A stretch of DNA of 56,177 bases, taken from Rickettsiales bacterium (GTDB taxonomy: Bacteria; Pseudomonadota; Alphaproteobacteria; Rickettsiales; UBA1997). Below the pieces are notes generated by a model that saw only the letters and a list, made by a program, of their open reading frames with translations, was not told the DNA's origin and searched no databases. This document shows, piece by piece, positions 1 to 56,177 of this stretch (its first letter is position 1; each line of letters starts with the position of its first letter). Made by a program: the position numbers and the translations under genes. Location: positions 1-56,177 of the forward strand of contig JAQTXT010000001.1 of assembly GCA_028688645.1 (NCBI GenBank), written 5' to 3'.

Positions 1-23
1 ATATTGTTAAATTTTTAGACTTG

Positions 24-40
24 ACAACTACATCTAGTTA
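24..40 (+). promoter_or_regulatory. Candidate NrdR-box-like palindrome overlapping a TTGACA hexamer upstream of nrdD
   Basis: TTGACA lies at 21-26. It is followed by CTACATCTAG (28-37), which has symmetric arms aacta/tagtt. This matches about 8 of 10 core positions of the published NrdR-box consensus (CwAtATaTwG). No convincing second box was seen. Confidence 0.25.
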
Positions 41-78
41 TGCTTTTATAAGCACATGATTTTAAAAAAATTAAAAAA

Positions 79-2316
79 ATGGAAAATAATGTTATAAATA
101 ATGTTTTGTTTTTAAAGCCAGATACAAAAAACAGACTTTCAAAATCTTTTAAAGATGCGAAAGAAGGTTCCATTTCTGACTTTTTAAATAATCTTTCAAA
201 AAATAGTTTAAAATTAATCTCTGGTAATGAAGAAGATATAATAAAACAGGAATTAATTAATCAAAAACTTTTTAAAGTTTATAAAGAATATATACGAGAA
301 GAAATTGAAAGCGAATATGAAACAAAAGAAGAACAAAGAGATACAAAAGTTAGTTCAAAGCACTCAGTTCAAGAATATATAGATAAACAAGACTGGAGAA
401 TTAACGCTAATGCAAATACTGGTTATAGTAATGCTGGTATGATTAATAATCTTTCTGGAAAATTAATCGCAAACTATTGGTTAGATAATATCTTCTCAAA
501 AGAAGAAGGTGAATCTCATAGAATTGGAGATTATCATATTCATGATTTAGATTGTTTAACAGCTTATTGTGCTGGTTGGTCTTTAAGAGCTCTACTTGAT
601 GAAGGATTTAACGGAGTTAAAGGTAGAGTTTCTGCACAAGCACCTAAACACTTTAGAAGTGCTTTAGGACAAATGGCAAACTTTTTAGGTATTTTGCAGT
701 CAGAATGGGCTGGAGCACAAGCTTTTAGTAGTTTTGATACTTATTTGGCACCTTATGTATTTTTAGATAATTTAACACCAAAAGAAATAAAAAGAGCTAT
801 TGCTAGTTTTGTATACAATTTAAATGTTCCTGCAAGGTGGGGACAATCTCCTTTTACAAATGTAACAATGGATTTTACAGTTCCAACAGATTTAAAAGAT
901 CAATTTCCAACTAGAGAAGGACAACATTTATTCAAAGGTCTTGGAGAAGGAAATTTATTTGGAGAAGATAATCTATTAGAAAAAGCAAGAGAGAGGGGTG
1001 TAGAAAACTTAGAGGAATTAACGTATAAACATTTCCAAAAAGAACTTGAAATGATTGATGTTGCATATTATGAGGTAATGACAGAAGGCGATAATGAAGG
1101 TCAACCTTTTACTTTTCCTATCCCAACAGTTAACATAACAGAAGACTTTAAATGGGATACACCAGCCGCTGATGCATTATTTGAAAATACAGCAAAAATA
1201 GGTAGCTCATATTTCCAAAATTTCCTTGGAAGTCAATACATGAAAGATAAAGATGGAAATTTAGTTCCTAATCCAGATGCTTATAAACCAGGTGCCGTTA
1301 GAAGCATGTGCTGTCGTCTTCAATTAGATTTAAGAGAACTTTTGAGAAGAGGAAATGGATTATTTGGATCAGCAGAAATGACTGGTTCTATTGGTGTTGT
1401 AACACTTAATATGGCAAGACTTGGTTATAGGTTTAAAGGTTATTCTGACGGTATTGCAAGAATTGGCGACAAACAAGGCATGCTAAAAGAAATCGGTAGA
1501 TTAATGGATTTAGCAAAATCAACCCTTGAAAAAAGGAGGATTTTCGTCCAAGAACTTTATGAAAGAGGCTTTTATCCATACACTAAAAGATATTTAAAAC
1601 ATTTTAGAAATCATTTCTCAACTATCGGAATAAATGGTATGAATGAAATGATAAGAAATTTCACTGATGATAGTTATGATATTAGCGATTCAAAGGGTAT
1701 AGTCTTAGCTACAGAAATTCTTGAATTCATGAGAAGTAAATTGAAAGAATATCAAAATGAAACTGGAAATTTATATAACTTAGAAGCAACGCCAGCTGAA
1801 GGAACTACTTATAGATTTGCTAAAGAGGATAGAAAGAGGTATCCAAACATAATTCAAGCAGGAACTTATCCAAACATCTATTATACAAATAGCAGTCAGT
1901 TGCCTTCAAATTATACAGATGATCCATTTACAGCTTTGACTTTGCAAAATGATTTACAAAGTAAATATACAGGAGGAACAGTATTGCATTTATATATGAG
2001 TGAGAGAATTAGTAGTGGTGAAGCATGTAAAAGATTTGTAAGAACTGTTTTGGGTAATTATAAGATGCCATATATCACAATAACTCCTGTATTCTCAACA
2101 TGTTCTGAGCATGGTTATTTAAATGGCGAACAAAAAACTTGCCCAATATGTGGAGAACCAACACAGGTATGGACTAGAGTTATGGGATACCACAGACCAG
2201 TTGACCAATTTAATGTTGGAAAACAAGGTGAACATAATGAAAGATTATTCTTCAAGGAAGACACAGAAGAAATCTGTGCTTATGAAAAGAAAATCAAAAA
2301 AACAACAGCTTGTTAA
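79..2316 (+). CDS. nrdD: Anaerobic (class III) ribonucleoside-triphosphate reductase
   Basis: 745 aa. The C-terminal Zn-ribbon reads CSEHGY..CPICG. It is followed by the glycyl-radical motif TRVMGYHRPV..NVGKQGE. The core has class III RNR length and similarity. No ATP-cone motif was recognised at the N-terminus. Confidence 0.93.
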   Translation: MENNVINNVLFLKPDTKNRLSKSFKDAKEGSISDFLNNLSKNSLKLISGNEEDIIKQELINQKLFKVYKEYIREEIESEYETKEEQRDTKVSSKHSVQEYIDKQDWRINANANTGYSNAGMINNLSGKLIANYWLDNIFSKEEGESHRIGDYHIHDLDCLTAYCAGWSLRALLDEGFNGVKGRVSAQAPKHFRSALGQMANFLGILQSEWAGAQAFSSFDTYLAPYVFLDNLTPKEIKRAIASFVYNLNVPARWGQSPFTNVTMDFTVPTDLKDQFPTREGQHLFKGLGEGNLFGEDNLLEKARERGVENLEELTYKHFQKELEMIDVAYYEVMTEGDNEGQPFTFPIPTVNITEDFKWDTPAADALFENTAKIGSSYFQNFLGSQYMKDKDGNLVPNPDAYKPGAVRSMCCRLQLDLRELLRRGNGLFGSAEMTGSIGVVTLNMARLGYRFKGYSDGIARIGDKQGMLKEIGRLMDLAKSTLEKRRIFVQELYERGFYPYTKRYLKHFRNHFSTIGINGMNEMIRNFTDDSYDISDSKGIVLATEILEFMRSKLKEYQNETGNLYNLEATPAEGTTYRFAKEDRKRYPNIIQAGTYPNIYYTNSSQLPSNYTDDPFTALTLQNDLQSKYTGGTVLHLYMSERISSGEACKRFVRTVLGNYKMPYITITPVFSTCSEHGYLNGEQKTCPICGEPTQVWTRVMGYHRPVDQFNVGKQGEHNERLFFKEDTEEICAYEKKIKKTTAC

Positions 2317-2345
2317 GTAGTAAATTAACTGTTAAAATAAAAAAT

Positions 2346-2378
2346 AAACCTTTTGATAAAATCAAGAGGTTTATTTTT
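2346..2378 (+). terminator. Rho-independent terminator after nrdD
   Basis: Hairpin aaaccttttg / caagaggttt, followed by a T-rich tract, about 30 nt after the nrdD stop. Confidence 0.6.
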
Positions 2379-2410
2379 AATTATAACTTAACTTTTAATA
2401 AATTTGATAA

Positions 2411-2566
2411 TAGACCTGTTGCATAAATAATTTTTCCACAAAAAATAATTTATACAAAAAAAGATGAGGATATTTCAAAATTTTTGTGGAAAATATTATA
2501 AAACTTCCAATAACTCAGATGTCTTTTTCCATTGAAAAATTTCAAATTATTTATGCAACAGGTCTA
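2411..2566. mobile_element. MITE-like palindromic element, copy A (156 bp)
   Basis: The terminal inverted repeats tagacctgttgcataaataattt and aaattatttatgcaacaggtcta are present. There is an internal inverted pair ttttccacaaaaa / tttttgtggaaaa. A near-identical copy lies at 6876-7110. Both ends are TA. Confidence 0.75.
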
Positions 2567-2620
2567 ATATTTATAATTTTTCACATTTTAGTTAGAACAT
2601 AAAAAAATTCGCTTATACAG

Positions 2621-3028
2621 TTAGTTCTTATACTTTTTCTTATTAATATTTATTTTTTCAACAGAACAAACACCATTTTTATACCACTCACATGAATTAC
2701 AAATTTTTTTAAATTTTTCAGTGTCAAAATTTCTGTAAAAATAATTAATTAATTCATCAAAACAATATTGTTTATTTAAATCTAAATTGTAATTTTCAAT
2801 TGTTAATCTATCTAATAATTTTATGTGTTCTTCATCTTTACACAAACTATTAACTTTATTGGGACATTTTGAACACAAACAATCGCAATCAAATTGGAAC
2901 TTAATAATATTTTCATTAAGGTTGGAAATTATATCAGTCATATTCTTAATAAACTCTTCACTATAACCTTTTCCTTCAAAGAAAAAAATACAATTTATAT
3001 GATGAGGTCTTAAAATTATTTTTTGCAT
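2621..3028 (-). CDS. Cys-rich DUF1284-like protein
   Basis: 135 aa. The N-terminal LRPHHINC..GKGYS..F motif and several CxC / CxxC clusters are typical of DUF1284 proteins. Confidence 0.6.
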   Translation of the reverse strand: MQKIILRPHHINCIFFFEGKGYSEEFIKNMTDIISNLNENIIKFQFDCDCLCSKCPNKVNSLCKDEEHIKLLDRLTIENYNLDLNKQYCFDELINYFYRNFDTEKFKKICNSCEWYKNGVCSVEKININKKKYKN

Positions 3029-3040
3029 CAGAAATTTTAT

Positions 3041-6000
3041 TTATTTTAAATCAATCTTATCAATTTTGCCAAAACTTGTCCATAAAATATAACATTCAAC
3101 AATCTTATTTGAATAAATTTTCTCAATTAATATTTTATATAATCCTAATTGTTTTTTATATTTTTCAGGAACTTTCGTTGGCAAATAATTTGTATTTTTA
3201 TAGTCAATTATAAATATTTTATCATTAGTAATTGTCAATCTATCAATCTGCCCAGAAATAATATCTTTTCCAATATTTCCAAAAATTGGAACTTCTGCTT
3301 TAGAATTTTCTCCAAACAAATATTGAAATTCTTTATTATTTAAAACATTAAAAACAATCTCTTTTATTTCATTTTTATAATGAGAATCTTTTAAATATAT
3401 GTCAGCTATTTTATCTCGTTCACTATCTTTAACTTCTGGCAAAATTTCTAGTAATTTATGAACCAATTTTCCTTTTTGGATATTATCAGAATTTTCATGT
3501 GGTTTTACTATCACATTTTCAGCATAATATAATGAGGGATTAATTATTTTACTCTCTTCCTTTTGAGTTTTTGATTGAGATATAGTCAAAATTATTGAAC
3601 CAATATTTTCTTGATTTTCCATTTTTTTAATATTGATTTTAGCTGTTTTATCAAATTTATCCTCATCACCAATGTATAAAATATTCTCTTCAAAATTTTC
3701 ACTTTTTCTATTTTTTGCACCAATATTTATTATAGATTGTTTCAAAATTTCATACCAACAATTTTCTTTTGCTTCTTGTTGTCCCCTTCCATAATCGCAA
3801 ATATAAAGCTCATTTTCCGCCCTAGTAATTGCAACATAAAGAAGTCTTAAATATTCTTCTTCAGCTTCACTTTGCATTTGTTCTTTTATGGTATTTTCTG
3901 TAAAATTTGTTTTCTCTTTAACTAATATCGGCAGTTTAAAATCATAGCCTTCAATTTTGTGATTTAAAATACTACTTGTCTTCTGTATTTTACCTTTTGT
4001 ATGATTAGTGTCTGCTAAAATAATTATTGGGCTTTCCATACCTTTTGATGAATGAACTGTTATTATTTTAATTTCGTCAGTTGATAAATCTATATCCCTT
4101 TTTATTTCAAGATCACTATTTTCTAAAAATTCGATAAATCCTAATAATGTAGCATCATTATGATTTTTTTCATAATCGTTAACTAAATTTAAAATTTCGT
4201 TCAAAACTTCATCAGCTAAATATACAAATCTTTCTTTAAAATTCTTTCTAATATTTTTAGTTTCAAAGACATAAAATAGAAATTCATAAGGGGTTAAAAT
4301 TTGTACCTTTTCTATTAAATCATTTAAAAAATCACAATTTGAAAAAGCAATCCATAAACTGCAATTATTTTCATTTTTGTATTTACATAATTTATATAAA
4401 TCATCTTCAGACATATTGAGAATTGGTGATTTTATTATATTAGCCAAACTCAAGTCGTCTTCATTAAACAAAACAAATTTACACAAAGAGATAATATCTT
4501 GAGAAATAATATTTTCAGATAGATTAAATCTATCATTTCCCATCGTTGGAATATTGTATTTACTAAATTGTCTTATCAAATAATTGATAAAATCTTTATC
4601 TCTATTTTTAATCAAAATCATTATATCAGAGTATCTTAAAGGACGAAAACACTTATCTTTTCTTGAAAAAATTATTTTGCCATTTTTAAACCAACTATTG
4701 ACTTCTTTGGCTATAATTTCAGCAAGTTTCTGTTTATTTGTAGGTTCTATATTCTCAGGATAATTAATCTCCCAATTCGGTAGTTCTTCATTTTTCTCTT
4801 GTTTTGTTGTTTTATCTCCAATCAACGGCCATATTTCAACCTTTCCAACGCCATCTTGCCTCACAATATTATGTTTTATCGTATCCTGTAATTTTGAAAT
4901 TGCATTTTTTCTTGATGGTTCTTTAAATACTTCGTCTGCAACACTAAGTATCGACTTTAAAGATCTAAATGAAGTTTCCAAATAAATATTTTCAAATTTT
5001 TTACCACAATTCTCTATTTTTTGCTTATAATCCTCTAAAATAATATGAAAGTTATTAGGATCAGCACCTTGAAAACTAAATATTGATTGTTTTTCATCAC
5101 CAACTACAAAAATTGTTCTATTTTCATTTTCTTTATATCCATAGCCCGCAAAAAACTCTTCTGTAATTGATTTTACAATATCCCATTGAATCGGACTTGT
5201 ATCTTGCGCTTCATCAATTAAAAGATGGTCTATGCCCTCATCTAACTTATAGTTTATCCAATTTGAATATGGATTTTCACCATTCAAATTTTTATATCTT
5301 GAATCGTTTAAAAGTCTGTCAGTTTCAAAAATCAAATCGCTATAATCAAGGTATCCTGCATCTTTTTTTAAAGCAGTATAAATGTCAAAGATGCAATAAA
5401 CCAATCTTAAAAAATGCGCAGTAAATTCAAAGTTGATTAAATTATTTCGCCTTTCTACGAATTCAAAAACTCTCCGCCCTTCCCTTTCAACGAAATCAGC
5501 AAGTTGAGGAAAATTTTCCACTATATTTTTTGTTATTATTTTTCCTTCAGCTTTTATCTCATTTTTTTGTGTTAAAAATAAATAAATGTATTTAGTTAGA
5601 TCAAATTTATTTTTAAAAAAACTAATAAATTTTAAATCTGTTACCTTACCAGAACTTTCAACACTGTCAAGTAAATCGTCATTTAAAATAGAAAGATCCA
5701 AGTTCTCTAAAAATTCATTTTCAATACTTTCACTATTTTCTTCAAACTCCAAATCGAAACTTTTTTTTATTTCATTAATCACACCGTCAGTCGTAAAAAA
5801 TTTACTTTTTAAATAAAGTAAATTATCTTTTTGACCCATCGCCTGCTTCAATAAAGCAACGAATTGTTCTTCATTTTCATAAGTAAAAATATATTCAATA
5901 GATCGTTTAACCTCTGAATTATCTATTTTTAACAGTTCATCTTTCGCTTGTAATAATAATTCACTTGATATAACTTCATCTGCAATTTGAAAATTAGGTA

Positions 6001-6469
6001 TAATATTTGCTTCAAGAGGAAATCTTTTTATAATTTGCTGGCAAAATGAATGAATTGTTAAAATCTTAAAATCATTACTATAATCAAGAATTTTTGCAAA
6101 AAGTGTTCTAGCTATTTTTGTTTTTTCTTTAATATTTGTATAATCGCCATCTAATTCAAATATCTCCTTTTCTAATTTTTCATCATTAAGAGTAGTCCAT
6201 TCTGCTAATTTTGCATTAATTCTATTTCTCATTTCAGCAGCACCAGTATTTGTGAATGTAATACACAAAATTTTTGAAGGTTGAATTCCCGATAAAAGCA
6301 TTCTTAGTAATCTTTTCACCAAAACAGTAGTCTTCCCTGAGCCAGCAGAAGCACTTGTCCAGATTGAATAATCAGGATTTGAGGCTATATTTTGTTTTTT
6401 TTTAACTTCTTCCATCATAACAAAATATATTATAATAATATTTTTAATATGTAAGTTAATTTTTTTCAT
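3041..6469 (-). CDS. addA: Double-strand break repair helicase-nuclease AddA (UvrD-like helicase + PD-(D/E)xK nuclease)
   Basis: Walker A is ASAGSGKTTVL. UvrD-family helicase motifs are present (IDEAQDTSP, VGDEKQSIFSFQGA, VAITRA). The C-terminal nuclease motif is GQIDRL..IIDYKNT. The true start may be the internal MMEEV at about 6418. Confidence 0.85.
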   Translation of the reverse strand: MKKINLHIKNIIIIYFVMMEEVKKKQNIASNPDYSIWTSASAGSGKTTVLVKRLLRMLLSGIQPSKILCITFTNTGAAEMRNRINAKLAEWTTLNDEKLEKEIFELDGDYTNIKEKTKIARTLFAKILDYSNDFKILTIHSFCQQIIKRFPLEANIIPNFQIADEVISSELLLQAKDELLKIDNSEVKRSIEYIFTYENEEQFVALLKQAMGQKDNLLYLKSKFFTTDGVINEIKKSFDLEFEENSESIENEFLENLDLSILNDDLLDSVESSGKVTDLKFISFFKNKFDLTKYIYLFLTQKNEIKAEGKIITKNIVENFPQLADFVEREGRRVFEFVERRNNLINFEFTAHFLRLVYCIFDIYTALKKDAGYLDYSDLIFETDRLLNDSRYKNLNGENPYSNWINYKLDEGIDHLLIDEAQDTSPIQWDIVKSITEEFFAGYGYKENENRTIFVVGDEKQSIFSFQGADPNNFHIILEDYKQKIENCGKKFENIYLETSFRSLKSILSVADEVFKEPSRKNAISKLQDTIKHNIVRQDGVGKVEIWPLIGDKTTKQEKNEELPNWEINYPENIEPTNKQKLAEIIAKEVNSWFKNGKIIFSRKDKCFRPLRYSDIMILIKNRDKDFINYLIRQFSKYNIPTMGNDRFNLSENIISQDIISLCKFVLFNEDDLSLANIIKSPILNMSEDDLYKLCKYKNENNCSLWIAFSNCDFLNDLIEKVQILTPYEFLFYVFETKNIRKNFKERFVYLADEVLNEILNLVNDYEKNHNDATLLGFIEFLENSDLEIKRDIDLSTDEIKIITVHSSKGMESPIIILADTNHTKGKIQKTSSILNHKIEGYDFKLPILVKEKTNFTENTIKEQMQSEAEEEYLRLLYVAITRAENELYICDYGRGQQEAKENCWYEILKQSIINIGAKNRKSENFEENILYIGDEDKFDKTAKINIKKMENQENIGSIILTISQSKTQKEESKIINPSLYYAENVIVKPHENSDNIQKGKLVHKLLEILPEVKDSERDKIADIYLKDSHYKNEIKEIVFNVLNNKEFQYLFGENSKAEVPIFGNIGKDIISGQIDRLTITNDKIFIIDYKNTNYLPTKVPEKYKKQLGLYKILIEKIYSNKIVECYILWTSFGKIDKIDLK

Positions 6470-6545
6470 TTTTAACTTGATTAAATAAAATAATGTTTTA
6501 GACTACTTCTAAATAGAGATTTTGTAAAAAAATAATAGGAAAAAA

Positions 6546-6767
6546 ATGGCTAAGAAAGATATTCATCCAGATTATCACATGATTATTGTTAAAACTACTG
6601 ATGGTAGCGAATTTAAAACAAAATCATGCTATGGAAAAGAAGGTTCTGTAATAAGTGTTGAATTGGACCCATATAATCATCCAGCATGGAAAGATGGAAA
6701 ACATGCTTTTGTTAATACAAAAGATGATCAAATTACTAAATTCAATAAAAAATGGAGTTTTAAATAA
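6546..6767 (+). CDS. rpmE: 50S ribosomal protein L31
   Basis: 73 aa. KKDIHPDYH...HPAW... is the typical L31 signature. A purine-rich aataggaaaaaa sequence directly precedes the ATG. Confidence 0.9.
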   Translation: MAKKDIHPDYHMIIVKTTDGSEFKTKSCYGKEGSVISVELDPYNHPAWKDGKHAFVNTKDDQITKFNKKWSFK

Positions 6768-6794
6768 ATTTTGTAGTATTTGAATAATAAAAAT

Positions 6795-6824
6795 CTCCGC
6801 ATATATATTTTGCGGAGTTTTTTT
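6795..6824 (+). terminator. Rho-independent terminator after rpmE
   Basis: ctccgca (6795-6801) pairs with tgcggag (6811-6817) and is followed by ttttttt. Confidence 0.7.
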
Positions 6825-6875
6825 GCATCTTAAAAATAAAGAAAACAATTAAATTACCAAATTAATTTTTTTAAT

Positions 6876-7110
6876 TAGACCTATTGCATAAATAATTTTT
6901 CCACAAAAAATAATTTATACAAAAAAAGACGAAGATATTTCAAAATTGTTAGCAGAAACAGTATACTTATATATTTCGTTGTTAAAAATTTTGAAATTCT
7001 GAAGGATTTTGAAGTAGAAATTAAATTTTTGTGGAAAATATTATAAAACTTCCCATACTCAGATGTCTTTTTTCCATTGAAAAATTTCAAATTATTATGC
7101 AACAGGTCTA
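6876..7110. mobile_element. MITE-like palindromic element, copy B (235 bp, carries a nested insertion of about 78 bp)
   Basis: It has the same termini and internal blocks as 2411-2566 and the same orientation. An extra segment at about 6948-7025 carries its own inverted copy of atttcaaaat. The 73-aa ORF at 6881-7102 (-) lies wholly inside the element and is judged spurious. Confidence 0.75.
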
Positions 7111-7117
7111 TTATCGT

Positions 7118-8860
7118 TTATAATCTTTCTTTTTCCTTGTTAGCCTCAGTTTCTTCTCTTCTTCTTTTTATTTTTGGTTCTATACTTGTTGTTTCTACAA
7201 TCTTCATATCATCAGATTTTTGACGCATTAAAGCTTCCCCTACTCTTGTTCTAACTAAACCTCTAGTTTCTTGTCGATATTCACTTATAGAGCCAATTTG
7301 TGGAGATGGGGCAATAAATTTTGGAACTTTAATAACTCGTTTTATAATCGGAAGAATTTTTTCAGGCATTATTGTAAAATCATCTCCAGGCAATATAAGC
7401 GAAAATCTACTATCAATTTCATGTAATTTTTTAAAAATAACGGGTAAATTTGCTTCATCACTTATTTTTTTTAGTTCATCTATAAATATTCTTCTATTTT
7501 CTTTCGTACCCAGCCTTTTTCTTATGTTAGGACACATACTAATTAAAAAATCTATTATATACTTATCTTTAGGATTAACCATAATAGCATTTCTCGTTTG
7601 TGCAGCAAGACGCTCAAAATAACATGCTTGCAAGGCTATATAATATTGCCCATTAAATATTTCACTTTTTGGATTTATACAATGAGGAAAACCTATTTCA
7701 TCTCCCAATAATCCAAAAGCCATATGAAGTGGAAGAGGTTTTTTTAAATTTTGCGCAATTAAATGAAGAGCATAAAAACTAACCTTTGTTCCCTCATTAT
7801 TTATGTCATCCCACATTGCTTGTAAAATTTCAATAGGGATATTTGGATTTTGTACAAGCCCGCAAACAACATTAGGATTAATCATCATTTTATTATTCCA
7901 TATAGCTTGTAAAATTTCAACAGGAGTACTTGAATTTTTTATAAGTTGTTCAATAAATTCTAAATTATCTCTTATGTTTTTCACATTTATCTCATTCCAC
8001 ATTGCTTGTAAAATTTCAATAGGGATATTTGGATTTTGTGCAAGTCTAAAGATAATAACAGATCTAACTCCTTTTTCTTTTGTATTTTTCTCACCCCATA
8101 TCATCTGTAAAATTTTAACAGGAGTATTCAGATTTTTAGCAATTTCACATAAAACAGCAGAATTAACTTTTGTCCCTTCTGTATTTCTTTCATCCCACAT
8201 TGCTTGTAAAATATTAACAGGAGTTTTTGTATTTCCAGCAATTTCACATAAAACAGCAGAATTAACTTTTGTCCCTTCTGTATTTTTTTCATCCCACATT
8301 GCTTGTAAAATATCTATAGGAGTATTTGGATTTCCAGCAATTTTACATAAAACAGCAGAATCAACCTTTGTTCCTTCTTTATTTCTTTCATCCCACATTG
8401 CTTGCAAAATATTAATAGGAATATTCTTATTATGCGCAAGCCCATAAATAACATGAGAATCAACCTTTGTTCCTTCTGTATTTCTTTCATCCCACATTGC
8501 TTGTAAAATATCTATAGGGGTATTTGGATTTCTAGCAATTTCACATAAAACATCAAAATTAACCTTTGTTCCTTCTGTATTTCTTTCATCCCACATTGCT
8601 TGTAAAATATCTATAGGGGTATTTGGATTTCTAGCAAAATAACACAAAGTGCTAAGAAATATAACTTTTCTTTTATTTTCTTCAATCCAAATTTCTCTCA
8701 AAACTTCAGTAGGAGTATTCTGATTTATTATAAGTAAAATTAAAATATCGTGATTAAGTTTTTCATTTTTCCACATTGCCCTCAATATTCTAGGAGGAGT
8801 GTACGCATCTCTAGCTAGGACTTCGAATGAAAATCTTTTATATAACAAATCAATATCCAT
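7118..8860 (-). CDS. Tandem-repeat protein (eleven 33-aa NPNTPxxILQAMW repeats) with an unknown C-terminal domain
   Basis: 580 aa. The repeat unit is ..NPNTPIDILQAMWDERNTEGTKVxSAVLCEIA.. and is reminiscent of leucine-rich-repeat-variant / HEAT-like helical repeats. The last 200 aa or so are unrelated to the repeats. Confidence 0.85.
   Translation of the reverse strand: MDIDLLYKRFSFEVLARDAYTPPRILRAMWKNEKLNHDILILLIINQNTPTEVLREIWIEENKRKVIFLSTLCYFARNPNTPIDILQAMWDERNTEGTKVNFDVLCEIARNPNTPIDILQAMWDERNTEGTKVDSHVIYGLAHNKNIPINILQAMWDERNKEGTKVDSAVLCKIAGNPNTPIDILQAMWDEKNTEGTKVNSAVLCEIAGNTKTPVNILQAMWDERNTEGTKVNSAVLCEIAKNLNTPVKILQMIWGEKNTKEKGVRSVIIFRLAQNPNIPIEILQAMWNEINVKNIRDNLEFIEQLIKNSSTPVEILQAIWNNKMMINPNVVCGLVQNPNIPIEILQAMWDDINNEGTKVSFYALHLIAQNLKKPLPLHMAFGLLGDEIGFPHCINPKSEIFNGQYYIALQACYFERLAAQTRNAIMVNPKDKYIIDFLISMCPNIRKRLGTKENRRIFIDELKKISDEANLPVIFKKLHEIDSRFSLILPGDDFTIMPEKILPIIKRVIKVPKFIAPSPQIGSISEYRQETRGLVRTRVGEALMRQKSDDMKIVETTSIEPKIKRRREETEANKEKERL
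7745..8815 (-). repeat. 99-bp in-frame tandem repeat array (about 11 units; near-identical core about 8132-8635)
   Basis: The string cctttgttccttctgtatttctttcatcccacattgcttgtaaaatatctataggggtatttggatttctagcaa recurs exactly 99 bp apart, for example at 8464 and 8563. Confidence 0.9.
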
Positions 8861-8930
8861 TTAGCCAGTATTAATTAATATGCCATAATTATATTTTTTT
8901 TTAAGATTAAGTCAATACTCATACAAATAA

Positions 8931-9503
8931 TTATAATTTGTTTAAAATTTCTTCAATTTCATCGTAAAATTCTTTCAAAGAATAATCGTTATATAGAACA
9001 TATTTAGATTTTGAAATTTTTTCTTCAATATTTCCTTGATTTTCGATAATTTTATCAAATATCTTAATATCCCCTCCTCTCTCTAAAAATCTTTGTAATT
9101 GAATTTGTTTATCAACAATTACAAGAATTACATCAGAACACTTTTTATCCCATTTTACCTCAAACAACAAAGGTATATCTAAGAATATTACTTTTTCATT
9201 AATATTTTCTTTAATAAATTCTTCACATTTTCTCTCAAGAATAGGATGAATTAAATTTTCTAGTTTGCTTTTTTCATTCTTATCAGAAAAAATAAGGTTT
9301 CTTAAATAATTTTTATCAAAAACTTCCCCCTTAAAAGAATTAGGGAATATCTGCTTTATTTTATTTAAAAAATCAATATTCATATATAATTTTTTACTTT
9401 CACAATCAGCATCAAACACTTTAAAACCTTTTGATTTTAAGTAGTCAGCTAATACAGATTTACCCGAGGCAATAAGTCCAGTAATACCAATAACTTTAGT
9501 CAT
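8931..9503 (-). CDS. coaE: Dephospho-CoA kinase
   Basis: 190 aa. The N-terminal P-loop is IGITGLIASGKS. Length and layout are typical of CoaE. Its start overlaps the tilS stop by 1 nt. Confidence 0.9.
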   Translation of the reverse strand: MTKVIGITGLIASGKSVLADYLKSKGFKVFDADCESKKLYMNIDFLNKIKQIFPNSFKGEVFDKNYLRNLIFSDKNEKSKLENLIHPILERKCEEFIKENINEKVIFLDIPLLFEVKWDKKCSDVILVIVDKQIQLQRFLERGGDIKIFDKIIENQGNIEEKISKSKYVLYNDYSLKEFYDEIEEILNKL

Positions 9504-10621
9504 TAGACCTCCTGTAAATCAAATATTGGAATAGTATATAAAATTTCCCTTTTATATCCTCTAAAATTTTTAATTTCATTATACTTTTTTAGATTTTTTT
9601 TCTTTAAAGTTTGCAAAAAATTATTTAACTCGCCCTTAGACAAATACAAACTTTTGTCTTTTATCGAATTATATTCCTTATAACAAACGAATTCATTATC
9701 ATTAATTTTTTCAAATACACAATTATAAAATGTATATTTTTTTAGATTTTTTAATTCATTTAATAATCTTTCCAACTTTGTAAGTCTAGGATTATAAATA
9801 TTTTGGCTAACATCTTTTGCTATTTTTGATAAAATTCTTAATTGAATATCTTTTTCAAAATTTACAAATTTTTTATAATTTATCACATAATAATGATAAT
9901 TTTTATCATAAAAATATACTTCATTTTCTAAACTATCTATTCTATTTTTAATAATATTTTCCGCAGTTTGAAATGTATCAACCGCCATATTTATTCTTCT
10001 TATAATATTGTCTTCTTCTTCAAATGAATTTAAAAAATTTCTTATTTTATTTCTTAAAAATTTTTCATCAGCATTACTTTCATCCTCAATCCACTTAACA
10101 TTATTTTCTACTAAATATTCTTTTAAATTTTCTTTTTTGATATCCAAAAAAGGTCTAATTATAGTAAAATTTCTAAAATAAGAAACTTTTTGCATAGATG
10201 AAAGTCCTAAAATACCACTTCCTCTAAATAATCTAATCAAAAAATTTTCCGCTTGATCTTGCAAATGATGACCCAATAAAATAGTATTTATATTATTATT
10301 TTTACAAAAATTAAAAATTAGTTTATATCTAGCTTCTCTAGCAATACTTTCTATATTAGTCTTTGGTTTTTCGTCCTCCCAAGCTAGAATATGATGTTCT
10401 ATACCATATTTTTTTAGTAAAGAATTTATATAAACAGCCTCATCATTAGAATTTTCCCTTAAGCCATGATCAACAGTTAATGCAACAACTTCAATATTAT
10501 GTTTTTTAGCCCAATTACTTACTAGTAATGTTAAAGATAAAGAATCTATACCACCAGAAACCGCAACAGCAATTTTCTTGCTTTGTTTTAATTCAGCAAT
10601 ACTATCAAAGACTTTTTCCAT
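9503..10621 (-). CDS. tilS: tRNA(Ile)-lysidine synthase
   Basis: The PP-loop is VAVSGGIDSLSL, with TilS-like downstream motifs (LGHHLQDQAENFL). The start was chosen at MEKVFDS (10621). The ORF track extends to 10657. Confidence 0.88.
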   Translation of the reverse strand: MEKVFDSIAELKQSKKIAVAVSGGIDSLSLTLLVSNWAKKHNIEVVALTVDHGLRENSNDEAVYINSLLKKYGIEHHILAWEDEKPKTNIESIAREARYKLIFNFCKNNNINTILLGHHLQDQAENFLIRLFRGSGILGLSSMQKVSYFRNFTIIRPFLDIKKENLKEYLVENNVKWIEDESNADEKFLRNKIRNFLNSFEEEDNIIRRINMAVDTFQTAENIIKNRIDSLENEVYFYDKNYHYYVINYKKFVNFEKDIQLRILSKIAKDVSQNIYNPRLTKLERLLNELKNLKKYTFYNCVFEKINDNEFVCYKEYNSIKDKSLYLSKGELNNFLQTLKKKNLKKYNEIKNFRGYKREILYTIPIFDLQEV

Positions 10622-10625
10622 AATA

Positions 10626-10814
10626 TTATTGTTGTTTAACAGTTCCAAATAAATCATGAATTTTTGCCATGATTACTGATAATAACTCTGGATTTTTAAC
10701 AAGCATGTATATAACAAGCCCAATTATTATCATAAAAGTAAAACTTATAATTTTATGAGCAACAATACCAATTAAAAAAACAGTAAAAAATCTCGCAATA
10801 TATGATAATACCAT
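10626..10814 (-). CDS. Small two-TM membrane protein (hypothetical)
   Basis: 62 aa with two hydrophobic helices. It ends 4 nt upstream of the preferred tilS start. There is no recognisable family. Confidence 0.4.
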   Translation of the reverse strand: MVLSYIARFFTVFLIGIVAHKIISFTFMIIIGLVIYMLVKNPELLSVIMAKIHDLFGTVKQQ

Positions 10815-10880
10815 ATTTTATATGTTTATTTCCTTAAATTAATAATATAAAATATTGATGAAAAAGCAAGGAGATAATTT

Positions 10881-13800
10881 TTAGAAATTAAATAATTTCT
10901 TATATTTCAATAAAAATATAGCTTCATTATCCAGATAATCCTTATAGACAACACCTAGATTGAATGAACTATCTTTAGTTACATTTTTATTATAAGCTAA
11001 TTGCAAATCAATTTCATTTTTATCTTTCAAATTAACTTTATTATTTTGATAATAAATATTTCCATCCATATCTCTAGCAACTGGCAAATTAATTTGCATA
11101 TTTCCAGATTTTATTTGAACTGGTTGGAAAATTAACAACGATATATTTTTCGACTTATTTTTTTCATTATTAATATTGTAGTTCATACCAATAGCAAAAG
11201 AATTGCTATAAAGAGTTGAAAAATCTTTAATTAACAAATTACTCTCTGTATTTGCTTCAGTCCAACCAAAATTAGCTTTTCCAAAAACTGAAAATTTATC
11301 ATTGAACTTTATATCGTTTTGCAAACTTGCCATATATGTTAAATTATTTTCTCCAATACCAAATGCACCATTCATCTGTGAACCAAGTATTGTATTATAT
11401 TCATTTAATAAGCCAAATTCAATTTTTGTAGAAACATTTTTATTCAAATTATATGTTAAACCACTCAAAGCTGAGAACGAAGAACCCAAATCATCATCTT
11501 TCGTTTCATCATAGTATTTTTCTTGATAACTCATTGCATAATCTTGATATAAAACACCAAAATTCACATTTAAATTATCATTTAATTTAATAATATTATT
11601 TAAACCAAAATTATAATCAGAATTTGCTTTAAAATAAGGATTTAAGATATTATAATTATATGATTTTGATAATGAATAATTATTATAAAAATCAACTTTA
11701 TTACCTATAAAAGCATTGTACGGATTATTTCCAAAATAAAAATTAAACCCATAATTATTATCAGTCATACTATCAATACTATTTGAAAATTCCAATTCTT
11801 GATAATTGTGATTATCAATTACAGTATTTGAAGAATAAAAATTAAAGCTTTTACTTTTATTTAGAGCAATAGTTTTTATATTATTTGAACCAAAATTATT
11901 CAAAACATCTATTGTACTTAATTTACTTTTTTCAACAGTTAAATAATCATTTAAATTTAATGTAAATGTTCTATTAAAATCATCTAAAATAACAAATGAT
12001 AAATTTGCATTTTGAAGACTATTTGCAAAAGTTGACGACAACTTTACCGAACTACCTAACAAACTAATACTTAAAGAAGCAATTCTTGTATCAATAGGGA
12101 CTAGCGTTGCGCCGACTGGTCTTGTCGCTCTTTCTAAATCTAACATCCCCCAGCCATAAACCTCATCAACACCAGTAATACCTAAATCCCTTGCAGTAAC
12201 AAATAATAATCTTGTAATTTCGGCACCAGTTAAATACGGAAAAGCGCCTTTTAAAACAGCTACAGCACCAGTCACTGTTGGGGCAGCAAACGAAGTTCCA
12301 CTACCAAGTGCATATCCATCTGCAGTGCTTGTAGAAACCAAATCAGTTCCTGGAGCTGTCAAACAGTATTGAGCTGTTACACCACAAGCATTACTATAAG
12401 ATGCAATAGTTCCAGCAGATGTATCATAAGCTACAACATTTATGAAATTTTTATAATATCCAGTCGTACTATCATAAAATTCACTAAAATAAAGCGGAAC
12501 TGCTGTCATTATTGACGATTGAGAATAACTGTCATTACCAGCGGAAAAGACAAAAATTACATCATTAGTAGAAACAGCATCTATTATTTGAGTTATAAAA
12601 TTGCTACTATATGTGATAAAACTACTATACGACCCTAATGATGAAATATTTCCATAATATGTTCCATAATCATAATCACCAAAAACATAATTCAAATAAT
12701 TTTGTCCGTCATATCCACCTGTAGCAATACTTTTTGCACTTAAAGAACTATCAGCAGTAAGTCCATAACTATTATTAATCACAGTTACATCGTTATTACT
12801 AGCTGTTTCAAAAGCTTGTCCAATATAATAATAAGGAACAAAATTTCCTGCATCAGATGTTAATCTATATGGTATCAACTCAGAATCTGAAGCTATTCCC
12901 ATTATACCTTCAGAATTATATTCAGCACCAATTAATCCAGCTAGAAATGTTCCATGAGAAGAATCACTGTCTAATGTTGAAGGAGTAGGATCATTCACAT
13001 TAGTATTAACAATAGGACAATTAGTTAGATCAGAAGGGTTATGACTACAATAAATAGCAGCAATATTTGAATTTGCTAGTAATGTTGAAATATTTGCTAT
13101 TAAATCAGGATGATCTAATTGAACTCCTGAATCCATAATTGCCACTCTAATCTTATAATCAGGACTTAAACTTGTTGTTCCGCTAGCACTACTTAAATAA
13201 TATGGCGTAGCAGCAGAATACGGATTTTTAATTTTTCCTGTATAACCCCTAGCATAAGCATAAGCTAATCTTATAAGATTATAATCATCATAATTATTAT
13301 ATATTATTCCTAATGACAACCAATCTCGATCATATTGATTACTAGATAAAATACTGTTTAAAGCAGAAGAACTCACATCTCCAACATTATCATATTCAGT
13401 ATCAACATCATCAGAAGTATCATTACCACCGCCACCGCCACCACCAGAAAACAAGGCTACCGCACCACCCGCAACAACAATACCAGCTGTTATATTCTTC
13501 CAATTTAAAAAACCGCTTTGCTCTGGAGTCTTAGAAACATTTACTTTTTTAGCTTTTGTTTTTTTGGCTACTTTATTATAACATTGTTTTTCATCATATC
13601 TCTCAAACAACCTTCTAATTACATAATCATCACTAGATTTTGCTGAACAATAGATTTTTTTACCACTGCTATCTTTTATCTCTGAATTAGCACCATTTCT
13701 AATTAATAATTTTGTTATCTCAACATTATTATTAAGAATAGAATAAGTCAGTGCGGTATTACCATTAACATCTTTTAAATTCGCATCATATCCTTTAGCT

Positions 13801-13937
13801 AAATATAATTTAGTTTTTAAAATACTATTATTCTTTGCTGCATTAATTAAACTAAATTTATCATATTCTTGAGCTGAATATGATAAATTGGTTTGTATTA
13901 GAACAAATATTATTGAATAAATTAGTATTTTTTTCAT
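10881..13937 (-). CDS. Autotransporter with ankyrin repeats and a subtilisin-like (S8) serine protease passenger
   Basis: - Signal peptide: MKKILIYSIIFVLIQTNLSYSA.
- ANK repeats: ..DVNGNTALTYSILNNNVEITKLLIRNGAN..
- A hydrophobic segment plus a poly-Gly linker.
- S8 catalytic triad motifs: AIMDSGV (Asp), SHGTFLAG (His), GTSFAAPTVTGAVA (Ser).
- A C-terminal beta-barrel-like region of about 280 aa ending in ..LFNF. Confidence 0.85.
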   Translation of the reverse strand: MKKILIYSIIFVLIQTNLSYSAQEYDKFSLINAAKNNSILKTKLYLAKGYDANLKDVNGNTALTYSILNNNVEITKLLIRNGANSEIKDSSGKKIYCSAKSSDDYVIRRLFERYDEKQCYNKVAKKTKAKKVNVSKTPEQSGFLNWKNITAGIVVAGGAVALFSGGGGGGGNDTSDDVDTEYDNVGDVSSSALNSILSSNQYDRDWLSLGIIYNNYDDYNLIRLAYAYARGYTGKIKNPYSAATPYYLSSASGTTSLSPDYKIRVAIMDSGVQLDHPDLIANISTLLANSNIAAIYCSHNPSDLTNCPIVNTNVNDPTPSTLDSDSSHGTFLAGLIGAEYNSEGIMGIASDSELIPYRLTSDAGNFVPYYYIGQAFETASNNDVTVINNSYGLTADSSLSAKSIATGGYDGQNYLNYVFGDYDYGTYYGNISSLGSYSSFITYSSNFITQIIDAVSTNDVIFVFSAGNDSYSQSSIMTAVPLYFSEFYDSTTGYYKNFINVVAYDTSAGTIASYSNACGVTAQYCLTAPGTDLVSTSTADGYALGSGTSFAAPTVTGAVAVLKGAFPYLTGAEITRLLFVTARDLGITGVDEVYGWGMLDLERATRPVGATLVPIDTRIASLSISLLGSSVKLSSTFANSLQNANLSFVILDDFNRTFTLNLNDYLTVEKSKLSTIDVLNNFGSNNIKTIALNKSKSFNFYSSNTVIDNHNYQELEFSNSIDSMTDNNYGFNFYFGNNPYNAFIGNKVDFYNNYSLSKSYNYNILNPYFKANSDYNFGLNNIIKLNDNLNVNFGVLYQDYAMSYQEKYYDETKDDDLGSSFSALSGLTYNLNKNVSTKIEFGLLNEYNTILGSQMNGAFGIGENNLTYMASLQNDIKFNDKFSVFGKANFGWTEANTESNLLIKDFSTLYSNSFAIGMNYNINNEKNKSKNISLLIFQPVQIKSGNMQINLPVARDMDGNIYYQNNKVNLKDKNEIDLQLAYNKNVTKDSSFNLGVVYKDYLDNEAIFLLKYKKLFNF

Positions 13938-13945
13938 ATTTCCAA

Positions 13946-15747
13946 TTACAAATTATCTTTCGCTTTTTCTCTTAGTTTGATATGTAACTCTCTTAATTGT
14001 ATTTCATCAACATTATTTGGAGCATTCATCATTAAGTCTTCACCTTTACCATTAGTTGGGAAAGCTGTAACTTCTCTCAAATTTTCTTCATCAAGCAAAA
14101 GCATTACAACTCTATCAATGCCAGGAGCACAACCAGCATGAGGAGGAGCACCAAATTTAAATGCATTAATCATACCACCAAATTTATCTTCAACAGCTTC
14201 TTTTGAATAACCAACTTTCTTAAATACTTCATACATTAGTTCAACTTTGTTATTTCTAACACCACCACTTGCCAATTCAAAACCATTACATACTATATCA
14301 TATTGATAAGCAGAAATATCTAGAGGATTTGGAGTATTTAAAATAGCTTCCAAACCACCTTGTGGCATTGAGAATGGATTGTGCATAAATCTAAAGCACC
14401 TGTTTCCTCATTCATTTCAAAGAACGGAAAATCAATAATCCAACAGAATGCATAAGCTTCTTTATCAATCAATCCCAATTCGTTTCCAAGCTTAGTTCTA
14501 ACTTTTCCAGCCAATTTTGATGCTTCTAAAAGCAAGCCACAAGAGAAGAAAATTGAATCTCCATCTTCTAATTTAGCAATTTTCTTTAATTCAATTAATC
14601 TCTCGGCACTTAAAAACTTTGCAACAGGTCCTTTAGCTTCGCCCTCTTTAGTCCAAGTAATATAGCCCAAACCTTTAGCACCCTCTTCAATCGCATAAGC
14701 AACCATTTTATCAAAGAAACTTCTAGGCTTTTCACTTGTATTTTTAGCAGGAATACCCCTAACAACAACTTTACTATTGCTTTCAATAGCTTTTGCAAAA
14801 ATTCCAAAATCAGAACCTCTGAACACACTTGTTGTATCAACAATTTCAATATGATTTCTTAAGTCAGGTTTATCACAACCATATTTTAACATCGAATCCC
14901 AATATTTGATTCTAGGAAATGGTGCGTTTGTAATTTTTCTTTCAGGTTTAAAATTTTTAAATGTATTATACATAACTGGTTCCATAACAGCCCAAACATC
15001 CTCTTGCTCCACAAAAGACATTTCCATATCTAATTGATAAAAATAAAGCAATCTATCAGCTCTTGTTCCCTCATCTCTAAAACAAGGTGCAATTTGGAAA
15101 TACTTATCAAAGCCACTAATCATCAATAACTGTTTAAATTGTTGAGGAGCTTGAGGCAAAGCATAAAACTTTCCAGGGAAATTTCTACTAGGAACTAAAA
15201 AATCTCTAGCACCCTCTGGAGAAGATGAAGTTAAAATTGGAGTCTGAAATTCCAAAAAGTCCTGTTTAATCATCTCATTTCGCATGAATTCAATTACTTT
15301 AGATCTCATTTGAACATTTCTATGCATTCTTTTAGTTCTCAAATCAAGAAATCTATATTTCAACCTTAAATCTTCTGGATAATTTTGAGTCTCATCAGCT
15401 ATTTGAAATGGTATTTGTTCTGCCCTACTTTCAATTTCTAATTTGTCCAATTCAACCTCAATTTCACCTGTTGGCAAATTAGGATTTTTTGTTTCATTAC
15501 TTCTTGCAACAACTTTTCCCTCAACTAAAATTACACTTTCAAGTGTTATTTTTGAGGCTAAATCTACAAGATTTTTATCTTTCTCTATATCAATTATACA
15601 CTGAGTAATTCCATAATTATCTCTTAAATCTATAAATAATAAGCTTCCATGGTCCCTAATTGAATGTACCCAACCACTAAGCTTAACTTGGCTTCCAACA
15701 TTAGAAGCTCTTAATTCGCAACACGTATGTGTTCTATATTTTGTCAT
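13946..15747 (-). pseudogene. aspS: Aspartate--tRNA ligase interrupted by a single-base frameshift (two ORFs: 14338-15747 and 13946-14386)
   Basis: The N-terminal ORF has the OB-fold and class II motifs (FRDEG.RADR). The C-terminal ORF starts at [11 protein letters not shown] and carries ..GGVRNN.. and [14 protein letters not shown]. The frames join at gatttatgcac (rc of about 14381-14391), where one extra T would restore ..GALDFMHNPF.. Confidence 0.85.
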
Positions 15748-15819
15748 TTTTTCTCATTATTTATGCTAAATGCCTTTCCATTATTATTTTTTTTTATTAA
15801 AAATCAAGAAAATTTTGTT

Positions 15820-17226
15820 TTAAAAAAATCTTGGAATTTTAATTCTTTTTTCCATGGATTCAATAAAATATTTCGAATTCCAGCCGTCTCCATGAACACT
15901 TTTAGACTGTCTTTGTAAGGGAAATTTTTCTCTTAATAATATGCTTAATTGCAATTCAAAATCATTAGCTATTTTTTTAGATCTTAAATCGCAAATATAT
16001 TTATATAAATTGCAAATTTCCTCAAAAGATTTCTGCGATAATTCTTCCACTGCTAGCATTGCAAAAAAAGTACAAGAATCTCCATGTTGCATTTGACTTG
16101 AATTTAGTAAATAAATATCTCTCGCTAGTTCTAGATTTACATCTGTAAATAGTCCATCTTTCATCTTTGAACGAGAAAAAGAACTATCAAATAAAAATGC
16201 TTTTGCTTTTGGATATAATGCTGGATTTGGAATTACCAAACACATAGAATGATTGGAATCCTTATTTCCTATAATACCAACTTTAAATTCAGCTGTATCA
16301 CCCGCCGTAAAATATTTATCTTGAAATTCTTTCAAAGTTCTTGGTTGCGTCGCTTTTGCTGCGAAATTAATAAACATCCTATTGGGATCACAATGCGTTG
16401 CTAGGTAAGCATTAGCCATATCTTGACCCAAATTTTCAACTAATGGATTAAAATTTTCCATAAACTTTTCAAAAATGTCATCTATTACTTGTCTACCACG
16501 TTCTCTATCAGTAAGAATTTGATACCCACTTTCTGTTGATATTAATTTAAATTCTTCTCCAGTTTTTGGACTTACAAATCTATAGTTTTTATGTCGTTGT
16601 ATTAAAATTGGTGTAACTCCATCTTGAAAATATAAAATATATTTTTGTCTCATAGTTCCAATATCATCATCAATATATTTTAATAAACCATCAGGTCTAT
16701 ATTGTATTTCTTTTATTTTTTGACCATTTTCATTAAAATATCTCTCAAGAATTAATTTTGAGTCTAAATATATTTTTTGTGAAACTATTTTTTGCGATTT
16801 TAATATATTAATCTGTTTTTTTAGCTCTCCATTTTCCGCAATAAAACGCACCTCTACATAACTTCCAGCAGAAGTATAATAACGAAAAAAGTCTAATTTA
16901 TCATCTCTGATTGATATAAAGCCTTTTCCATTGTGTTCATATATTATATTACATTTATTACGGAAAATATTAATTTTTCCATCATCAATAATAATTTTAT
17001 TTTTTGTAAAAACAATTTTATGTTTATTTCCTGTGTCGTCCACTAATTCATAAGTTTTTTGTCCAAAAACATTTGTATATTCAATAATACTATATGTTTT
17101 ATATTGAATATCGTCTTTTTCCTTATCAATAAATGGAATTTTTAAACCAGAAAAAACTCTCCTATTCCATAGCCAGTAATAAGAACCTTCATCATGTGGA
17201 ATTATATTTTTTAATATTAAGTCCAT
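15820..17226 (-). CDS. Hypothetical protein with N-terminal MORN/YwqK-like repeats and a C-terminal CE-clan (Ulp1-like) cysteine protease candidate
   Basis: 468 aa. The ordered motifs are NHSMCLVI (His), FLFDSS (Asp) and SSQMQHGDSCTFFAM (Gln..Cys). Their spacing is close to the Ulp1/SENP-type His-Asp-Gln-Cys arrangement. The N-terminus has repeats such as ..ERYFNENGQKIKEIQYRPDG.. Confidence 0.55.
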   Translation of the reverse strand: MDLILKNIIPHDEGSYYWLWNRRVFSGLKIPFIDKEKDDIQYKTYSIIEYTNVFGQKTYELVDDTGNKHKIVFTKNKIIIDDGKINIFRNKCNIIYEHNGKGFISIRDDKLDFFRYYTSAGSYVEVRFIAENGELKKQINILKSQKIVSQKIYLDSKLILERYFNENGQKIKEIQYRPDGLLKYIDDDIGTMRQKYILYFQDGVTPILIQRHKNYRFVSPKTGEEFKLISTESGYQILTDRERGRQVIDDIFEKFMENFNPLVENLGQDMANAYLATHCDPNRMFINFAAKATQPRTLKEFQDKYFTAGDTAEFKVGIIGNKDSNHSMCLVIPNPALYPKAKAFLFDSSFSRSKMKDGLFTDVNLELARDIYLLNSSQMQHGDSCTFFAMLAVEELSQKSFEEICNLYKYICDLRSKKIANDFELQLSILLREKFPLQRQSKSVHGDGWNSKYFIESMEKRIKIPRFF

Positions 17227-17364
17227 ACATTTTATTTTAAAAGATTAATTATAGTATCAATCATTTTATGGGTTTAGTCAAGTTATAGATTAATCAATCT
17301 ATTTGTATATTGTAAAATTAAATAAAACTATTAGAATCATTACTTGTTTTATAAGATATAAATA

Positions 17365-19227
17365 ATGAAATACGATGTAATAGTTATAGGCGGTGGAAAT
17401 GCAGGTTTAGAAGCTAGTTGTGCTAGTGCTAGACTGGGTAAAAAGACTGCACTTATAACTTTTGATAAAAAAAATATTGGTGAATTATCTTGTAATCCGT
17501 CTATTGGTGGTATTGCAAAGGGAACTATTGTTAGAGAAGTTGATGCTCTTGATGGTGTTATGGGAATTTTATCTGATAAAGCAGGTATTCAATTCAGAAT
17601 TTTAAATGCAAGTAAAGGACCAGCAGTCCATTCTCCAAGAACCCAAATAGATAGAAAATTATATAAAAAATATGCTTTGGAATTAATCCAAAATTATAAA
17701 AATTTAGATTTAATTGAAGGCGAAGTTGTTGATTTAATCATCACTCCCTCTCAAGGGGGGAGCGATAATACCATTAATGGTGTTATCTTAGCAGATGGAA
17801 CCGAAATTTTAGCTCCAAAAGTAATTCTAACTACTGGAACATTTTTAAATGGCGTAATTCATGTTGGTTTTAATAGTCATGAGGCGGGAAGAATTGATGA
17901 AAAACCATCAAAAAAATTAGCAGAAAAATTAAAAACAATTTTTGGTGATAGTGTTAAAAGATTAAAAACTGGAACACCTGCGAGAATTAAAAAATCAACA
18001 ATAGATTTTAGTGAATTGGAAGCACAAAATCCTGATGAAAATCCTAAACCATTTTCATATTTGAATGATAAAATCGAAAATGAGCAAGTAGTTTGTCCTA
18101 TAACTTACACGAATGCCGAAACTCATAAAATTATTTTAGATAACTTAAAAAGAAGTGCTTTATATGGTGGAAAAATCACAGGTAGAGGTCCTAGGTATTG
18201 TCCTTCAATAGAAGACAAACTTGTTAGATTTTCTGATAAAGAAAGACATCAAGTATTTCTTGAACCAGAAGGTTTAGATAGCGATATTGTTTATCCTAAT
18301 GGAATTTCGACATCTTTACCAGAAGATGTTCAAGAAGCATTTATTCATACAATGAAAGGGTTAGAAAATTGTAAAATTCTTAGATATGCCTATGCGATTG
18401 AATATGACTTTATAGATCCTAGAGAGCTTTATCCAACACTTGAAACTAAAAAAGTAAAAGGACTTTATTTTGCAGGTCAAATTAATGGAACAACTGGTTA
18501 TGAAGAGGCAGCAGGATTAGGTTTAGTTGCTGGTATTAATGCTGGACTTTCAAATGGTGAAGAATTTGTTTTGAATAGAACTACAAGTTATATTGGCGTT
18601 ATGATTGATGATTTAACAACACTAGGCACAAATGAGCCATATAGAATGTTTACATCGAGAGCGGAATATAGATTGCTTTTAAGAAGCGATAATGCAGATT
18701 TAAGACTCACAGAAAAAGGAAACGAAATTGGTTTAATTTCTAAAATTCGTCAAGAAAAATTCAACAAACGAAAGATAGAAATACAAAAAGGCGTGGAACT
18801 TTTAAAATCATTAATTGCTAGTCCAACTGAACTTAAAAAATTTGATATAGAAGTAAGACAAGATGGTGTAAAAAAAAGTGCCTATGAATTATTAGCTTTT
18901 CCTAATATCAATATTGAAAAATTAACTGAAATATGGAGTGAAGTTAATAATATTAATCCAAAAATTAAAGAGCAAATAAGCATTGAAGCACTTTATGAAC
19001 CATATATTGAAAGAGAGTTACGGGATATTGAAATATTTAAAAGAGAAGAAGATTTAAGAATTCCAAAAGATTTTGATTATGATAGTGTTGGTAGTTTTTC
19101 AAGAGAAGTAAAAGAAAAATTTAAAGCAAATAAACCATTTACAATTAGTGCTGCAAACAAAATACCAGGTATAACGCAAGCTAGTGTAATGGCTTTATTA
19201 ATTGCTATTAAAAATAATAAATCTTAA
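17365..19227 (+). CDS. mnmG: tRNA uridine 5-carboxymethylaminomethyl modification enzyme MnmG (GidA)
   Basis: 620 aa. The FAD motif is [14 protein letters not shown]. GidA signatures are present ([26 protein letters not shown]). Confidence 0.95.
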
Positions 19228-19263
19228 TATAAAAACATAGGTCTTTAAATAAGATTTGGTGTT

Positions 19264-20370
19264 ATGGAATTTAAATATTCATTAAATAATAGTGTTTTGA
19301 AAATTTCGTTTTGTGGTGATTTTATAAATTATCATAACGAGAAAGAATATGAAAATTTTTTAAAATGCATAAACTCATCAACTTTCAAACAAATAATCAT
19401 AGATGGAAAAGAGTTAAAAAAATGGGATTCAACACTAGCTGTTTTAGTATTTAAAATACTCAAAAACAACAAAAAAGCAGAAATTGATACATCAACCCTA
19501 CCAGATGGCTTAAAAAAATTACTAGAATTAGCTTTTTATAGTGAAAAAAATCCAATAAATCATGAACAAGAGAAAAAAAGTATAATTGAAAAAATTGGAG
19601 ATAATACAATTAATAAATATACCGCTTTTGATAGAGGTTTTATTTTTTTTATCAATATTTTTAAGTCACTTGGTAGATTTTTTGCGGGAATTGCAACAAT
19701 AAGAAAAGTTGATTTTTTATTTGCCTTAGAAGAATGTGGTTATAAAGCCTTGCCGATAGTTTGTTTAATTAGTTTTATGGTCGGATTAATTCTTGCTTTT
19801 GTGGGAGCAACTCAATTAAAAATGTTTGGTACACAAATATATGTAGCAAATCTAGTAGCTATTGGTATGGTTAGAATTATGGGTCCTGCCATGACTGGCA
19901 TAATTATGGCTGGTAGAACAGGTGCCTCTTACACTGCTACTATTGGAACAATGCAGGTTAATGATGAAATTAATGCTTTAAAAACTATGGGAATACCAAT
20001 AATGGATTTTCTAACTCTCCCTAGATTATTAGCTTTAATATTAATGATGCCTATTTTAAGTATGTTTGCTGATATTTTTGGTGTTCTCGGTGGTGCAAGT
20101 GTAGGAACAACAATGCTTGGGATTCCGTTTCATGAATATTATAGACTATCTATGAAAGCCTTAAATTTAAAAAATTTCTTAATTGGCATTTTTCATGGAT
20201 GGATTTATGGCTGGATTATATCAATCTGCGGATGCTACTACGGTATTTATTGTGGTAAAGATGCTGAAAGTGTTGGAATAGCAACTACAAAATCAGTTGT
20301 AACTACAATAGTTTGGATTGTTATTGCAACAGGCATAATAACTTTTGTATGCCAATTAATCAAAATATAA
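19264..20370 (+). CDS. mlaE: MlaE-family ABC transporter permease with an N-terminal extension of about 110 aa
   Basis: The C-terminal 250 aa have MlaE/YrbE-like TM topology and motifs (..MVRIMGPAMTGIIMAGRTGAS..EINALKTMGI..). The N-terminal soluble extension may be STAS-like. Confidence 0.75.
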   Translation: MEFKYSLNNSVLKISFCGDFINYHNEKEYENFLKCINSSTFKQIIIDGKELKKWDSTLAVLVFKILKNNKKAEIDTSTLPDGLKKLLELAFYSEKNPINHEQEKKSIIEKIGDNTINKYTAFDRGFIFFINIFKSLGRFFAGIATIRKVDFLFALEECGYKALPIVCLISFMVGLILAFVGATQLKMFGTQIYVANLVAIGMVRIMGPAMTGIIMAGRTGASYTATIGTMQVNDEINALKTMGIPIMDFLTLPRLLALILMMPILSMFADIFGVLGGASVGTTMLGIPFHEYYRLSMKALNLKNFLIGIFHGWIYGWIISICGCYYGIYCGKDAESVGIATTKSVVTTIVWIVIATGIITFVCQLIKI

Positions 20371-20548
20371 ATTGCACATCCCCAAATTTTATAATAGCAT
20401 AATTTTTCGGTCAATTATTTTCTTTTTTTTATTATTTATGTTATAGTGAGAACATTAAAGTATATTATTTCCAAATTTAATTCCTAAAAACCTTGACTTA
20501 GAAATAAAATAAATCTACAACTATGACAACTTTAACAATATTTTTCTT

Positions 20549-21307
20549 ATGGAAACAATTTTAAGTAGAAAACAAATTATAATCGATATAATTAGTGGAA
20601 ATACAACGCAAAGAAAAAGATGGGATTTATCTGGACTTGATTTAAGAGAATTAGATTTATCAGATCTAGACTTGAGCGGTGTTATTCTTTTTAATGCTAA
20701 AATTGATAGAACCTGTGTAGAAAAAATCATGAATGGACAAATTAAAGGAATAGAAAAAGGAAATTTATCTGAATTTGATTTAAGTGGATTAGATTTATCA
20801 AATATGGATCTTTCAAAAGCTAATTTAACTAAAGCTGATTTAAGTGCTACTAATCTGACCGAAGTCAATCTAACTGGAGCTAATCTAGAAGTAGCAAATT
20901 TAACTATGGCTAACTTAACTATGGCAAATTTGACTATGACGAACTTAACTATGGCAAATTTGACTAAAGCTAATTTAACTAAAGCTAATTTAACTAGAGC
21001 TAATTTGACAAGAGCTAATCTTTACGACACTATTTTAATCAGAGCTCATTTAATCAAAACTATATTTGCTGACAACGATATGACTGGAGCTGATCTAAGT
21101 GAAGCTATTTTAATTAAAGTTGATTTAAGTAAAATCAATCTAAGAAGAACTATTATCAGTTTTAACTGGGTCGATAGCCAAACAGGAACACCGCCTAGAA
21201 GTAGTATTATAAGTATAGGTCAACAAACCTCACCTAAACTAAAAATTTTTTCTTTACAACATAGATCCAAAAAAATACCAACAAAAACTATATATTCAAC
21301 TCTATAG
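20549..21307 (+). CDS. Pentapeptide-repeat protein
   Basis: 252 aa. There is a long run of A(N/D)L(T/S)x pentapeptides (ANLTKANLTRANL...). The C-terminus is a basic tail. Confidence 0.85.
   Translation: METILSRKQIIIDIISGNTTQRKRWDLSGLDLRELDLSDLDLSGVILFNAKIDRTCVEKIMNGQIKGIEKGNLSEFDLSGLDLSNMDLSKANLTKADLSATNLTEVNLTGANLEVANLTMANLTMANLTMTNLTMANLTKANLTKANLTRANLTRANLYDTILIRAHLIKTIFADNDMTGADLSEAILIKVDLSKINLRRTIISFNWVDSQTGTPPRSSIISIGQQTSPKLKIFSLQHRSKKIPTKTIYSTL
20894..21022 (+). repeat. 15-bp in-frame tandem repeats encoding ANLT(M/K/R)
   Basis: Units such as gcaaatttaactatg, gctaacttaactatg and gcaaatttgactatg repeat about 8-9 times. Confidence 0.85.
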
Positions 21308-21342
21308 TGAATTTAAATATCATACAATAGTTAAAACTAACA

Positions 21343-21372
21343 AAAAATCCGCCAATTAAATGACGGATTTTT
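21343..21372 (-). terminator. Terminator hairpin downstream of the yebC-family gene (bidirectional position)
   Basis: Read on the minus strand: aaaaatccgtcatttaattggcggattttt. It is almost identical to the rpsP terminator at 33883-33910. Confidence 0.55.
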
Positions 21373-21398
21373 ATTAATAATTTACAAATTACTATTTA

Positions 21399-22145
21399 TT
21401 ATAACTTATCTGCTATATCATCAGCAATTTCAAAATTTGAATAAACATTTTGAGCATCTTCATTGTCTTCGAGCATTTCAATTAATTTATTAATTTTTTG
21501 TGCCTTTTCAACATCATCAATAACCATAGGTTCTTTTGCTATCCAACAAAGTTTTGCTTCTTTTGGTTCACCAAATTTTGTCATTAAAGTATCTCTAACT
21601 CTGATAAAATCTTCAACTGTAGTAGTGATTTCATGCCATTCCTCAGAACTCTCAACATTTTCAGCGCCAGCATCAATAGCCGCCTCTAACATCGCATCTT
21701 CAGTTGTAACACTTCCTTCATATCCGATAACACCAACTTTATCGAACATAAAACTAACACTGCCTGTTTCACCCATATTACCACCACACTTTGTAAATGT
21801 AGATCTAATACTTGAAGCACTTCTATTTTTATTATCAGTCAAAGCCTCAACTATTATAGCTATACCATTAGGACCATAACCTTCATATCTTATTTCTTCC
21901 CAATTCTCACCAGCGCCAGTACCAGTTGCTTTTTTAACAGCATTTTCAATATTTATTCTTGGCATACTTGCAGCTTTGGCTACAATTATTGCGCTTCTTA
22001 ATCTAGGGTTAAATTCTGGATTAGGATCACCTATTTTAGCCGCTACTGTTATTTCTTTTAATAACTTAGTAAAATTTTTTGCTCTTTTGCCATCTGTTAT
22101 AGCTTTTTGATGCTTTGTTGTAGCCCATTTAGAATGACCTGACAT
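21399..22145 (-). CDS. YebC/PmpR-family transcriptional regulatory protein
   Basis: 248 aa. The MSGHSKWATTKHQKA N-terminus is diagnostic of the YebC family. Confidence 0.92.
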   Translation of the reverse strand: MSGHSKWATTKHQKAITDGKRAKNFTKLLKEITVAAKIGDPNPEFNPRLRSAIIVAKAASMPRINIENAVKKATGTGAGENWEEIRYEGYGPNGIAIIVEALTDNKNRSASSIRSTFTKCGGNMGETGSVSFMFDKVGVIGYEGSVTTEDAMLEAAIDAGAENVESSEEWHEITTTVEDFIRVRDTLMTKFGEPKEAKLCWIAKEPMVIDDVEKAQKINKLIEMLEDNEDAQNVYSNFEIADDIADKL

Positions 22146-22302
22146 AAATACCTAACATTATTTATAATAATAATAACACTAAAAGGTTAAAACTTTATTT
22201 TTATTTTTCAATATACCTTTTATTAAATAATTTAAATAGTAAATTTAATTTAGATATTATAAATTAAAAGTGGAAAGAATTAAGCCTAATTACAAATACA
22301 AA

Positions 22303-22334
22303 AAAAGGATTGAAAATTACTTAACAATCCTTTT
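22303..22334 (-). terminator. Terminator hairpin downstream of the AMP-phosphorylase-like gene
   Basis: aaaaggattg / caatcctttt inverted repeat, flanked by A/T runs on both sides. Confidence 0.5.
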
Positions 22335-22355
22335 ATTTTTCAAATTATAATATAA

Positions 22356-23846
22356 CTAATTGATTTTCATTATATTATCATCACTAGTTGCAAAAGCATA
22401 CGCTTGTTCCATAGCACCTTGTGAATCAGCATGAATAGTGAATAATTTTTCACCCTTTTTAACTGTATCATTTAAATGCTTATATAAATACAAACCAGCA
22501 ACCTTTACTTCGGGTGTTCCAGCAAATCTACAAATTTGTGCAATTTTTCTATTGTCTATTTCAACAACTTTACCATCTTTCTTTGCTAAAATATCTTTAG
22601 TAAATTTAGCTGATGGAATTTCTTTAACAGCACCTTGAGCTTTAACAATTTGCATAAATTTGTCATAAGCTTTTCCGCTTTCAAGAATATCCTTAGCAAT
22701 TTTATATCCTTCACCTTTTTTAACTTTCGGATCAAACTCAATAATATCTGCAGCTAATTGCAATGAACATTCTTTCAAATCTTGCGGAGCATCTGCTTCA
22801 CATTTGAACAATTTTAAAATATCTCTTGCTTCTAAAACAGGACCAATACCGTTTCCGATAGGCTGAATACCATCTTCATGAACAACAACAACATGTTTTC
22901 CAAGTTTTTTACCAATACCTTCAAATGTATTCTTAAGTCTTTTAAAATCTTCTTCATTTCTAACTTTTGCAGTTGGTCCAACAGGTACTACAATCAAAAT
23001 ATGAGTGGAACCAGCAGCAATTTTTTTAGATAAAATTGAAGCAACCATCTGACCTTCACTATCAACATTTAAAAGTTTTTTAGTATTGATAATCAAATCA
23101 TCAGCTGGGCTTAAATCAACAGCTCCCCCCCAAACTATACATCCATTACATTCATCAACTATCTCTTTCATTCTTTCAGTTGAAACATCAACATTACACA
23201 TTACTTCCATAGTATCAGCAGTTCCAGAAGGAGAAGTGATAGCTCTTGAAGAAGTTTTTGGAATATGTAATCCATATGCAGCAACTATTGGAATAACGAC
23301 ATTCGTTGTTCTGTTAGCAGGAATACCGCCAATACAATGTTTATCAACGACTATATCATAATCCCATTTAATCGTTTGACCAACACTAACCATCGCTTCA
23401 GTTAAAAATGAAATTTCATCAAGATTCATATTACCACCTTCGCATACACCACAAAATGCAGCAATATGAGCTGTAGAATAATAACCATTAACTATATCTT
23501 GAATTATGGCTTTCATATCTTCTTTTCCAATAGAATGTCCAAACATTTTTGCTCTAACAGCAGCAAATGATTTTAAAATTGGAATATGTAAAGCTTCAAC
23601 TTCAGTTCCTTCAGGTAAACCTAGTCTTTTAAAAGCTACATCAGATAATCCTACTTCATCACTTTTTATAATATTATCAACATCTATCAAAACTAACTCA
23701 GTACCAATTTTTTTATCGGCACCCTTAATTTCTATTCTAATTCCACCTTCAAATCCTTGTTCAATAATAATTGGCGATTCTTTGTTAAGATATGAAAACG
23801 CCTCTTTTCCATTGTCAAAATTCATTTTCTTTATTTTTAATTTCAT
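22356..23846 (-). CDS. Thymidine phosphorylase family protein, long AMP-phosphorylase-like type
   Basis: 496 aa with an extra N-terminal domain. The motifs DKHCIGGIPANRTT and KTSSRAITSPSGTADTMEV match the archaeal-type AMP phosphorylase branch, rather than DeoA (HSTGGVGD). Confidence 0.8.
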   Translation of the reverse strand: MKLKIKKMNFDNGKEAFSYLNKESPIIIEQGFEGGIRIEIKGADKKIGTELVLIDVDNIIKSDEVGLSDVAFKRLGLPEGTEVEALHIPILKSFAAVRAKMFGHSIGKEDMKAIIQDIVNGYYSTAHIAAFCGVCEGGNMNLDEISFLTEAMVSVGQTIKWDYDIVVDKHCIGGIPANRTTNVVIPIVAAYGLHIPKTSSRAITSPSGTADTMEVMCNVDVSTERMKEIVDECNGCIVWGGAVDLSPADDLIINTKKLLNVDSEGQMVASILSKKIAAGSTHILIVVPVGPTAKVRNEEDFKRLKNTFEGIGKKLGKHVVVVHEDGIQPIGNGIGPVLEARDILKLFKCEADAPQDLKECSLQLAADIIEFDPKVKKGEGYKIAKDILESGKAYDKFMQIVKAQGAVKEIPSAKFTKDILAKKDGKVVEIDNRKIAQICRFAGTPEVKVAGLYLYKHLNDTVKKGEKLFTIHADSQGAMEQAYAFATSDDNIMKIN

Positions 23847-23854
23847 TTTTCTCC

Positions 23855-25336
23855 TTAAATTAATTTTTCAGTTTGTAAATATTCAGGAACCTCAGTCTTC
23901 CAACCTAATTTTTCCTCAATCCTTTTAGCCAAGCCTTCGCTCGAACTAAGTTCACCATGGGTTATAAATACTTTTTTAGGAGAATTTGGCATAGTTTCTA
24001 GCCACTCCAAAATTTCTTTACAATCAGCATGATCCGACATATTAGCTAATACTTCAACTTTAGCTCTTATGTGAACCATATTACCATGTATTTTAATTTC
24101 CTTTTTACCATCTATAAGATCCCTACCCCTAGTTCCCTCTGCTTGGTAACCTGCAAACACGATAGTGCAATTTGGTTTTGTTCCAAAATTTGCTATATGA
24201 TGTAAAACTCTACCACCAGTAGCCATACCACTAGCTGATATTATTATGCAAGATCCAGGATAACTTAAAATTCTTTTTGATTCTTCTCTTGTGACGCAAA
24301 ATTTAACCGATTTATATATATCTTGATATTCCTCTCTCGAAAGTTTGTTTTCATCTTCATAATCATCAGTTAGTGTTGTAACCTTAATGGACATTGGACT
24401 ATCAAGAAAAACAGTCAAATCAGGTATTTGCCTTTCATTTTTTAACTTATTTATATAATATAATATCTTTTGAGTTCTACCAACAGAAAAAGCTGGCATT
24501 ATAATTTTTCCACCTTTAGCTACTGCCTTATTTATCATTTCAGCAAGTTTAGCTTCTGGATCCGAATCAGAATGTAATCTATCACCATAAGTAGATTCAA
24601 CAACCACGAAATCAGCATTATGTACTCTTTCAGGATCATGAACTATTGGAGAATGGGGTCTACCTAAATCTCCAGAAAATAAAATACTTTTACCTTTTGA
24701 TTTCACAATAACACTACCAGCACCTATAATATGCCCTGCTCTAACAATCTCAAAACTAATATCATCACTTATTTTTACCTCTTGATTAAAATCTATAGTA
24801 TCAAAGAATCTAAATGTTCTTAAAGCATCTTTTTGTGTATAAAGCGGTTTAGGATTTCTATGTTTAGAAAATTGGTGTTTCTTTGCATATTTAGCATCTT
24901 CTTCTTGCAAAAATCCAGAATCTGGCAATAATATCTTACACAAATCAAAAGTCGCTTTCGTACAGTATATCTTTCCTCTAAAACCATTTTTTACCAATAA
25001 AGGTAAATATCCACTATGATCCAAATGTGCATGAGTTAATATAACAGCATCTAAATTTCTTGGATGAACTGGCAAACTATTCCAATTTCTCAATCTTAAT
25101 TCTTTCAATCCTTGAAATAAACCACAATCTAATAAAATCTTTGTCTTACCATTTTCTAGCAAATACTTAGACCCAGTAACAGTTCTCGTTGCCCCTAAAA
25201 AAGTTATTTGAAAATCACTCACAATCTTCTTAGGTGGAGCGCCTGTAATCAAATCTTTAGTAACATTATATTTCAATTTTTCAAGAGTTGAAAGATTTCT
25301 ATATTCTTTTAAGTATTCAGACTCTTTTTTACCCAT
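23855..25336 (-). CDS. MBL-fold beta-CASP metallo-hydrolase (CPSF/RNase J-like nuclease family)
   Basis: HAHLDHSG motif, ESTYGDRLH, and a C-terminal ..SDHAD.. beta-CASP motif. It is separated by 8 nt from the downstream phosphorylase-like gene. Confidence 0.85.
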   Translation of the reverse strand: MGKKESEYLKEYRNLSTLEKLKYNVTKDLITGAPPKKIVSDFQITFLGATRTVTGSKYLLENGKTKILLDCGLFQGLKELRLRNWNSLPVHPRNLDAVILTHAHLDHSGYLPLLVKNGFRGKIYCTKATFDLCKILLPDSGFLQEEDAKYAKKHQFSKHRNPKPLYTQKDALRTFRFFDTIDFNQEVKISDDISFEIVRAGHIIGAGSVIVKSKGKSILFSGDLGRPHSPIVHDPERVHNADFVVVESTYGDRLHSDSDPEAKLAEMINKAVAKGGKIIMPAFSVGRTQKILYYINKLKNERQIPDLTVFLDSPMSIKVTTLTDDYEDENKLSREEYQDIYKSVKFCVTREESKRILSYPGSCIIISASGMATGGRVLHHIANFGTKPNCTIVFAGYQAEGTRGRDLIDGKKEIKIHGNMVHIRAKVEVLANMSDHADCKEILEWLETMPNSPKKVFITHGELSSSEGLAKRIEEKLGWKTEVPEYLQTEKLI

Positions 25337-25465
25337 ATATCATTTTAAAATTCAACATAAAATATACTACAATCTTAAATATTAATTGTAAATACCAATT
25401 ATTTAGTTGAATATTTTTTTTTATTTATTATCTTAAAGATATAATTGTAATTAATAGTTAATCGA

Positions 25466-25759
25466 ATGAAAAGTTTCGGAATACCTTGCGATTTTAATGG
25501 ACAAAAACAAACAATATTATTTTATATTGGCAATCCACATCAAGATCAACATCCTATTCATTTCCAATCAAGTTGGCTGTCTTCTGTAAAAGGTGGTGTA
25601 GTACCAGCTGATATTATGGAATCAATTTCAAAACTACACGATTTAGCCTTAAGACACAAAGTATCATTTGAAGAATTATGTTATTATGCAATAAATGTTG
25701 CTAACGGTAGCTTGGAAAATGACAATAAAGGATTTGCAAAAATCATTGAAGAGATGTAG
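25466..25759 (+). CDS. Small conserved hypothetical protein (DUF2610-like)
   Basis: 97 aa. The pattern PCDFNG.K....YIG.P....HP...Q..WL....GG..P.....S..KLH.....N.VSFEELC.YA resembles a small family conserved in alphaproteobacteria. This assignment is from memory only. Confidence 0.5.
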   Translation: MKSFGIPCDFNGQKQTILFYIGNPHQDQHPIHFQSSWLSSVKGGVVPADIMESISKLHDLALRHKVSFEELCYYAINVANGSLENDNKGFAKIIEEM

Positions 25760-25764
25760 AAATA

Positions 25765-26586
25765 ATGTCAGCAAAGAAGACAAAAATTAAAAAAAACAGA
25801 AAAAGAATAACCAAAAAAAATGCAGGATTAATAATATTAATGCTGAAATTTTTTAAAGTCTTCAAAATAACTTTTACTATCTTCATATTATTAGTCGTGA
25901 TTTATTTTTTTTCGTTTTTATATAAAAACAGCGTTTTCACAAATTTCATAACAGATATAAAATTTATATATTCAAAAACACTTTACAAAAATATTTGTTC
26001 AAATGTTGAAATTAATGGCGTAGATAAATCAAACATTTATAATATACAGGATAAAATTTATAATTTTTGTAGTTTAGAAGACAAAAATGACTTAAATTCT
26101 CTATTAAATAAATTAAAACAAGATCCATGGATAAAAAATATTAATATAAAAAGAATACTACCAAACACCTTAGAAATAACAATTGATGAATATTTACCTT
26201 TTGCTATTTGGAAAAATGACGAAAATATTGAACTAATCAACGAACAAGGAACAACAATAAATATTAACGAAAGAGAAAAAAGAGGATATTACAATTTATT
26301 AGCAGTAATGGGAGATGGCTCTAAAGAAAATATTTATAGTTTATTTAACATATTATCTTCCAACCCAAGCCTATTTTCCAGGATAAGATCCGCCATAAGA
26401 GTTGGAAAAAGAAGATGGGATTTTATACTTGATAATAATATTATAGTAAAAATGCCAGAAGAAAATAATTTATTGGACGCTTGGGATAGACTTGACAAAA
26501 TATTATCAATCAGAGGAAGTGAAATAAACCTAAAAACTATAGACTTACGAAATAGCGATAAAGCATTTCTCGAAGAAAATAATTAA
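25765..26586 (+). CDS. ftsQ: Cell division protein FtsQ
   Basis: A basic N-terminus and a single TM are followed by a POTRA-like segment (..DPWIKNINIKRILPNTLEITIDEYLPFAIW..). There is no ftsA/ftsZ downstream. Confidence 0.75.
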   Translation: MSAKKTKIKKNRKRITKKNAGLIILMLKFFKVFKITFTIFILLVVIYFFSFLYKNSVFTNFITDIKFIYSKTLYKNICSNVEINGVDKSNIYNIQDKIYNFCSLEDKNDLNSLLNKLKQDPWIKNINIKRILPNTLEITIDEYLPFAIWKNDENIELINEQGTTININEREKRGYYNLLAVMGDGSKENIYSLFNILSSNPSLFSRIRSAIRVGKRRWDFILDNNIIVKMPEENNLLDAWDRLDKILSIRGSEINLKTIDLRNSDKAFLEENN

Positions 26587-26844
26587 ATCCTTCAGAACAA
26601 AGGAAATTTCTAATCAATTTAAAATCCCAATTTCTACTGGAATGAATTTACAAAATCCTTCTCACTCAACTGATAGTGCTTGCGGTGTTGAGTCTTTTGT
26701 GACTTGTGGTGTTGGATCACCAAATAATATCAAAACCGCAATAAAATAAGAGTAAATCAAGATTCGATAGCCTTAGGTAGTTAGTGTGAAGATATAAAAC
26801 CACGATACCCAAAACACCACATCGCACCATATAATCCGAATCCA

Positions 26845-29262
26845 CTACTTATCCCTAAGCACTCCGCCCAGTTTCTCAGTAATATCCTTAATTATCTTAT
26901 TACTAATACCGTCAATCTCCTCACCATTCAAAGTCCTCTCAGTTGGTTGAAGTTTGATTGAAAAAGCAATGGACTTTTTGCCTTCTTCCATATTTTTTCC
27001 TTGATAAATGTCAAAAATATGAACTTCTTTAATCAATTCTTTGCTAACCTTTTTTACTGTATCTATAACCTTTCCTACTTCAACATCGCAATCCAAAATA
27101 AATGCAAAATCTCGTGAAACATTCTGTAAATCGTTTATAATATATTTTTTCTTTTGGGTCGCTTTCTGTTCTTTTTGTTTTGGGATATTATCTAAAAATA
27201 ACTCAAAGGCATTAACTTTATTTTTCAATCCTAAAATGTTGGTTTTCAATGGATGAATTTCACCAAACGAACCTAAAAATATATTTCCCATCTTAATTGC
27301 ACCACTTCTTGCAGGGTGGTAATAGTCTGGAACATCGTTTGTGATAGTCAAAGCATCAGCGGAAATACCAAAAATTCGTAAAACATCAAATAAATCTTTC
27401 TTCACATCGAAAATGTCATAGGCTCTTGATGAACTGAATACATCTTTTTCGCAAGTTGTACCTGTTCTAATACCACCTATAACTCTTTTTTGTCCCTCTG
27501 GCATTAAGCTCATGAACACCCTACTCTTCTCAAAAATACAAATATTTGCAGTTCCTCTGTCTTGATTGTTTTTCGCAATAGTTAACAAATTTGGTATAAT
27601 ACTTGGTTTCATATATGATAAATCAGCAGTGATTGGATTTTTTACTCTTAATTTTTCGTTGATTGGGGCAAATTCCTTTGCTACATCTTCTTTCATGAAA
27701 CTCCAGCTGATAATCTCAGTCATACCGTTTGCAGCAAGCAATAAACCAGCGTCCCATAACTTTTTATTTAGATTTCTATTTTCTGTTTGTTCTTGAGTTT
27801 CACTAATTTTTTCATTATTTATTTTGATTTCTTTCAAATTATCATAACCATAAACTCTAATAATATCTTCAATAACCGTTTCCTTTACAGAAATATCGGG
27901 TCGCCAAGTTGGTAAGGTCAAAATTAAAATATTCAAATCTTTTACATCCTCTTCGACACCATAACCAAGATTTTTTAATATCTCTATAATCTTTTGTCTT
28001 TCAATTTTTAATCCCAAAAACAATTCAACACAAGAAATTGGGAAATTCATAATTCTTAAATTTTCATCATAAGAGTTTGAAATTACCCTAACTATTTCAC
28101 TACTTTCACCACCGCAAATAGTCTGTATTAAGTATGTAGCATAATTCAAAGCCAATTCAGTAGTAGTTTGGTCAATACCTCTTTCAAATCTAAACTTCGC
28201 ATCAGTGATTATATTTAAAGCCCTAGCTGTCCTTGCAATATTTAATGGGTCAAAAACAGCACACTCTAAAACAACATTTGTAGTTTTATCAGAGCTTGCA
28301 CTTTTTTCACCGCCAATAATACCACCTAAACCTAAAATACTATTTGTATCACAAATTAAAGTCGCATTTTGTGGCATAATATATTCAATCTTATCTAGTG
28401 CTAAAAACTTTTCACCACCATTGGCTTTTTTAACAACTAAATTACCATTTATTTTATCTGCATCATAACAATGTAAAGGTCTGTTAAGCACCAACATCAC
28501 ATAATTAGTTATATCAACTAAGGCGCTTTTTGGATTAATTCCAACGGCTTTTAATCTTTGTTTTATCCAATCAGGAGATTCACAATTCTTAATTCCTTTA
28601 ATATATCTTAAAGTAAACTCAGGACAATTTTCGTCTTGAATTTCAACTCTAAATGGACTTGGAATTACAGACTTAATTTCGTGATTTTTAAATTCTCTCA
28701 ATTTTCCAATACTAGTAGCACTTAAATCTCTCGCAATACCATAAACACCCAAACAATGGGCGGTGTTTTGCAATAAATTCAAATCTATCATTGGATCGTT
28801 TAATCCATAAATATCAGCAACATTTTTTCCTAATTCAATTTCACTTGATAATTCAATAATCCCAGAGTGGTCTTCACCTAATCCGAGTTCCTTTTCAGAA
28901 CAAAGCATACCACAACTTTCAACACCACGAATTTTACTTTTTTTAATCTCAAAATCACCACTTGGTATAATACTTCCCACAGGTGCAAGTACAGCTTTCA
29001 TTCCACTTTTGGCATTAGGAGCACCACAAACAATTTGCAGAATTTCTCCATCCACTTTTTTAACTTTGCAAATATGTAAATGGTCAGAATCTAGGTGGTT
29101 ATTACACTCAATTACTTCAACACAATTAAAATCTTTAAACTTTTTACTATCATCAACAACAACATCAACTTCTAATCCAATTTGATCCAACTTATTCAAT
29201 ATTTCAGAGCAATTAGCTTGAGTATCTAAATATTCTTTCAACCAACTTAAAGTGAACTTCAT
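26845..29262 (-). CDS. pheT: Phenylalanine--tRNA ligase beta subunit
   Basis: 805 aa. MKFTLSWLKEYL is the canonical PheT N-terminus. tRNA-binding, B3/4, B5 and FDX-ACB-like regions are present in order. Confidence 0.95.
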   Translation of the reverse strand: MKFTLSWLKEYLDTQANCSEILNKLDQIGLEVDVVVDDSKKFKDFNCVEVIECNNHLDSDHLHICKVKKVDGEILQIVCGAPNAKSGMKAVLAPVGSIIPSGDFEIKKSKIRGVESCGMLCSEKELGLGEDHSGIIELSSEIELGKNVADIYGLNDPMIDLNLLQNTAHCLGVYGIARDLSATSIGKLREFKNHEIKSVIPSPFRVEIQDENCPEFTLRYIKGIKNCESPDWIKQRLKAVGINPKSALVDITNYVMLVLNRPLHCYDADKINGNLVVKKANGGEKFLALDKIEYIMPQNATLICDTNSILGLGGIIGGEKSASSDKTTNVVLECAVFDPLNIARTARALNIITDAKFRFERGIDQTTTELALNYATYLIQTICGGESSEIVRVISNSYDENLRIMNFPISCVELFLGLKIERQKIIEILKNLGYGVEEDVKDLNILILTLPTWRPDISVKETVIEDIIRVYGYDNLKEIKINNEKISETQEQTENRNLNKKLWDAGLLLAANGMTEIISWSFMKEDVAKEFAPINEKLRVKNPITADLSYMKPSIIPNLLTIAKNNQDRGTANICIFEKSRVFMSLMPEGQKRVIGGIRTGTTCEKDVFSSSRAYDIFDVKKDLFDVLRIFGISADALTITNDVPDYYHPARSGAIKMGNIFLGSFGEIHPLKTNILGLKNKVNAFELFLDNIPKQKEQKATQKKKYIINDLQNVSRDFAFILDCDVEVGKVIDTVKKVSKELIKEVHIFDIYQGKNMEEGKKSIAFSIKLQPTERTLNGEEIDGISNKIIKDITEKLGGVLRDK

Positions 29263-29361
29263 TCCAACAAACAGTTATAATATCTTGTTAAATACTATGA
29301 ATTTATTTTTTTTAATCAAGATATTTAATTGACAAATAAAAGCGAATAATTAACAATTGAT

Positions 29362-29540
29362 TTGCCCGTATGGGCAGCGGCATAAGAAACCGAATAAAGC
29401 TTTTAAAACCTCTCTTTTGTTTTTATAACATAAAGCGGAGGCTTATAGTTATAATGAGTTGTTTACAACTCAAAAGGCTGTAAGGGCTGAGCTTTATCAG
29501 TTTTCTTAACCTCCGCACTTTATTTTAAAGTGCGATTTTT
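29362..29540 (+). ncRNA. Structured leader or sRNA candidate, copy 1 (ends in a terminator-like hairpin just upstream of a small ORF)
   Basis: - Possible promoter: TTGACA at 29329-29334 and AACAAT at 29351-29356.
- Hairpin TGCCC-GTAT-GGGCA, 29362-29375.
- GCGGAGG (29434-29440) pairs with CCTCCGC (29509-29515). This stem encloses hairpin GAGTTG-TTTA-CAACTC (29455-29470) and a conserved block at 29472-29501.
- CGCACTTT / AAAGTGCG + ATTTTTA, 29513-29540.
- GC is visibly higher than in the flanks, and a homologous copy lies at 34247-34431 (-). Confidence 0.5.
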
Positions 29541-29564
29541 ATTAATAATAAAAAAGGTAAAGAA

Positions 29565-29873
29565 ATGATGACAGAAAAACTAAAAGAACCTAACAAACAA
29601 CTAAACGAAAAAATAGAAAAGAAAAAAGATGATATTAGTGTAAAAGATGAAATAGAACTAATTGAAAGAAAAATATTAAAAGAAGAATTAATTCAACTTG
29701 AAATAAAAGCTATTAAATATTATGTGAATAATAATCTTAACAATAGATGTGATTTAATGAATTTGTATAAATTATCAAAGTATATACGAGGAACTCATAA
29801 GAAAAATAAATCAAATAAAACTATGATTGAAAGAGTTGAAAATTTGTTAGAAAGTGTAGCGAAGAAAAACTAA
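29565..29873 (+). CDS. Small lysine-rich hypothetical protein (paralog of 33921-34226)
   Basis: 102 aa. A purine-rich aaaaaggtaaagaa sequence precedes the ATG. It shares a segment with the other small ORF: I.KYYVNNNL.N..DLMNLYKLSKYI against IVMYFVANKLKSNDDIIRLREITDYMI. Both are preceded by the same structured RNA. Confidence 0.6.
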   Translation: MMTEKLKEPNKQLNEKIEKKKDDISVKDEIELIERKILKEELIQLEIKAIKYYVNNNLNNRCDLMNLYKLSKYIRGTHKKNKSNKTMIERVENLLESVAKKN

Positions 29874-29877
29874 CAAT

Positions 29878-30093
29878 TTGTAGCTCCCCTTTGCCCTTCG
29901 GGCATTTCCCCTCAAGGAGAGGAAAGATATTCTGGCTTGTTGAACTATCTTTTCTTAATCACTACTCGTAATCTTTCCCCTCCTTGAGAGCAAGCACAAA
30001 GCCGAACCGATAGCCGCTTGCAGACAATCGGCAGCTTGTCGTTCGGCAAAGTGCGACGGTGTCAAATGCCCGAAGGGCAAAGGGGAGCTACAA
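29878..30093. repeat. Relatively GC-rich 216-bp element bounded by perfect 30-bp inverted repeats (candidate structured RNA or palindromic mobile element)
   Basis: - Outer arms: ttgtagctcccctttgcccttcgggcattt (29878-29907) is the exact reverse complement of 30064-30093.
- Inner 18-bp stem: 29911-29928 with 29971-29988 (one mismatch).
- Third stem: gccgaac (30001-30007) with gttcggc (30041-30047).
- GC is clearly above local background. Confidence 0.85.
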
Positions 30094-30142
30094 CAAAATC
30101 TTAAATAAATACAAATAAGATTAAATATTCTAAATAACATAT

Positions 30143-30175
30143 AAAAAACCACCAGAAAATTAATCTAGTGGTTTT
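30143..30175 (-). terminator. Terminator hairpin downstream of the 30187-30720 gene
   Basis: Minus-strand aaaaccactag..ctggtggtttttt, a stem followed by a U-tract. Confidence 0.55.
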
Positions 30176-30186
30176 AAACTTAAAAT

Positions 30187-30720
30187 TTATTTTGATTTTA
30201 TAAGATTATCGATTTTCTTCTCAAGTTCATCAATTTTTTTAATGAGTTTTTCAATATCAGCCGAACTATTTCCACCAACCAAACCAGATAAAGAAAATTT
30301 AGCAACTTTTCTGTAGCTTTTCCAAACAAAAAATAACATCATTAATATTATAAATATAAATAAACCAGAGAAAATTATTGCATACATTATTATTTTATTC
30401 TTTAGTACAATAAGATTGTTGAACTCACTTTCTGCTCTATTAACTAACTTTTCACTTTTATCTATAATATTATTATTAATTCTATCACTAGCTTTTTTAA
30501 TTTCGGCATCAAATTTTTCTGTTATTTTTTGAAACTCTTTATCTACTTTTTTCATTAAATCATCTTGTGCTGATTTTGTAGCATCAGTCAAAGTTTTATT
30601 TATTGTATTACTGTCAAGATTTACTTTACCATTTTGACTGATTTTAATGTAATCATCAATGCCAGCATAACATACATTAGTTAAAAATAAAAAAGTAAAA
30701 ATATAAATTAATTTTTTCAT
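30187..30720 (-). CDS. Secreted or membrane-anchored coiled-coil protein (hypothetical)
   Basis: The preferred start is MKKLIYIFTFLFLTNVCYA (signal peptide) at 30720. There is a coiled-coil middle region and a C-terminal TM (IIMYAIIFSGLFIFIILMMLFFVW). The ORF track's longer start overlaps tatD. Confidence 0.65.
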   Translation of the reverse strand: MKKLIYIFTFLFLTNVCYAGIDDYIKISQNGKVNLDSNTINKTLTDATKSAQDDLMKKVDKEFQKITEKFDAEIKKASDRINNNIIDKSEKLVNRAESEFNNLIVLKNKIIMYAIIFSGLFIFIILMMLFFVWKSYRKVAKFSLSGLVGGNSSADIEKLIKKIDELEKKIDNLIKSK

Positions 30721-30721
30721 A

Positions 30722-31516
30722 TCAATTCTCCAATGGTTTAACTTTATTAAATAATTCAATAAAATTTTTAGTTGTATTACTTTGTATAATATTATAATCA
30801 AGTTTTAAAAAATCTACCAAATATTCTGCTATATTTTTTACATAAGCTGGCTGATTTATCTGTCCTCTAAATGGTGTAGGAGCTAAAAATGGTGAATCGG
30901 TCTCAAGCATGATTCTATTAAGTGGAACATCTTTTACAATATCCCTTAGTTCGTTAGCATTTTTAAAAGTAATAATTCCAGACAATGAAATAAAACCGCC
31001 TAAGTCAAGCCCAGTCCAGCACAATTCTTTTCCTGATGAAAAACAATGTAAAACAAATCTAAATTCACCATTTTTCATTTCGTTTTTTAATATATCTATC
31101 ATATCACTATCAGCATTCCTTGAGTGTATTACAAGTGGCAAACCAGTTTTTCTGCAAGCTTCAATATGAATTTCAAAATTTTTCTTTTGTTTGTCTTTAT
31201 CTATGGAATCTTCAGCATATTCTAAACCACTTTCTCCAAAAGCTATGACTTTTTCCTTTTTTGAGTATTCTAATAATAAATTTAAAGTATTGACTACATT
31301 TGTAATCATTGACGGATGAACACCTATTGTAGCATAAACATTTTCATATTTTTCTGTTACTTTAAAAACTTTATCAAATTCTTTAATTTCAGTGCTTATA
31401 TTATTAATAATTCTGACATTATTTTGATTGGCTTTATCTATAGCTTCAGAAATAAGAATTCCTTTTTCCTCTTCCAGCATATTCAAATGGCAATGGGAAT
31501 CCACTAAATAATTCAT
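30722..31516 (-). CDS. tatD: TatD-family metal-dependent hydrolase
   Basis: 264 aa. N-terminal DSHCHL, with the ..IHSRNA.., ..LHCFSG.. and ..LETDSPFL.. motifs. Confidence 0.9.
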   Translation of the reverse strand: MNYLVDSHCHLNMLEEEKGILISEAIDKANQNNVRIINNISTEIKEFDKVFKVTEKYENVYATIGVHPSMITNVVNTLNLLLEYSKKEKVIAFGESGLEYAEDSIDKDKQKKNFEIHIEACRKTGLPLVIHSRNADSDMIDILKNEMKNGEFRFVLHCFSSGKELCWTGLDLGGFISLSGIITFKNANELRDIVKDVPLNRIMLETDSPFLAPTPFRGQINQPAYVKNIAEYLVDFLKLDYNIIQSNTTKNFIELFNKVKPLEN

Positions 31517-31523
31517 AAATATC

Positions 31524-32372
31524 CTACTTTCTTAGCTTATTCTTGTTTTCCAAAGCATTTTGCATCATTAAAGCTCTTTCTTCTGCTTCTGCTTCATCTT
31601 CTTCTTCTTTGACATCAGCCTCTATTTTTTCAAGATTCAAAAACACAGAAATTGTATAAATTATAATAATATCATAAACAGAGAATGAAATTATATTTTT
31701 TGTTACATCATTTAAACCGATATTTAATTTAAAAATATAAGATATTAACGATCTTTCAGCAAAATATGTTAAACTACCAATAATCAATGTTAAAAACATG
31801 AATCTAAACAAATTTCCTTTGACAAGATTATAACTTCTGCTTAATGCATTGATACCATTCAATAATACTACTTCACTATTTTCTTTATTATTAACATCTC
31901 CTAATCCACACAAATAAATAGAAAAAAAATAATAAAATAAAAATAATATGCCTGGTAATATCAAAAATAATCCAAAAAAAGAAATTACCACCAAAAAGAA
32001 AATAGTCGTTCCACAAACAGGCAAAAATCTTTTAAAACTCATACCGAATGCTTCCATTAAACTACTTATTGTATTGTATTTTTGACTATATAATATATCG
32101 CTAAAAAATATAGATTTGAATACATATAAAATAAATATTGGCAGACCATAATATACAATATTAAATGTCGACACAGAAAATAGTCTACTTATTGTAAGCG
32201 TATAAGTGTTTACAAAAAAAATCTCAGTAATAACAAGGACTATAAGATTAAATGCAATTATATAAAAAATATTTTTCAAATAATACTTAAAAGTATCTTT
32301 TATATTTTTGAAAATTCCCAGTTTTGTATCAACTGTTGTCTTTTTTTTATGTTTTACTTTGTTTTTCGCCAT
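31524..32372 (-). CDS. Polytopic membrane protein with an acidic C-terminal tail (hypothetical)
   Basis: 282 aa, about 5-6 hydrophobic helices, and a basic N-terminus. No family was recognised. Confidence 0.65.
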   Translation of the reverse strand: MAKNKVKHKKKTTVDTKLGIFKNIKDTFKYYLKNIFYIIAFNLIVLVITEIFFVNTYTLTISRLFSVSTFNIVYYGLPIFILYVFKSIFFSDILYSQKYNTISSLMEAFGMSFKRFLPVCGTTIFFLVVISFFGLFLILPGILFLFYYFFSIYLCGLGDVNNKENSEVVLLNGINALSRSYNLVKGNLFRFMFLTLIIGSLTYFAERSLISYIFKLNIGLNDVTKNIISFSVYDIIIIYTISVFLNLEKIEADVKEEEDEAEAEERALMMQNALENKNKLRK

Positions 32373-32387
32373 AACCTTATTTTAAAA

Positions 32388-32879
32388 TTATTTGCAAAGA
32401 GATAACATCTCATTATATGCATCATTAAAACCAATTAAAGAATATGTATCAGTAGCTCTATTTCCAGCTTTAGAATAACTTAAAACATACATTTTTGCAC
32501 CAAGTTTCATTTGTTTTACAATTTCCACATCATCATTTCTATCATAAGTCCAAGCCTTTTCATCATTTGAAAATAATGGAAATTTTCTTTTTAAAATTGA
32601 TATTTCAATATCCTTATCTGGATCATATATAAAACCAGAACTTATACTGATTTCATCATATTGTGCTCCCTTTTCTCTCATAACTGTCGCATAAGGCTCA
32701 CCCCTTTTTTTATAATCACCTTCTATTTTAATTGGCAATGAAGCTATATAACAAATTTCCTTACCATTTTCAGTTGATTTAAACAATGTCCAACTTTTAT
32801 GTATAGATATAGGAGATGAAGCAAATGAGCTTACTGTAAAAATCATTAATAAGAATACAATCAATAATATTTTTTTCAT
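32388..32879 (-). CDS. Invasion-associated locus B (IalB)-like periplasmic protein
   Basis: Signal peptide, then W.LF......G...C... and a C-terminal ..YSLIGFNDAYNEMLSLC pattern typical of the IalB family. Confidence 0.55.
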   Translation of the reverse strand: MKKILLIVFLLMIFTVSSFASSPISIHKSWTLFKSTENGKEICYIASLPIKIEGDYKKRGEPYATVMREKGAQYDEISISSGFIYDPDKDIEISILKRKFPLFSNDEKAWTYDRNDDVEIVKQMKLGAKMYVLSYSKAGNRATDTYSLIGFNDAYNEMLSLCK

Positions 32880-32906
32880 AAATTATTCCTTTATGTTTAA
32901 CTTATT

Positions 32907-33317
32907 TTATTTCTGCTCTCCTTGATCTTTGGAATTTTTTAATTCTTTATGTGTTTGTGGGAATTTAACTTCATTTATTTTTTTTAATTCGCCTTCAATC
33001 TTTGCACCATCTTCAACACACAATGAAATATATTCCAATGTTCCTTTTATATCAGCTTGTTTAGCAATATTTATTCTTTCACTCTTAATTTTTCCATTGA
33101 ATTTTCCCTTCAAATTTAAAACTTTTGCTGTTATATTTCCTTGAACTTCACCCAATTCTCTTATTGTAATAACATTTCCAACAATATCACCTTCTATTTT
33201 ACCTTCAATATCTATAGTTTCTTCACAATTTAGTATACCATTAATAGAAAGTCCTGCCGAAATAACAGAAATACTATTTTTTGATAATATCATATCTTTT
33301 GTCAACATTAAAATCAC
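32907..33317 (-). CDS. Bactofilin-family cytoskeletal protein
   Basis: 136 aa. The repetitive beta-helix pattern (IEGKIEGDIVGN..VQGNITAK..KGKFNGKIKSE..IKGTLEY..IEGEL) is typical of bactofilins (DUF583). Confidence 0.8.
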   Translation of the reverse strand: MILMLTKDMILSKNSISVISAGLSINGILNCEETIDIEGKIEGDIVGNVITIRELGEVQGNITAKVLNLKGKFNGKIKSERINIAKQADIKGTLEYISLCVEDGAKIEGELKKINEVKFPQTHKELKNSKDQGEQK

Positions 33318-33498
33318 CCAAATCTTTTATTTATATAACTTGGTTGAATGATAAATAATAAAAAATTAATTTCAAGTCTTATCTTTTTTCAAACAAAAAA
33401 ATTTTTTTCTTGAAAATAAAATAAAAAGGAATAATCTACTTTCAGATATTCTTGGTACCCTCATATTAAGATTTATTAATAAATGAAAAGATTTAAAA

Positions 33499-33864
33499 AT
33501 GTCTACAAAAATTAGATTAGCAAGATTTGGAAGGAATAAAACTCCATTTTATCATATAGTTGTTACTGATTCTAGAAATAGAAGAGATAGCAAATTTATA
33601 GAAACCATTGGAACTTTTAACCCATTATTAGCTGATGATAGTAAAGATAAAATAGTTCTTAAAAAAGATAGAGCTGAATATTGGTTAAGTGTAGGTGCTG
33701 AACCTACAGAAAGAATGGCTATACTTATGATTAAGTTAGGCGTAAAGGGAGCAGACAAATACAAACCAGTATTTGTTCCAAAAGCTAAAGCTGTAAAGGT
33801 TGAAGAAACAAAAGCTGAAGAAGTTAAAGCTGAAGAGCCAAAAACTGAAGAACCACAAGCTTAA
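33499..33864 (+). CDS. rpsP: 30S ribosomal protein S16 with a Lys/Glu-rich C-terminal extension
   Basis: MSTKIRLARFGRNKTPFYHIVVTDSRNRRD.. is the canonical S16 N-terminus. Confidence 0.95.
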   Translation: MSTKIRLARFGRNKTPFYHIVVTDSRNRRDSKFIETIGTFNPLLADDSKDKIVLKKDRAEYWLSVGAEPTERMAILMIKLGVKGADKYKPVFVPKAKAVKVEETKAEEVKAEEPKTEEPQA

Positions 33865-33882
33865 TTGAGGTCTACAAAAAAT

Positions 33883-33910
33883 AAAATCCGTCATTTATTG
33901 GCGGATTTTT
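33883..33910 (+). terminator. Rho-independent terminator after rpsP
   Basis: aaaatccgtca-ttta-ttggcggattttt, about 20 nt after the rpsP stop. Confidence 0.65.
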
Positions 33911-33920
33911 GCTTGGAATT

Positions 33921-34226
33921 TTAGTCCATTGACACTTCTTCTAAAAATGTAATGAATAATTTATTTAATTTTTCTGTTATTAAATTTAATCTTTTTAACT
34001 TTACTTTCTTATTATATTTAATTCTGCAAGTTTTAATCATATAATCAGTTATTTCTCTTAATCTAATTATATCATCATTGCTTTTTAGTTTATTGGCAAC
34101 AAAATACATAACTATTTCTTTTTTAACTTTAAACATTTTCAAATTTATTGATTGATTTTCATCTAATTTTTCTTGGAGAATTTTATTTCTGTCCAATTTT
34201 TTTACTTTTTCAATCAGTTCTTCCAT
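33921..34226 (-). CDS. Small lysine-rich hypothetical protein (paralog of 29565-29873)
   Basis: 101 aa. aaaaaagaggtaaaaa precedes the ATG (minus strand). It has the same upstream structured RNA as the 29565 ORF. Confidence 0.6.
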   Translation of the reverse strand: MEELIEKVKKLDRNKILQEKLDENQSINLKMFKVKKEIVMYFVANKLKSNDDIIRLREITDYMIKTCRIKYNKKVKLKRLNLITEKLNKLFITFLEEVSMD

Positions 34227-34246
34227 TTTTTACCTCTTTTTTAATT

Positions 34247-34431
34247 AATAAAAAACGCACTTAAAAAAGTGCGGGGGTTAAAACAACTGACAAAGTTCAG
34301 CCCTTACAGCCTTTCAAGCTATAAAAAGCCTATTATAACCGCAAGCCTCCGCTATATAAATATAACGAAAGCCGACAGTCAATAGTAAAACTTTGTTTGA
34401 TGTTTTAAGCCATCACTCTTGCCCGCAGGCA
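34247..34431 (-). ncRNA. Structured leader or sRNA candidate, copy 2
   Basis: On the minus strand:
- TTGACA (34464-34459).
- Hairpin TGCC-TGCG-GGCA (34431-34420).
- GCGGAGG (34352-34346) pairs with CCCCCGC (34277-34271), with one mismatch.
- Hairpin AGGCT-TTTTAT-AGCTT (34331-34316) replaces the copy-1 hairpin at the same position.
- Conserved block 34314-34285.
- Terminator-like CGCACTT-TTTT-AAGTGCG + U-tract (34273-34247). Confidence 0.5.
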
Positions 34432-34468
34432 GTTTAATTTTTAAATGCTTGGTTTATTTGTCAACGAA

Positions 34469-35752
34469 TTATTTTTTCCCTTCCAGAAGTTTCATGCCAA
34501 CTTTATTAATCTTAACTTTTACAATTTTTCCAACTAAATCTTTATCTTCGCTTTCGACAACAACAGTTTGTAAATATGGACTTCTACCAAAATAACTACC
34601 ATCATTTTTATCGGATAAACTTTCAATAAGAATGTCCATAGTCTGTCCTAGTTTACTTTGATTAAATTCTGCTTGTTGTTTTTCAAGTAGCTTTTGTAAA
34701 ATATCAAGTCTTTCACTTTTCATTTTTTCATCTACTTGGTTCTGCATTTTTTCACCAGCAGTCCCAGGTCTAATACTATATTTGAATGAAAAAGTTGTTG
34801 CATAATTTACCTGTCTACACAATTCTAGTGTTTCCTCAAAATCTTTGTCTGTTTCACCAGCAAAGCCAACTATAAAATCAGAAGAAATCGCAATATCTGA
34901 CCTTGATTTTCTTAATTTTTTAACAACATTCAAATATTGTTCCACAGTATATTTTCTATTCATTGCTTTTAAAATTTTGTCAGAACCACTTTGAATTGGT
35001 AAATGAATAAAAGGCATAAGTTTTGTAATATCTCTATGAGCATCAATTAAATCTTGATTTACTTGACTTGGATAACTAGTCATATATCTAATTCTCTCAA
35101 TTCCCTCAATTTTTGATACTTTAAAAATTATATCAGCAAGCCCCTTTCCTTCAAACTTGTAATTATCAACATTTTGTCCTAAAAGTGTAATCTCCTTAAC
35201 TCCACCATCTCTCAAAACTTTAGCTTCATCAATAATTTGATTAAAATCCCTAGAATACTCTCTACCTCTTGTAAATGGAACAATACAATAAGAACAAAAT
35301 TTATCACAACCTTCTTGAACTGCAATTAATTCACTAACACCTTTAACAATTCTTGCTTGCGGCAAACTTTTAAACTTTTCTTCCGCTAAGAAATCTAATT
35401 TTACACCACTTTTTGCTCTAACAAGTTCTGGTAATTTATGATATGAAGCTGGTCCAACAATTATATCAACCATTTTCATTCTTTTTTTAATTTCATTAGC
35501 TGAAGTTTGTGCAACGCAACCAGCCACAACAACAACTGCCCTGCCCTTATTAAATTTTTTTATTCTTCCTAACTCTGAAAATATTTTTTCTTTAGCTTTT
35601 TCTCTAATACTGCAAGTATTTATAATGATTAAATCAGCATCATTCACATTCGTAGTTTCTTCATAACCATCATTTTTCATTATGTCAATCATTCTTGATG
35701 TATCATATACATTCATTTGACAGCCAAAACTCTTAGCAAAAACTTTTTTCAT
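34469..35752 (-). CDS. miaB: tRNA-2-methylthio-N6-dimethylallyladenosine synthase
   Basis: 427 aa. N-terminal FGCQMN, radical-SAM CDKFCSYCIVP, and a C-terminal TRAM-like domain. Confidence 0.93.
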   Translation of the reverse strand: MKKVFAKSFGCQMNVYDTSRMIDIMKNDGYEETTNVNDADLIIINTCSIREKAKEKIFSELGRIKKFNKGRAVVVVAGCVAQTSANEIKKRMKMVDIIVGPASYHKLPELVRAKSGVKLDFLAEEKFKSLPQARIVKGVSELIAVQEGCDKFCSYCIVPFTRGREYSRDFNQIIDEAKVLRDGGVKEITLLGQNVDNYKFEGKGLADIIFKVSKIEGIERIRYMTSYPSQVNQDLIDAHRDITKLMPFIHLPIQSGSDKILKAMNRKYTVEQYLNVVKKLRKSRSDIAISSDFIVGFAGETDKDFEETLELCRQVNYATTFSFKYSIRPGTAGEKMQNQVDEKMKSERLDILQKLLEKQQAEFNQSKLGQTMDILIESLSDKNDGSYFGRSPYLQTVVVESEDKDLVGKIVKVKINKVGMKLLEGKK

Positions 35753-35927
35753 AAAACTCCTAATTTTAATGAGATTTTAACTATTTTAATATTATAATAG
35801 CAAGTATTTTATCTTAATAGAATAATTTAATTTAAAGCAATTTTCCTAATCTTTATTTAAGAAAAGAAATTGACTAATATTTTATTTTTTAATACAATTT
35901 CTTAAGTTTTATGAAAAATAATAAATA

Positions 35928-37085
35928 ATGGATTTTGATTTACAAATATTAAGGGAATTTCTTACAGATGAAGTGGTAGACATAATAGAAAAAAATACAT
36001 TTTTAGAAAAATTTTTTACTGATATTTTAACTACTGAAAAATTTAGATGGGATTCTCAACAAACTACAAGTGGAAAATATTCATATTTGATAAATCATTT
36101 AATTGCAGTAGCAAAAATTGCAAAAATCATGAATTTACCAGAAGAGTATATCTTTGCCGCATTTCTTCATGATGTTTGTGAAATACCTTTTGGTGATGTA
36201 TCTGTTGGATTAAGAAATGAATTAGCTCAAAAACTAGAACAATTAGACTATGAAAAAACAATAGCAAAACTTATAATAAAACATCTTAAAGAATTACAAG
36301 ATCAAGAAGGTGTAGACATAGAAATTAAACAATTTTTAGATTCATTTAATATGGATACAATAAAAGATGAAAAAACTAAATTAATTATAAAGAATATTCT
36401 GTTTGGTTTTTTGTTAGAAGAAAATCCAATTATTCAATTTTTAGAAAAGCTAGAGACCAATTGTTTGTATTTAAGAGAAAATACAACGGATTTTATTAAA
36501 GAAGTTTTTACAAGTTCATTTTTATTTAATATAAATTATTCATTACAATTTTTACCATTAATATTAAATAGCTCAGAATTTGATGAAAAAACAAAATTGG
36601 ATTGTATTAAATTGCAAGTGGCCTTTATAGCTGAATTTGTAAGTAAACACAAAGACATTTTTATAGTTAAACAAGAAGATTTAGAAAAATTTAATAAACT
36701 AAAAGAAATTGTAATTGTAATACAAAACGAAGGTTTGAAGCAAGGAAATTTTAATACTTTATTGGAAATTTTAGGTTATAATCCAACAAAAAAAGAACAA
36801 ATAATTACAGAAATCATACCATATGACGAATGCAAAACACTTTTTACAAAAATTCAAATAATGAGTGATTATTCATATAATCTAGGTTCTTTAAGATGCA
36901 GATTAGGTTCAGAAATTTTTACAGAATTACAATCAGGATCTTTTCAAGTCTTTAACAGAAGAATTTTAGAAGAAGGTAAAAGAGATGAAACATGTGATTT
37001 ACAAAGAGTTTTATATAGACATACTTCTAAACAAGCAGCAATAAAAGGTTTAGTTAGAAGCCATATTAGAAAATTGACTATATAA
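35928..37085 (+). CDS. Hypothetical protein with a possible HD-type metal-dependent phosphohydrolase motif
   Basis: 385 aa. The ..NHLIAVAKIA..(18 aa)..AAFLHDVCEIPFGD pattern resembles an H..HD..D signature. The rest is unrecognised. The C-terminus is basic. Confidence 0.45.
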   Translation: MDFDLQILREFLTDEVVDIIEKNTFLEKFFTDILTTEKFRWDSQQTTSGKYSYLINHLIAVAKIAKIMNLPEEYIFAAFLHDVCEIPFGDVSVGLRNELAQKLEQLDYEKTIAKLIIKHLKELQDQEGVDIEIKQFLDSFNMDTIKDEKTKLIIKNILFGFLLEENPIIQFLEKLETNCLYLRENTTDFIKEVFTSSFLFNINYSLQFLPLILNSSEFDEKTKLDCIKLQVAFIAEFVSKHKDIFIVKQEDLEKFNKLKEIVIVIQNEGLKQGNFNTLLEILGYNPTKKEQIITEIIPYDECKTLFTKIQIMSDYSYNLGSLRCRLGSEIFTELQSGSFQVFNRRILEEGKRDETCDLQRVLYRHTSKQAAIKGLVRSHIRKLTI

Positions 37086-37142
37086 TTAATTTTGCAAAAT
37101 TGTTAAATATATATTCAATTAACTCTGATTATATTTAAAAAA

Positions 37143-38312
37143 CTACAAATCTAATAATTTTTTCTTCTCTTCATCACTCAAAAAATCAGCATTTGCAATT
37201 TTATTCCAATAACTTTCTTGCCTTGAAGAAAGAGCTGAAATTTTGTCTTTGTCATAATATAATTCAACATTCCCATCAAACATTGGAACTAACCAATTAT
37301 TTAAAGCCGTTAAAATATTATCAACCATTGGTAAAATTGTTTCTTCCCACATTGCCAATCTTGCCTCTGTCAAATTACTATAAGTATTATCACCTGGTAT
37401 TCCTAATAATTGAGATGGGACACCAAAAACCATTGCAATATCTCTAGCACAAGAATGTTTTGCATCTAAGAAATCCATATCCGCAGGACTTAAACTCATT
37501 TCTTTCCACTCTAAACCACCCTCTAATAACAATGGTTTGCCAGCATTTTCACTTCCAGAAAACTCTTCATTTAATTGTTTTTTTAATCTATCGAATTGTT
37601 CATCAGTTAAAAATGCGGAATTATCACCGTCACCTTTTACCATCAATGCTCCGCTTGGCTTTGCTCCATTTTGCAACATTGCCTGATTCCATTTTGAAGA
37701 TTCATTATGTTGATCTATAGCATAACTAGCAGCTTCAACAGGCGATAAACCATACCAATCATTAATTGGATTGAAATTTTTAATATGTAAAATCTCGGAT
37801 TTTCCAGTTAATTTATCCAGATAGAAAGTTGATTTTGTACTATTAACTTTATATTCATAAGCTATTGGAATACCAAAATTACCAGCTATTATACTAATTC
37901 TATCTGGTCTTAAAATGAATAATTCTTTTGGACTTTGGAAATTTTCGCTTCTTAAAAACACAGCCTTTACAAAACTATTCCCAGAAATTAATTTATAAGA
38001 ATATAATGATTCAAAAAATTCAATTCTGTTTTGTGTTGGATTTGGATTATTTAATAAATCAATTAGAGGGTGATTTTTAATTTCCTCATTAGTTTTTTTA
38101 TCATATAATAAAAACGAAATAGAACTGGCACTTCTCGCTAACATAGAAATACATTTATACCCAACAACATTTTTAATATAACCTTCTCTTGAAAACATCT
38201 CATAGTTTCTATCAGACCAAACTGCTTTTCCAAGTGGTTGATAATACGATTTAATTTCATTTATTCTTTTATCACTTTTCTTTTCTTTAAAAATATTTTT
38301 TATTATATTCAT
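37143..38312 (-). CDS. Phage portal protein, HK97 / RcGTA g3-like family (orphan)
   Basis: 389 aa. Length and motifs (..GNSF.., ..WYGLSPVEAA.., ..FGVPSQLLG..GDNTYSN..EAR..) are typical of HK97-family portals. No terminase, protease or capsid gene is adjacent. Confidence 0.8.
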   Translation of the reverse strand: MNIIKNIFKEKKSDKRINEIKSYYQPLGKAVWSDRNYEMFSREGYIKNVVGYKCISMLARSASSISFLLYDKKTNEEIKNHPLIDLLNNPNPTQNRIEFFESLYSYKLISGNSFVKAVFLRSENFQSPKELFILRPDRISIIAGNFGIPIAYEYKVNSTKSTFYLDKLTGKSEILHIKNFNPINDWYGLSPVEAASYAIDQHNESSKWNQAMLQNGAKPSGALMVKGDGDNSAFLTDEQFDRLKKQLNEEFSGSENAGKPLLLEGGLEWKEMSLSPADMDFLDAKHSCARDIAMVFGVPSQLLGIPGDNTYSNLTEARLAMWEETILPMVDNILTALNNWLVPMFDGNVELYYDKDKISALSSRQESYWNKIANADFLSDEEKKKLLDL

Positions 38313-38431
38313 AGTTATTTGAAGTTTTTAATTAATAAAAAAATTAATTTTACAATTAAAAAATGGGAGTATAAAACTTGCCTTTTAATAAAATATTTTT
38401 ATTATTTAACAAAATAAATATGGATATATAA

Positions 38432-38800
38432 ATGAAACCAAATAAGACTGGATTGGAAAGAATTTTAAATGCTTTTAAATATTCCAGAGATGGATTTGTA
38501 GCAGCTTTTAAAAGTGAAGAAGCCTTTAGACAAGATGTTTTGTTATGTTCAGTTCTATTTTTTATAGCTATTTTACTAGATATATCGTTCATTGAAAAAT
38601 TGTTTCTATTTTCCTCATTGTTTTTGGTTATAATATCTGAACTTGTAAATACAACAATAGAGGTAATAATAGACAGAATATCAGATGATATTCACCCTCT
38701 ATCAAAAATAGCAAAAGATATAGGAAGTTGTATTGTTTTAGTATCTTTCATGTACTTGATACTCGTTTGGATTATCATTCTATATGAAAATTTTTTATAG
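38432..38800 (+). CDS. dgkA: Diacylglycerol kinase
   Basis: 122 aa. The ..YSRDGFVAAFKSEEAFRQD.., ..ELVNTTIEVIIDRI.. and ..AKDIGS.. motifs are typical of DgkA. Confidence 0.9.
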   Translation: MKPNKTGLERILNAFKYSRDGFVAAFKSEEAFRQDVLLCSVLFFIAILLDISFIEKLFLFSSLFLVIISELVNTTIEVIIDRISDDIHPLSKIAKDIGSCIVLVSFMYLILVWIIILYENFL

Positions 38801-38805
38801 TTTAT

Positions 38806-39201
38806 ATGACATATAATTTAATTGATTTAAAAATATATTCTCCAATTGAAATGTTTCTAGACGAGAGCATTAAAAGATTGACATTTCAAGGAAAGGAAGG
38901 ATTTTTAACAATTTTACCAAATCATATTGATTATATTTCATCTTTTGACACAAATGTTATGAATTTTATTGATATGAATAATAATAAAAAATTTATAGCA
39001 TTAACAAATGGAATTCTTGTAAAATATGCAGACAAAGTGAGATTAACTGCATATAAAGCAATACTGGGAAATACTTTAGGTGAACTTAGAGAAAAAATAA
39101 ATCAAATTTCGGAAAATGAGAATAATATAGAAAAAGAAATAAACAAAAATTTAAAACAATTAGAATACTACATGCTCAATAATTTAACGGAGTTAAAATA
39201 A
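38806..39201 (+). CDS. atpC: F-type ATPase epsilon subunit (N-ATPase-operon type context)
   Basis: 131 aa. LKIYSPIEMFLDESIKRLTFQGKEGFLTILPNHIDYISSF... follows the epsilon beta-sandwich pattern (..P..G..GILP.H.P....L). Confidence 0.7.
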   Translation: MTYNLIDLKIYSPIEMFLDESIKRLTFQGKEGFLTILPNHIDYISSFDTNVMNFIDMNNNKKFIALTNGILVKYADKVRLTAYKAILGNTLGELREKINQISENENNIEKEINKNLKQLEYYMLNNLTELK

Positions 39202-39467
39202 TGAATGTTTTAAATGATAGATTGAAAGAAACTATAAAAAAACAAGAGGAACTAAAAGAAAAAATCAACATAAAGCCTTTCATTTTATTAATTTCATTCG
39301 GTATTCAAATAATACTTGTTTATTTATTTTTTATATATTTAATAGGAAATGTTCTAGCTTCATTATTGGATGTTAATAATTTATATTTCCTAGCAATTAT
39401 TCTGGGAACTATAGCTAATATAAATTCAGTAATAAAAATAATAAAAGGACTAAAAAATGCCAAATAA
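39201..39467 (+). CDS. atpQ: AtpZ/AtpI-like small membrane protein (AtpQ position of N-ATPase operons)
   Basis: 88 aa with two TM helices and a ..G..L...LD......F..I.ILG.. pattern. It lies between the epsilon and AtpR-like genes. Its start overlaps the epsilon stop (ATAATG). Confidence 0.55.
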   Translation: MNVLNDRLKETIKKQEELKEKINIKPFILLISFGIQIILVYLFFIYLIGNVLASLLDVNNLYFLAIILGTIANINSVIKIIKGLKNAK

Positions 39468-39729
39468 TGTAATTTTTTTATTTTTTATTGGATTTTTAAT
39501 GGGCGTATTTAATTTTTTTGGTCTAAAATGGACAATAAATAGAGCGATCAAAATGAAAAATATTGCCTTGATTATTCAAAGCCTTATCATAAGAATGGCA
39601 ATTGTTTGTATTGTGTTTTTTATTTTTTTAGATAAGAATTGGAAAAATGCTGCTATAATGATTATTGGATTTATTTCAGTTAAATATTTAGTTATTTTAT
39701 CAGATAAAATAAAGATAAGAAAAAAATGA
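39457..39729 (+). CDS. atpR: N-ATPase AtpR-like small membrane protein
   Basis: 90 aa. The ..GVFNFFGLKWTINRA.. motif resembles the AtpR G.L.FGGLWWTVRR signature. It overlaps both neighbours. Confidence 0.6.
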   Translation: MPNNVIFLFFIGFLMGVFNFFGLKWTINRAIKMKNIALIIQSLIIRMAIVCIVFFIFLDKNWKNAAIMIIGFISVKYLVILSDKIKIRKK

Positions 39730-40391
39730 ACATAACTACAGATCAATTTATAATTTGGGAAAATAGTTTCTTTAAACTTAACGACACAATCTTTTTTACA
39801 TGGTTGATTATGCTAGTTATGATAGGTTTAGCACTAGTTTTAAGATTTTTTATAACAAATAAAAAGAACTTTGGAAAATTGCAAAATTTCTTTGAAGTTT
39901 TAATAACAGGAATAGAGGATCAAATTAAAAAAATGGGAGAAGTAGATATAAAATATATTTTTCCGTTTGTTGCTACACTTTTTATTTTTATATTAATAGC
40001 TAATTTATTGCAAATAATACCATTTTTTAAATCACCAACAGCCTCACTATCAACCAATATCGCCTTAGTAATTCTTGTTATAATAAGAGGAGTTAGTTAT
40101 GGTATAAAAAGAGTTGGAGTTGTCAATTATTTAAAGAAATATACAAAGCCAACGATATTTATGCTTCCAATGAACATAATTAGTGATGTAGCTAGCAATT
40201 GCGCTTTAGTAATAAGATTGTATGGAAATATTATGAGTGCAATGGTAATTGGAGCAATAGTTGATGGAATTGTATTTTTAGCATTTGGTTTTCCAATTTT
40301 TTTGAATATTTTACATTTTATAAGTAGTATAATTCAAGCTTATATATTTTCAATGTTATCTTTAGTATTTATAATGTCTGCGGAAGAATAA
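39726..40391 (+). CDS. atpB: F0 sector subunit a
   Basis: 221 aa and polytopic. The conserved ..LVIRLYGNIMSAMV.. segment carries the essential Arg, and the C-terminal helix is ..IQAYIFSMLSLVF... No c-subunit gene follows. Confidence 0.82.
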   Translation: MNITTDQFIIWENSFFKLNDTIFFTWLIMLVMIGLALVLRFFITNKKNFGKLQNFFEVLITGIEDQIKKMGEVDIKYIFPFVATLFIFILIANLLQIIPFFKSPTASLSTNIALVILVIIRGVSYGIKRVGVVNYLKKYTKPTIFMLPMNIISDVASNCALVIRLYGNIMSAMVIGAIVDGIVFLAFGFPIFLNILHFISSIIQAYIFSMLSLVFIMSAEE

Positions 40392-40486
40392 AAATTTCTG
40401 CAAAATAAATTTGTTTTAATTTTTTGGTATTTTATATGTTTATAATTAAGTTTTTAAAAAATAATTTGTTTCATAATAGTCTAGAT

Positions 40487-41785
40487 ATGAAAAAAATTAT
40501 ATTTATATTTATGGGAATTATTTTCTTATCATCTTGTTCTAATAAAAAAGAAATCACAGGGGAAAGAAAAAATATTTTCTTAGATTCTTCAACAAAAATA
40601 GAAGTTTCAAATCAAAAACAAAGTATTGTTATTACAAATTCCGATACATATCAAAATTATTACGGTGATAATTCCACATTAAATAAAAATATAGAAAATT
40701 ATAAAATTAATAATTTTAATTATAAAAAACTTTCAATTTCGAGAAAAAGATTTGGCGTGAAACATTATTACTTTTCAAATCCAGTAATTGTGGATAATAT
40801 CGTTTATTCGCTTGATACAAAAGGAAATTTAGTAGCCAAAGATAAAAGTAATTTCAATACATTGTGGAAAACAAAAGTAATAGAAAGAAGTAATTTTATA
40901 AATTATTATGGTGGCAAAATTTCATTTTATAAAGATGTGATATTTATTACATCAAGAACTAACGATATTATAGCTATTAATAAAGACGGAACTATAAAAT
41001 GGAAAAAGAGAATAAACGCCGTTCCAATATCAACTCCAGTAATTGAAAGTAATACATTATATACAATAACTAATGATAATAAACTTTATGCTTTAGATAT
41101 AGAAGATGGTAGAATAAAATGGATACACTATGGAAATTATAAGGATTCCACTATTTTTGGCTCAGCAGACCCTGTCATATATAAAAATTATGTAATAGCC
41201 TCATATTCATCTGGAGAATTATTTGTATTAAATAAAAATACTGGAGAGATTATTTTTGACACAAAACTTACTGGAAGATATTTTATTTTTTCAAATTTTG
41301 AGTTAACGGACATCGATAGTACTCCACAAATAAAAAACGGAATATTAGTCGCTACAGCTAACAATGGAATTACAATTGGTTTGAATTTAAATAATATGAA
41401 GATTTTATGGAAGCAAAATCTTTCATCATTAACAAACATTTTGATTAATAATGATTTTGTATATTTAATAACAAACGATAATATCTTGATTAATATGAAT
41501 TTAAAAGATGGACAAATTAATTATTTAACACAATTACCTCAATATACTAATGAAAAAAAGAAAAAAGGTATTATCTATTATAAAAGTATGATTTTTGCCA
41601 ATGATAAACTTTTAGCTTTCAATAATCTAAATGAATATAAAATCATAAATCCAATTAATGGGAAAATTGAAAAAACAGAGAAAATATCATTCAATGCTTA
41701 TAATAAACCATTTTCATTAGATAATAAAATATGTGTTATAGCTTTTAAAGGTGCCACGCTAAATACTATTTTTGGTAACAATTAA
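40487..41785 (+). CDS. bamB: PQQ-like beta-propeller lipoprotein, BamB-like
   Basis: The preferred start is MKKIIFIFMGIIFLSSCS (lipobox) at 40487. Repeated ..G.I.W.. / ..LYA.D...G...W.. blades are typical of BamB. Confidence 0.65.
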   Translation: MKKIIFIFMGIIFLSSCSNKKEITGERKNIFLDSSTKIEVSNQKQSIVITNSDTYQNYYGDNSTLNKNIENYKINNFNYKKLSISRKRFGVKHYYFSNPVIVDNIVYSLDTKGNLVAKDKSNFNTLWKTKVIERSNFINYYGGKISFYKDVIFITSRTNDIIAINKDGTIKWKKRINAVPISTPVIESNTLYTITNDNKLYALDIEDGRIKWIHYGNYKDSTIFGSADPVIYKNYVIASYSSGELFVLNKNTGEIIFDTKLTGRYFIFSNFELTDIDSTPQIKNGILVATANNGITIGLNLNNMKILWKQNLSSLTNILINNDFVYLITNDNILINMNLKDGQINYLTQLPQYTNEKKKKGIIYYKSMIFANDKLLAFNNLNEYKIINPINGKIEKTEKISFNAYNKPFSLDNKICVIAFKGATLNTIFGNN

Positions 41786-41851
41786 ATTCGAATTTAATTG
41801 ACTTTAAATTAAATATTCTTATAATTTTCTAGGGTAAAAATCATATGTTTT

Positions 41852-43126
41852 ATGTCGGATATTAAAAAATTATCGAACAGTTTTTTGCAAAATTACAAAT
41901 TAACTTTAATCATTTTATTGTCAGTTTGTTTTGGATTATTAACTGGTGATTTATTGGGTGAAAAAGCAAAAATACTTTTACCGTTTGGAGAAATTTTTGT
42001 TAATTTAACTTTTACACTTATTACACCAATGATATTTTTCAGTGTATCATCAGCTGTTGCTAATGTTATAAATTTGAATAATGTCAAAAAAACAATACTT
42101 ACATCAATTTTAGTTTTTGTATTTATGTCTTTTGTATCTACTTTATATATGATAATAGTATCAAAACTCATTCCATCAGCTAATTTTTCAACATTTCAAT
42201 ATCCTTTAGTATACAATACTCAACAGGTGAATATAGCTGAGAATTTTGCAACAATTTTTACATCATTGGATTTTGGAAATATGTTATCAAAAACAGCAAT
42301 TTTACCTCTAGTAATTTTTTCTATATTATTTGGTATAGCAACAAAATTAGTTGGACAAAAAGGCGATGCCGTTAGAAGAAGTTTAAATAATTATAATATT
42401 GTAATGTTCAAAATGATTAATTTTTTGATGTATTTCGCACCAATTGGATTATTTGCATATTTCGCAGTATTAAGCGGAACAACATCACACAATGTAATTA
42501 ATTCCATTGAAACAACAAGTTTTCATTTTTATATATCATCTATAATTTTTGGAATTGTTTTTTATACTTTTATAGCATATATTTCAGCTGGTACTGATGG
42601 TATTAAAGCTTTAAAATTTCTAGCTATTCCTTCCGTTGTAGCTTTTGCAACAAGAAGCAGTTTAGCAACTTTGCCAATAAATTTTGAAGCTGGACAGAAT
42701 ATAAACATTCCAAAAAGTGTTTCAAACATAAGTTTATCATTGGGATCGATAATACATTTAGATGGTTCTTCACTTTCAACAATATTGAAAATTATGGTTT
42801 TGTTGTCAATATTTGGTATAGATTCAACAGGTACTTTATTTTATGCAAAAATGTTTTTAATATCAACTTTTGTATGTTTTTTAACATCAGGTGTTCAAGG
42901 TAGCGGCCCAATTTTAGATGTAACAATTATAGCTTTTTTTGGTTTTCCAGTTGAATCGTTGCCAATTTTAGTAGCATTACATTATTTAATAGATCCAATA
43001 ATAACAGTATTGAACACAGCAGGAAATATTGTCGGTTCAATGTTAATTGCAAGATTAGTAAAAGGAAAATTCTGGATTTATAGAAAAGATTTAGAAGAAG
43101 ATCCAGTTCTAGGAATTTATAAATAA
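41852..43126 (+). CDS. Dicarboxylate/amino acid:cation symporter (DAACS family)
   Basis: 424 aa and polytopic. ..AFATRSSLATLP.. and ..HLDGSSL.. are typical of GltP/SstT-type carriers. Confidence 0.82.
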   Translation: MSDIKKLSNSFLQNYKLTLIILLSVCFGLLTGDLLGEKAKILLPFGEIFVNLTFTLITPMIFFSVSSAVANVINLNNVKKTILTSILVFVFMSFVSTLYMIIVSKLIPSANFSTFQYPLVYNTQQVNIAENFATIFTSLDFGNMLSKTAILPLVIFSILFGIATKLVGQKGDAVRRSLNNYNIVMFKMINFLMYFAPIGLFAYFAVLSGTTSHNVINSIETTSFHFYISSIIFGIVFYTFIAYISAGTDGIKALKFLAIPSVVAFATRSSLATLPINFEAGQNINIPKSVSNISLSLGSIIHLDGSSLSTILKIMVLLSIFGIDSTGTLFYAKMFLISTFVCFLTSGVQGSGPILDVTIIAFFGFPVESLPILVALHYLIDPIITVLNTAGNIVGSMLIARLVKGKFWIYRKDLEEDPVLGIYK

Positions 43127-43143
43127 GTATAGAGAAAAACACA

Positions 43144-45912
43144 ATGGAAGAAGGATTAAACAAATTACCTGTAAAAGTTAGAAAAAAATTAGAACAAATA
43201 TTCAACGACGACATCAAAGTGGAGGATATAATACAATCTCAATATTGGGTTTCTTCAATAAGACAAGGTTATCTTATGACATTTTTTATTTTAAAAGAAC
43301 AAGATCCAATATTAATAAAACATTGCTTTGACATTATATCATTTTCTACAAATTTGAATGAAACTATTAAAGAAATAAATCAATATGAATCTAACTTGGG
43401 TAACAAAATAGTTTTTGTTTCAACATTAGCAGCACTAACATTAAGAATGGAAGCTATAGAATCAATGTACGCTAATAATGAAATCAATGAAGAAAAATAT
43501 CATAGTTTAAAACAGGAAGTTGAAGAAACCGCGAATAAATTTATATTGAAATACGATGAAAAAATAATAGTCGATTTCATGGAAAAATTAATAGATAACT
43601 CTGCAGATCGAAATTCAACAGATTCTTTTAATAATGAATTTACACAAATATTTTTTACAACAGAATTAAGAGAAGGCAATAAAGCTATTGAACAAATTAT
43701 CAGAAAATATACTATTTTAAAACCTGAAAATGAAGCGGCTATATTAGATAGAGATTTTTTCAATTTTCAAGGCGAGAATTTAGTTGGAATTCTTATAAGA
43801 GGTGGATTATACAGCCTTGTTGAAGAAAAAATGCCAAACACTGGCGTATTAAGCTTTTTAACAACCGCTGAAGCTAATATGACAAGATTCGATTATATAC
43901 AAGAACATCCAGATATAAAAGAAAAAACATATTTTGAACAATTATCATTAAAAAACAAAGAAATTAATATAAACTTTGATAAAAGAGTTCCTTCTACAGT
44001 CTTAGCACATGCTATAGTAAATTTTTTAGCAATAGAAACAGAAAATCCACAAAACCTAGAAAAAACTCAAAAAGCTTTAGATTGCGTTATTGATCTTTTT
44101 GGTAAACTAAATAAGTACATTGAAGAACTCTCACAAGAACAAGATGAAGCTAAAAGACAAAATGGATTTAAAGAAATAAATTATATGTTAAATGCTCCGA
44201 TTTTTGTAAATAAAACCTATACCACAATAGCTGAATTTTTACAAGATTTTGAGCCGGGAAATGAAATTCTTGATGCCAGTTTGATAAACTTAGGAATTGG
44301 ACAAAATACAAGCCCTTATGGTATAAAATTACATACCCTTAATGAGATGAATGAAATTGTAAAATCTAAACCCGATAGATTTGATTTGAAGATTATTGGA
44401 GGAATGATATTAGAAACGAATTTAAATAAAATAAAAAATGCTAAAAGTTCCCAAGAAAGAGTATCTATTTTGCAAAATTATATTTCAATAAAAGATAAGA
44501 AAGTCATAATAAATGAAGATGATCTAGAGGCGTTATTAGAATCCGCTCAAAACGATCAAGAACTAACAAATAAAATAGAGATGGATATTTGGACAGTTAT
44601 AGCGAAATCATATATTGATTTAAATTTAGCTGGACACCATATCATCGCTATGGAAAAATGGTTTACTTCAAAATATTATAGACTAGCTAATGTTTATTTA
44701 AAACATGAATCCGCAGCTATGAACTCATTACTAGAAAACAAAAATGTGAATGGTAAAATACTTGCTAGTTTAGAGATTACTGAAACAAATTTTCCAACTA
44801 TCCATAGAGCTTTGTTACTAAAAACAAAAACAATACCTACCGATACCGCTAATAAAATAACGACCAGAGCAAAATCTCCCGAAGTACTTAATGAATTAAC
44901 AAGAAAAAGAGGTATTCTCAGACTTGGTAGAAGACTTTGTGATCAAAAAATGTCTGAAATCGAAAGAAAAAAAGTAAATAAAATACTAACAGAAGGCGAA
45001 TTTGAAAATATAAAAAGTTATGAAATACTTCTAAAAAATGCAAAAAATAATAACGATCGTGTTAGTATTTTAAATAGAGCATTAAAATTAAAAGAGTTTT
45101 ATTCAAGTGAGTTATGCTTAAAATATTTTAAAATAATTATTTTGAATAAAAAAATTTTAAAAGAAGATAAAGAAAAATTACTAAACTCAATAAGCGAAGA
45201 AAATAGAGAGATATTTAGTTTGAAGTTATTAAAATCTATGTCAAATAAAGAATTAGTAATATTCTTAAATAATGTAAAAATTCCTGAAAATATTTTATTA
45301 TATCAATCAGTTTTAACACATATTGAAGAAAAACTTAATAAAAAAACGAGTTTCTTAGGAAAAACGGTTTTAAAAAGTCTAAATCAAAATACGATAGCTA
45401 TTTTTTCAAAGCACGCACAAAAAGTATGTAAATCAACATCGCAAGAACAAACTGCACAAACTGAAGAGGCGGAATATTCTATATCTCTTAATACGGATCC
45501 TACACCTAAAAAGTCTCAAGCGGAAATAGAAACATTAATTGGTAGTCCAATAAGACAAGCTGATAAATCAATTCCATCAATAATATTTTTCTTGGATAGC
45601 CAACCAGATTTTGAAAATCAGGCCATGTTTCTTGCAAGAAGAGCTAAATTATCAAAGTCTCAAGTAGAAAAACTTTTTAAAGCTTTAAAACCTGAAGCAG
45701 TAGACATACAAACAGACTTCTTAAAAGCGCTCTTAACTAATCCAGCAGTTAATAAAGATAAAGATATTTTGGGTTTTATAATCGAAAGCACTAGAAAAAC
45801 ACAAGATGCTACATTATGGAAAGAAGCGACAGAATACACCAAAAAAGTAAAGAAAGTTGAAGATCCAGAATTAACAAGAAGAGTTGCTAGACTCTCAATT
45901 AGAGCTAAATAA
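43144..45912 (+). CDS. Large orphan protein (922 aa) with a basic C-terminal tail
   Basis: A long uninterrupted ORF in a dense coding context with no recognisable domain. Its C-terminal 260 aa or so are paralogous to the next gene. Confidence 0.75.
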   Translation: MEEGLNKLPVKVRKKLEQIFNDDIKVEDIIQSQYWVSSIRQGYLMTFFILKEQDPILIKHCFDIISFSTNLNETIKEINQYESNLGNKIVFVSTLAALTLRMEAIESMYANNEINEEKYHSLKQEVEETANKFILKYDEKIIVDFMEKLIDNSADRNSTDSFNNEFTQIFFTTELREGNKAIEQIIRKYTILKPENEAAILDRDFFNFQGENLVGILIRGGLYSLVEEKMPNTGVLSFLTTAEANMTRFDYIQEHPDIKEKTYFEQLSLKNKEININFDKRVPSTVLAHAIVNFLAIETENPQNLEKTQKALDCVIDLFGKLNKYIEELSQEQDEAKRQNGFKEINYMLNAPIFVNKTYTTIAEFLQDFEPGNEILDASLINLGIGQNTSPYGIKLHTLNEMNEIVKSKPDRFDLKIIGGMILETNLNKIKNAKSSQERVSILQNYISIKDKKVIINEDDLEALLESAQNDQELTNKIEMDIWTVIAKSYIDLNLAGHHIIAMEKWFTSKYYRLANVYLKHESAAMNSLLENKNVNGKILASLEITETNFPTIHRALLLKTKTIPTDTANKITTRAKSPEVLNELTRKRGILRLGRRLCDQKMSEIERKKVNKILTEGEFENIKSYEILLKNAKNNNDRVSILNRALKLKEFYSSELCLKYFKIIILNKKILKEDKEKLLNSISEENREIFSLKLLKSMSNKELVIFLNNVKIPENILLYQSVLTHIEEKLNKKTSFLGKTVLKSLNQNTIAIFSKHAQKVCKSTSQEQTAQTEEAEYSISLNTDPTPKKSQAEIETLIGSPIRQADKSIPSIIFFLDSQPDFENQAMFLARRAKLSKSQVEKLFKALKPEAVDIQTDFLKALLTNPAVNKDKDILGFIIESTRKTQDATLWKEATEYTKKVKKVEDPELTRRVARLSIRAK

Positions 45913-45927
45913 TTTATAGGTTAGTTT

Positions 45928-46836
45928 ATGCAACAGGAAGATTTTAACATACTATCAGATAAGATTCAAAAAGAATTTGAATTTAATGAAAATTCAAAAG
46001 ACTTTGTTGCATTTTTCAAACCTTTTATTATTAAAGTTTTGTTGAGTATTATTTTTTCAACAAAAATTTCAGAAAATACTAAAACTAAAGTTTTTAATAT
46101 AGTTCGTGAAAGTGGTAAAATTTTAGATTATTTTTTAGAATCTCTAAATGAAAAAGAATTATTAATTCTTCTAAACAATGTTAGATTATCAGAATTATTA
46201 TTCGAAAATTTAACTCAAAAAAACAAAGAAATCTTATATACAAAACTAAACAAAGAAATAGGTATTTTCCCAAGAATATTATTATTAAATCAAATTCCAA
46301 ATAAACTTCAAAAAATCATACAAGAATGGAATATTAATATTCAAAACAAAAAAGAAGATAATGAGGTAGTAAGACAAACTTATACAGATGATGCTTTTCA
46401 AGAAACAGAAAAATCAAAAACAATTCAAACAAATGCAGCGAAAATCATTCAAGAAGAGCAAATTAATATAAAAAATTTATTTAATGACATTAATCTTTCA
46501 GATGAAGTTGTTGAATTACTAGGACAAACAACGACACAAAAAGATCAATTTCTAATTGTTGTAAGTAAAGAAAATATTAATCTAGTTCAATTGAAGAAAA
46601 TTGAATCTCTATTAACTACAGAGCATGACAAAAGGGCATTATTAACTAATGCACTATTAAATCCTTTTATAAAAAATAATATGGAAATTTTAAAATATAT
46701 CGTTCAACAATCTCACGATAATAGTGATTTTGAACTTTGGTCTAATGCTATGGATGAATTAGATGTTCTTAAGGAAAAATCGCAAGAAACTGAGGAAGAT
46801 GATTCTTTTGTAGCAAGATTAAAAAGAAGCAGATAA
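45928..46836 (+). CDS. Orphan protein (302 aa), paralog of the C-terminal part of the upstream 922-aa protein
   Basis: Shared blocks are KELLILLNNVRL / KELVIFLNNVKI, ALLTN, IL.(Y/F)I, LW, and terminal ARLKRSR / ARLSIRAK. Confidence 0.7.
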   Translation: MQQEDFNILSDKIQKEFEFNENSKDFVAFFKPFIIKVLLSIIFSTKISENTKTKVFNIVRESGKILDYFLESLNEKELLILLNNVRLSELLFENLTQKNKEILYTKLNKEIGIFPRILLLNQIPNKLQKIIQEWNINIQNKKEDNEVVRQTYTDDAFQETEKSKTIQTNAAKIIQEEQINIKNLFNDINLSDEVVELLGQTTTQKDQFLIVVSKENINLVQLKKIESLLTTEHDKRALLTNALLNPFIKNNMEILKYIVQQSHDNSDFELWSNAMDELDVLKEKSQETEEDDSFVARLKRSR

Positions 46837-47188
46837 ATATACATTGTCACAAATTCGATACGATTAATACCTCATTTTAAGACTAACTTACACTGAAAAG
46901 CCTTAAAATAAGCTATATCCACCCCCCAACCCCCAAAAAAATCAGCTATCATATACTTAAGACTTAAACATTAAAAGAATTTCTTCAAATCCAATTTATC
47001 CTTGAGGAAGATTGGTTTTCAGTACTTAAACCTTAAAGTTAACTATTCCTCAAAAATTAATAAAAATCTATTGACTTACAATTTTGAATACATAATATAT
47101 GGTAAGTTATATATTTTTTAGTGTATAGCCTAAAAACTGGATCTGTTTCTATTTCTCGCACAAACAATATTTAATCTAGATTCAGTTT

Positions 47189-48514
47189 TTATTTTCCTAT
47201 ACAAAATTTTGAAAAAATATTATCTAAAATTTCTTCAACATTAATTTTTCCAGTTATTCTTCCAATATGGTTAGCTGCTAATCTTATATTTTCAGCATTA
47301 ATTTCTATTGAATTTTTAAATGTAAATAACTCCAATTTTTTTAATGATTCAATCAATTCTTGTCTACATCTTTCATTCGTAATTATTGTATTTACATTTG
47401 GCGAAACTATAGATTCTAATTTTTCCTGTAAAATTCCCATGAATTTATCCAAATTTAGATTATCTTTTAAAGAAATTTCAATAACGGAACTGGCATTATC
47501 TATTTTTAATTCTTTATTGTTATGTTTTAAATCAATTTTATTTAATAAAATTATTGTATTTCTATCTATCAAATTTAATATTTTTTGATCAACATTTACA
47601 TTATCCGCCCCAATAACAAGAATCTTCAAATCGGAATTTTCTGCTTTATTTAAAGCCCTCTTAACACCCTCATGTTCAATAACATCAGTGGTATCTCTAA
47701 TTCCCGCAGTATCATATAAAATAACTGGAATGCCATTTATATCAATATAAACCTCAATAACATCTCTCGTTGTTCCGGCAATTTCAGAAACAATAGCAAC
47801 TTCTCTTTTTGATAAGAAATTTAATAATGTTGATTTACCGGAGTTAGGTTCACCAATAATGGCAACATGAAATCCATCTTTAATTTTTTCGCCAATTTTA
47901 TTATCATTCAAATTATCTTTTATTATCGAGATTATTTTTTGAATTTTTATTTCTATTTCTTTTTCCAAATCATTAGGAATATCTTCTTCAGGAAAATCAA
48001 TAAAAGCTTCTAAAATTGATAATATTTCCACAATTTTTTTTCTTAAATCTTCATAAAAATTTGAATTTTTACCTTGTAGTTGATCTACAGCTAATTTATG
48101 TTGTAATTCAGTTTCTGATTTTATTAAATCTAAAATGGATTCCGCTTGCATTAAGTCAATCTTACCATTCAAAAAAGCTCTTTTAGAAAATTCGCCTCTT
48201 TCAGCCATTCTTACATTTTCTATAGATAATAAAATTCTTGAAACTTTTGAAATTATATAATTTGAACAATGCAGACTTATTTCACAAACGTCCTCACCTG
48301 TAAAGCTATTTGGAGACCCAAAATAAACAACTAATGCCTCATCGATAACATTAAGCTCTTTATCTTTTAAAACACAGAGAGTAGCTTCTCTGTGTTTTAA
48401 AATTTTATTAATACCTAATTGCTTCAAACAATCCAAAACCTTATCACCAGAAATTCTGATAACATAAACACTACAATTACCTTTTAATGTAATCGGTGCA
48501 AATATTGTATCCAT
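47189..48514 (-). CDS. mnmE: tRNA modification GTPase MnmE (TrmE)
   Basis: 441 aa. The G1 motif is GEPNSGKSTLLN, followed by DTAGIR, and the C-terminus is FCIGK. Confidence 0.95.
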   Translation of the reverse strand: MDTIFAPITLKGNCSVYVIRISGDKVLDCLKQLGINKILKHREATLCVLKDKELNVIDEALVVYFGSPNSFTGEDVCEISLHCSNYIISKVSRILLSIENVRMAERGEFSKRAFLNGKIDLMQAESILDLIKSETELQHKLAVDQLQGKNSNFYEDLRKKIVEILSILEAFIDFPEEDIPNDLEKEIEIKIQKIISIIKDNLNDNKIGEKIKDGFHVAIIGEPNSGKSTLLNFLSKREVAIVSEIAGTTRDVIEVYIDINGIPVILYDTAGIRDTTDVIEHEGVKRALNKAENSDLKILVIGADNVNVDQKILNLIDRNTIILLNKIDLKHNNKELKIDNASSVIEISLKDNLNLDKFMGILQEKLESIVSPNVNTIITNERCRQELIESLKKLELFTFKNSIEINAENIRLAANHIGRITGKINVEEILDNIFSKFCIGK

Positions 48515-48522
48515 TCATTCAA

Positions 48523-49062
48523 CTATTTAATTGTTTTGATAGTATCAGTAGTAGTAGTTGTTGTAGTAGTTGTAACACTAGTATCACTTGGAACTACAAC
48601 TGGATTTTCAACAACATTAGATGTATTTTCATCAACACTTATATCTTCTACTACATTTGCATTATCATCAACATTATTAAAATCAACAACTCCTTGATTA
48701 TCAATAGCATTATTATTCAAATCCAAAGGTGCGTTTTCTACACCGTCCATAGGCATAGATTCAATAGCTTCTGTATTTACATTTTCATTAATAACGCCAT
48801 TTTCTTCACTATTAGTATTATTTACTCCACTACTATTAATAGTTTCATTTACTAATGGAGAATTATCCTGCTGCTCAACTTCTATTTCATTGATTTTTTG
48901 TTCATTATTATCAAACACTTTCTTCATTTCTTCTTCAACTTTTATCTCAGCGTCTTCTCCACTACCAAATTTTCCCTTGAAAGAATCAGAGAATTTAACA
49001 CCTAATGCAAAAGAAAAAGCAAAAGCAACCAAAAATAACACAATTTTTAAAAATCTAACCAT
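48523..49062 (-). CDS. Membrane-anchored acidic low-complexity protein (hypothetical)
   Basis: 179 aa. An N-terminal TM is followed by an N/V/D/E-rich region and a poly-Thr run. It lies 8 nt upstream of mnmE on the same strand. Confidence 0.6.
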   Translation of the reverse strand: MVRFLKIVLFLVAFAFSFALGVKFSDSFKGKFGSGEDAEIKVEEEMKKVFDNNEQKINEIEVEQQDNSPLVNETINSSGVNNTNSEENGVINENVNTEAIESMPMDGVENAPLDLNNNAIDNQGVVDFNNVDDNANVVEDISVDENTSNVVENPVVVPSDTSVTTTTTTTTTDTIKTIK

Positions 49063-49188
49063 CTTATATTAAAAATATTCAATAACTATCATTAGAAAAT
49101 AAGGAATTATTTTTAAATTGCAAGAAAATTATGGATTTTTTAAATTATACAATTATTATAACCCAAAGTTACTATAAAATGGTTTGGA

Positions 49189-49875
49189 GTGAATTTAACA
49201 TATTTTGATTACTTTATTTTCTTAATAATGTTTTTTCTCACATTATTAGGTCTTTTAAGAGGTCTAATAAGGGAGCTTTTCTCTCTGTTAACTTGGATTG
49301 GAAGTGGTACTTTGATAGTAGCTTTAAGGCCAATAATAACAAACTTAATATTACAAAAAATATCAAATCCGCTCATAGCAAATGCAATCAGTAGCTCATT
49401 AATTTTTATAATAGCAATCGTAGGATTATCAATTTTAGCATCAAATCTTTCTAAAACAATTACAACTAAAATTCCATCATCTATAAACATGACATTGGGA
49501 ATTGCGTTTGGTTTTACAAAGGGTTTTATTATATCATCTCTAATATTTGCGACTATCATAAATATTTTTGATGATGGATTTAATTTAAAAGACAAATTTG
49601 GACCAGGATGGCTACAAAAATCAGCCACATATAGACCATTATCATTTGGAGCATTTTTAATTTTACCAGTTGTTGATCCAATTTTGAACGAAATGAAAGG
49701 TACTTATAGTATACCAAGTGAGGATCTTGATAAAAAAGTTCTAAATAAAAATACAAAAAAAGAAACCGAATTAATAAAAATAGAAGACGAAAAAAAATCA
49801 AAAAAAGAAAAAGATGAAGGTTATACTAAAGATCAAATTGACAAATTAGATCATCTTATAGATTTAACAATGTAA
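49189..49875 (+). CDS. cvpA: CvpA-family membrane protein
   Basis: The N-terminus has the ..FDYFIFLIMFF..LLGLLRGLIRELFSL.. pattern and 4 TM helices typical of CvpA. It has an apparent GTG start. Confidence 0.78.
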   Translation: MNLTYFDYFIFLIMFFLTLLGLLRGLIRELFSLLTWIGSGTLIVALRPIITNLILQKISNPLIANAISSSLIFIIAIVGLSILASNLSKTITTKIPSSINMTLGIAFGFTKGFIISSLIFATIINIFDDGFNLKDKFGPGWLQKSATYRPLSFGAFLILPVVDPILNEMKGTYSIPSEDLDKKVLNKNTKKETELIKIEDEKKSKKEKDEGYTKDQIDKLDHLIDLTM

Positions 49876-49953
49876 AAACATAATAAAAAAGTTTTCTCTT
49901 GCAATTTTATTTTAAATTTCAATACTTATTCAGGTTGTTAATTTAAAGATAAA

Positions 49954-51453
49954 ATGGAAAACATAACAGATTATAAAAAAGTTTCAGAAACTGCTGACGA
50001 ACAAAAGCTATTAAAATTAAAAGCTTTAAGAGAAGCTAATATCGAACCATACCCTTATAGTTTTGACAGAACTATTGACTCTAACAAGTTAAAGCAAGAA
50101 TATGATTTTTTACAACCAGGTGAAAAACTTGAAGACAAAGTTTTCAAAACTGCTGGAAGATTAATGCTCAGAAGAGATATGGGAAAAGCCATGTTTCTTG
50201 ATATCCATGATCAAAATGGAAAAATTCAAATATATTTATCAAAACCAGCTTTATCAGAAGAAGAACAAAAATTTATACCACTTCTTGATATTGGCGATTT
50301 TATTGGTATTGAAGGTTATGTTTTTAGAACAAATAAAGGTGAATTAAGTTTACATTGCCAAAAAATTTGGCTATTAACTAAATCAATTGCCAGTCTGCCT
50401 GAAAAATTCCATGGTTTAACTGACCAAGAATTAAAATATAGACAAAGATTTATTGATTTAACTATGAATCAAGATGTTCGAGACACATTCAAAAAAAGAA
50501 GTTTAATTATTTCCACAATTAGGAAATATCTTGACGAAAAAGGTTTTATGGAAGTCGAAACTCCAATACTTCAACCAATTTATGGTGGTGCAGCGGCTGA
50601 GCCATTTACAACACATCACAAAGCTCTTGATATGACTTTATATCTAAGAATAAGCGTTGAAACATATTTAAAAAGGTTAGTAGCTGGCGGTTTTGAAAAA
50701 GTTTATGAAATTGGTAGGAATTTTAGAAATGAAGGCGTTGATACTACTCACAATCCAGAATTTACAATGATTGAATGGTATGAATCTTATACCGATTATA
50801 ATGATCAAATGAACAATGTTGAAAATTTATTGGAAAGTATTGCAAAAAAACTTAATAATGGTTCAACTATTGTGAATTATAAAGGTATGGAAGTTGATTT
50901 TAAGGCACCTTTTAAAAGATTAAGTATTTACGAGGGCTTAAGACAATACGCTGGTATTGAAAATCCAGAAAACATAGAAAAAAATGATGTTATTAAAAGA
51001 TTAAGAGTATTAGGTGCTGATGTAGAAGAAAAGAAGAGCAAGGGAGAATTAATGTTGCAATTATTTGAAGAAACTTGCGAAGAACATTTAATTCAACCAA
51101 CGTTTGTTATTGATTACCCTATTGAAGCTTGTCCTTTAACAAAAGTTCATAGAAAAAATAGTAATCTAGTTGAAAGATTCGAACTATTTGCTGGTTGCGT
51201 AGAATTAGGTAATGCTTATTCAGAGTTAAACGATCCAATAGACCAATATAATAGATTGAAAAAACAAGAAGAGAACAGAGGTTTTGATGCCGAAGCTATG
51301 CCTATGGATGAAAATTTCGTTCATGCTTTAGAAATTGGTATGCCTCCATTAGGTGGCGTTGGCATTGGTATTGATAGATTAATTATGTTTATGACATCTA
51401 CACCAAATATTAAAGATGTTTTATTCTTCCCAACACTAAAAAATAAAAAATAA
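49954..51453 (+). CDS. lysS: Lysine--tRNA ligase, class II
   Basis: 499 aa. There is an OB-fold N-domain, with class II motifs (..FMEVETP.., ..YEIGRNFRNEG.. and ..GGVGIGIDRL..). Confidence 0.95.
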   Translation: MENITDYKKVSETADEQKLLKLKALREANIEPYPYSFDRTIDSNKLKQEYDFLQPGEKLEDKVFKTAGRLMLRRDMGKAMFLDIHDQNGKIQIYLSKPALSEEEQKFIPLLDIGDFIGIEGYVFRTNKGELSLHCQKIWLLTKSIASLPEKFHGLTDQELKYRQRFIDLTMNQDVRDTFKKRSLIISTIRKYLDEKGFMEVETPILQPIYGGAAAEPFTTHHKALDMTLYLRISVETYLKRLVAGGFEKVYEIGRNFRNEGVDTTHNPEFTMIEWYESYTDYNDQMNNVENLLESIAKKLNNGSTIVNYKGMEVDFKAPFKRLSIYEGLRQYAGIENPENIEKNDVIKRLRVLGADVEEKKSKGELMLQLFEETCEEHLIQPTFVIDYPIEACPLTKVHRKNSNLVERFELFAGCVELGNAYSELNDPIDQYNRLKKQEENRGFDAEAMPMDENFVHALEIGMPPLGGVGIGIDRLIMFMTSTPNIKDVLFFPTLKNKK

Positions 51454-51478
51454 AATATAATAAAAACAAATTTTAAAA

Positions 51479-51504
51479 GGACTCATTTTTTGAGTTCTTT
51501 TTTA
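51479..51504 (+). terminator. Rho-independent terminator after lysS
   Basis: ggactca-ttttt-tgagttc followed by ttttttatt. Confidence 0.6.
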
Positions 51505-51564
51505 TTTACTAATAAAAAATATAAAATTAGGATAATATTCATATATTAATAATAATTTTGCGAT

Positions 51565-51954
51565 ATGGCTGATAAATGTTTCTTCTGTAAGTTTGAGAAA
51601 GGTTTAATAAATGAGAATAAAATCCTTGATGGAAAATTAGCGTATATTATTGCTGATGGACACCCAGTAACTCAACATCATTGTTTAATAGTTCCAAAAA
51701 GACATTTTGCTAGTTTCTTTGAAATTACAAATGAAGAATTGCTTGAAATTAATGAATTGATTAAAGTTAGAAAGGATCAAATATTAAAATTAGATCCAAC
51801 AGTTTCTGGATTTAATATTGGTATTAATATAGGAGAAGCTGCGGGACAAACAGTATTTCACTTACATGTTCACCTAATACCAAGAAGAATCGGGGATGTT
51901 GAGCATCCAAGAGGTGGCGTGAGAGGTGTGATACCCGAGAAACAAAGTTATTAA
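51565..51954 (+). CDS. HIT-family nucleotide hydrolase
   Basis: 129 aa. It carries the histidine triad HLHVHLIP. Confidence 0.9.
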   Translation: MADKCFFCKFEKGLINENKILDGKLAYIIADGHPVTQHHCLIVPKRHFASFFEITNEELLEINELIKVRKDQILKLDPTVSGFNIGINIGEAAGQTVFHLHVHLIPRRIGDVEHPRGGVRGVIPEKQSY

Positions 51955-51966
51955 ATAATTTTCAAG

Positions 51967-51991
51967 ACTCAGATTTATTCTGAGTTTTTTT
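51967..51991 (+). terminator. Rho-independent terminator after the HIT gene
   Basis: actcaga-tttat-tctgagt followed by tttttt. Confidence 0.6.
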
Positions 51992-53861
51992 AATATAAAA
52001 AATCTACAACGACATTACTATTTGTTGCAGTTTTATCGATAACAACTTTTTTACTATATTTATTAATCAAACAAGGCGTTTCTTTTGTAAAATTACAGTA
52101 ATAAAAATCACCTTTAATATAATAAATCGTATTCTCTTCTAAATCTGGCAATTTTAAAATATTATTTTTTATAATTTCGTCTTTACTGTATGACTTAATA
52201 AGTATCGCACTATTATTTTCTTTGTCTTCTTCAAATATAGACAATGATTGTGGAGCCATTTTTTCAAAAGAATAACCATTCGTTAAATTTAATATAATTT
52301 CGCTATTGAAATTTGGATTTAATTTAATCTCTTTAATCTTATTAACATCTAAAAAATCGTCGTAGCTTGTTTTTAATTTATTATACTCATAACCAAAATT
52401 TATATTTATTATTTTTGTATCATCTGTATTTTTATTTAATTGAATTAATTTTTTATTATTTTCATTAGTAATGTATAATTTATCTTTTACATCTACAATA
52501 TCAGTCGGCGAATCATAAATTCCATTTTTGTTATTACTGTATACTTTTATATTGCCATCTTTAACCTTTAATATTCTATTATTGAATTTATCTACAAAAT
52601 AAAAACCAGTTTCATCAATATGAAAATTATAGTTATCTTTTATATGAATTTCGTTATTTAAATTTAATTCTTTAAAATCAATCTCTTTAGTTATTCTATT
52701 ATTTTTTTCCAAACTATAAAGACTATTATCATTAGAATTTAAAAAATATATTTTATCATTAAATTTACTTAGTTTTAAAATATTTTTTGAACAAAACGAG
52801 CAATCTAAATTATTTATTTCATTAGTTTTCAAATTATATTTTATCAATGGATTTTCTCCAGCTGTTGAAATAATCAAATTATCATTAAATATTTCGACAT
52901 CTAACGGTTTGTTTATTTTCAATATAGAACTTGTTCCCAATGTCTTTAAATCAACTTTCCTAATTGAATTATTACAAGTATCAGATACATATAAATACTC
53001 ATTATCAGTAGCTAATCCAAAAGGATAACAAAAACTTGAATTTATAGCAATACCATCTTCCCTTCCCTCTTTACCGCTACCAATTTGTTTTACAATATTT
53101 CCATCTAATGTCATAACATATATTTTTCTACCCCTTGCATCAGTAATGAGAAAATAAGGAATACCATCTTCGCTTTTATTTATATATTTAATATGATTCA
53201 AAGATTTTATAAATGTTTCTGGAACTCTTTCCTTCTCCAAGGAAAGTTCTGCTAATTTCGAAGTATTTATCTTATCTTTTTGATTTAGTAATTTATTTAT
53301 ATCTCCTATTAATTCAGCTTCCTTAATCTCATTAAAATTCCATTCTTTCTGTATAATTCCTTTAGCATCAATTAAAGCAAAATAATTTCCATTATAATCT
53401 AAAACTTTACTGAGATCCAAACTAGATATGTTAATAATCGGTCTCTCCACACTATTCTTTATTATATAGTTTATTAGTACATTACTATCCAATTGAGATT
53501 CATCTGTAATAACATCAATAATAGTAATTTTATTCTTAAAAAGATTTTCTAATTTATTAGCTAAATTCAAAGAAAATATATAAGAAAAATCTCTTATGTT
53601 ATATACATTCAGCAGAATAATTCTACCTTCCAAATCTTTAATATTTAATTCTCTTATATTAAAGATTGATTTATTTTGATTATTAATTATAGGGGTCAAA
53701 ACTGTATTATATTCACTTTTATTACCAGTACTTTTATAACAAAAAGACAAAATTAATAAAATAGTAAACAAAATAATGATAATAATTAACTTTTTTCTTT
53801 TAATTATTGGTAATTTTCTCTTATACATTGAAATATAGCATAAATTATTACTGTCTGACAT
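51990..53861 (-). CDS. Membrane-anchored NHL-repeat beta-propeller protein with a thioredoxin-fold-like N-domain
   Basis: 623 aa. An N-terminal TM is present. NHL-like repeats include ..FCYPFGLATDNEYLYVSDTCNNSIRKVD.. and ..SPTDIVDVKDKLYITNENNKKLIQL... Confidence 0.65.
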   Translation of the reverse strand: MSDSNNLCYISMYKRKLPIIKRKKLIIIIILFTILLILSFCYKSTGNKSEYNTVLTPIINNQNKSIFNIRELNIKDLEGRIILLNVYNIRDFSYIFSLNLANKLENLFKNKITIIDVITDESQLDSNVLINYIIKNSVERPIINISSLDLSKVLDYNGNYFALIDAKGIIQKEWNFNEIKEAELIGDINKLLNQKDKINTSKLAELSLEKERVPETFIKSLNHIKYINKSEDGIPYFLITDARGRKIYVMTLDGNIVKQIGSGKEGREDGIAINSSFCYPFGLATDNEYLYVSDTCNNSIRKVDLKTLGTSSILKINKPLDVEIFNDNLIISTAGENPLIKYNLKTNEINNLDCSFCSKNILKLSKFNDKIYFLNSNDNSLYSLEKNNRITKEIDFKELNLNNEIHIKDNYNFHIDETGFYFVDKFNNRILKVKDGNIKVYSNNKNGIYDSPTDIVDVKDKLYITNENNKKLIQLNKNTDDTKIININFGYEYNKLKTSYDDFLDVNKIKEIKLNPNFNSEIILNLTNGYSFEKMAPQSLSIFEEDKENNSAILIKSYSKDEIIKNNILKLPDLEENTIYYIKGDFYYCNFTKETPCLINKYSKKVVIDKTATNSNVVVDFLY

Positions 53862-53981
53862 TCTATAATTAAGATAATTAAAAACAAGTGTTAATGTTCC
53901 AGTACTTTTAAACTGTCAGAATAATTGACAAATTAATTTTATCACATACAATTTTTACATCTAAAGCAAACTATTTATTTA

Positions 53982-54488
53982 ATGTTTAAAAACAGAAACA
54001 ACAAAATTTTTACGACTATCCAAAACATTATATTGTATTTTATAATCATATTTTTTTCTGCTTTCGCAAGCATGCCAATTAAATTTTTTTCAATAGTTTC
54101 AGCTTTTCCAAATATACCGTCAATTTTAGTATTTTATTTTCTCATAATCACTAAAGAAGATATTCCCTATTTTTCAATATTCATATTTGGTATAATTTTT
54201 GATGTTTTCAATAATTTTCCATTAGCCACAACATCTTTAATTTGGCTAATAACAAGCAAATTTATAAGCTTTTTAAGACAGCATTTTTATACTCCAGACA
54301 AATTCATATTCGTTCTCAGAGATTTTACAATCTTTGCCTTTTCAAATTCATTACTTCAATGGCTAATTTTTAGTATTATACACAATTTTTCATATCCAAT
54401 ATGCAACTCACTATATCAATTTTTTCTCGATATACTATTTTTCGGCTTGAGTTATCCTATTTTTAAAAAAATTGAAAATAAATTTTAA
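53982..54488 (+). CDS. Polytopic membrane protein, possibly MreD-like
   Basis: 168 aa with about 5 TM helices. The ..GIIFDVFNNFPLATTSLIWLI.. segment resembles the MreD G.l.D...g.plG motif. No mreB or mreC is adjacent. Confidence 0.35.
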   Translation: MFKNRNNKIFTTIQNIILYFIIIFFSAFASMPIKFFSIVSAFPNIPSILVFYFLIITKEDIPYFSIFIFGIIFDVFNNFPLATTSLIWLITSKFISFLRQHFYTPDKFIFVLRDFTIFAFSNSLLQWLIFSIIHNFSYPICNSLYQFFLDILFFGLSYPIFKKIENKF

Positions 54489-54815
54489 TTAATTTAAAAT
54501 TATCATTTTGAGTAATAAAATAAGATTTATTTTACTAAAGACTCATTTAGATATAAATATTTTCTACTTTCAACTTATACACTATAAATCACTTATGTAA
54601 AAAACTGGTAATTTAATAAAAAAACTAAAAGATATGGTAAAAATATCAAGATGATAGAATATAATTTTATATTCATTATTCAATAAATTTTATTTTGAAA
54701 ATATTTTATTACATAGAATAATCTAACAATCTCTATAACAAATTAACATTTTTAGTTGTTTATTAAAAATAATACATTAGTGTGTGATAGTCTATTATAA
54801 TAAAATATAATTTAT

Positions 54816-55100
54816 ATGGAGATATCTATGGTATCAGATGAATTAAAAAAAACAAAAACCCCAATATCTAAACCAAAAGTTGTTATGTCGGATTTTTTGT
54901 CAGCAATAACCAAACCAAATGCAATTCAAGAAGCCTGTAAAAAAGAAACTCAAGAAAAATTAGAAAGAGGTGAAACCGTTGTCGGAAAAGATAAGGATGG
55001 AGTTTATTTTATGAAAAAACAACACGATGGAACAATAGAAAAAAAATATCAAGATAAAAACGGGAAACCTACATCTACATTACATACAGTAAGACTATAG
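54816..55100 (+). CDS. Small hypothetical protein upstream of the zeta-toxin-like gene (antitoxin candidate)
   Basis: 94 aa. An internal ATG at 54828 is preceded by GGAG with 7-nt spacing and may be the real start. It ends 11 nt before the next gene. Confidence 0.5.
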   Translation: MEISMVSDELKKTKTPISKPKVVMSDFLSAITKPNAIQEACKKETQEKLERGETVVGKDKDGVYFMKKQHDGTIEKKYQDKNGKPTSTLHTVRL

Positions 55101-55111
55101 GAAAGGATATT

Positions 55112-56065
55112 ATGGAAAAAAAATTAAAACCAATTATAGCAATGTTAGCTGGTCCAAATGGTTCTGGCAAAAGTACTCTTGTTAGAACTTTTTTAAAAAT
55201 AAATCCAATAGTTTTTATAAATTCTGACTGTATTGCTAGAAAAATAATATATTTCGCACAAGGTAATCTAAGCTTAGAAACCGAGTTAATTGAGTTAGGT
55301 AAATTATTTTATGAAAAAAAAGCATATAAAACGGCTCAATCTAATTTGGCTAAAAAATTTTATGAAAGAGATGAAGGAAGAAGTATAGTTGCACATATAA
55401 CTGAAGAATATATAACAGGGAATCCATATGGAAAAACTCTTTACGAATATCTTCAAAGAGAAATAGATCCAAAAGCATCTATTTTGACTAGAGATCACTA
55501 TTTATTAGCTGGTGTCAATCTAAATGCTGCTCAAATTTCAGATGAGCTAAAATATTTCTACATAAAAAATAAAGCTAGTTTTGCAGTAGCTGAATATGGA
55601 GGATTGGCATTTGAGACTGCAATGTCTAATCTTAAAAGTATAGAATATTTACTAGCAGCTAAGCAAGTTGGTTTTAATACTCACACTATATATGTTACCA
55701 CTAGCAATCTAGGAATTAATATAGAAAGAGTCCAAAAAAGAGTTACAGAACAAGGAGAGCATAATATAGATCCAGAAACAATAAGAAAAAGATATAATAG
55801 CTCATCACAACTTATATCAGATGCTATTTTGACTTCTGATACTGCTACAGTTGTTGATACAACTGATTTTAAAAATATAAAAAAAATTGATTTCGACCTA
55901 GAACAAAAACCATTAGAAAGAATGAATTCACTTCAAAAATTTTTAATAGAAGGTAAATTTCCAAATGCTACAATAGAAGCAGTCTTAAATAAAATGAGTA
56001 AAATTGCTAAAAGCGAAAAAACTTCTAAAGATACCCAAAAAGGGAAGAGTTTATTAAGATTCTAA
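55112..56065 (+). CDS. Zeta-toxin / COG4185-like P-loop kinase-fold protein with a large insertion and a C-terminal extension
   Basis: Walker A is MLAGPNGSGKST, followed by ..FINSDCIA... After an insertion of about 95 aa come ..FETAMSN.., ..GFNTHTIYVTTS..INIERVQKRV..GEHNI..IRKRY.., which match the zeta-toxin-like family order. Confidence 0.7.
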   Translation: MEKKLKPIIAMLAGPNGSGKSTLVRTFLKINPIVFINSDCIARKIIYFAQGNLSLETELIELGKLFYEKKAYKTAQSNLAKKFYERDEGRSIVAHITEEYITGNPYGKTLYEYLQREIDPKASILTRDHYLLAGVNLNAAQISDELKYFYIKNKASFAVAEYGGLAFETAMSNLKSIEYLLAAKQVGFNTHTIYVTTSNLGINIERVQKRVTEQGEHNIDPETIRKRYNSSSQLISDAILTSDTATVVDTTDFKNIKKIDFDLEQKPLERMNSLQKFLIEGKFPNATIEAVLNKMSKIAKSEKTSKDTQKGKSLLRF

Positions 56066-56177
56066 TTATTTTTCTTTTATTATTTTGCCAAATTTCCTAT
56101 TTAATTTTAATATAAATCATTAGATACCCCTTCTAATCCCTCTATACTTCTTATACTAATATTTTCTAAATACATTT

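Follow-up and report, generated by a model that had tools for sequence, protein, structure and literature searches.

Within a 56,177-nucleotide stretch of DNA (the window, meaning the whole stretch that was analysed), a folded RNA ends in an intrinsic terminator and a small ORF starts closely behind it, an arrangement that raises the question of how the ORF is transcribed and what kind of RNA precedes it. An earlier note on this DNA had seen here an aptamer-like RNA with riboswitch or attenuator architecture, with an independent small RNA as the alternative reading. We find that the locus belongs to a family of RNA-protein modules that is real and well supported, and we could not find this module family described. 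It is restricted to a narrow uncultured lineage, and its breadth is thereby limited.

Copies of the module and the protein family

The promoter, 5' hairpin, helix strands, internal hairpin and terminator listed by the earlier note for copy 1 are all present, with coordinates about 1 nt off (the hairpin placed at 29362-29375 lies at 29363-29376, and GCGGAGG and CCTCCGC are likewise shifted by 1 nt; Table 1), and the purine-rich ribosome-binding region (AAAAAAGGTAAAG) and the 102-aa ORF were found behind the terminator as described. The terminator stem occupies 29514-29534 with ATTTTTATT directly 3' of it, and the terminator is present in the minimum-free-energy fold. The second module, claimed at 33921-34464, is a real copy but its strand is minus. 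The RNA segments of the two copies share 77-81% identity and their ORF products only 20-22%; an exact 18-mer is common to both (0.02 expected). Housekeeping genes surround the copies (pheT, tatD, a bactofilin gene, an IalB-like gene, rpsP and miaB), the GC content in the window is 22-32%, and the source genome appears to be that of a low-GC Rickettsiales and is presumably reduced.

Table 1. Coordinates of module parts and neighbouring palindromic elements (window positions unless a locus is named)
Feature	Position	Strand	Details
Copy 1 promoter	29329..29357	+	-35 TTGACA, 17-nt spacer, -10 AACAAT; score 10/12
Copy 1 -35 TTGACA	29329-29334	+	
Copy 1 structured RNA	29360..29541	+	covariance-model match 141 bits, E 4e-37; fold z-score -6.0 against dinucleotide shuffles
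Copy 1 5' hairpin TGCCC-GTAT-GGGCA	29363-29376	+	
Copy 1 P0 hairpin	29364-29375	+	
Copy 1 P1	29379-29389 with 29502-29511	+	
Copy 1 P2	29394-29402 with 29489-29497	+	
Copy 1 P3 hairpin	29409-29441	+	
Copy 1 GCGGAGG	29435-29441	+	
Copy 1 P4a	29442-29450 with 29476-29484	+	
Copy 1 P4b	29455-29472	+	
Copy 1 internal hairpin GAGTTG-TTTA-CAACTC	29456-29471	+	
Copy 1 CCTCCGC	29510-29516	+	
Copy 1 intrinsic terminator	29514..29541	+	CGCACTTTA / TAAAGTGCG, then ATTTTTA; 9 pairs, 4 G-C
Copy 1 ORF, PHY80_00105 (GenBank)	29565..29873	+	102 aa, pI 9.4, four predicted helices
Copy 2 promoter	34437..34464	-	-35 TTGACA, 16-nt spacer, -10 AAAAAT
Copy 2 -35	34464-34459	-	
Copy 2 structured RNA	34249..34430	-	covariance-model match 178 bits, E 4e-47; fold z-score -5.8 against dinucleotide shuffles
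Copy 2 intrinsic terminator	34250..34273	-	CGCACTT / AAGTGCG, then TTTTTT; stem 34273-34256
Copy 2 ORF, PHY80_00140 (GenBank)	33921..34226	-	101 aa, pI 9.6; ribosome-binding site AGAGGT upstream
GC-rich MITE-like palindromic element, 216 bp	29878..30093	.	perfect 30-nt terminal inverted repeats; 5 nt after the stop codon of the copy 1 ORF
Short palindrome	L003:~700-800		
Short palindrome	L006:~600-770		
Short palindrome	L007:6530-6575		
Short palindrome	L018:7425-7500		
Short palindrome	L019:2080-2125		
Short palindrome	L022:1225-1262		

That the module recurs was borne out on a larger scale by 18-mer, pattern, protein and covariance-model searches, which yielded at least 18 copies, 16 of them retrieved from contigs outside the window. 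The invariant 18-mer AAAGGCTGTAAGGGCTGA occurs at seven loci of the related MAG GCA_964493475.1 (30% GC), to which protein look-ups added 4 copies, so that this genome holds at least 11 RNA copies altogether; the source Rickettsiales MAG has at least 7 ORF paralogues. A second DNA pattern found copies in two JGI metagenomes (L030, L033, L034 and L037). Eleven chance matches of the genome-wide 18-mer scan, all in unrelated high-GC genomes, were discarded after inspection, and the metagenome pattern search gave 11 unrelated matches besides the true copies; viral contigs searched with the two DNA patterns held no module copy. A covariance model made from 15 full copies gave 18 solid matches, and within the window it matched copies 1 and 2 only. 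Related reads come from anaerobic-digester metagenomes.

The order of parts is a promoter whose -35 element is the consensus TTGACA, an RNA of 178-211 nt, a strong intrinsic terminator, a good Shine-Dalgarno sequence and the ORF. Most copies on other contigs have TTGACA followed by TAAnAAT, 6-8 nt 5' of the hairpin. The start codon lies behind a conserved AGAGGT, 12-24 nt 3' of the U-tract, a spacing found in 7 of 9 copies; in L015 the spacer measures about 54 nt with a palindrome inserted, and a comparable insertion is present in L033. Module sites differ between genomes, being set in varied housekeeping contexts that are not syntenic. The RNA precedes the ORF in all complete ORF copies that were retrieved, and the RNA copies that have no ORF are decayed (L037:518-693 and, on the minus strand, L034:111-275): one of them has no terminator, and the other has a palindrome in place of its 5' half. 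An intact module lies downstream of each degenerate RNA copy, a pattern that suggests tandem duplication followed by decay.

The ORFs encode basic proteins of 90-120 aa that are predicted to be all-helical. The eight ORFs retrieved with their RNAs proved to be conserved and align as one family (conserved Y, N, D, L, R, T and R), and the dN/dS of 0.13-0.27 for close ORF pairs indicates that they are real genes under purifying selection. The RNAs are 70-96% identical where synonymous sites differ by 30-64%. Judging by these comparisons, both parts of the module are under selection. The family is small, with 24 proteins among 5.8 billion, and a profile search of 1.84 billion representatives gave 16 matches, all of them family members. 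The pI of all members is 8.8-9.8; a high pI is common among proteins of AT-rich genomes. As the earlier note had held, the ORF product belongs to no recognisable family: searches of Pfam, PHROGs and PADLOC with 25 members gave isolated single-member matches that never recurred, a helix-turn-helix Pfam match was found in 0 of the 25, and a PDB profile search with the family gave no match. The AlphaFold2 model of the 102-aa protein consists of four long helices (pLDDT 80), for which the best Foldseek E-values were 2.0 against the PDB and 0.5 against viral structures. With family and fold matches both negative, a nucleic-acid activity of this orphan protein would be a conjecture.

The clustering of the RNAs was compared between copies in L003, L007 and L017 and copies 1 and 2 of the window; the RNAs group by genome and the ORFs group by subfamily across genomes. 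RNAs that accompany different ORF subfamilies in one genome are 81-83% identical, and those that accompany one ORF subfamily across genomes are about 71% identical. The RNA is thus closer within a genome than across one subfamily, which argues for concerted evolution or gene conversion of the RNA part only.

Fold of the RNA and its relation to the terminator

The consensus fold comprises the helices P0, P1, P2, P3, P4a and P4b and the terminator. P0, the 5' hairpin, has a loop of the UACG type. P1 (10 bp) and P2 (6 bp) together form a long closing stem, of which P2 is hypervariable and shows covariation at 6 of 6 pairs, with up to 4 pair types. P3 is a G.U-rich hairpin with the invariant 3' strand AGCGGAGG, and its many G.U pairs indicate that the transcribed strand is the ORF strand. 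P4a (CUUGCGGUU pairing with GGCUGUAAG) and the variable hairpin P4b form a composite, and AUAAU and GGCUGA are invariant single-stranded stretches.

In alignment A7 (18 copies), which was built with the covariance model and fitted to the structure and is hence biased towards it, 96.9% of the cells are paired, compared with about 42% in register-slid controls, 22 of 55 pairs have compensatory changes in which both sides are altered, and the covariation score is 0.377 as against 0.04-0.07 for registers slid by 1-3 columns. None of 500 shuffles matched the observed A7 values, a control that overstates significance because the copies are related. Identical helices were obtained from an unfitted MAFFT alignment with RNAalifold. 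A conserved structured domain is backed by this covariation, the covarying helices being those of the consensus fold given here. An extension of P3 competes with P4a, and there is partial support for each: in the extended P3, one pair shows 2 compensatory changes and two others contain 3-4 unpaired cells, and P4a is 100% paired with 1 compensatory change. The two may be alternative conformers.

The RNA also lies outside the known classes, in agreement with the earlier note: the covariance models of Rfam 15 gave 0 matches over the entire window at the gathering threshold, and in E-value mode the best overlapping match scored 26 bits against a cut-off of 60 and covered the terminator only, on the wrong strand. 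ARAGORN found no tRNA and no tmRNA, and Tandem Repeats Finder together with a repeat search found no tandem repeats within 29340-29541 or 34249-34464. The roughly 180-nt folded RNA is, on these comparisons, a candidate new RNA family, with strong covariation and, as its strict one-to-one partner, an orphan protein family of about 24 sequences. A short peptide ORF behind GGAGG inside the RNA was rejected on inspection, being not conserved between copies.

The earlier note had taken GCGGAGG and CCTCCGC as the strands of a closing helix that competes with the terminator. The closing helix that covariation backs is P1 with P2 (29379-29402 with 29489-29511); it stops 2 nt short of the terminator stem, so that the two do not compete, and in that form the claim is not supported. 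What does stand is that both sequences are present and that a helix between them, the only candidate antiterminator, overlaps the terminator through its CGC. As the main fold this helix fares badly, since in 15 of 15 full copies the forced fold is 8.6 to 18.8 kcal/mol less favourable than the terminator fold, which is the minimum-free-energy fold; in the consensus fold GCGGAGG is instead the 3' strand of P3. The terminator was found in all intact copies. Both strands of the GCGGAGG/CCTCCGC helix are invariant in the 18 copies apart from one A.C mismatch in copy 2, and covariation is therefore silent for or against it. That GCGGAGG, CCUCCGC and the stem of the terminator are all invariant amid drifting helices is suggestive of two alternative pairings for each segment, and a factor-dependent antiterminator may exist. 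The internal -10 element proposed at TTATAAT could not be upheld: the motif is invariant, but it falls within the internal loop of P4, and a conserved -35 is lacking.

Expression of the ORF and likeness to known systems

The 12-24 nt between the U-tract and the start codon leave no space for an ORF promoter, and a fixed-spacing promoter that spans the terminator is ruled out by a terminator loop whose length varies. With no room for a promoter of its own, the ORF could be transcribed only by read-through of the terminator. The reading that we favour, with moderate confidence and by analogy with the Brt/Trp system of Bartonella, is that the RNA is a default-terminating small RNA or attenuator leader and that the ORF is expressed by read-through. 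A strong sigma-70-type promoter drives the RNA; the terminator would form by default and most transcripts would end as a stable small RNA, the protein arising solely from transcripts that read through the terminator, by leak or on a signal. The RNA would in this way double as a small RNA and as the transcription-attenuating leader of the protein gene. For read-through to be conditional, a factor would have to intervene, whether a ligand or a protein and possibly the ORF product itself, and this factor could tip the balance from the weak, G.U-rich P3 to the invariant GCGGAGG:CCUCCGC pairing. The attenuator logic of the earlier note thus stays plausible, given that no promoter would fit between the terminator and the ORF, but the fold through which it was to work is not comparatively backed.

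In Bartonella, the Brt1-9 RNAs are 194-203 nt long, and the trp genes begin about 15 nt 3' of Brt with no discernible promoter (PMC5387305, PMC8070961). The 3' stem-loop is a transcriptional attenuator, as was shown experimentally for Brt1/trp1, where its deletion de-repressed trp1 (Tu et al. 2016, PMC5387305; review PMC8070961). We took the definition of the Brt/Trp layout from PMC8070961 (a multicopy family of RNAs about 200 nt long, each with a 3' stem-loop and, no more than about 15 nt behind it, a promoter-less small gene); the corresponding values here are an RNA of 178-211 nt, a gap of 12-24 nt and at least 18 copies. Both systems are alphaproteobacterial and lineage-specific, with multicopy, similar structured RNAs that carry a 3' stem-loop. 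They differ in that the Trp proteins, 108-152 aa long, bind DNA and are of the XRE helix-turn-helix type (PMC5387305, PMC8070961), whereas the module ORFs have no helix-turn-helix or other Pfam match, and in that the host of the module is an uncultured Rickettsiales of anaerobic digesters and not Bartonella. The likeness is one of layout only, the RNAs being likened by description and not by sequence, and we do not claim family membership. The module would be a second case of a layout hitherto described as Bartonella-specific, and it appears to be independent; if so, the layout would be a recurrent solution among host-associated alphaproteobacteria and not a one-off. The presence of 7-11 or more paralogous modules in a small genome suggests an important or selfish role.

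Set against this read-through model, a metabolite riboswitch seems doubtful. A ligand would here shift GCGGAGG from P3 to CCUCCGC and take the CGC base away from the terminator, giving read-through, and the module shares with terminating riboswitches and attenuator leaders a structured 5' region that is followed by an intrinsic terminator directly upstream of an ORF. In 17-18 of 18 copies GCGGAGG, CCUCCGC and the terminator stem CGCAC/GUGCG do not vary, in contrast to other helices, which covary freely, as expected of segments with two pairings; P3 holds GCGGAGG by several G.U wobbles and so would be displaceable, and the GCGGAGG/CCUCCGC helix would be compatible with P1/P2 as an H-type pseudoknot. 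That helix is nevertheless devoid of covariation and carries the mismatch in copy 2, and the energetic cost of forcing it applies to all copies. The module further differs from these leaders in that its closing helix does not overlap the terminator, no known aptamer class (nor any Rfam family) matches, it is multicopy and it is tied to one orphan gene family, which offers no link to metabolism. A metabolite riboswitch would not usually be present in at least 7-11 copies in one small genome.

We consider it unlikely that the module is an RNA-protein addiction or defence pair resembling type III toxin-antitoxin systems, in which the terminated RNA would neutralise the basic protein, the terminator would set their ratio and the pair would spread selfishly. 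Blower et al. are said to have described ToxIN-type loci as ordered promoter, RNA, terminator and protein gene, and the module has the same order, with one promoter in front and an intrinsic terminator between the genes for the RNA and the protein. Type III loci often occur in many genomic contexts, and the module too is multicopy at sites that are non-syntenic between genomes; its decayed copies point to turnover, and its protein family is orphan and basic. In type III systems (ToxIN, CptIN, TenpIN), however, the antitoxin RNA consists of tandem short repeats that are processed by the toxin, whereas the module RNA is a single complex fold with no tandem repeats. The protein is unlike ToxN, AbiQ, CptN and TenpN, its predicted helical bundle is not a ToxN/Kid-like endoribonuclease, and toxin families of PADLOC and Pfam were not consistently matched among the 25 proteins. 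The variable RNA regions do not follow the ORF subfamilies, L022 (subfamily A) and L017 (subfamily B) having an identical P4b, which gives no sign of cognate specificity. A related conjecture, to which we likewise give a low probability, is a new selfish or defensive pair in which a non-repetitive RNA would neutralise or guide a helical protein of new fold, the terminator would set the stoichiometry and the 3' palindrome would aid spread. If this were true, it would be a type of toxin-antitoxin or ribonucleoprotein system outside the current classes.

The chances are also small that the RNA stands alone, as a trans-acting small RNA or the RNA of a ribonucleoprotein, with the ORF as a partner, a chaperone or a mere neighbour and with a non-regulatory terminator. 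The independent small RNA that the earlier note named as its alternative does fit the default fold better than the competing-helix reading, and the RNA comes with a promoter and a terminator of its own, a protective hairpin at its 5' end and the invariant single-stranded AUAAU and GGCUGA; its homogenisation within a genome (81-83% vs about 71%) would fit a common trans partner. That RNA and ORF are strictly linked one to one, and that the ORF is promoter-less, argues instead for a single expression unit, the ORF-less RNA copies are degenerate, and a trans target is hypothetical. Least probable by far is a non-functional repeat or mobile-element remnant with hairpins acting at the DNA level: the module is multicopy and palindromic MITE-like elements are frequent at its 3' end, but this reading is largely refuted by compensatory changes that keep pairing, including many G.U pairs possible on one strand only, and by purifying selection on the ORF, and besides, the homology runs from the -35 element to the ORF stop codon, terminal repeats and target-site duplications are absent, and no transposase or integrase was found near the modules.

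With its short RNA and small protein, the module lends itself to simple transcription, binding and toxicity assays.

Palindromic elements and other repeats

The MITE-like element behind the copy 1 ORF has a homologue at L037:1888-2102, which likewise lies 3' of a module ORF. Such an element is often found beside the module and may be part of it. Between the window and L037 the flanks of the element are co-linear (90% identity), and the inner 42-nt core (window 29929-29970) is inverted, with 95% identity as the reverse complement and 50% when both are read the same way round. Inner inverted repeats of about 20 nt flank the core, which may thus be an invertible segment.

Short GC-rich palindromes that share the termini TAGCTCCCCTTTG ... 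CAAAGGGGAGCTA lie up to about 120 nt 3' of many module ORFs (Table 1) and only occasionally elsewhere in the loci. They may be terminators of the ORF transcripts, or REP/MITE-like elements that target such sites.

Several other repeats were seen in the window. Positions 7733-8661 hold 6-8 tandem 99-nt units of 63-78% identity, presumably encoding a 33-aa repeat protein, and a 15-nt periodic repeat at 20756-21156 resembles a pentapeptide-repeat coding region. Direct repeats of 35-90 nt (79-97% identity) at 2411-2581 and 6876-7114, about 4.5 kb apart, carry motifs of the TGCATAAATAATTTTTCCAC type and may mark the ends of a segment that was duplicated or is mobile. At 33779-33861, a 15- or 30-nt tandem repeat encodes a KAEE-rich C-terminal extension of ribosomal protein S16 (rpsP, 33499-33864).

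Follow-up and report, generated by a model that had tools for sequence, protein, structure and literature searches.

Introduction

REP doublets, REPINs and BIMEs, as described by Bertels & Rainey 2011 (PMC3116915) and Di Nocera et al. 2013 (PMC3733652), consist of two inverted hairpin-bearing units with the tag outside (a head-head dimer), separated by a spacer with stem-loops, and the entire unit folds as one long hairpin. They are extragenic, mostly just downstream of ORFs, with arms that are either identical or carry different stem versions, a mosaic composition, and (G)TAG at the outer end. In the model for these repeats, it is folded single-stranded DNA that is handled by an HUH/Y1 transposase, known as RAYT (PMC3116915, PMC3733652). 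The element described in this work, a GC-rich palindrome from an uncultured Rickettsiales lineage, was found within a 56,177-nt stretch of DNA, referred to as the window, and shares each of these structural features. It differs in having a conserved spacer of 82-156 nt, rather than the usual 20-100 nt; in a tag lying 8-9 nt from a hairpin of 5-6 bp, rather than at the foot of a 20-40-nt palindrome; in a low apparent copy number, where REPs reach tens to hundreds per genome; in that no RAYT (PF01797) gene was seen in 141 kb; and in its AT-rich Rickettsiales host, the REP families reported in Rickettsia being CGTC-tagged. Hence, of the features by which a REP or REPIN is recognised, the inverted hairpin doublet and the extragenic position after an ORF were both found, and the tag agrees only by half.

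Bacterial MITEs, including Correia/NEMIS, RUP, the Coxiella QMITEs and the Cardinium MITE (reviewed in PMC10969869), are the other close comparison. These are likewise non-coding sequences of under 300 bp with long terminal inverted repeats, present as dispersed intergenic copies, with length variants arising by internal deletion, and co-transcribed with neighbouring genes, as is probable for the element. Terminal inverted repeats, a non-coding length below about 500 bp and dispersed copies thus place the element with MITEs; against this, no parent IS is known for it, a target-site duplication is not demonstrable, and each arm has a hairpin of its own that is kept by compensatory change.

The first-pass annotation, made from the letters of this DNA alone, had suggested, as one alternative, a hairpin-ended mobile element resembling the PATEs of the IS200/IS605 family. 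This was the right kind of object, and PATEs do share subterminal hairpins, the lack of coding capacity and the lack of an obvious target duplication. However, the ends of PATEs are not inverted repeats of one another, whereas the arms of this element are exact inverted repeats, including the sequences flanking the hairpins. An IS200/IS605-type PATE was therefore rejected, and the nearest relatives are instead REP doublets, REPINs and BIMEs, or MITEs. No TnpA or TnpB was seen in 141 kb either.

Within the order itself, the Rickettsia palindromic elements RPE-1 to RPE-10 were reportedly described by Ogata et al. in 2000. These too are palindromic repeats of 100-150 nt without a known transposase (discussed in PMC3733652 and PMC3767692), but they belong to the genus Rickettsia and often lie in-frame within protein genes, whereas the copies described here are all intergenic and GC-rich; it is by description that the two are set apart. 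For one internal part of the element only, the loop of its first hairpin, there is a further analogy, though not a family relationship, in the minute hairpin-loop inversions of plastids, where related sequences carry the loop of a roughly 20-bp stem now in one orientation, now in the other, as a signature of hairpin recombination or template switching (PMC6005162, PMC9653739).

This work concludes, with a probability of about 70%, that the element is one copy of a set of dispersed, non-coding, GC-rich palindromic repeats, built as hairpin doublets of the REPIN, BIME or MITE kind, in an uncultured, AT-rich Rickettsiales lineage. Though the family is new, its kind is already known.

Results

Sequence, limits and fold of the element

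A repeat search bore out the perfect 30-bp terminal inverted repeats of the first-pass annotation, pairing the outer arms at 29878-29907 and 30064-30093 over 30 of 30 nt with 156 nt between them. This is both the best and the longest inverted repeat of the entire window, and no match to the 30-mer arm is expected in shuffled sequence. Comparing the ends of different copies set the limits of the family at TAGCTCCCC...GGGGAGCTA (29881-30090), narrower than the 29878-30093 originally proposed, and the outer TTG/CAA was therefore counted as flanking DNA. The left arm as first drawn, 29878-29907, includes three such flanking bases.

The internal structure (Table 1) also proved to be as first read. 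The inner stem with one mismatch around a 42-nt loop was recovered as hairpin 1, the arms of which (29906-29928 and 29971-29993) are 87% complementary, the single mismatch of the stem being A.C on the plus strand and G.U on the minus strand; the second hairpin, closed by GCCGAAC/GTTCGGC, was found; and both outer arms contain the self-complementary TGCCC-TTC-GGGCA. The segment is indeed richer in GC than its surroundings, at 0.49 over 200 nt against 0.20-0.30 nearby and 0.27 for the window as a whole, and its peak of 0.56 over 120 nt is the top GC island of the window. A three-way junction, which had been anticipated, is predicted for the RNA of both the plus strand (-112.3 kcal/mol, z = -12.6) and the minus strand (-122.0 kcal/mol, z = -13.7), and the element folds as DNA at -66.1 kcal/mol (z = -13.3).

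An assembly artefact is excluded, as the element was recovered letter for letter in a separate Logan assembly (L001), and a homologous copy occupies the same site in the ENA contig L013. The short-read contigs L001 and L007 both end inside the element. The element holds only short ORFs interrupted by stops, and its six-frame translation matched no known protein among 5.8 billion, nor spurious ORFs over other copies; a consensus scan found no promoter within it.

The element starts 7 nt past the stop codon of a 102-aa ORF, in a region arranged as pheT (minus strand), a promoter, leader RNA and the 102-aa ORF (plus strand), the element, a terminator, a 177-aa phasin-like gene (minus strand) and tatD (minus strand). 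The minus-strand gene does have a separate terminator, as had been noted, and since this sits beyond the repeat, the repeat lies within the transcribed 3' region between convergent genes. Given its position between stop codon and terminator, the element is itself probably transcribed. It was rejected as an intrinsic terminator, there being no T-run or U-tract after the stem on either strand. Pfam searches of window ORFs of at least 90 aa found no transposase or recombinase domain, and ARAGORN found no tRNA or tmRNA in the window.

Table 1. Features of the element and its surroundings in the window, and positions of the other copies of the repeat
Feature	Source	Position	Strand	Description
Whole palindromic repeat (full-length form)	Window	29881-30090	none	210 nt, GC 0.51; from copy alignment (window, L005, L003), arm scan and HMM search
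Left terminal arm	Window	29881-29909	+	TAG boundary, C-rich spacer CTCCCCTT, hairpin TGCCC-TTC-GGGCA (29892-29904), TTT
Right terminal arm	Window	30062-30090	-	Exact inverted copy of left arm; small hairpin 30067-30079
Hairpin 1	Window	29908-29990	none	Stems 29908-29928 and 29971-29990; 42-nt loop 29929-29970
Hairpin 2 (optional module)	Window	29991-30063	none	Arms 29994-30007 and 30041-30054, including GCCGAAC/GTTCGGC
Multi-copy module	Window	29306-29873	+	Promoter 29329-29357; leader RNA with terminator about 29362-29540; 102-aa ORF 29565-29873
Intrinsic terminator of 177-aa phasin-like gene	Window	30145-30175	-	Gene 30187-30720, minus strand; outside the repeat
Full copy	L003, MAG DATIQT01	4335-4523
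Decayed one-armed copy	L003, MAG DATIQT01	about 121-278
Short copy	L002, MAG DATIQT01	2284-2400		117 nt; arms and hairpin 1 only
Full copy	L005, JGI metagenome	1889-2102
Lone arm	L005, JGI metagenome	1117-1146		Joined to a different C-rich palindrome
Arm	L007, Logan	1-26		At extreme contig end
Short copy	L013, ENA contig	1079-1221		143 nt

Copies in related Rickettsiales

Genome contigs were scanned for the arm with an exact 22-mer, and metagenome contigs with a degenerate 22-mer, followed by blastn and HMM searches of the fetched loci. The terminal arms recur at seven further places, in five further assemblies or metagenomes of related Rickettsiales, making eight places in six assemblies with the window. 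Only one copy is present within the window, while three were detected by the exact 22-mer in the GTDB Rickettsiales MAG DATIQT01, to which both L002 and L003 belong; these counts suggest a low copy number per genome. Copies range in size from 117 to 214 nt, and share a single plan: two inverted arms of about 29 nt, each comprising TAG (GTAG in half of them), a C-rich spacer and a GC hairpin of 5-6 bp, enclose one or two interchangeable inner hairpins.

The flanking DNA differs at each locus, with no alignment between loci, and the copies adjoin recN, radical-SAM enzyme, DUF559, ftsK, topA, rdgB-like and gatA-like genes, the ends of the last two being read off translations rather than Pfam-tested. 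Without exception the copies lie between genes. At six of the seven sites the preceding stop codon is 3-45 nt away, and the seventh, in L007, is about 100 nt from the stop of topA; no copy contains a transposase gene. From this dispersal we infer that the repeat is, or was, mobile. The first-pass annotation had held that many genomic copies with target-site features would mark an ordinary MITE; dispersed copies were found, which leans the outcome towards a MITE, and the target-site features did not decide the matter.

A further metagenome match, L004, falls within a GC-rich gene for a group II intron reverse transcriptase and was put down to chance. Searching the element and leader by blastn against phages and a set of 72,556 plasmids, which was not checked for Rickettsia content, gave no match, and scans of viral contigs with two arm variants found nothing. 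These genomes also contain other small inverted-repeat families, at 2407-2570 and 6863-7129 of the window, and at 6236-6370 of L011 (with copies in L011, L012 and L002), making a mobile repeat an unsurprising reading.

Mosaic structure and arm variants

The arms are the most conserved part of the family, and hairpin 1 is kept in all intact two-armed copies, whereas hairpin 2 is absent from the short copies in L002 and L013. Among full copies, the 3' half of hairpin 2 is nearly invariant (about 90%). The loop of hairpin 1 is 42 nt long in the window, L013 and L005, where it is 95% conserved, and 21 nt in the DATIQT copies. In L005, the loop is the reverse complement of that in the window (40 of 42 positions), while the adjoining hairpin 2 has the same orientation, with 89% identity; the decayed L003 copy, read from its sequence, has the L005-type arrangement. 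Plastid hairpins are well known to flip their loops in this way, at the level of DNA (PMC6005162, PMC9653739), and the inversion argues against the hairpin-1 loop having a strand-specific role. The L005 copy also joins an L013-type left arm to a window-type right half, such that it looks like a recombinant.

The arm hairpins exist as TGCCC-TTC-GGGCA, TGTCC-TYC-GGACA and TGTCGC-TYC-GCGACA, all perfectly paired, with a mismatch in one of 11 arms. The L002 and L005 elements each combine two different versions in their arms, leaving the local hairpins intact and the arm-to-arm pairing lost at those positions; equivalent REP hetero-dimers, with two different arm versions in one element, have been described (PMC3733652). 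At the site common to the window and L013, by comparison, both arms change in concert (GCCC/GCCC in one and GTCGC/GTCGC in the other), which points to homogenisation of the arms, or to replacement by another family member. The compensatory arm variants represent only about two independent events. Palindrome-templated mutation could yield such variants without selection, and the strong conservation of the 42-nt loop and of the 3' half of hairpin 2 might reflect a function rather than a spread that is still recent.

Ends and target site

Of the 11 arms, 10 have TAG as their boundary and the other has AAG. A G precedes TAG in five of the 10 independent arms, where the frequency of G is about 0.135 (binomial P about 0.006). 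This (G)TAG is not at the foot of the hairpin, from which it is separated by CTCCCCTT, a distance of 8-9 nt. TA is found at both ends of every complete copy, save for one left end with AA, and no longer direct repeat is present. Without the element, the site in the window becomes TTGTACAA, a palindrome centred on TA. Were TA duplicated on insertion, the empty site would read ...AATTTGTACAAC..., with one TA; without duplication, it would read ...AATTTGCAAC....

No such empty site was found downstream of the 177-aa phasin-like gene in the relatives L006-L012, in which synteny at this position is not conserved, and the site is either empty of repeats or occupied by different repeat families. Alignment with the unoccupied-looking flank of L014, limited to the 27 nt after the ORF, gave scores of 24, 25 and 25, which do not discriminate. 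As TA is invariant and no empty site was found, the TA at the ends may be either a target duplication or part of the element itself.

Neither Pfam searches nor gene tables revealed a transposase of any kind in the 141 kb made up of the window and related loci, including TnpA, TnpB and RAYT. Similarly, exact-arm scans of genome, metagenome and viral contigs for a parent IS with the same ends gave only non-coding copies. We know of no report of a RAYT from this Rickettsiales group.

The adjacent leader and small-ORF module

The leader RNA of the module upstream of the element is about 180 nt long, has a terminator of its own, and is itself repeated, at 73-81% mean column identity. The module ORFs are a single fast-diverging family with 17 members in three subfamilies, barely alignable between some assemblies, and at least four members beyond the window's first ORF are present in the same MAG. 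The product of the small ORF has a four-helix AlphaFold model (pLDDT 72.6), with no Pfam or PHROG family, no PDB fold match and no visible HUH motif, and was not recognisable as a transposase. The leader RNA and small-ORF module is a more interesting object than the repeat.

The element lies directly 3' of three of the five modules with an available 3' flank (window module 1, L005 and L013), and is about 80% conserved next to modules. In L013, the short form of the element comes after a module whose ORF is 76% identical to that of the window, with the same junctions (ctaacaatttg/TAGC...GCTA/caacaaaatct). The unit common to the two extends from 29306 to about 30104 of the window, and its upstream neighbour in L013 is an rdgB-like gene, not pheT. 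In L005, the element is 43 nt after the stop of a module from another subfamily, and another arm precedes the module. As first noted, the second module of the window lacks the element, there being no second match in the window by pattern and HMM searches; nor was there any sign of the element in the 27 nt after the L014 stop. Conversely, the DATIQT and L007 copies, beside recN, radical-SAM, DUF559 and topA genes, have no module. Hence the earlier suggestion of a module-linked site is partly upheld, by the three modules that are followed by an element and by the identical junctions in L013, and partly contradicted, by the copies without a module and the module without a copy. We read the element as having probably been inserted 3' of a module and then inherited with it, with independent copies elsewhere.

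The claim that the tgccc/gggca stem also opens the leader RNA was correct. There are five TGCC-N3-6-GGCA hairpins in the window, against 0.5 expected; the arms account for two of these, and the 5' ends of the two leader RNAs for two more. From locus to locus, changes in the leader hairpin are not mirrored in the arm hairpins, and their likeness is treated here as unexplained, rather than as a demonstrated link.

Tests for a structural RNA

The first-pass annotation had found no fit to tmRNA, RNase P, 6S, SRP or tRNA, and neither Rfam nor ARAGORN provided a match. With Rfam, there was no match in the whole window at gathering scores, hence no clear match for the element, and relaxing the threshold to E <= 10 over 29300-30300 returned only miRNA-like hairpin noise. 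When the three full copies were aligned and folded with RNAalifold, none of the 75 pairs of the global fold was compensatory, and the covariation term was unfavourable (+4.11). When five copies of the neighbouring leader RNA were tested likewise, 19 of 53 pairs proved to be compensatory, which shows that this method can detect selection on RNA in this DNA.

The proposal that the GC island represents a structural RNA gene thus fell to the lack of an Rfam match, the dispersal of a repeat with optional modules, the presence of its loop in both orientations, and the absence of compensatory pairs. The data do not support a dedicated structural RNA gene; instead, the element belongs to a dispersed repeat, of which it is a single copy, and it was the comparison with other copies that reversed the inference.

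Discussion

Two types of enzyme might have moved a hairpin doublet of this kind, and the ends of the element bear on both. Recognition of the folded, single-stranded arm hairpin by a RAYT-like HUH/Y1 transposase is tentatively favoured, by a narrow margin and at less than even odds. Such a model fits better because the arms keep their own hairpins even when they have diverged, because the conserved TAG boundary is preceded by G in half of the independent arms, and because the copies show no direct repeat beyond TA. Close behind comes a DDE transposase acting on double strands and duplicating TA, an alternative retained because TA flanks every copy and because the target in the window is a TA-centred palindrome. 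In its fullest form, this alternative makes the element a classical MITE, the deletion derivative of an IS of the IS630/Tc1-mariner type, whose 30-bp terminal inverted repeats the DDE transposase would bind as double strands, with the element proper running from GCTCCCC to GGGGAGC between the two copies of a duplicated TA. The long perfect terminal inverted repeats, the TA at all but one end of the complete copies with no longer direct repeat, and the palindromic element-free site would all follow from such an origin. It is nonetheless unlikely, given that the invariant TA may be the element's own, with neither an empty site nor a discriminating L014 alignment to indicate otherwise; that an enzyme reading double strands provides no reason for a hairpin in each arm to be kept by compensatory change while the arms cease to be identical; and that the scans of genome and metagenome contigs found no IS with these ends.

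Explanations in which the element serves the module must account for both its frequent position there and its presence elsewhere. It would be a rather improbable functional RNA, acting as a 3'-UTR element or sRNA of the leader and ORF module, such as a stabiliser or regulator of the mRNA, and copied along with it. This would explain why the element begins 7 nt after the module stop in both the window and L013, with identical junctions, and lies 43 nt after it in L005, as well as the extreme stability of the fold, which is slightly better on the minus strand, where the stem mismatch is G.U-compatible. It would equally suit a hairpin-1 loop that is 95% conserved across assemblies with barely alignable module ORFs, and an arm hairpin motif that also opens the leader RNA. 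Yet module-free copies lie beside unrelated genes and may face either way with respect to the gene upstream; module 2 of the window is not followed by an element, nor is the L014 module over the 27 nt available; the conserved loop is found turned both ways with respect to hairpin 2, which is itself dispensable; and the element has neither a Rfam family, a U-tract nor the compensatory pairs evident in the neighbouring leader RNA. A recombination site marking the 3' boundary of a cassette, at which a site-specific recombinase acts on a folded single strand as at attC, is very improbable. It would account for the variable ORF between leader and palindrome, the layout being cassette-like in that unrelated or very diverged ORFs lie between a leader conserved at about 77-81% and a 3' element conserved at about 80%, with the palindrome directly after the stop codon, and with the L005 module bracketed by arms that share one hairpin variant. 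Against this, there is no integrase or recombinase in the window or examined loci; every module carries a promoter, which integron cassettes do not; the ORFs are distant homologues within one family, not unrelated cargo; and the element is found away from modules. An integron attC in particular was rejected, the ends AACTAACAATTTGTAGC and GCTACAACAAAATC fitting no RYYYAAC/GTTRRRY core site. A more speculative idea, improbable on present evidence, is that the unit of about 800 bp, comprising the promoter, covarying leader with its terminator, fast-evolving four-helix ORF and hairpin doublet, is an unrecognised small duplicative or mobile cassette of Rickettsiales. The palindrome would then be its 3' end or recognition structure, and the TGCC(C)...(G)GGCA hairpin of the leader's 5' end and of the arms a common handle for a single-strand-specific enzyme.

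For the preferred reading, that of a dispersed hairpin doublet, a mechanism can be proposed. The arms would be the conserved part recognised by a trans-acting enzyme encoded elsewhere, through which the family has spread, or may still be spreading. Thereafter, copies would change in the manner of DNA palindromes: they would recombine with one another, flip the loop of hairpin 1, lose or gain hairpin 2, and have their two arms homogenised. Inserted just 3' of a stop codon, a copy would be co-transcribed with the gene, and its stem of about -112 kcal/mol would probably serve as a 3' barrier against exonucleases, or as a stabiliser, as for REPs and BIMEs. One copy may in this way have become fixed at the 3' end of the leader and small-ORF module, and been carried along with it.

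Hence this work adds a family of REPIN- or BIME-like hairpin doublets to an anaerobic, uncultured Rickettsiales lineage, in which the repeat is found time and again just 3' of a leader RNA and small-ORF module that itself has several copies. The dynamics of palindromes are on display in these copies, in the flip-flop of a loop, the exchange of arm hairpin variants and the optional nature of an inner hairpin. In practical terms, the element breaks short-read assemblies, as the ends of L001 and L007 illustrate. More generally, the GC-rich islands of AT-rich, endosymbiont-like genomes should not be annotated by default as RNA genes.

Leader RNA and the small proteins behind it

The leader RNA is a multi-copy element of ~180 nt, well conserved with 73-81% identity between copies. 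It has a sigma-70-like promoter of its own; the RNA opens with a GC hairpin at the 5' end, continues in a core of several helices and closes with an intrinsic terminator, and a small ORF comes next. Compensatory changes were found in 19 of its 53 predicted pairs. Read from the sequence, a GCGGAGG segment could pair with a CCUCCGC segment that overlaps the terminator stem, an apparently riboswitch- or attenuator-like layout. Comparison with Rfam assigned the leader RNA to no family, returning only sub-threshold matches to trpB and GcvB. In L014, a related contig, a tandem pair of leader RNA copies (1960-2440) lies upstream of one small ORF, and a run of N breaks the first of the two.

This leader was always upstream of the ORFs encoding the small-protein family, of which 17 members were found. 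These proteins are fast-evolving, 88-138 aa in length, and fall into three subfamilies, with at least five copies present within the single MAG of the window. Their predicted fold consists of four helices (pLDDT 72.6), and searches of Pfam, PHROG and PDB gave no relative.

Inverted-repeat families

Two further repeat families accompany the GC-rich, palindromic 216-bp element. The first is AT-rich, with a 27-nt terminal repeat (ATAATAGACCTGTTGCATAAATAATTT) that is 96% complementary between arms separated by 110 nt; it occurs twice in the window, and related elements lie on other Rickettsiales contigs. The other consists of hairpin doublets (CTGCAGGAAGGGGTTTGTAACCCCTTCCTCA ... TGAGGAATGGGTTACAAACCCATTCCTGCAG), in which the hairpins differ between the two arms while each is internally compensated, as is again seen in the 216-bp family. 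In L011, a contig from a relative, one doublet lies downstream from the phasin-like gene, on the side of that gene which the 216-bp element faces in the window.

Coordinates of leader RNA copies, small-protein genes and repeat families
Feature	Location	Strand
Leader RNA	window 29355-29545	+
Leader RNA	window 34435-34245	-
Leader RNA	L005 (JGI metagenome) 525-676 and 1197-1427	
Leader RNA	L013 (ENA) 520-746	
Leader RNA	L014 1991-2118 and 2227-2439	
Small-protein ORF	window 29565-29873	+
Small-protein ORF	window 33921-34226	-
Small-protein family members	P0011-P0026	
Second family, AT-rich inverted repeats	window 2407-2570 and 6863-7129	
Second family, AT-rich inverted repeats	L008 35-201; L010 about 5890-6030	
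Third family, hairpin doublets	L011 6236-6370 (also 265-399)	
Third family, hairpin doublets	L012 2128-2273; L002 (MAG DATIQT01) 3956-4047	

The metagenomic contig L005 additionally carries a C-rich region (740-1146) of tandem CCCCTGTCAAG-type repeats, containing a perfect 54-bp inverted repeat (883-936 / 1047-1100) around an AT-rich loop of 110 nt. At the end of this region stands a single arm of the 216-bp family, and of the leader RNAs on either side of the region one is truncated and the other complete.

Two independent short-read contigs from Logan break off within the 216-bp element: L001 ends in the hairpin-1 loop (window about 29932), and L007 starts in an arm hairpin. Such ends would be the expected assembly-graph effect of a repeat, or of a loop-orientation polymorphism.

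Other genes of the window and lineage

Two overlapping minus-strand ORFs, of 146 aa (window 13946-14386) and 469 aa (14338-15747), make up a split aspartyl-tRNA synthetase gene, and both match PF00152; the split reflects a frameshift, a pseudogene or an error in sequencing. A gene for a phage portal protein (37143-38312, minus strand; PF04860, E = 2e-81), beside which Pfam scans recognised no further phage gene, may be left over from a gene-transfer agent or prophage. The window also encodes an anaerobic ribonucleotide reductase (NrdD; 79-2316, plus strand), and a close relative carries a [FeFe]-hydrogenase-like gene (L008 9073-10395). Jointly, these two genes suggest that this Rickettsiales lineage lives anaerobically.

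Follow-up and report, generated by a model that had tools for sequence, protein, structure and literature searches.

A putative riboswitch-like leader RNA present in multiple copies ahead of a family of small orphan proteins in Rickettsiales-like bacteria

The stretch of Rickettsiales bacterium DNA analyzed here (56,177 nt, referred to as the window) carries one cassette in two copies that are inverted to each other, at 34464-33921 on the minus strand (copy 2) and at 29329-29873 on the plus strand (copy 1). In both, a sigma-70-like promoter is followed by a leader RNA of about 185 nt with a terminator-like 3′ end, a Shine-Dalgarno sequence, and an open reading frame (ORF) of 101 or 102 aa. An earlier description made from the DNA alone (the sequence-only reading) had presented the minus-strand module as a mirror of the layout at 29329-29873, and every element that it listed was located on the minus strand.

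The gene preceding copy 2 is MiaB-like (domains UPF0004, Radical_SAM, and TRAM). Its stop codon ends at 34469, and the TTGACA hexamer of the cassette (34464-34459) lies 4 nt past it, not 5 nt as first stated. This hexamer, a 16-nt spacer, and AAAAAT make up the promoter (34437-34464; 10 of 12 matches in the consensus scan). The leader RNA of about 183 nt extends over 34250-34432 (covariance-model hit of 182 bits, E about 1e-45) and comprises, in order, a UNCG-type 5′ hairpin, helices P0, P1, P2, and P3/P3a, and the terminator. The 5′-terminal hairpin UGCC-UGCG-GGCA, already noted at the DNA level, occupies 34431-34420. The strings that the sequence-only reading had found shared between the copies are likewise present: AGCGGAGGCTT and GTTATAAT at 34353-34332, and the 30-nt core AAAGGCTGTAAGGGCTGAACTTTGTCAGTT at 34314-34285. 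GCGGAGG (34346-34352), with GTTATAAT immediately 3′ of it, provides the 3′ strand of P2 and also the 5′ strand of a candidate antiterminator. The segment CCCCCGC (34271-34277), which reads CCUCCGC in all other copies, complements GCGGAGG with one A.C mismatch and shares 3 nt with the terminator stem. The predicted intrinsic terminator CGCACUU-UUUU-AAGUGCG plus U6 (34250-34273; stem 34273-34256) was recovered by the terminator scan with seven pairs, four of them GC, followed by a T-run; it is the terminator-like hairpin seen earlier. Downstream lie, again as first described, a ribosome-binding region (GAGGU, 34236-34232) and the 101-aa ORF (34226-33921; PHY80_00140), which encodes a basic orphan protein with three predicted helices.

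Copy 1 adjoins pheT and has the same parts on the plus strand. Its promoter (29329-29357) consists of TTGACA, a 17-nt spacer, and AACAAT, also with 10 of 12 consensus matches. The leader RNA (29358-29540; covariance-model hit of 153 bits) contains the 5′ hairpin (29363-29376), GCGGAGG (29435-29441), CCUCCGC (29510-29516), and a predicted terminator with U-run (29514-29534, terminator scan), and is followed by an ORF of 102 aa (29565-29873) that belongs to subfamily A of the same protein family as the ORF of copy 2. The two copies align over about 260 nt with a mean column identity of 84%, and they also emerged from the repeat analysis as inverted repeats I1 and I2. The window contains exactly two instances each of the 30-nt core pattern and of a 22-nt core pattern, whereas 100 shuffles contained none. 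When the full 56-kb window was searched with the covariance model and all filters off, only the two copies were returned (182 and 153 bits), the next best hit scoring 13 bits. Promoter-like and terminator-like sites were found at matching positions in both copies. No tRNA or tmRNA was detected in the window.

Related cassettes were collected from genome and metagenome sequences. In total, 16 intact leaders and several decayed ones were obtained, all from a few AT-rich Rickettsiales-like MAGs or metagenome contigs. The source Rickettsiales bacterium MAG (locus tags PHY80_), of which the window is one complete contig, contains at least five family genes and the relative MAG CAZBNS01 (AT-rich, labelled Rhizobiaceae, GC about 30%) about ten. 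A scan of the genome collection with an 18-nt core gave seven further copies, all in CAZBNS01; the other 11 hits lacked flanking leader features and are consistent with chance. Four more loci came from a metagenome scan with a second motif. Loci reached by protein search alone (L020, L037, L038, L040, L041, and L042/L043) carry the leader wherever upstream sequence exists. An open family ORF follows 15 of the 16 intact leaders, the ORF of L016 running off the end of the locus.

The position of the leader in the window is that of a 5′ UTR, between promoter and ORF, with the transcription start site inferred, and other copies with downstream sequence are alike. Direct reading of the sequences shows that the TTGACA/−10 pair keeps its distance to the 5′ hairpin in other copies. 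The predicted terminators, with stems of 7-9 bp and four GC pairs followed by a T-run, are kept in all intact copies. In 10 of 11 measurable copies, 22-24 nt separate the terminator from the start codon, which leaves no room for a separate ORF promoter; the spacing is longer only where an extra hairpin has been inserted between terminator and Shine-Dalgarno sequence (L031 and L016, leader at 176-374 in the latter).

Cassettes sit amid unrelated housekeeping genes and always point into a family ORF. Using tblastn with six neighbors from the window, including PheT, MiaB, S16, and TatD, we found none that adjoins cassettes at other loci; the cassettes thus occupy different places in different genomes. 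Searches of viral, plasmid, and phage collections gave no cassette match. That the RNA occurs in just a few related MAGs, and there with a single paralogous protein family, fits duplication of whole cassettes. Copies that lack an ORF, which the sequence-only reading had proposed to look for as a sign of a plain dispersed repeat, do exist, but they are truncated or interrupted remnants, together with one intact leader beside a pseudogenized ORF. The remnants comprise (i) L035:516-692, where the 3′ half of the terminator is lost and a GC-rich palindrome follows; (ii) a 5′-truncated copy in L032 that has kept its terminator but has no ORF, with a new copy directly after it; and (iii) L019:7359-7538, with promoter and 5′ hairpin only. 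The intact leader is that of L031 (3454-3646; 198 bits), whose ORF is dead (stop after 16 codons), a hint that the RNA may be useful in itself.

Folding of the single copies gave z-scores of −5.2 (copy 1) and −6.1 (copy 2) relative to shuffled sequences. On a plain MAFFT alignment of 13 leaders, RNAalifold predicted 48 pairs, 15 of them with compensatory changes. For covariation counts, we used a model-based alignment of 14 leaders, with 500 shuffles and slid pairing partners as controls. Standard pairs fill 98.4% of the pair cells in this alignment, as compared with 35-46% in the slid controls. Compensatory double changes were found in 23 of 51 pairs, whereas the shuffles had 11.8 ± 1.7 (none of the 500 reached the observed count) and the slid controls 3-8. 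Two long-range helices, P0 and P1, close the domain. Covariation extends to all six pairs of P1, each of which occurs in up to four pair types, and the 5′ hairpin (helix 1) shows double changes in all three pairs. P3 carries an internal loop (UAUAA/AAA) and is accompanied by the variable hairpin P3a. This hairpin corresponds to the interval between GTTATAAT and AAAGGCTG, where the two window copies had been noticed to form different hairpins at the same position; with 18 leaders, six of its seven pairs show double changes. The unpaired core (GUUAUAAU, AAAGG, GGGCUGA, and UCAGUU) is nearly invariant. As the leader helices have been kept through many compensating mutations, the RNA is probably a genetic switch.

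No match to the 4227 families of Rfam 15 was found in the whole window at gathering thresholds. When E-values up to 10 were allowed for 29000-34800, only opposite-strand matches to the terminator hairpin appeared, far below threshold. In a literature search, the motif was nowhere described, and no paper on the source samples was found. On sequence evidence, the leader is a previously undescribed RNA family, probably of a known regulatory kind.

Several parts of the leader can pair in more than one way. Palt, a 3-bp hairpin around the 5′ strand of P0, covaries among leaders (UGG/CCA, CGG/CCG, GGG/CCC, and GAG/CUC), one of its pairs being UA in seven, CG in three, and GC in two leaders, and the next pair being AU once. 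Judged by loop lengths of 2 nt and 0 nt, Palt and P0 could together form an H-type pseudoknot. The segments CUGA and UCAG flank the 3′ strand of P1 and form a local hairpin; in the divergent L037/L038 lineage CUGA...UCAG is replaced by UCGA...UCGA, which amounts to two compensatory changes. This hairpin and P1 are mutually exclusive because they have one nucleotide in common and no linker is left. An extension of P2 was also noted, in which CUGCAGG upstream of P2 is able to pair with the 5′ strand of P3 (modest support; pair 59-104 is CG in 12 and UA in two leaders).

The candidate antiterminator involves GCGGAGG, which is invariant in 18 of 18 leaders and is the exact complement of CCUCCGC. 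Pair 98-175 of this helix is AU in 17 of the 18 leaders, the exception being the A.C mismatch of copy 2. CCUCCGC shares three nucleotides (CGC) with the terminator stem. GCGGAGG is fixed while its partner strand in P2 varies, which implies a second constraint on it. As both strands are invariant, the GCGGAGG:CCUCCGC helix shows no covariation, its basis being complementarity and conservation. RNAalifold on the full-length alignment returned P0, P1, P2, and the terminator. With the alignment cut before the 3′ strand of the terminator, it returned Palt, GCGGAGG:CCUCCGC, P3/P3a, and the CUGA/UCAG hairpin. In single-sequence models, the candidate antiterminator fold is 12-20 kcal/mol worse than the minimum free energy (MFE) structure; at the decision point, the single-sequence MFE pairs 5′ AAAGUG..GG with CC..CACUUU instead.

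Other candidate elements were rejected. The P0 extension AAAGUG:CACUUU is a weaker antiterminator candidate: its 5′ side varies without keeping the pairing, and its GG:CC pairs draw on the 5′ strand of Palt, where GAG in L028 keeps Palt but would break the pairing with the invariant CC. A leader peptide is not indicated, AUG following GGAGG in just 7 of 18 leaders and the short frames differing. An internal promoter at GTTATAAT would have a poor −35 region of variable sequence; the conserved internal loop of P3 explains the motif better. A K-turn (box C/D-like UGAUG plus CUGA) was discarded, the UGAUG part being unconserved in copy 1.

On reading the sequences, we also noted that ACUGAU recurs around codons 3-5 of many family ORFs, e.g. 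at 34218-34213 in the window. It occupies two reading frames, encoding T-D in subfamily A and L-I/M in subfamily B. As ACUGAU complements the leader segment UCAGU, the start of the coding region may join the RNA structure.

The ORFs behind the leaders form a family of their own. The similarity between the two window ORFs that the sequence-only reading had pointed out is non-significant in pairwise comparison (BLASTP E = 0.33) but holds at the profile level, where subfamilies A and B were aligned by hhalign with E = 3.4e-6 and a probability of 88% over 62 columns that cover the segment noted earlier; it is also recovered via intermediates. Judged by this profile comparison, the two ORFs are homologous members of one orphan family. 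A profile search of 5.8 billion proteins gave 24 family clusters only, all hypothetical, and an exhaustive HMMER search of 1.84 billion representatives at 50% identity gave 16 family members. The ORFs are 88-122 aa in length, with one variant of 138 aa (L035). AlphaFold2 predicts three helices (pLDDT 78), with the same prediction for both window ORFs, and the family proteins are basic (median pI 9.5, net charge +7). In the six computable pairs, dN/dS was 0.13-0.27, which marks the family ORFs as real genes under purifying selection. Pfam, PADLOC, PHROGs, NCBIfam, and PDB sequences contained no significant match to the family proteins, and a Foldseek search of the PDB and BFVD libraries likewise returned no significant fold match. 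At one related locus (L043:2331-2630), a public 99-aa gene call overlaps the leader RNA (2430-2621) and is probably a spurious ORF prediction.

Leader and ORF differ in how fast they diverge. Between L007 and L014, the leader differs at 5% of positions and the adjacent ORF at 51% of synonymous sites. Across ORF subfamilies in CAZBNS01, leaders are 77-82% identical and proteins 25-35% identical. Conservation of the leader far above that of the coding regions is due either to strong selection across the entire leader or to a degree of concerted evolution; as copies from the same genome show compensatory differences, homogenization alone is insufficient.

Taking these results together, we consider the leader to be, on balance, probably a new cis-acting, riboswitch-like transcription attenuator. 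Transcription would start a few nucleotides past the −10 element, at the stable UNCG-type 5′ hairpin, and the leader would then adopt either a terminator or a read-through fold. In the terminator fold, P0 and P1 would close a junction bearing hairpins P2 and P3/P3a; CCUCCGCACUU would thereby be freed to make the intrinsic terminator, and RNA polymerase would halt before the ribosome-binding site. In the read-through fold, the local hairpins Palt (around the 5′ strand of P0) and CUGA/UCAG (around the 3′ strand of P1) would form, and GCGGAGG would leave P2 to pair with CCUCCGC. The terminator stem would thereby lose its three basal G/C pairs, and the small basic helical protein would be made. 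Candidate signals for shifting the balance between the folds are small molecules or ions, a shared cellular factor, and the family proteins themselves. Regulated termination, which of the folds is induced, and the nature of the input are all points that we infer from sequence. This model retains the leader-plus-ORF module of the sequence-only reading, which did not yet include P0 and P1, the alternative pairings, or the finding that the cassette is multi-copy and lineage-restricted.

The attenuator reading accommodates the cassette layout, the covarying stems, the invariant junction, the terminator, and both supported folds better than its rivals do. The leader shares with known riboswitch and attenuator leaders the site in the 5′ UTR, a junction of several helices whose stems covary freely while its unpaired nucleotides are invariant, a predicted terminator directly downstream, a segment complementary to the 5′ side of the terminator, and, by prediction, two exclusive folds. 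Known metabolite riboswitches are usually widespread and control the genes of one pathway, whereas here the only gene that would be regulated is an orphan and so points to no ligand. In contrast to established leaders of this kind, the present RNA falls into none of the Rfam families, is confined to few related MAGs, and occurs in 5-10 copies per genome, all before one orphan paralogous family. The link to a single protein family is reminiscent of ribosomal-protein and other autoregulatory leaders, in which one leader type is likewise tied to one small basic protein family in a narrow lineage. On this model, the basic family proteins may bind the conserved junction of their own leader and of those of their paralogues and so set termination or read-through, an alternative that would retain the switch mechanism and name its input. 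The strict and reciprocal association of leader and protein family speaks for it, as do the basic character of the proteins, the purifying selection on them, and the lack of any metabolic gene linked to the leader. We nevertheless regard autoregulation as unlikely. The paralogues are about 20-30% identical, yet the unpaired core of the leader is invariant, and the different divergence of leaders and proteins within one MAG does not suggest cognate pairs. Moreover, the family proteins match no known RNA-binding domain or fold, and they belong to many paralogous copies rather than to one operon. A basic pI is, in addition, normal for proteins of AT-rich genomes.

It is about equally doubtful that the cassette produces a stand-alone small RNA of about 185 nt, with 5-10 siblings per genome, that works in trans or, in type III fashion, as partner or antidote to the downstream protein, the ORF then being expressed only by leaky read-through. 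The order of promoter, non-coding RNA, Rho-independent terminator, and protein gene, as well as the presence of several copies, does resemble type III toxin-antitoxin systems (toxIN, cptIN, and tenpIN), and sibling small RNAs would likewise comprise several similar structured RNAs per genome, all of which have a promoter and a terminator to themselves. Thermodynamic models give the terminator fold as the ground state of every copy, the 5′ hairpin fits a stabilized RNA end, L031 has an intact leader by a dead ORF, and L032 a terminated partial RNA with no ORF. However, the remaining ORF-less copies are themselves truncated or interrupted, and each cassette is fused to an ORF at a fixed short distance. 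Unlike in type III antitoxin RNAs, Tandem Repeats Finder detected no array within 29358-29540 or 34250-34432. The protein is an all-helical one of about 100 aa that matches no ToxN, AbiQ, CptN, or TenpN model, other defence family, or nuclease fold. Covarying alternative helices and an invariant complement to the terminator base are, furthermore, what a switch predicts, not a static RNA. Two other explanations do without a regulatory RNA switch altogether. A conserved promoter and 5′ UTR, homogenized by gene conversion between paralogues and structured for mRNA stability or constitutive damping, would account for the similarity of leaders within CAZBNS01 and between L007 and L014 (95% identical), both of which fit concerted evolution. 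But homogenization cannot create compensatory changes, P0, P1, and P3a differ within the same genome with pairing kept, and two mutually exclusive helix sets are both conserved, so we hold this explanation to be very improbable. That the cassette is a non-functional dispersed DNA repeat (a MITE or palindromic element) lying beside small ORFs by chance is hardly credible, even though decayed copies exist and GC-rich palindromic elements, frequent in these genomes, occur close to several cassettes. The cassette lacks terminal inverted repeats and keeps a constant orientation and spacing relative to the ORF, its similarity begins exactly at the −35 hexamer, covariation is massive, and plasmid, phage, and viral collections contain no match. 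The sequence-only reading had already argued for a functional RNA rather than a DNA repeat, and none of the three tests that it named against itself (protein similarity, consensus fold against shuffled controls, and ORF-less copies) overturned the idea.

To our knowledge, very few regulatory RNAs have been described from the small genomes of Rickettsiales and their uncultured relatives. The cassette adds a statistically strong structured RNA outside every curated family, and some comparative support for both of two alternative folds is unusual for a candidate from so few genomes. Its unusual traits are the multiple copies, the restriction to one lineage, and the tie to a single orphan protein family. 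The leader controls, or at least accompanies, an expanded orphan family to which a visible share of the lineage-specific genes belongs. Once found, the trigger would give a handle on the role of the protein and on what these organisms sense, and would add a new architecture among bacterial RNA switches. Going further than attenuation as such, we suggest only tentatively that the cassette represents a new riboswitch class (aptamer plus expression platform) or, equally novel, a new kind of RNA-protein module. As a riboswitch class, it would respond to some small molecule or ion that matters to the lifestyle of these uncultured Rickettsiales-like bacteria and would govern a co-ordinated regulon of 5-10 paralogous small basic proteins. 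As an RNA-protein module, it would consist of parts unrelated to type III toxin-antitoxin systems but would, as they do, use its terminator to set the RNA:protein ratio.

Several other repeats were observed in the window. A GC-rich palindromic element of 216 nt (29878-30093) begins 5 nt past the stop of the copy 1 ORF; it has perfect terminal inverted repeats of 30 nt, folds at −112.9 kcal/mol (z = −11.9), and looks like a MITE or a repeat akin to Rickettsia palindromic elements. Its end motif GTAGCTCCCCTTTG recurs in L007, L019, L035, and L039, and a palindromic element lies just 3′ of a family ORF in three cases (copy 1 of the window, L035, and L039). GC-rich palindromes also interrupt or replace parts of decayed leaders (L035:700-1140, L019:7400-7500, and L032:230-300), so that such elements seem to insert into or beside cassettes. 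A second repeated element at 2411-2570 and 6876-7114 (families D4, D8, and D19; copies 79-97% identical) has the inverted termini TAGACCTGTTGCATAAATAAT ... ATTATTTATGCAACAGGTCTA. A tandem array of about eight 99-nt units at 7733-8661 and a 15-nt periodic array at 20588-21156, which together account for families D1-D3 and D5, both look intra-coding, the latter resembling pentapeptide repeats. Finally, a phage portal protein gene (PF04860, E = 2e-81) is located on the minus strand at 37143-38312, about 2.7 kb from copy 2, which suggests that a prophage or a region resembling a gene transfer agent may lie nearby.
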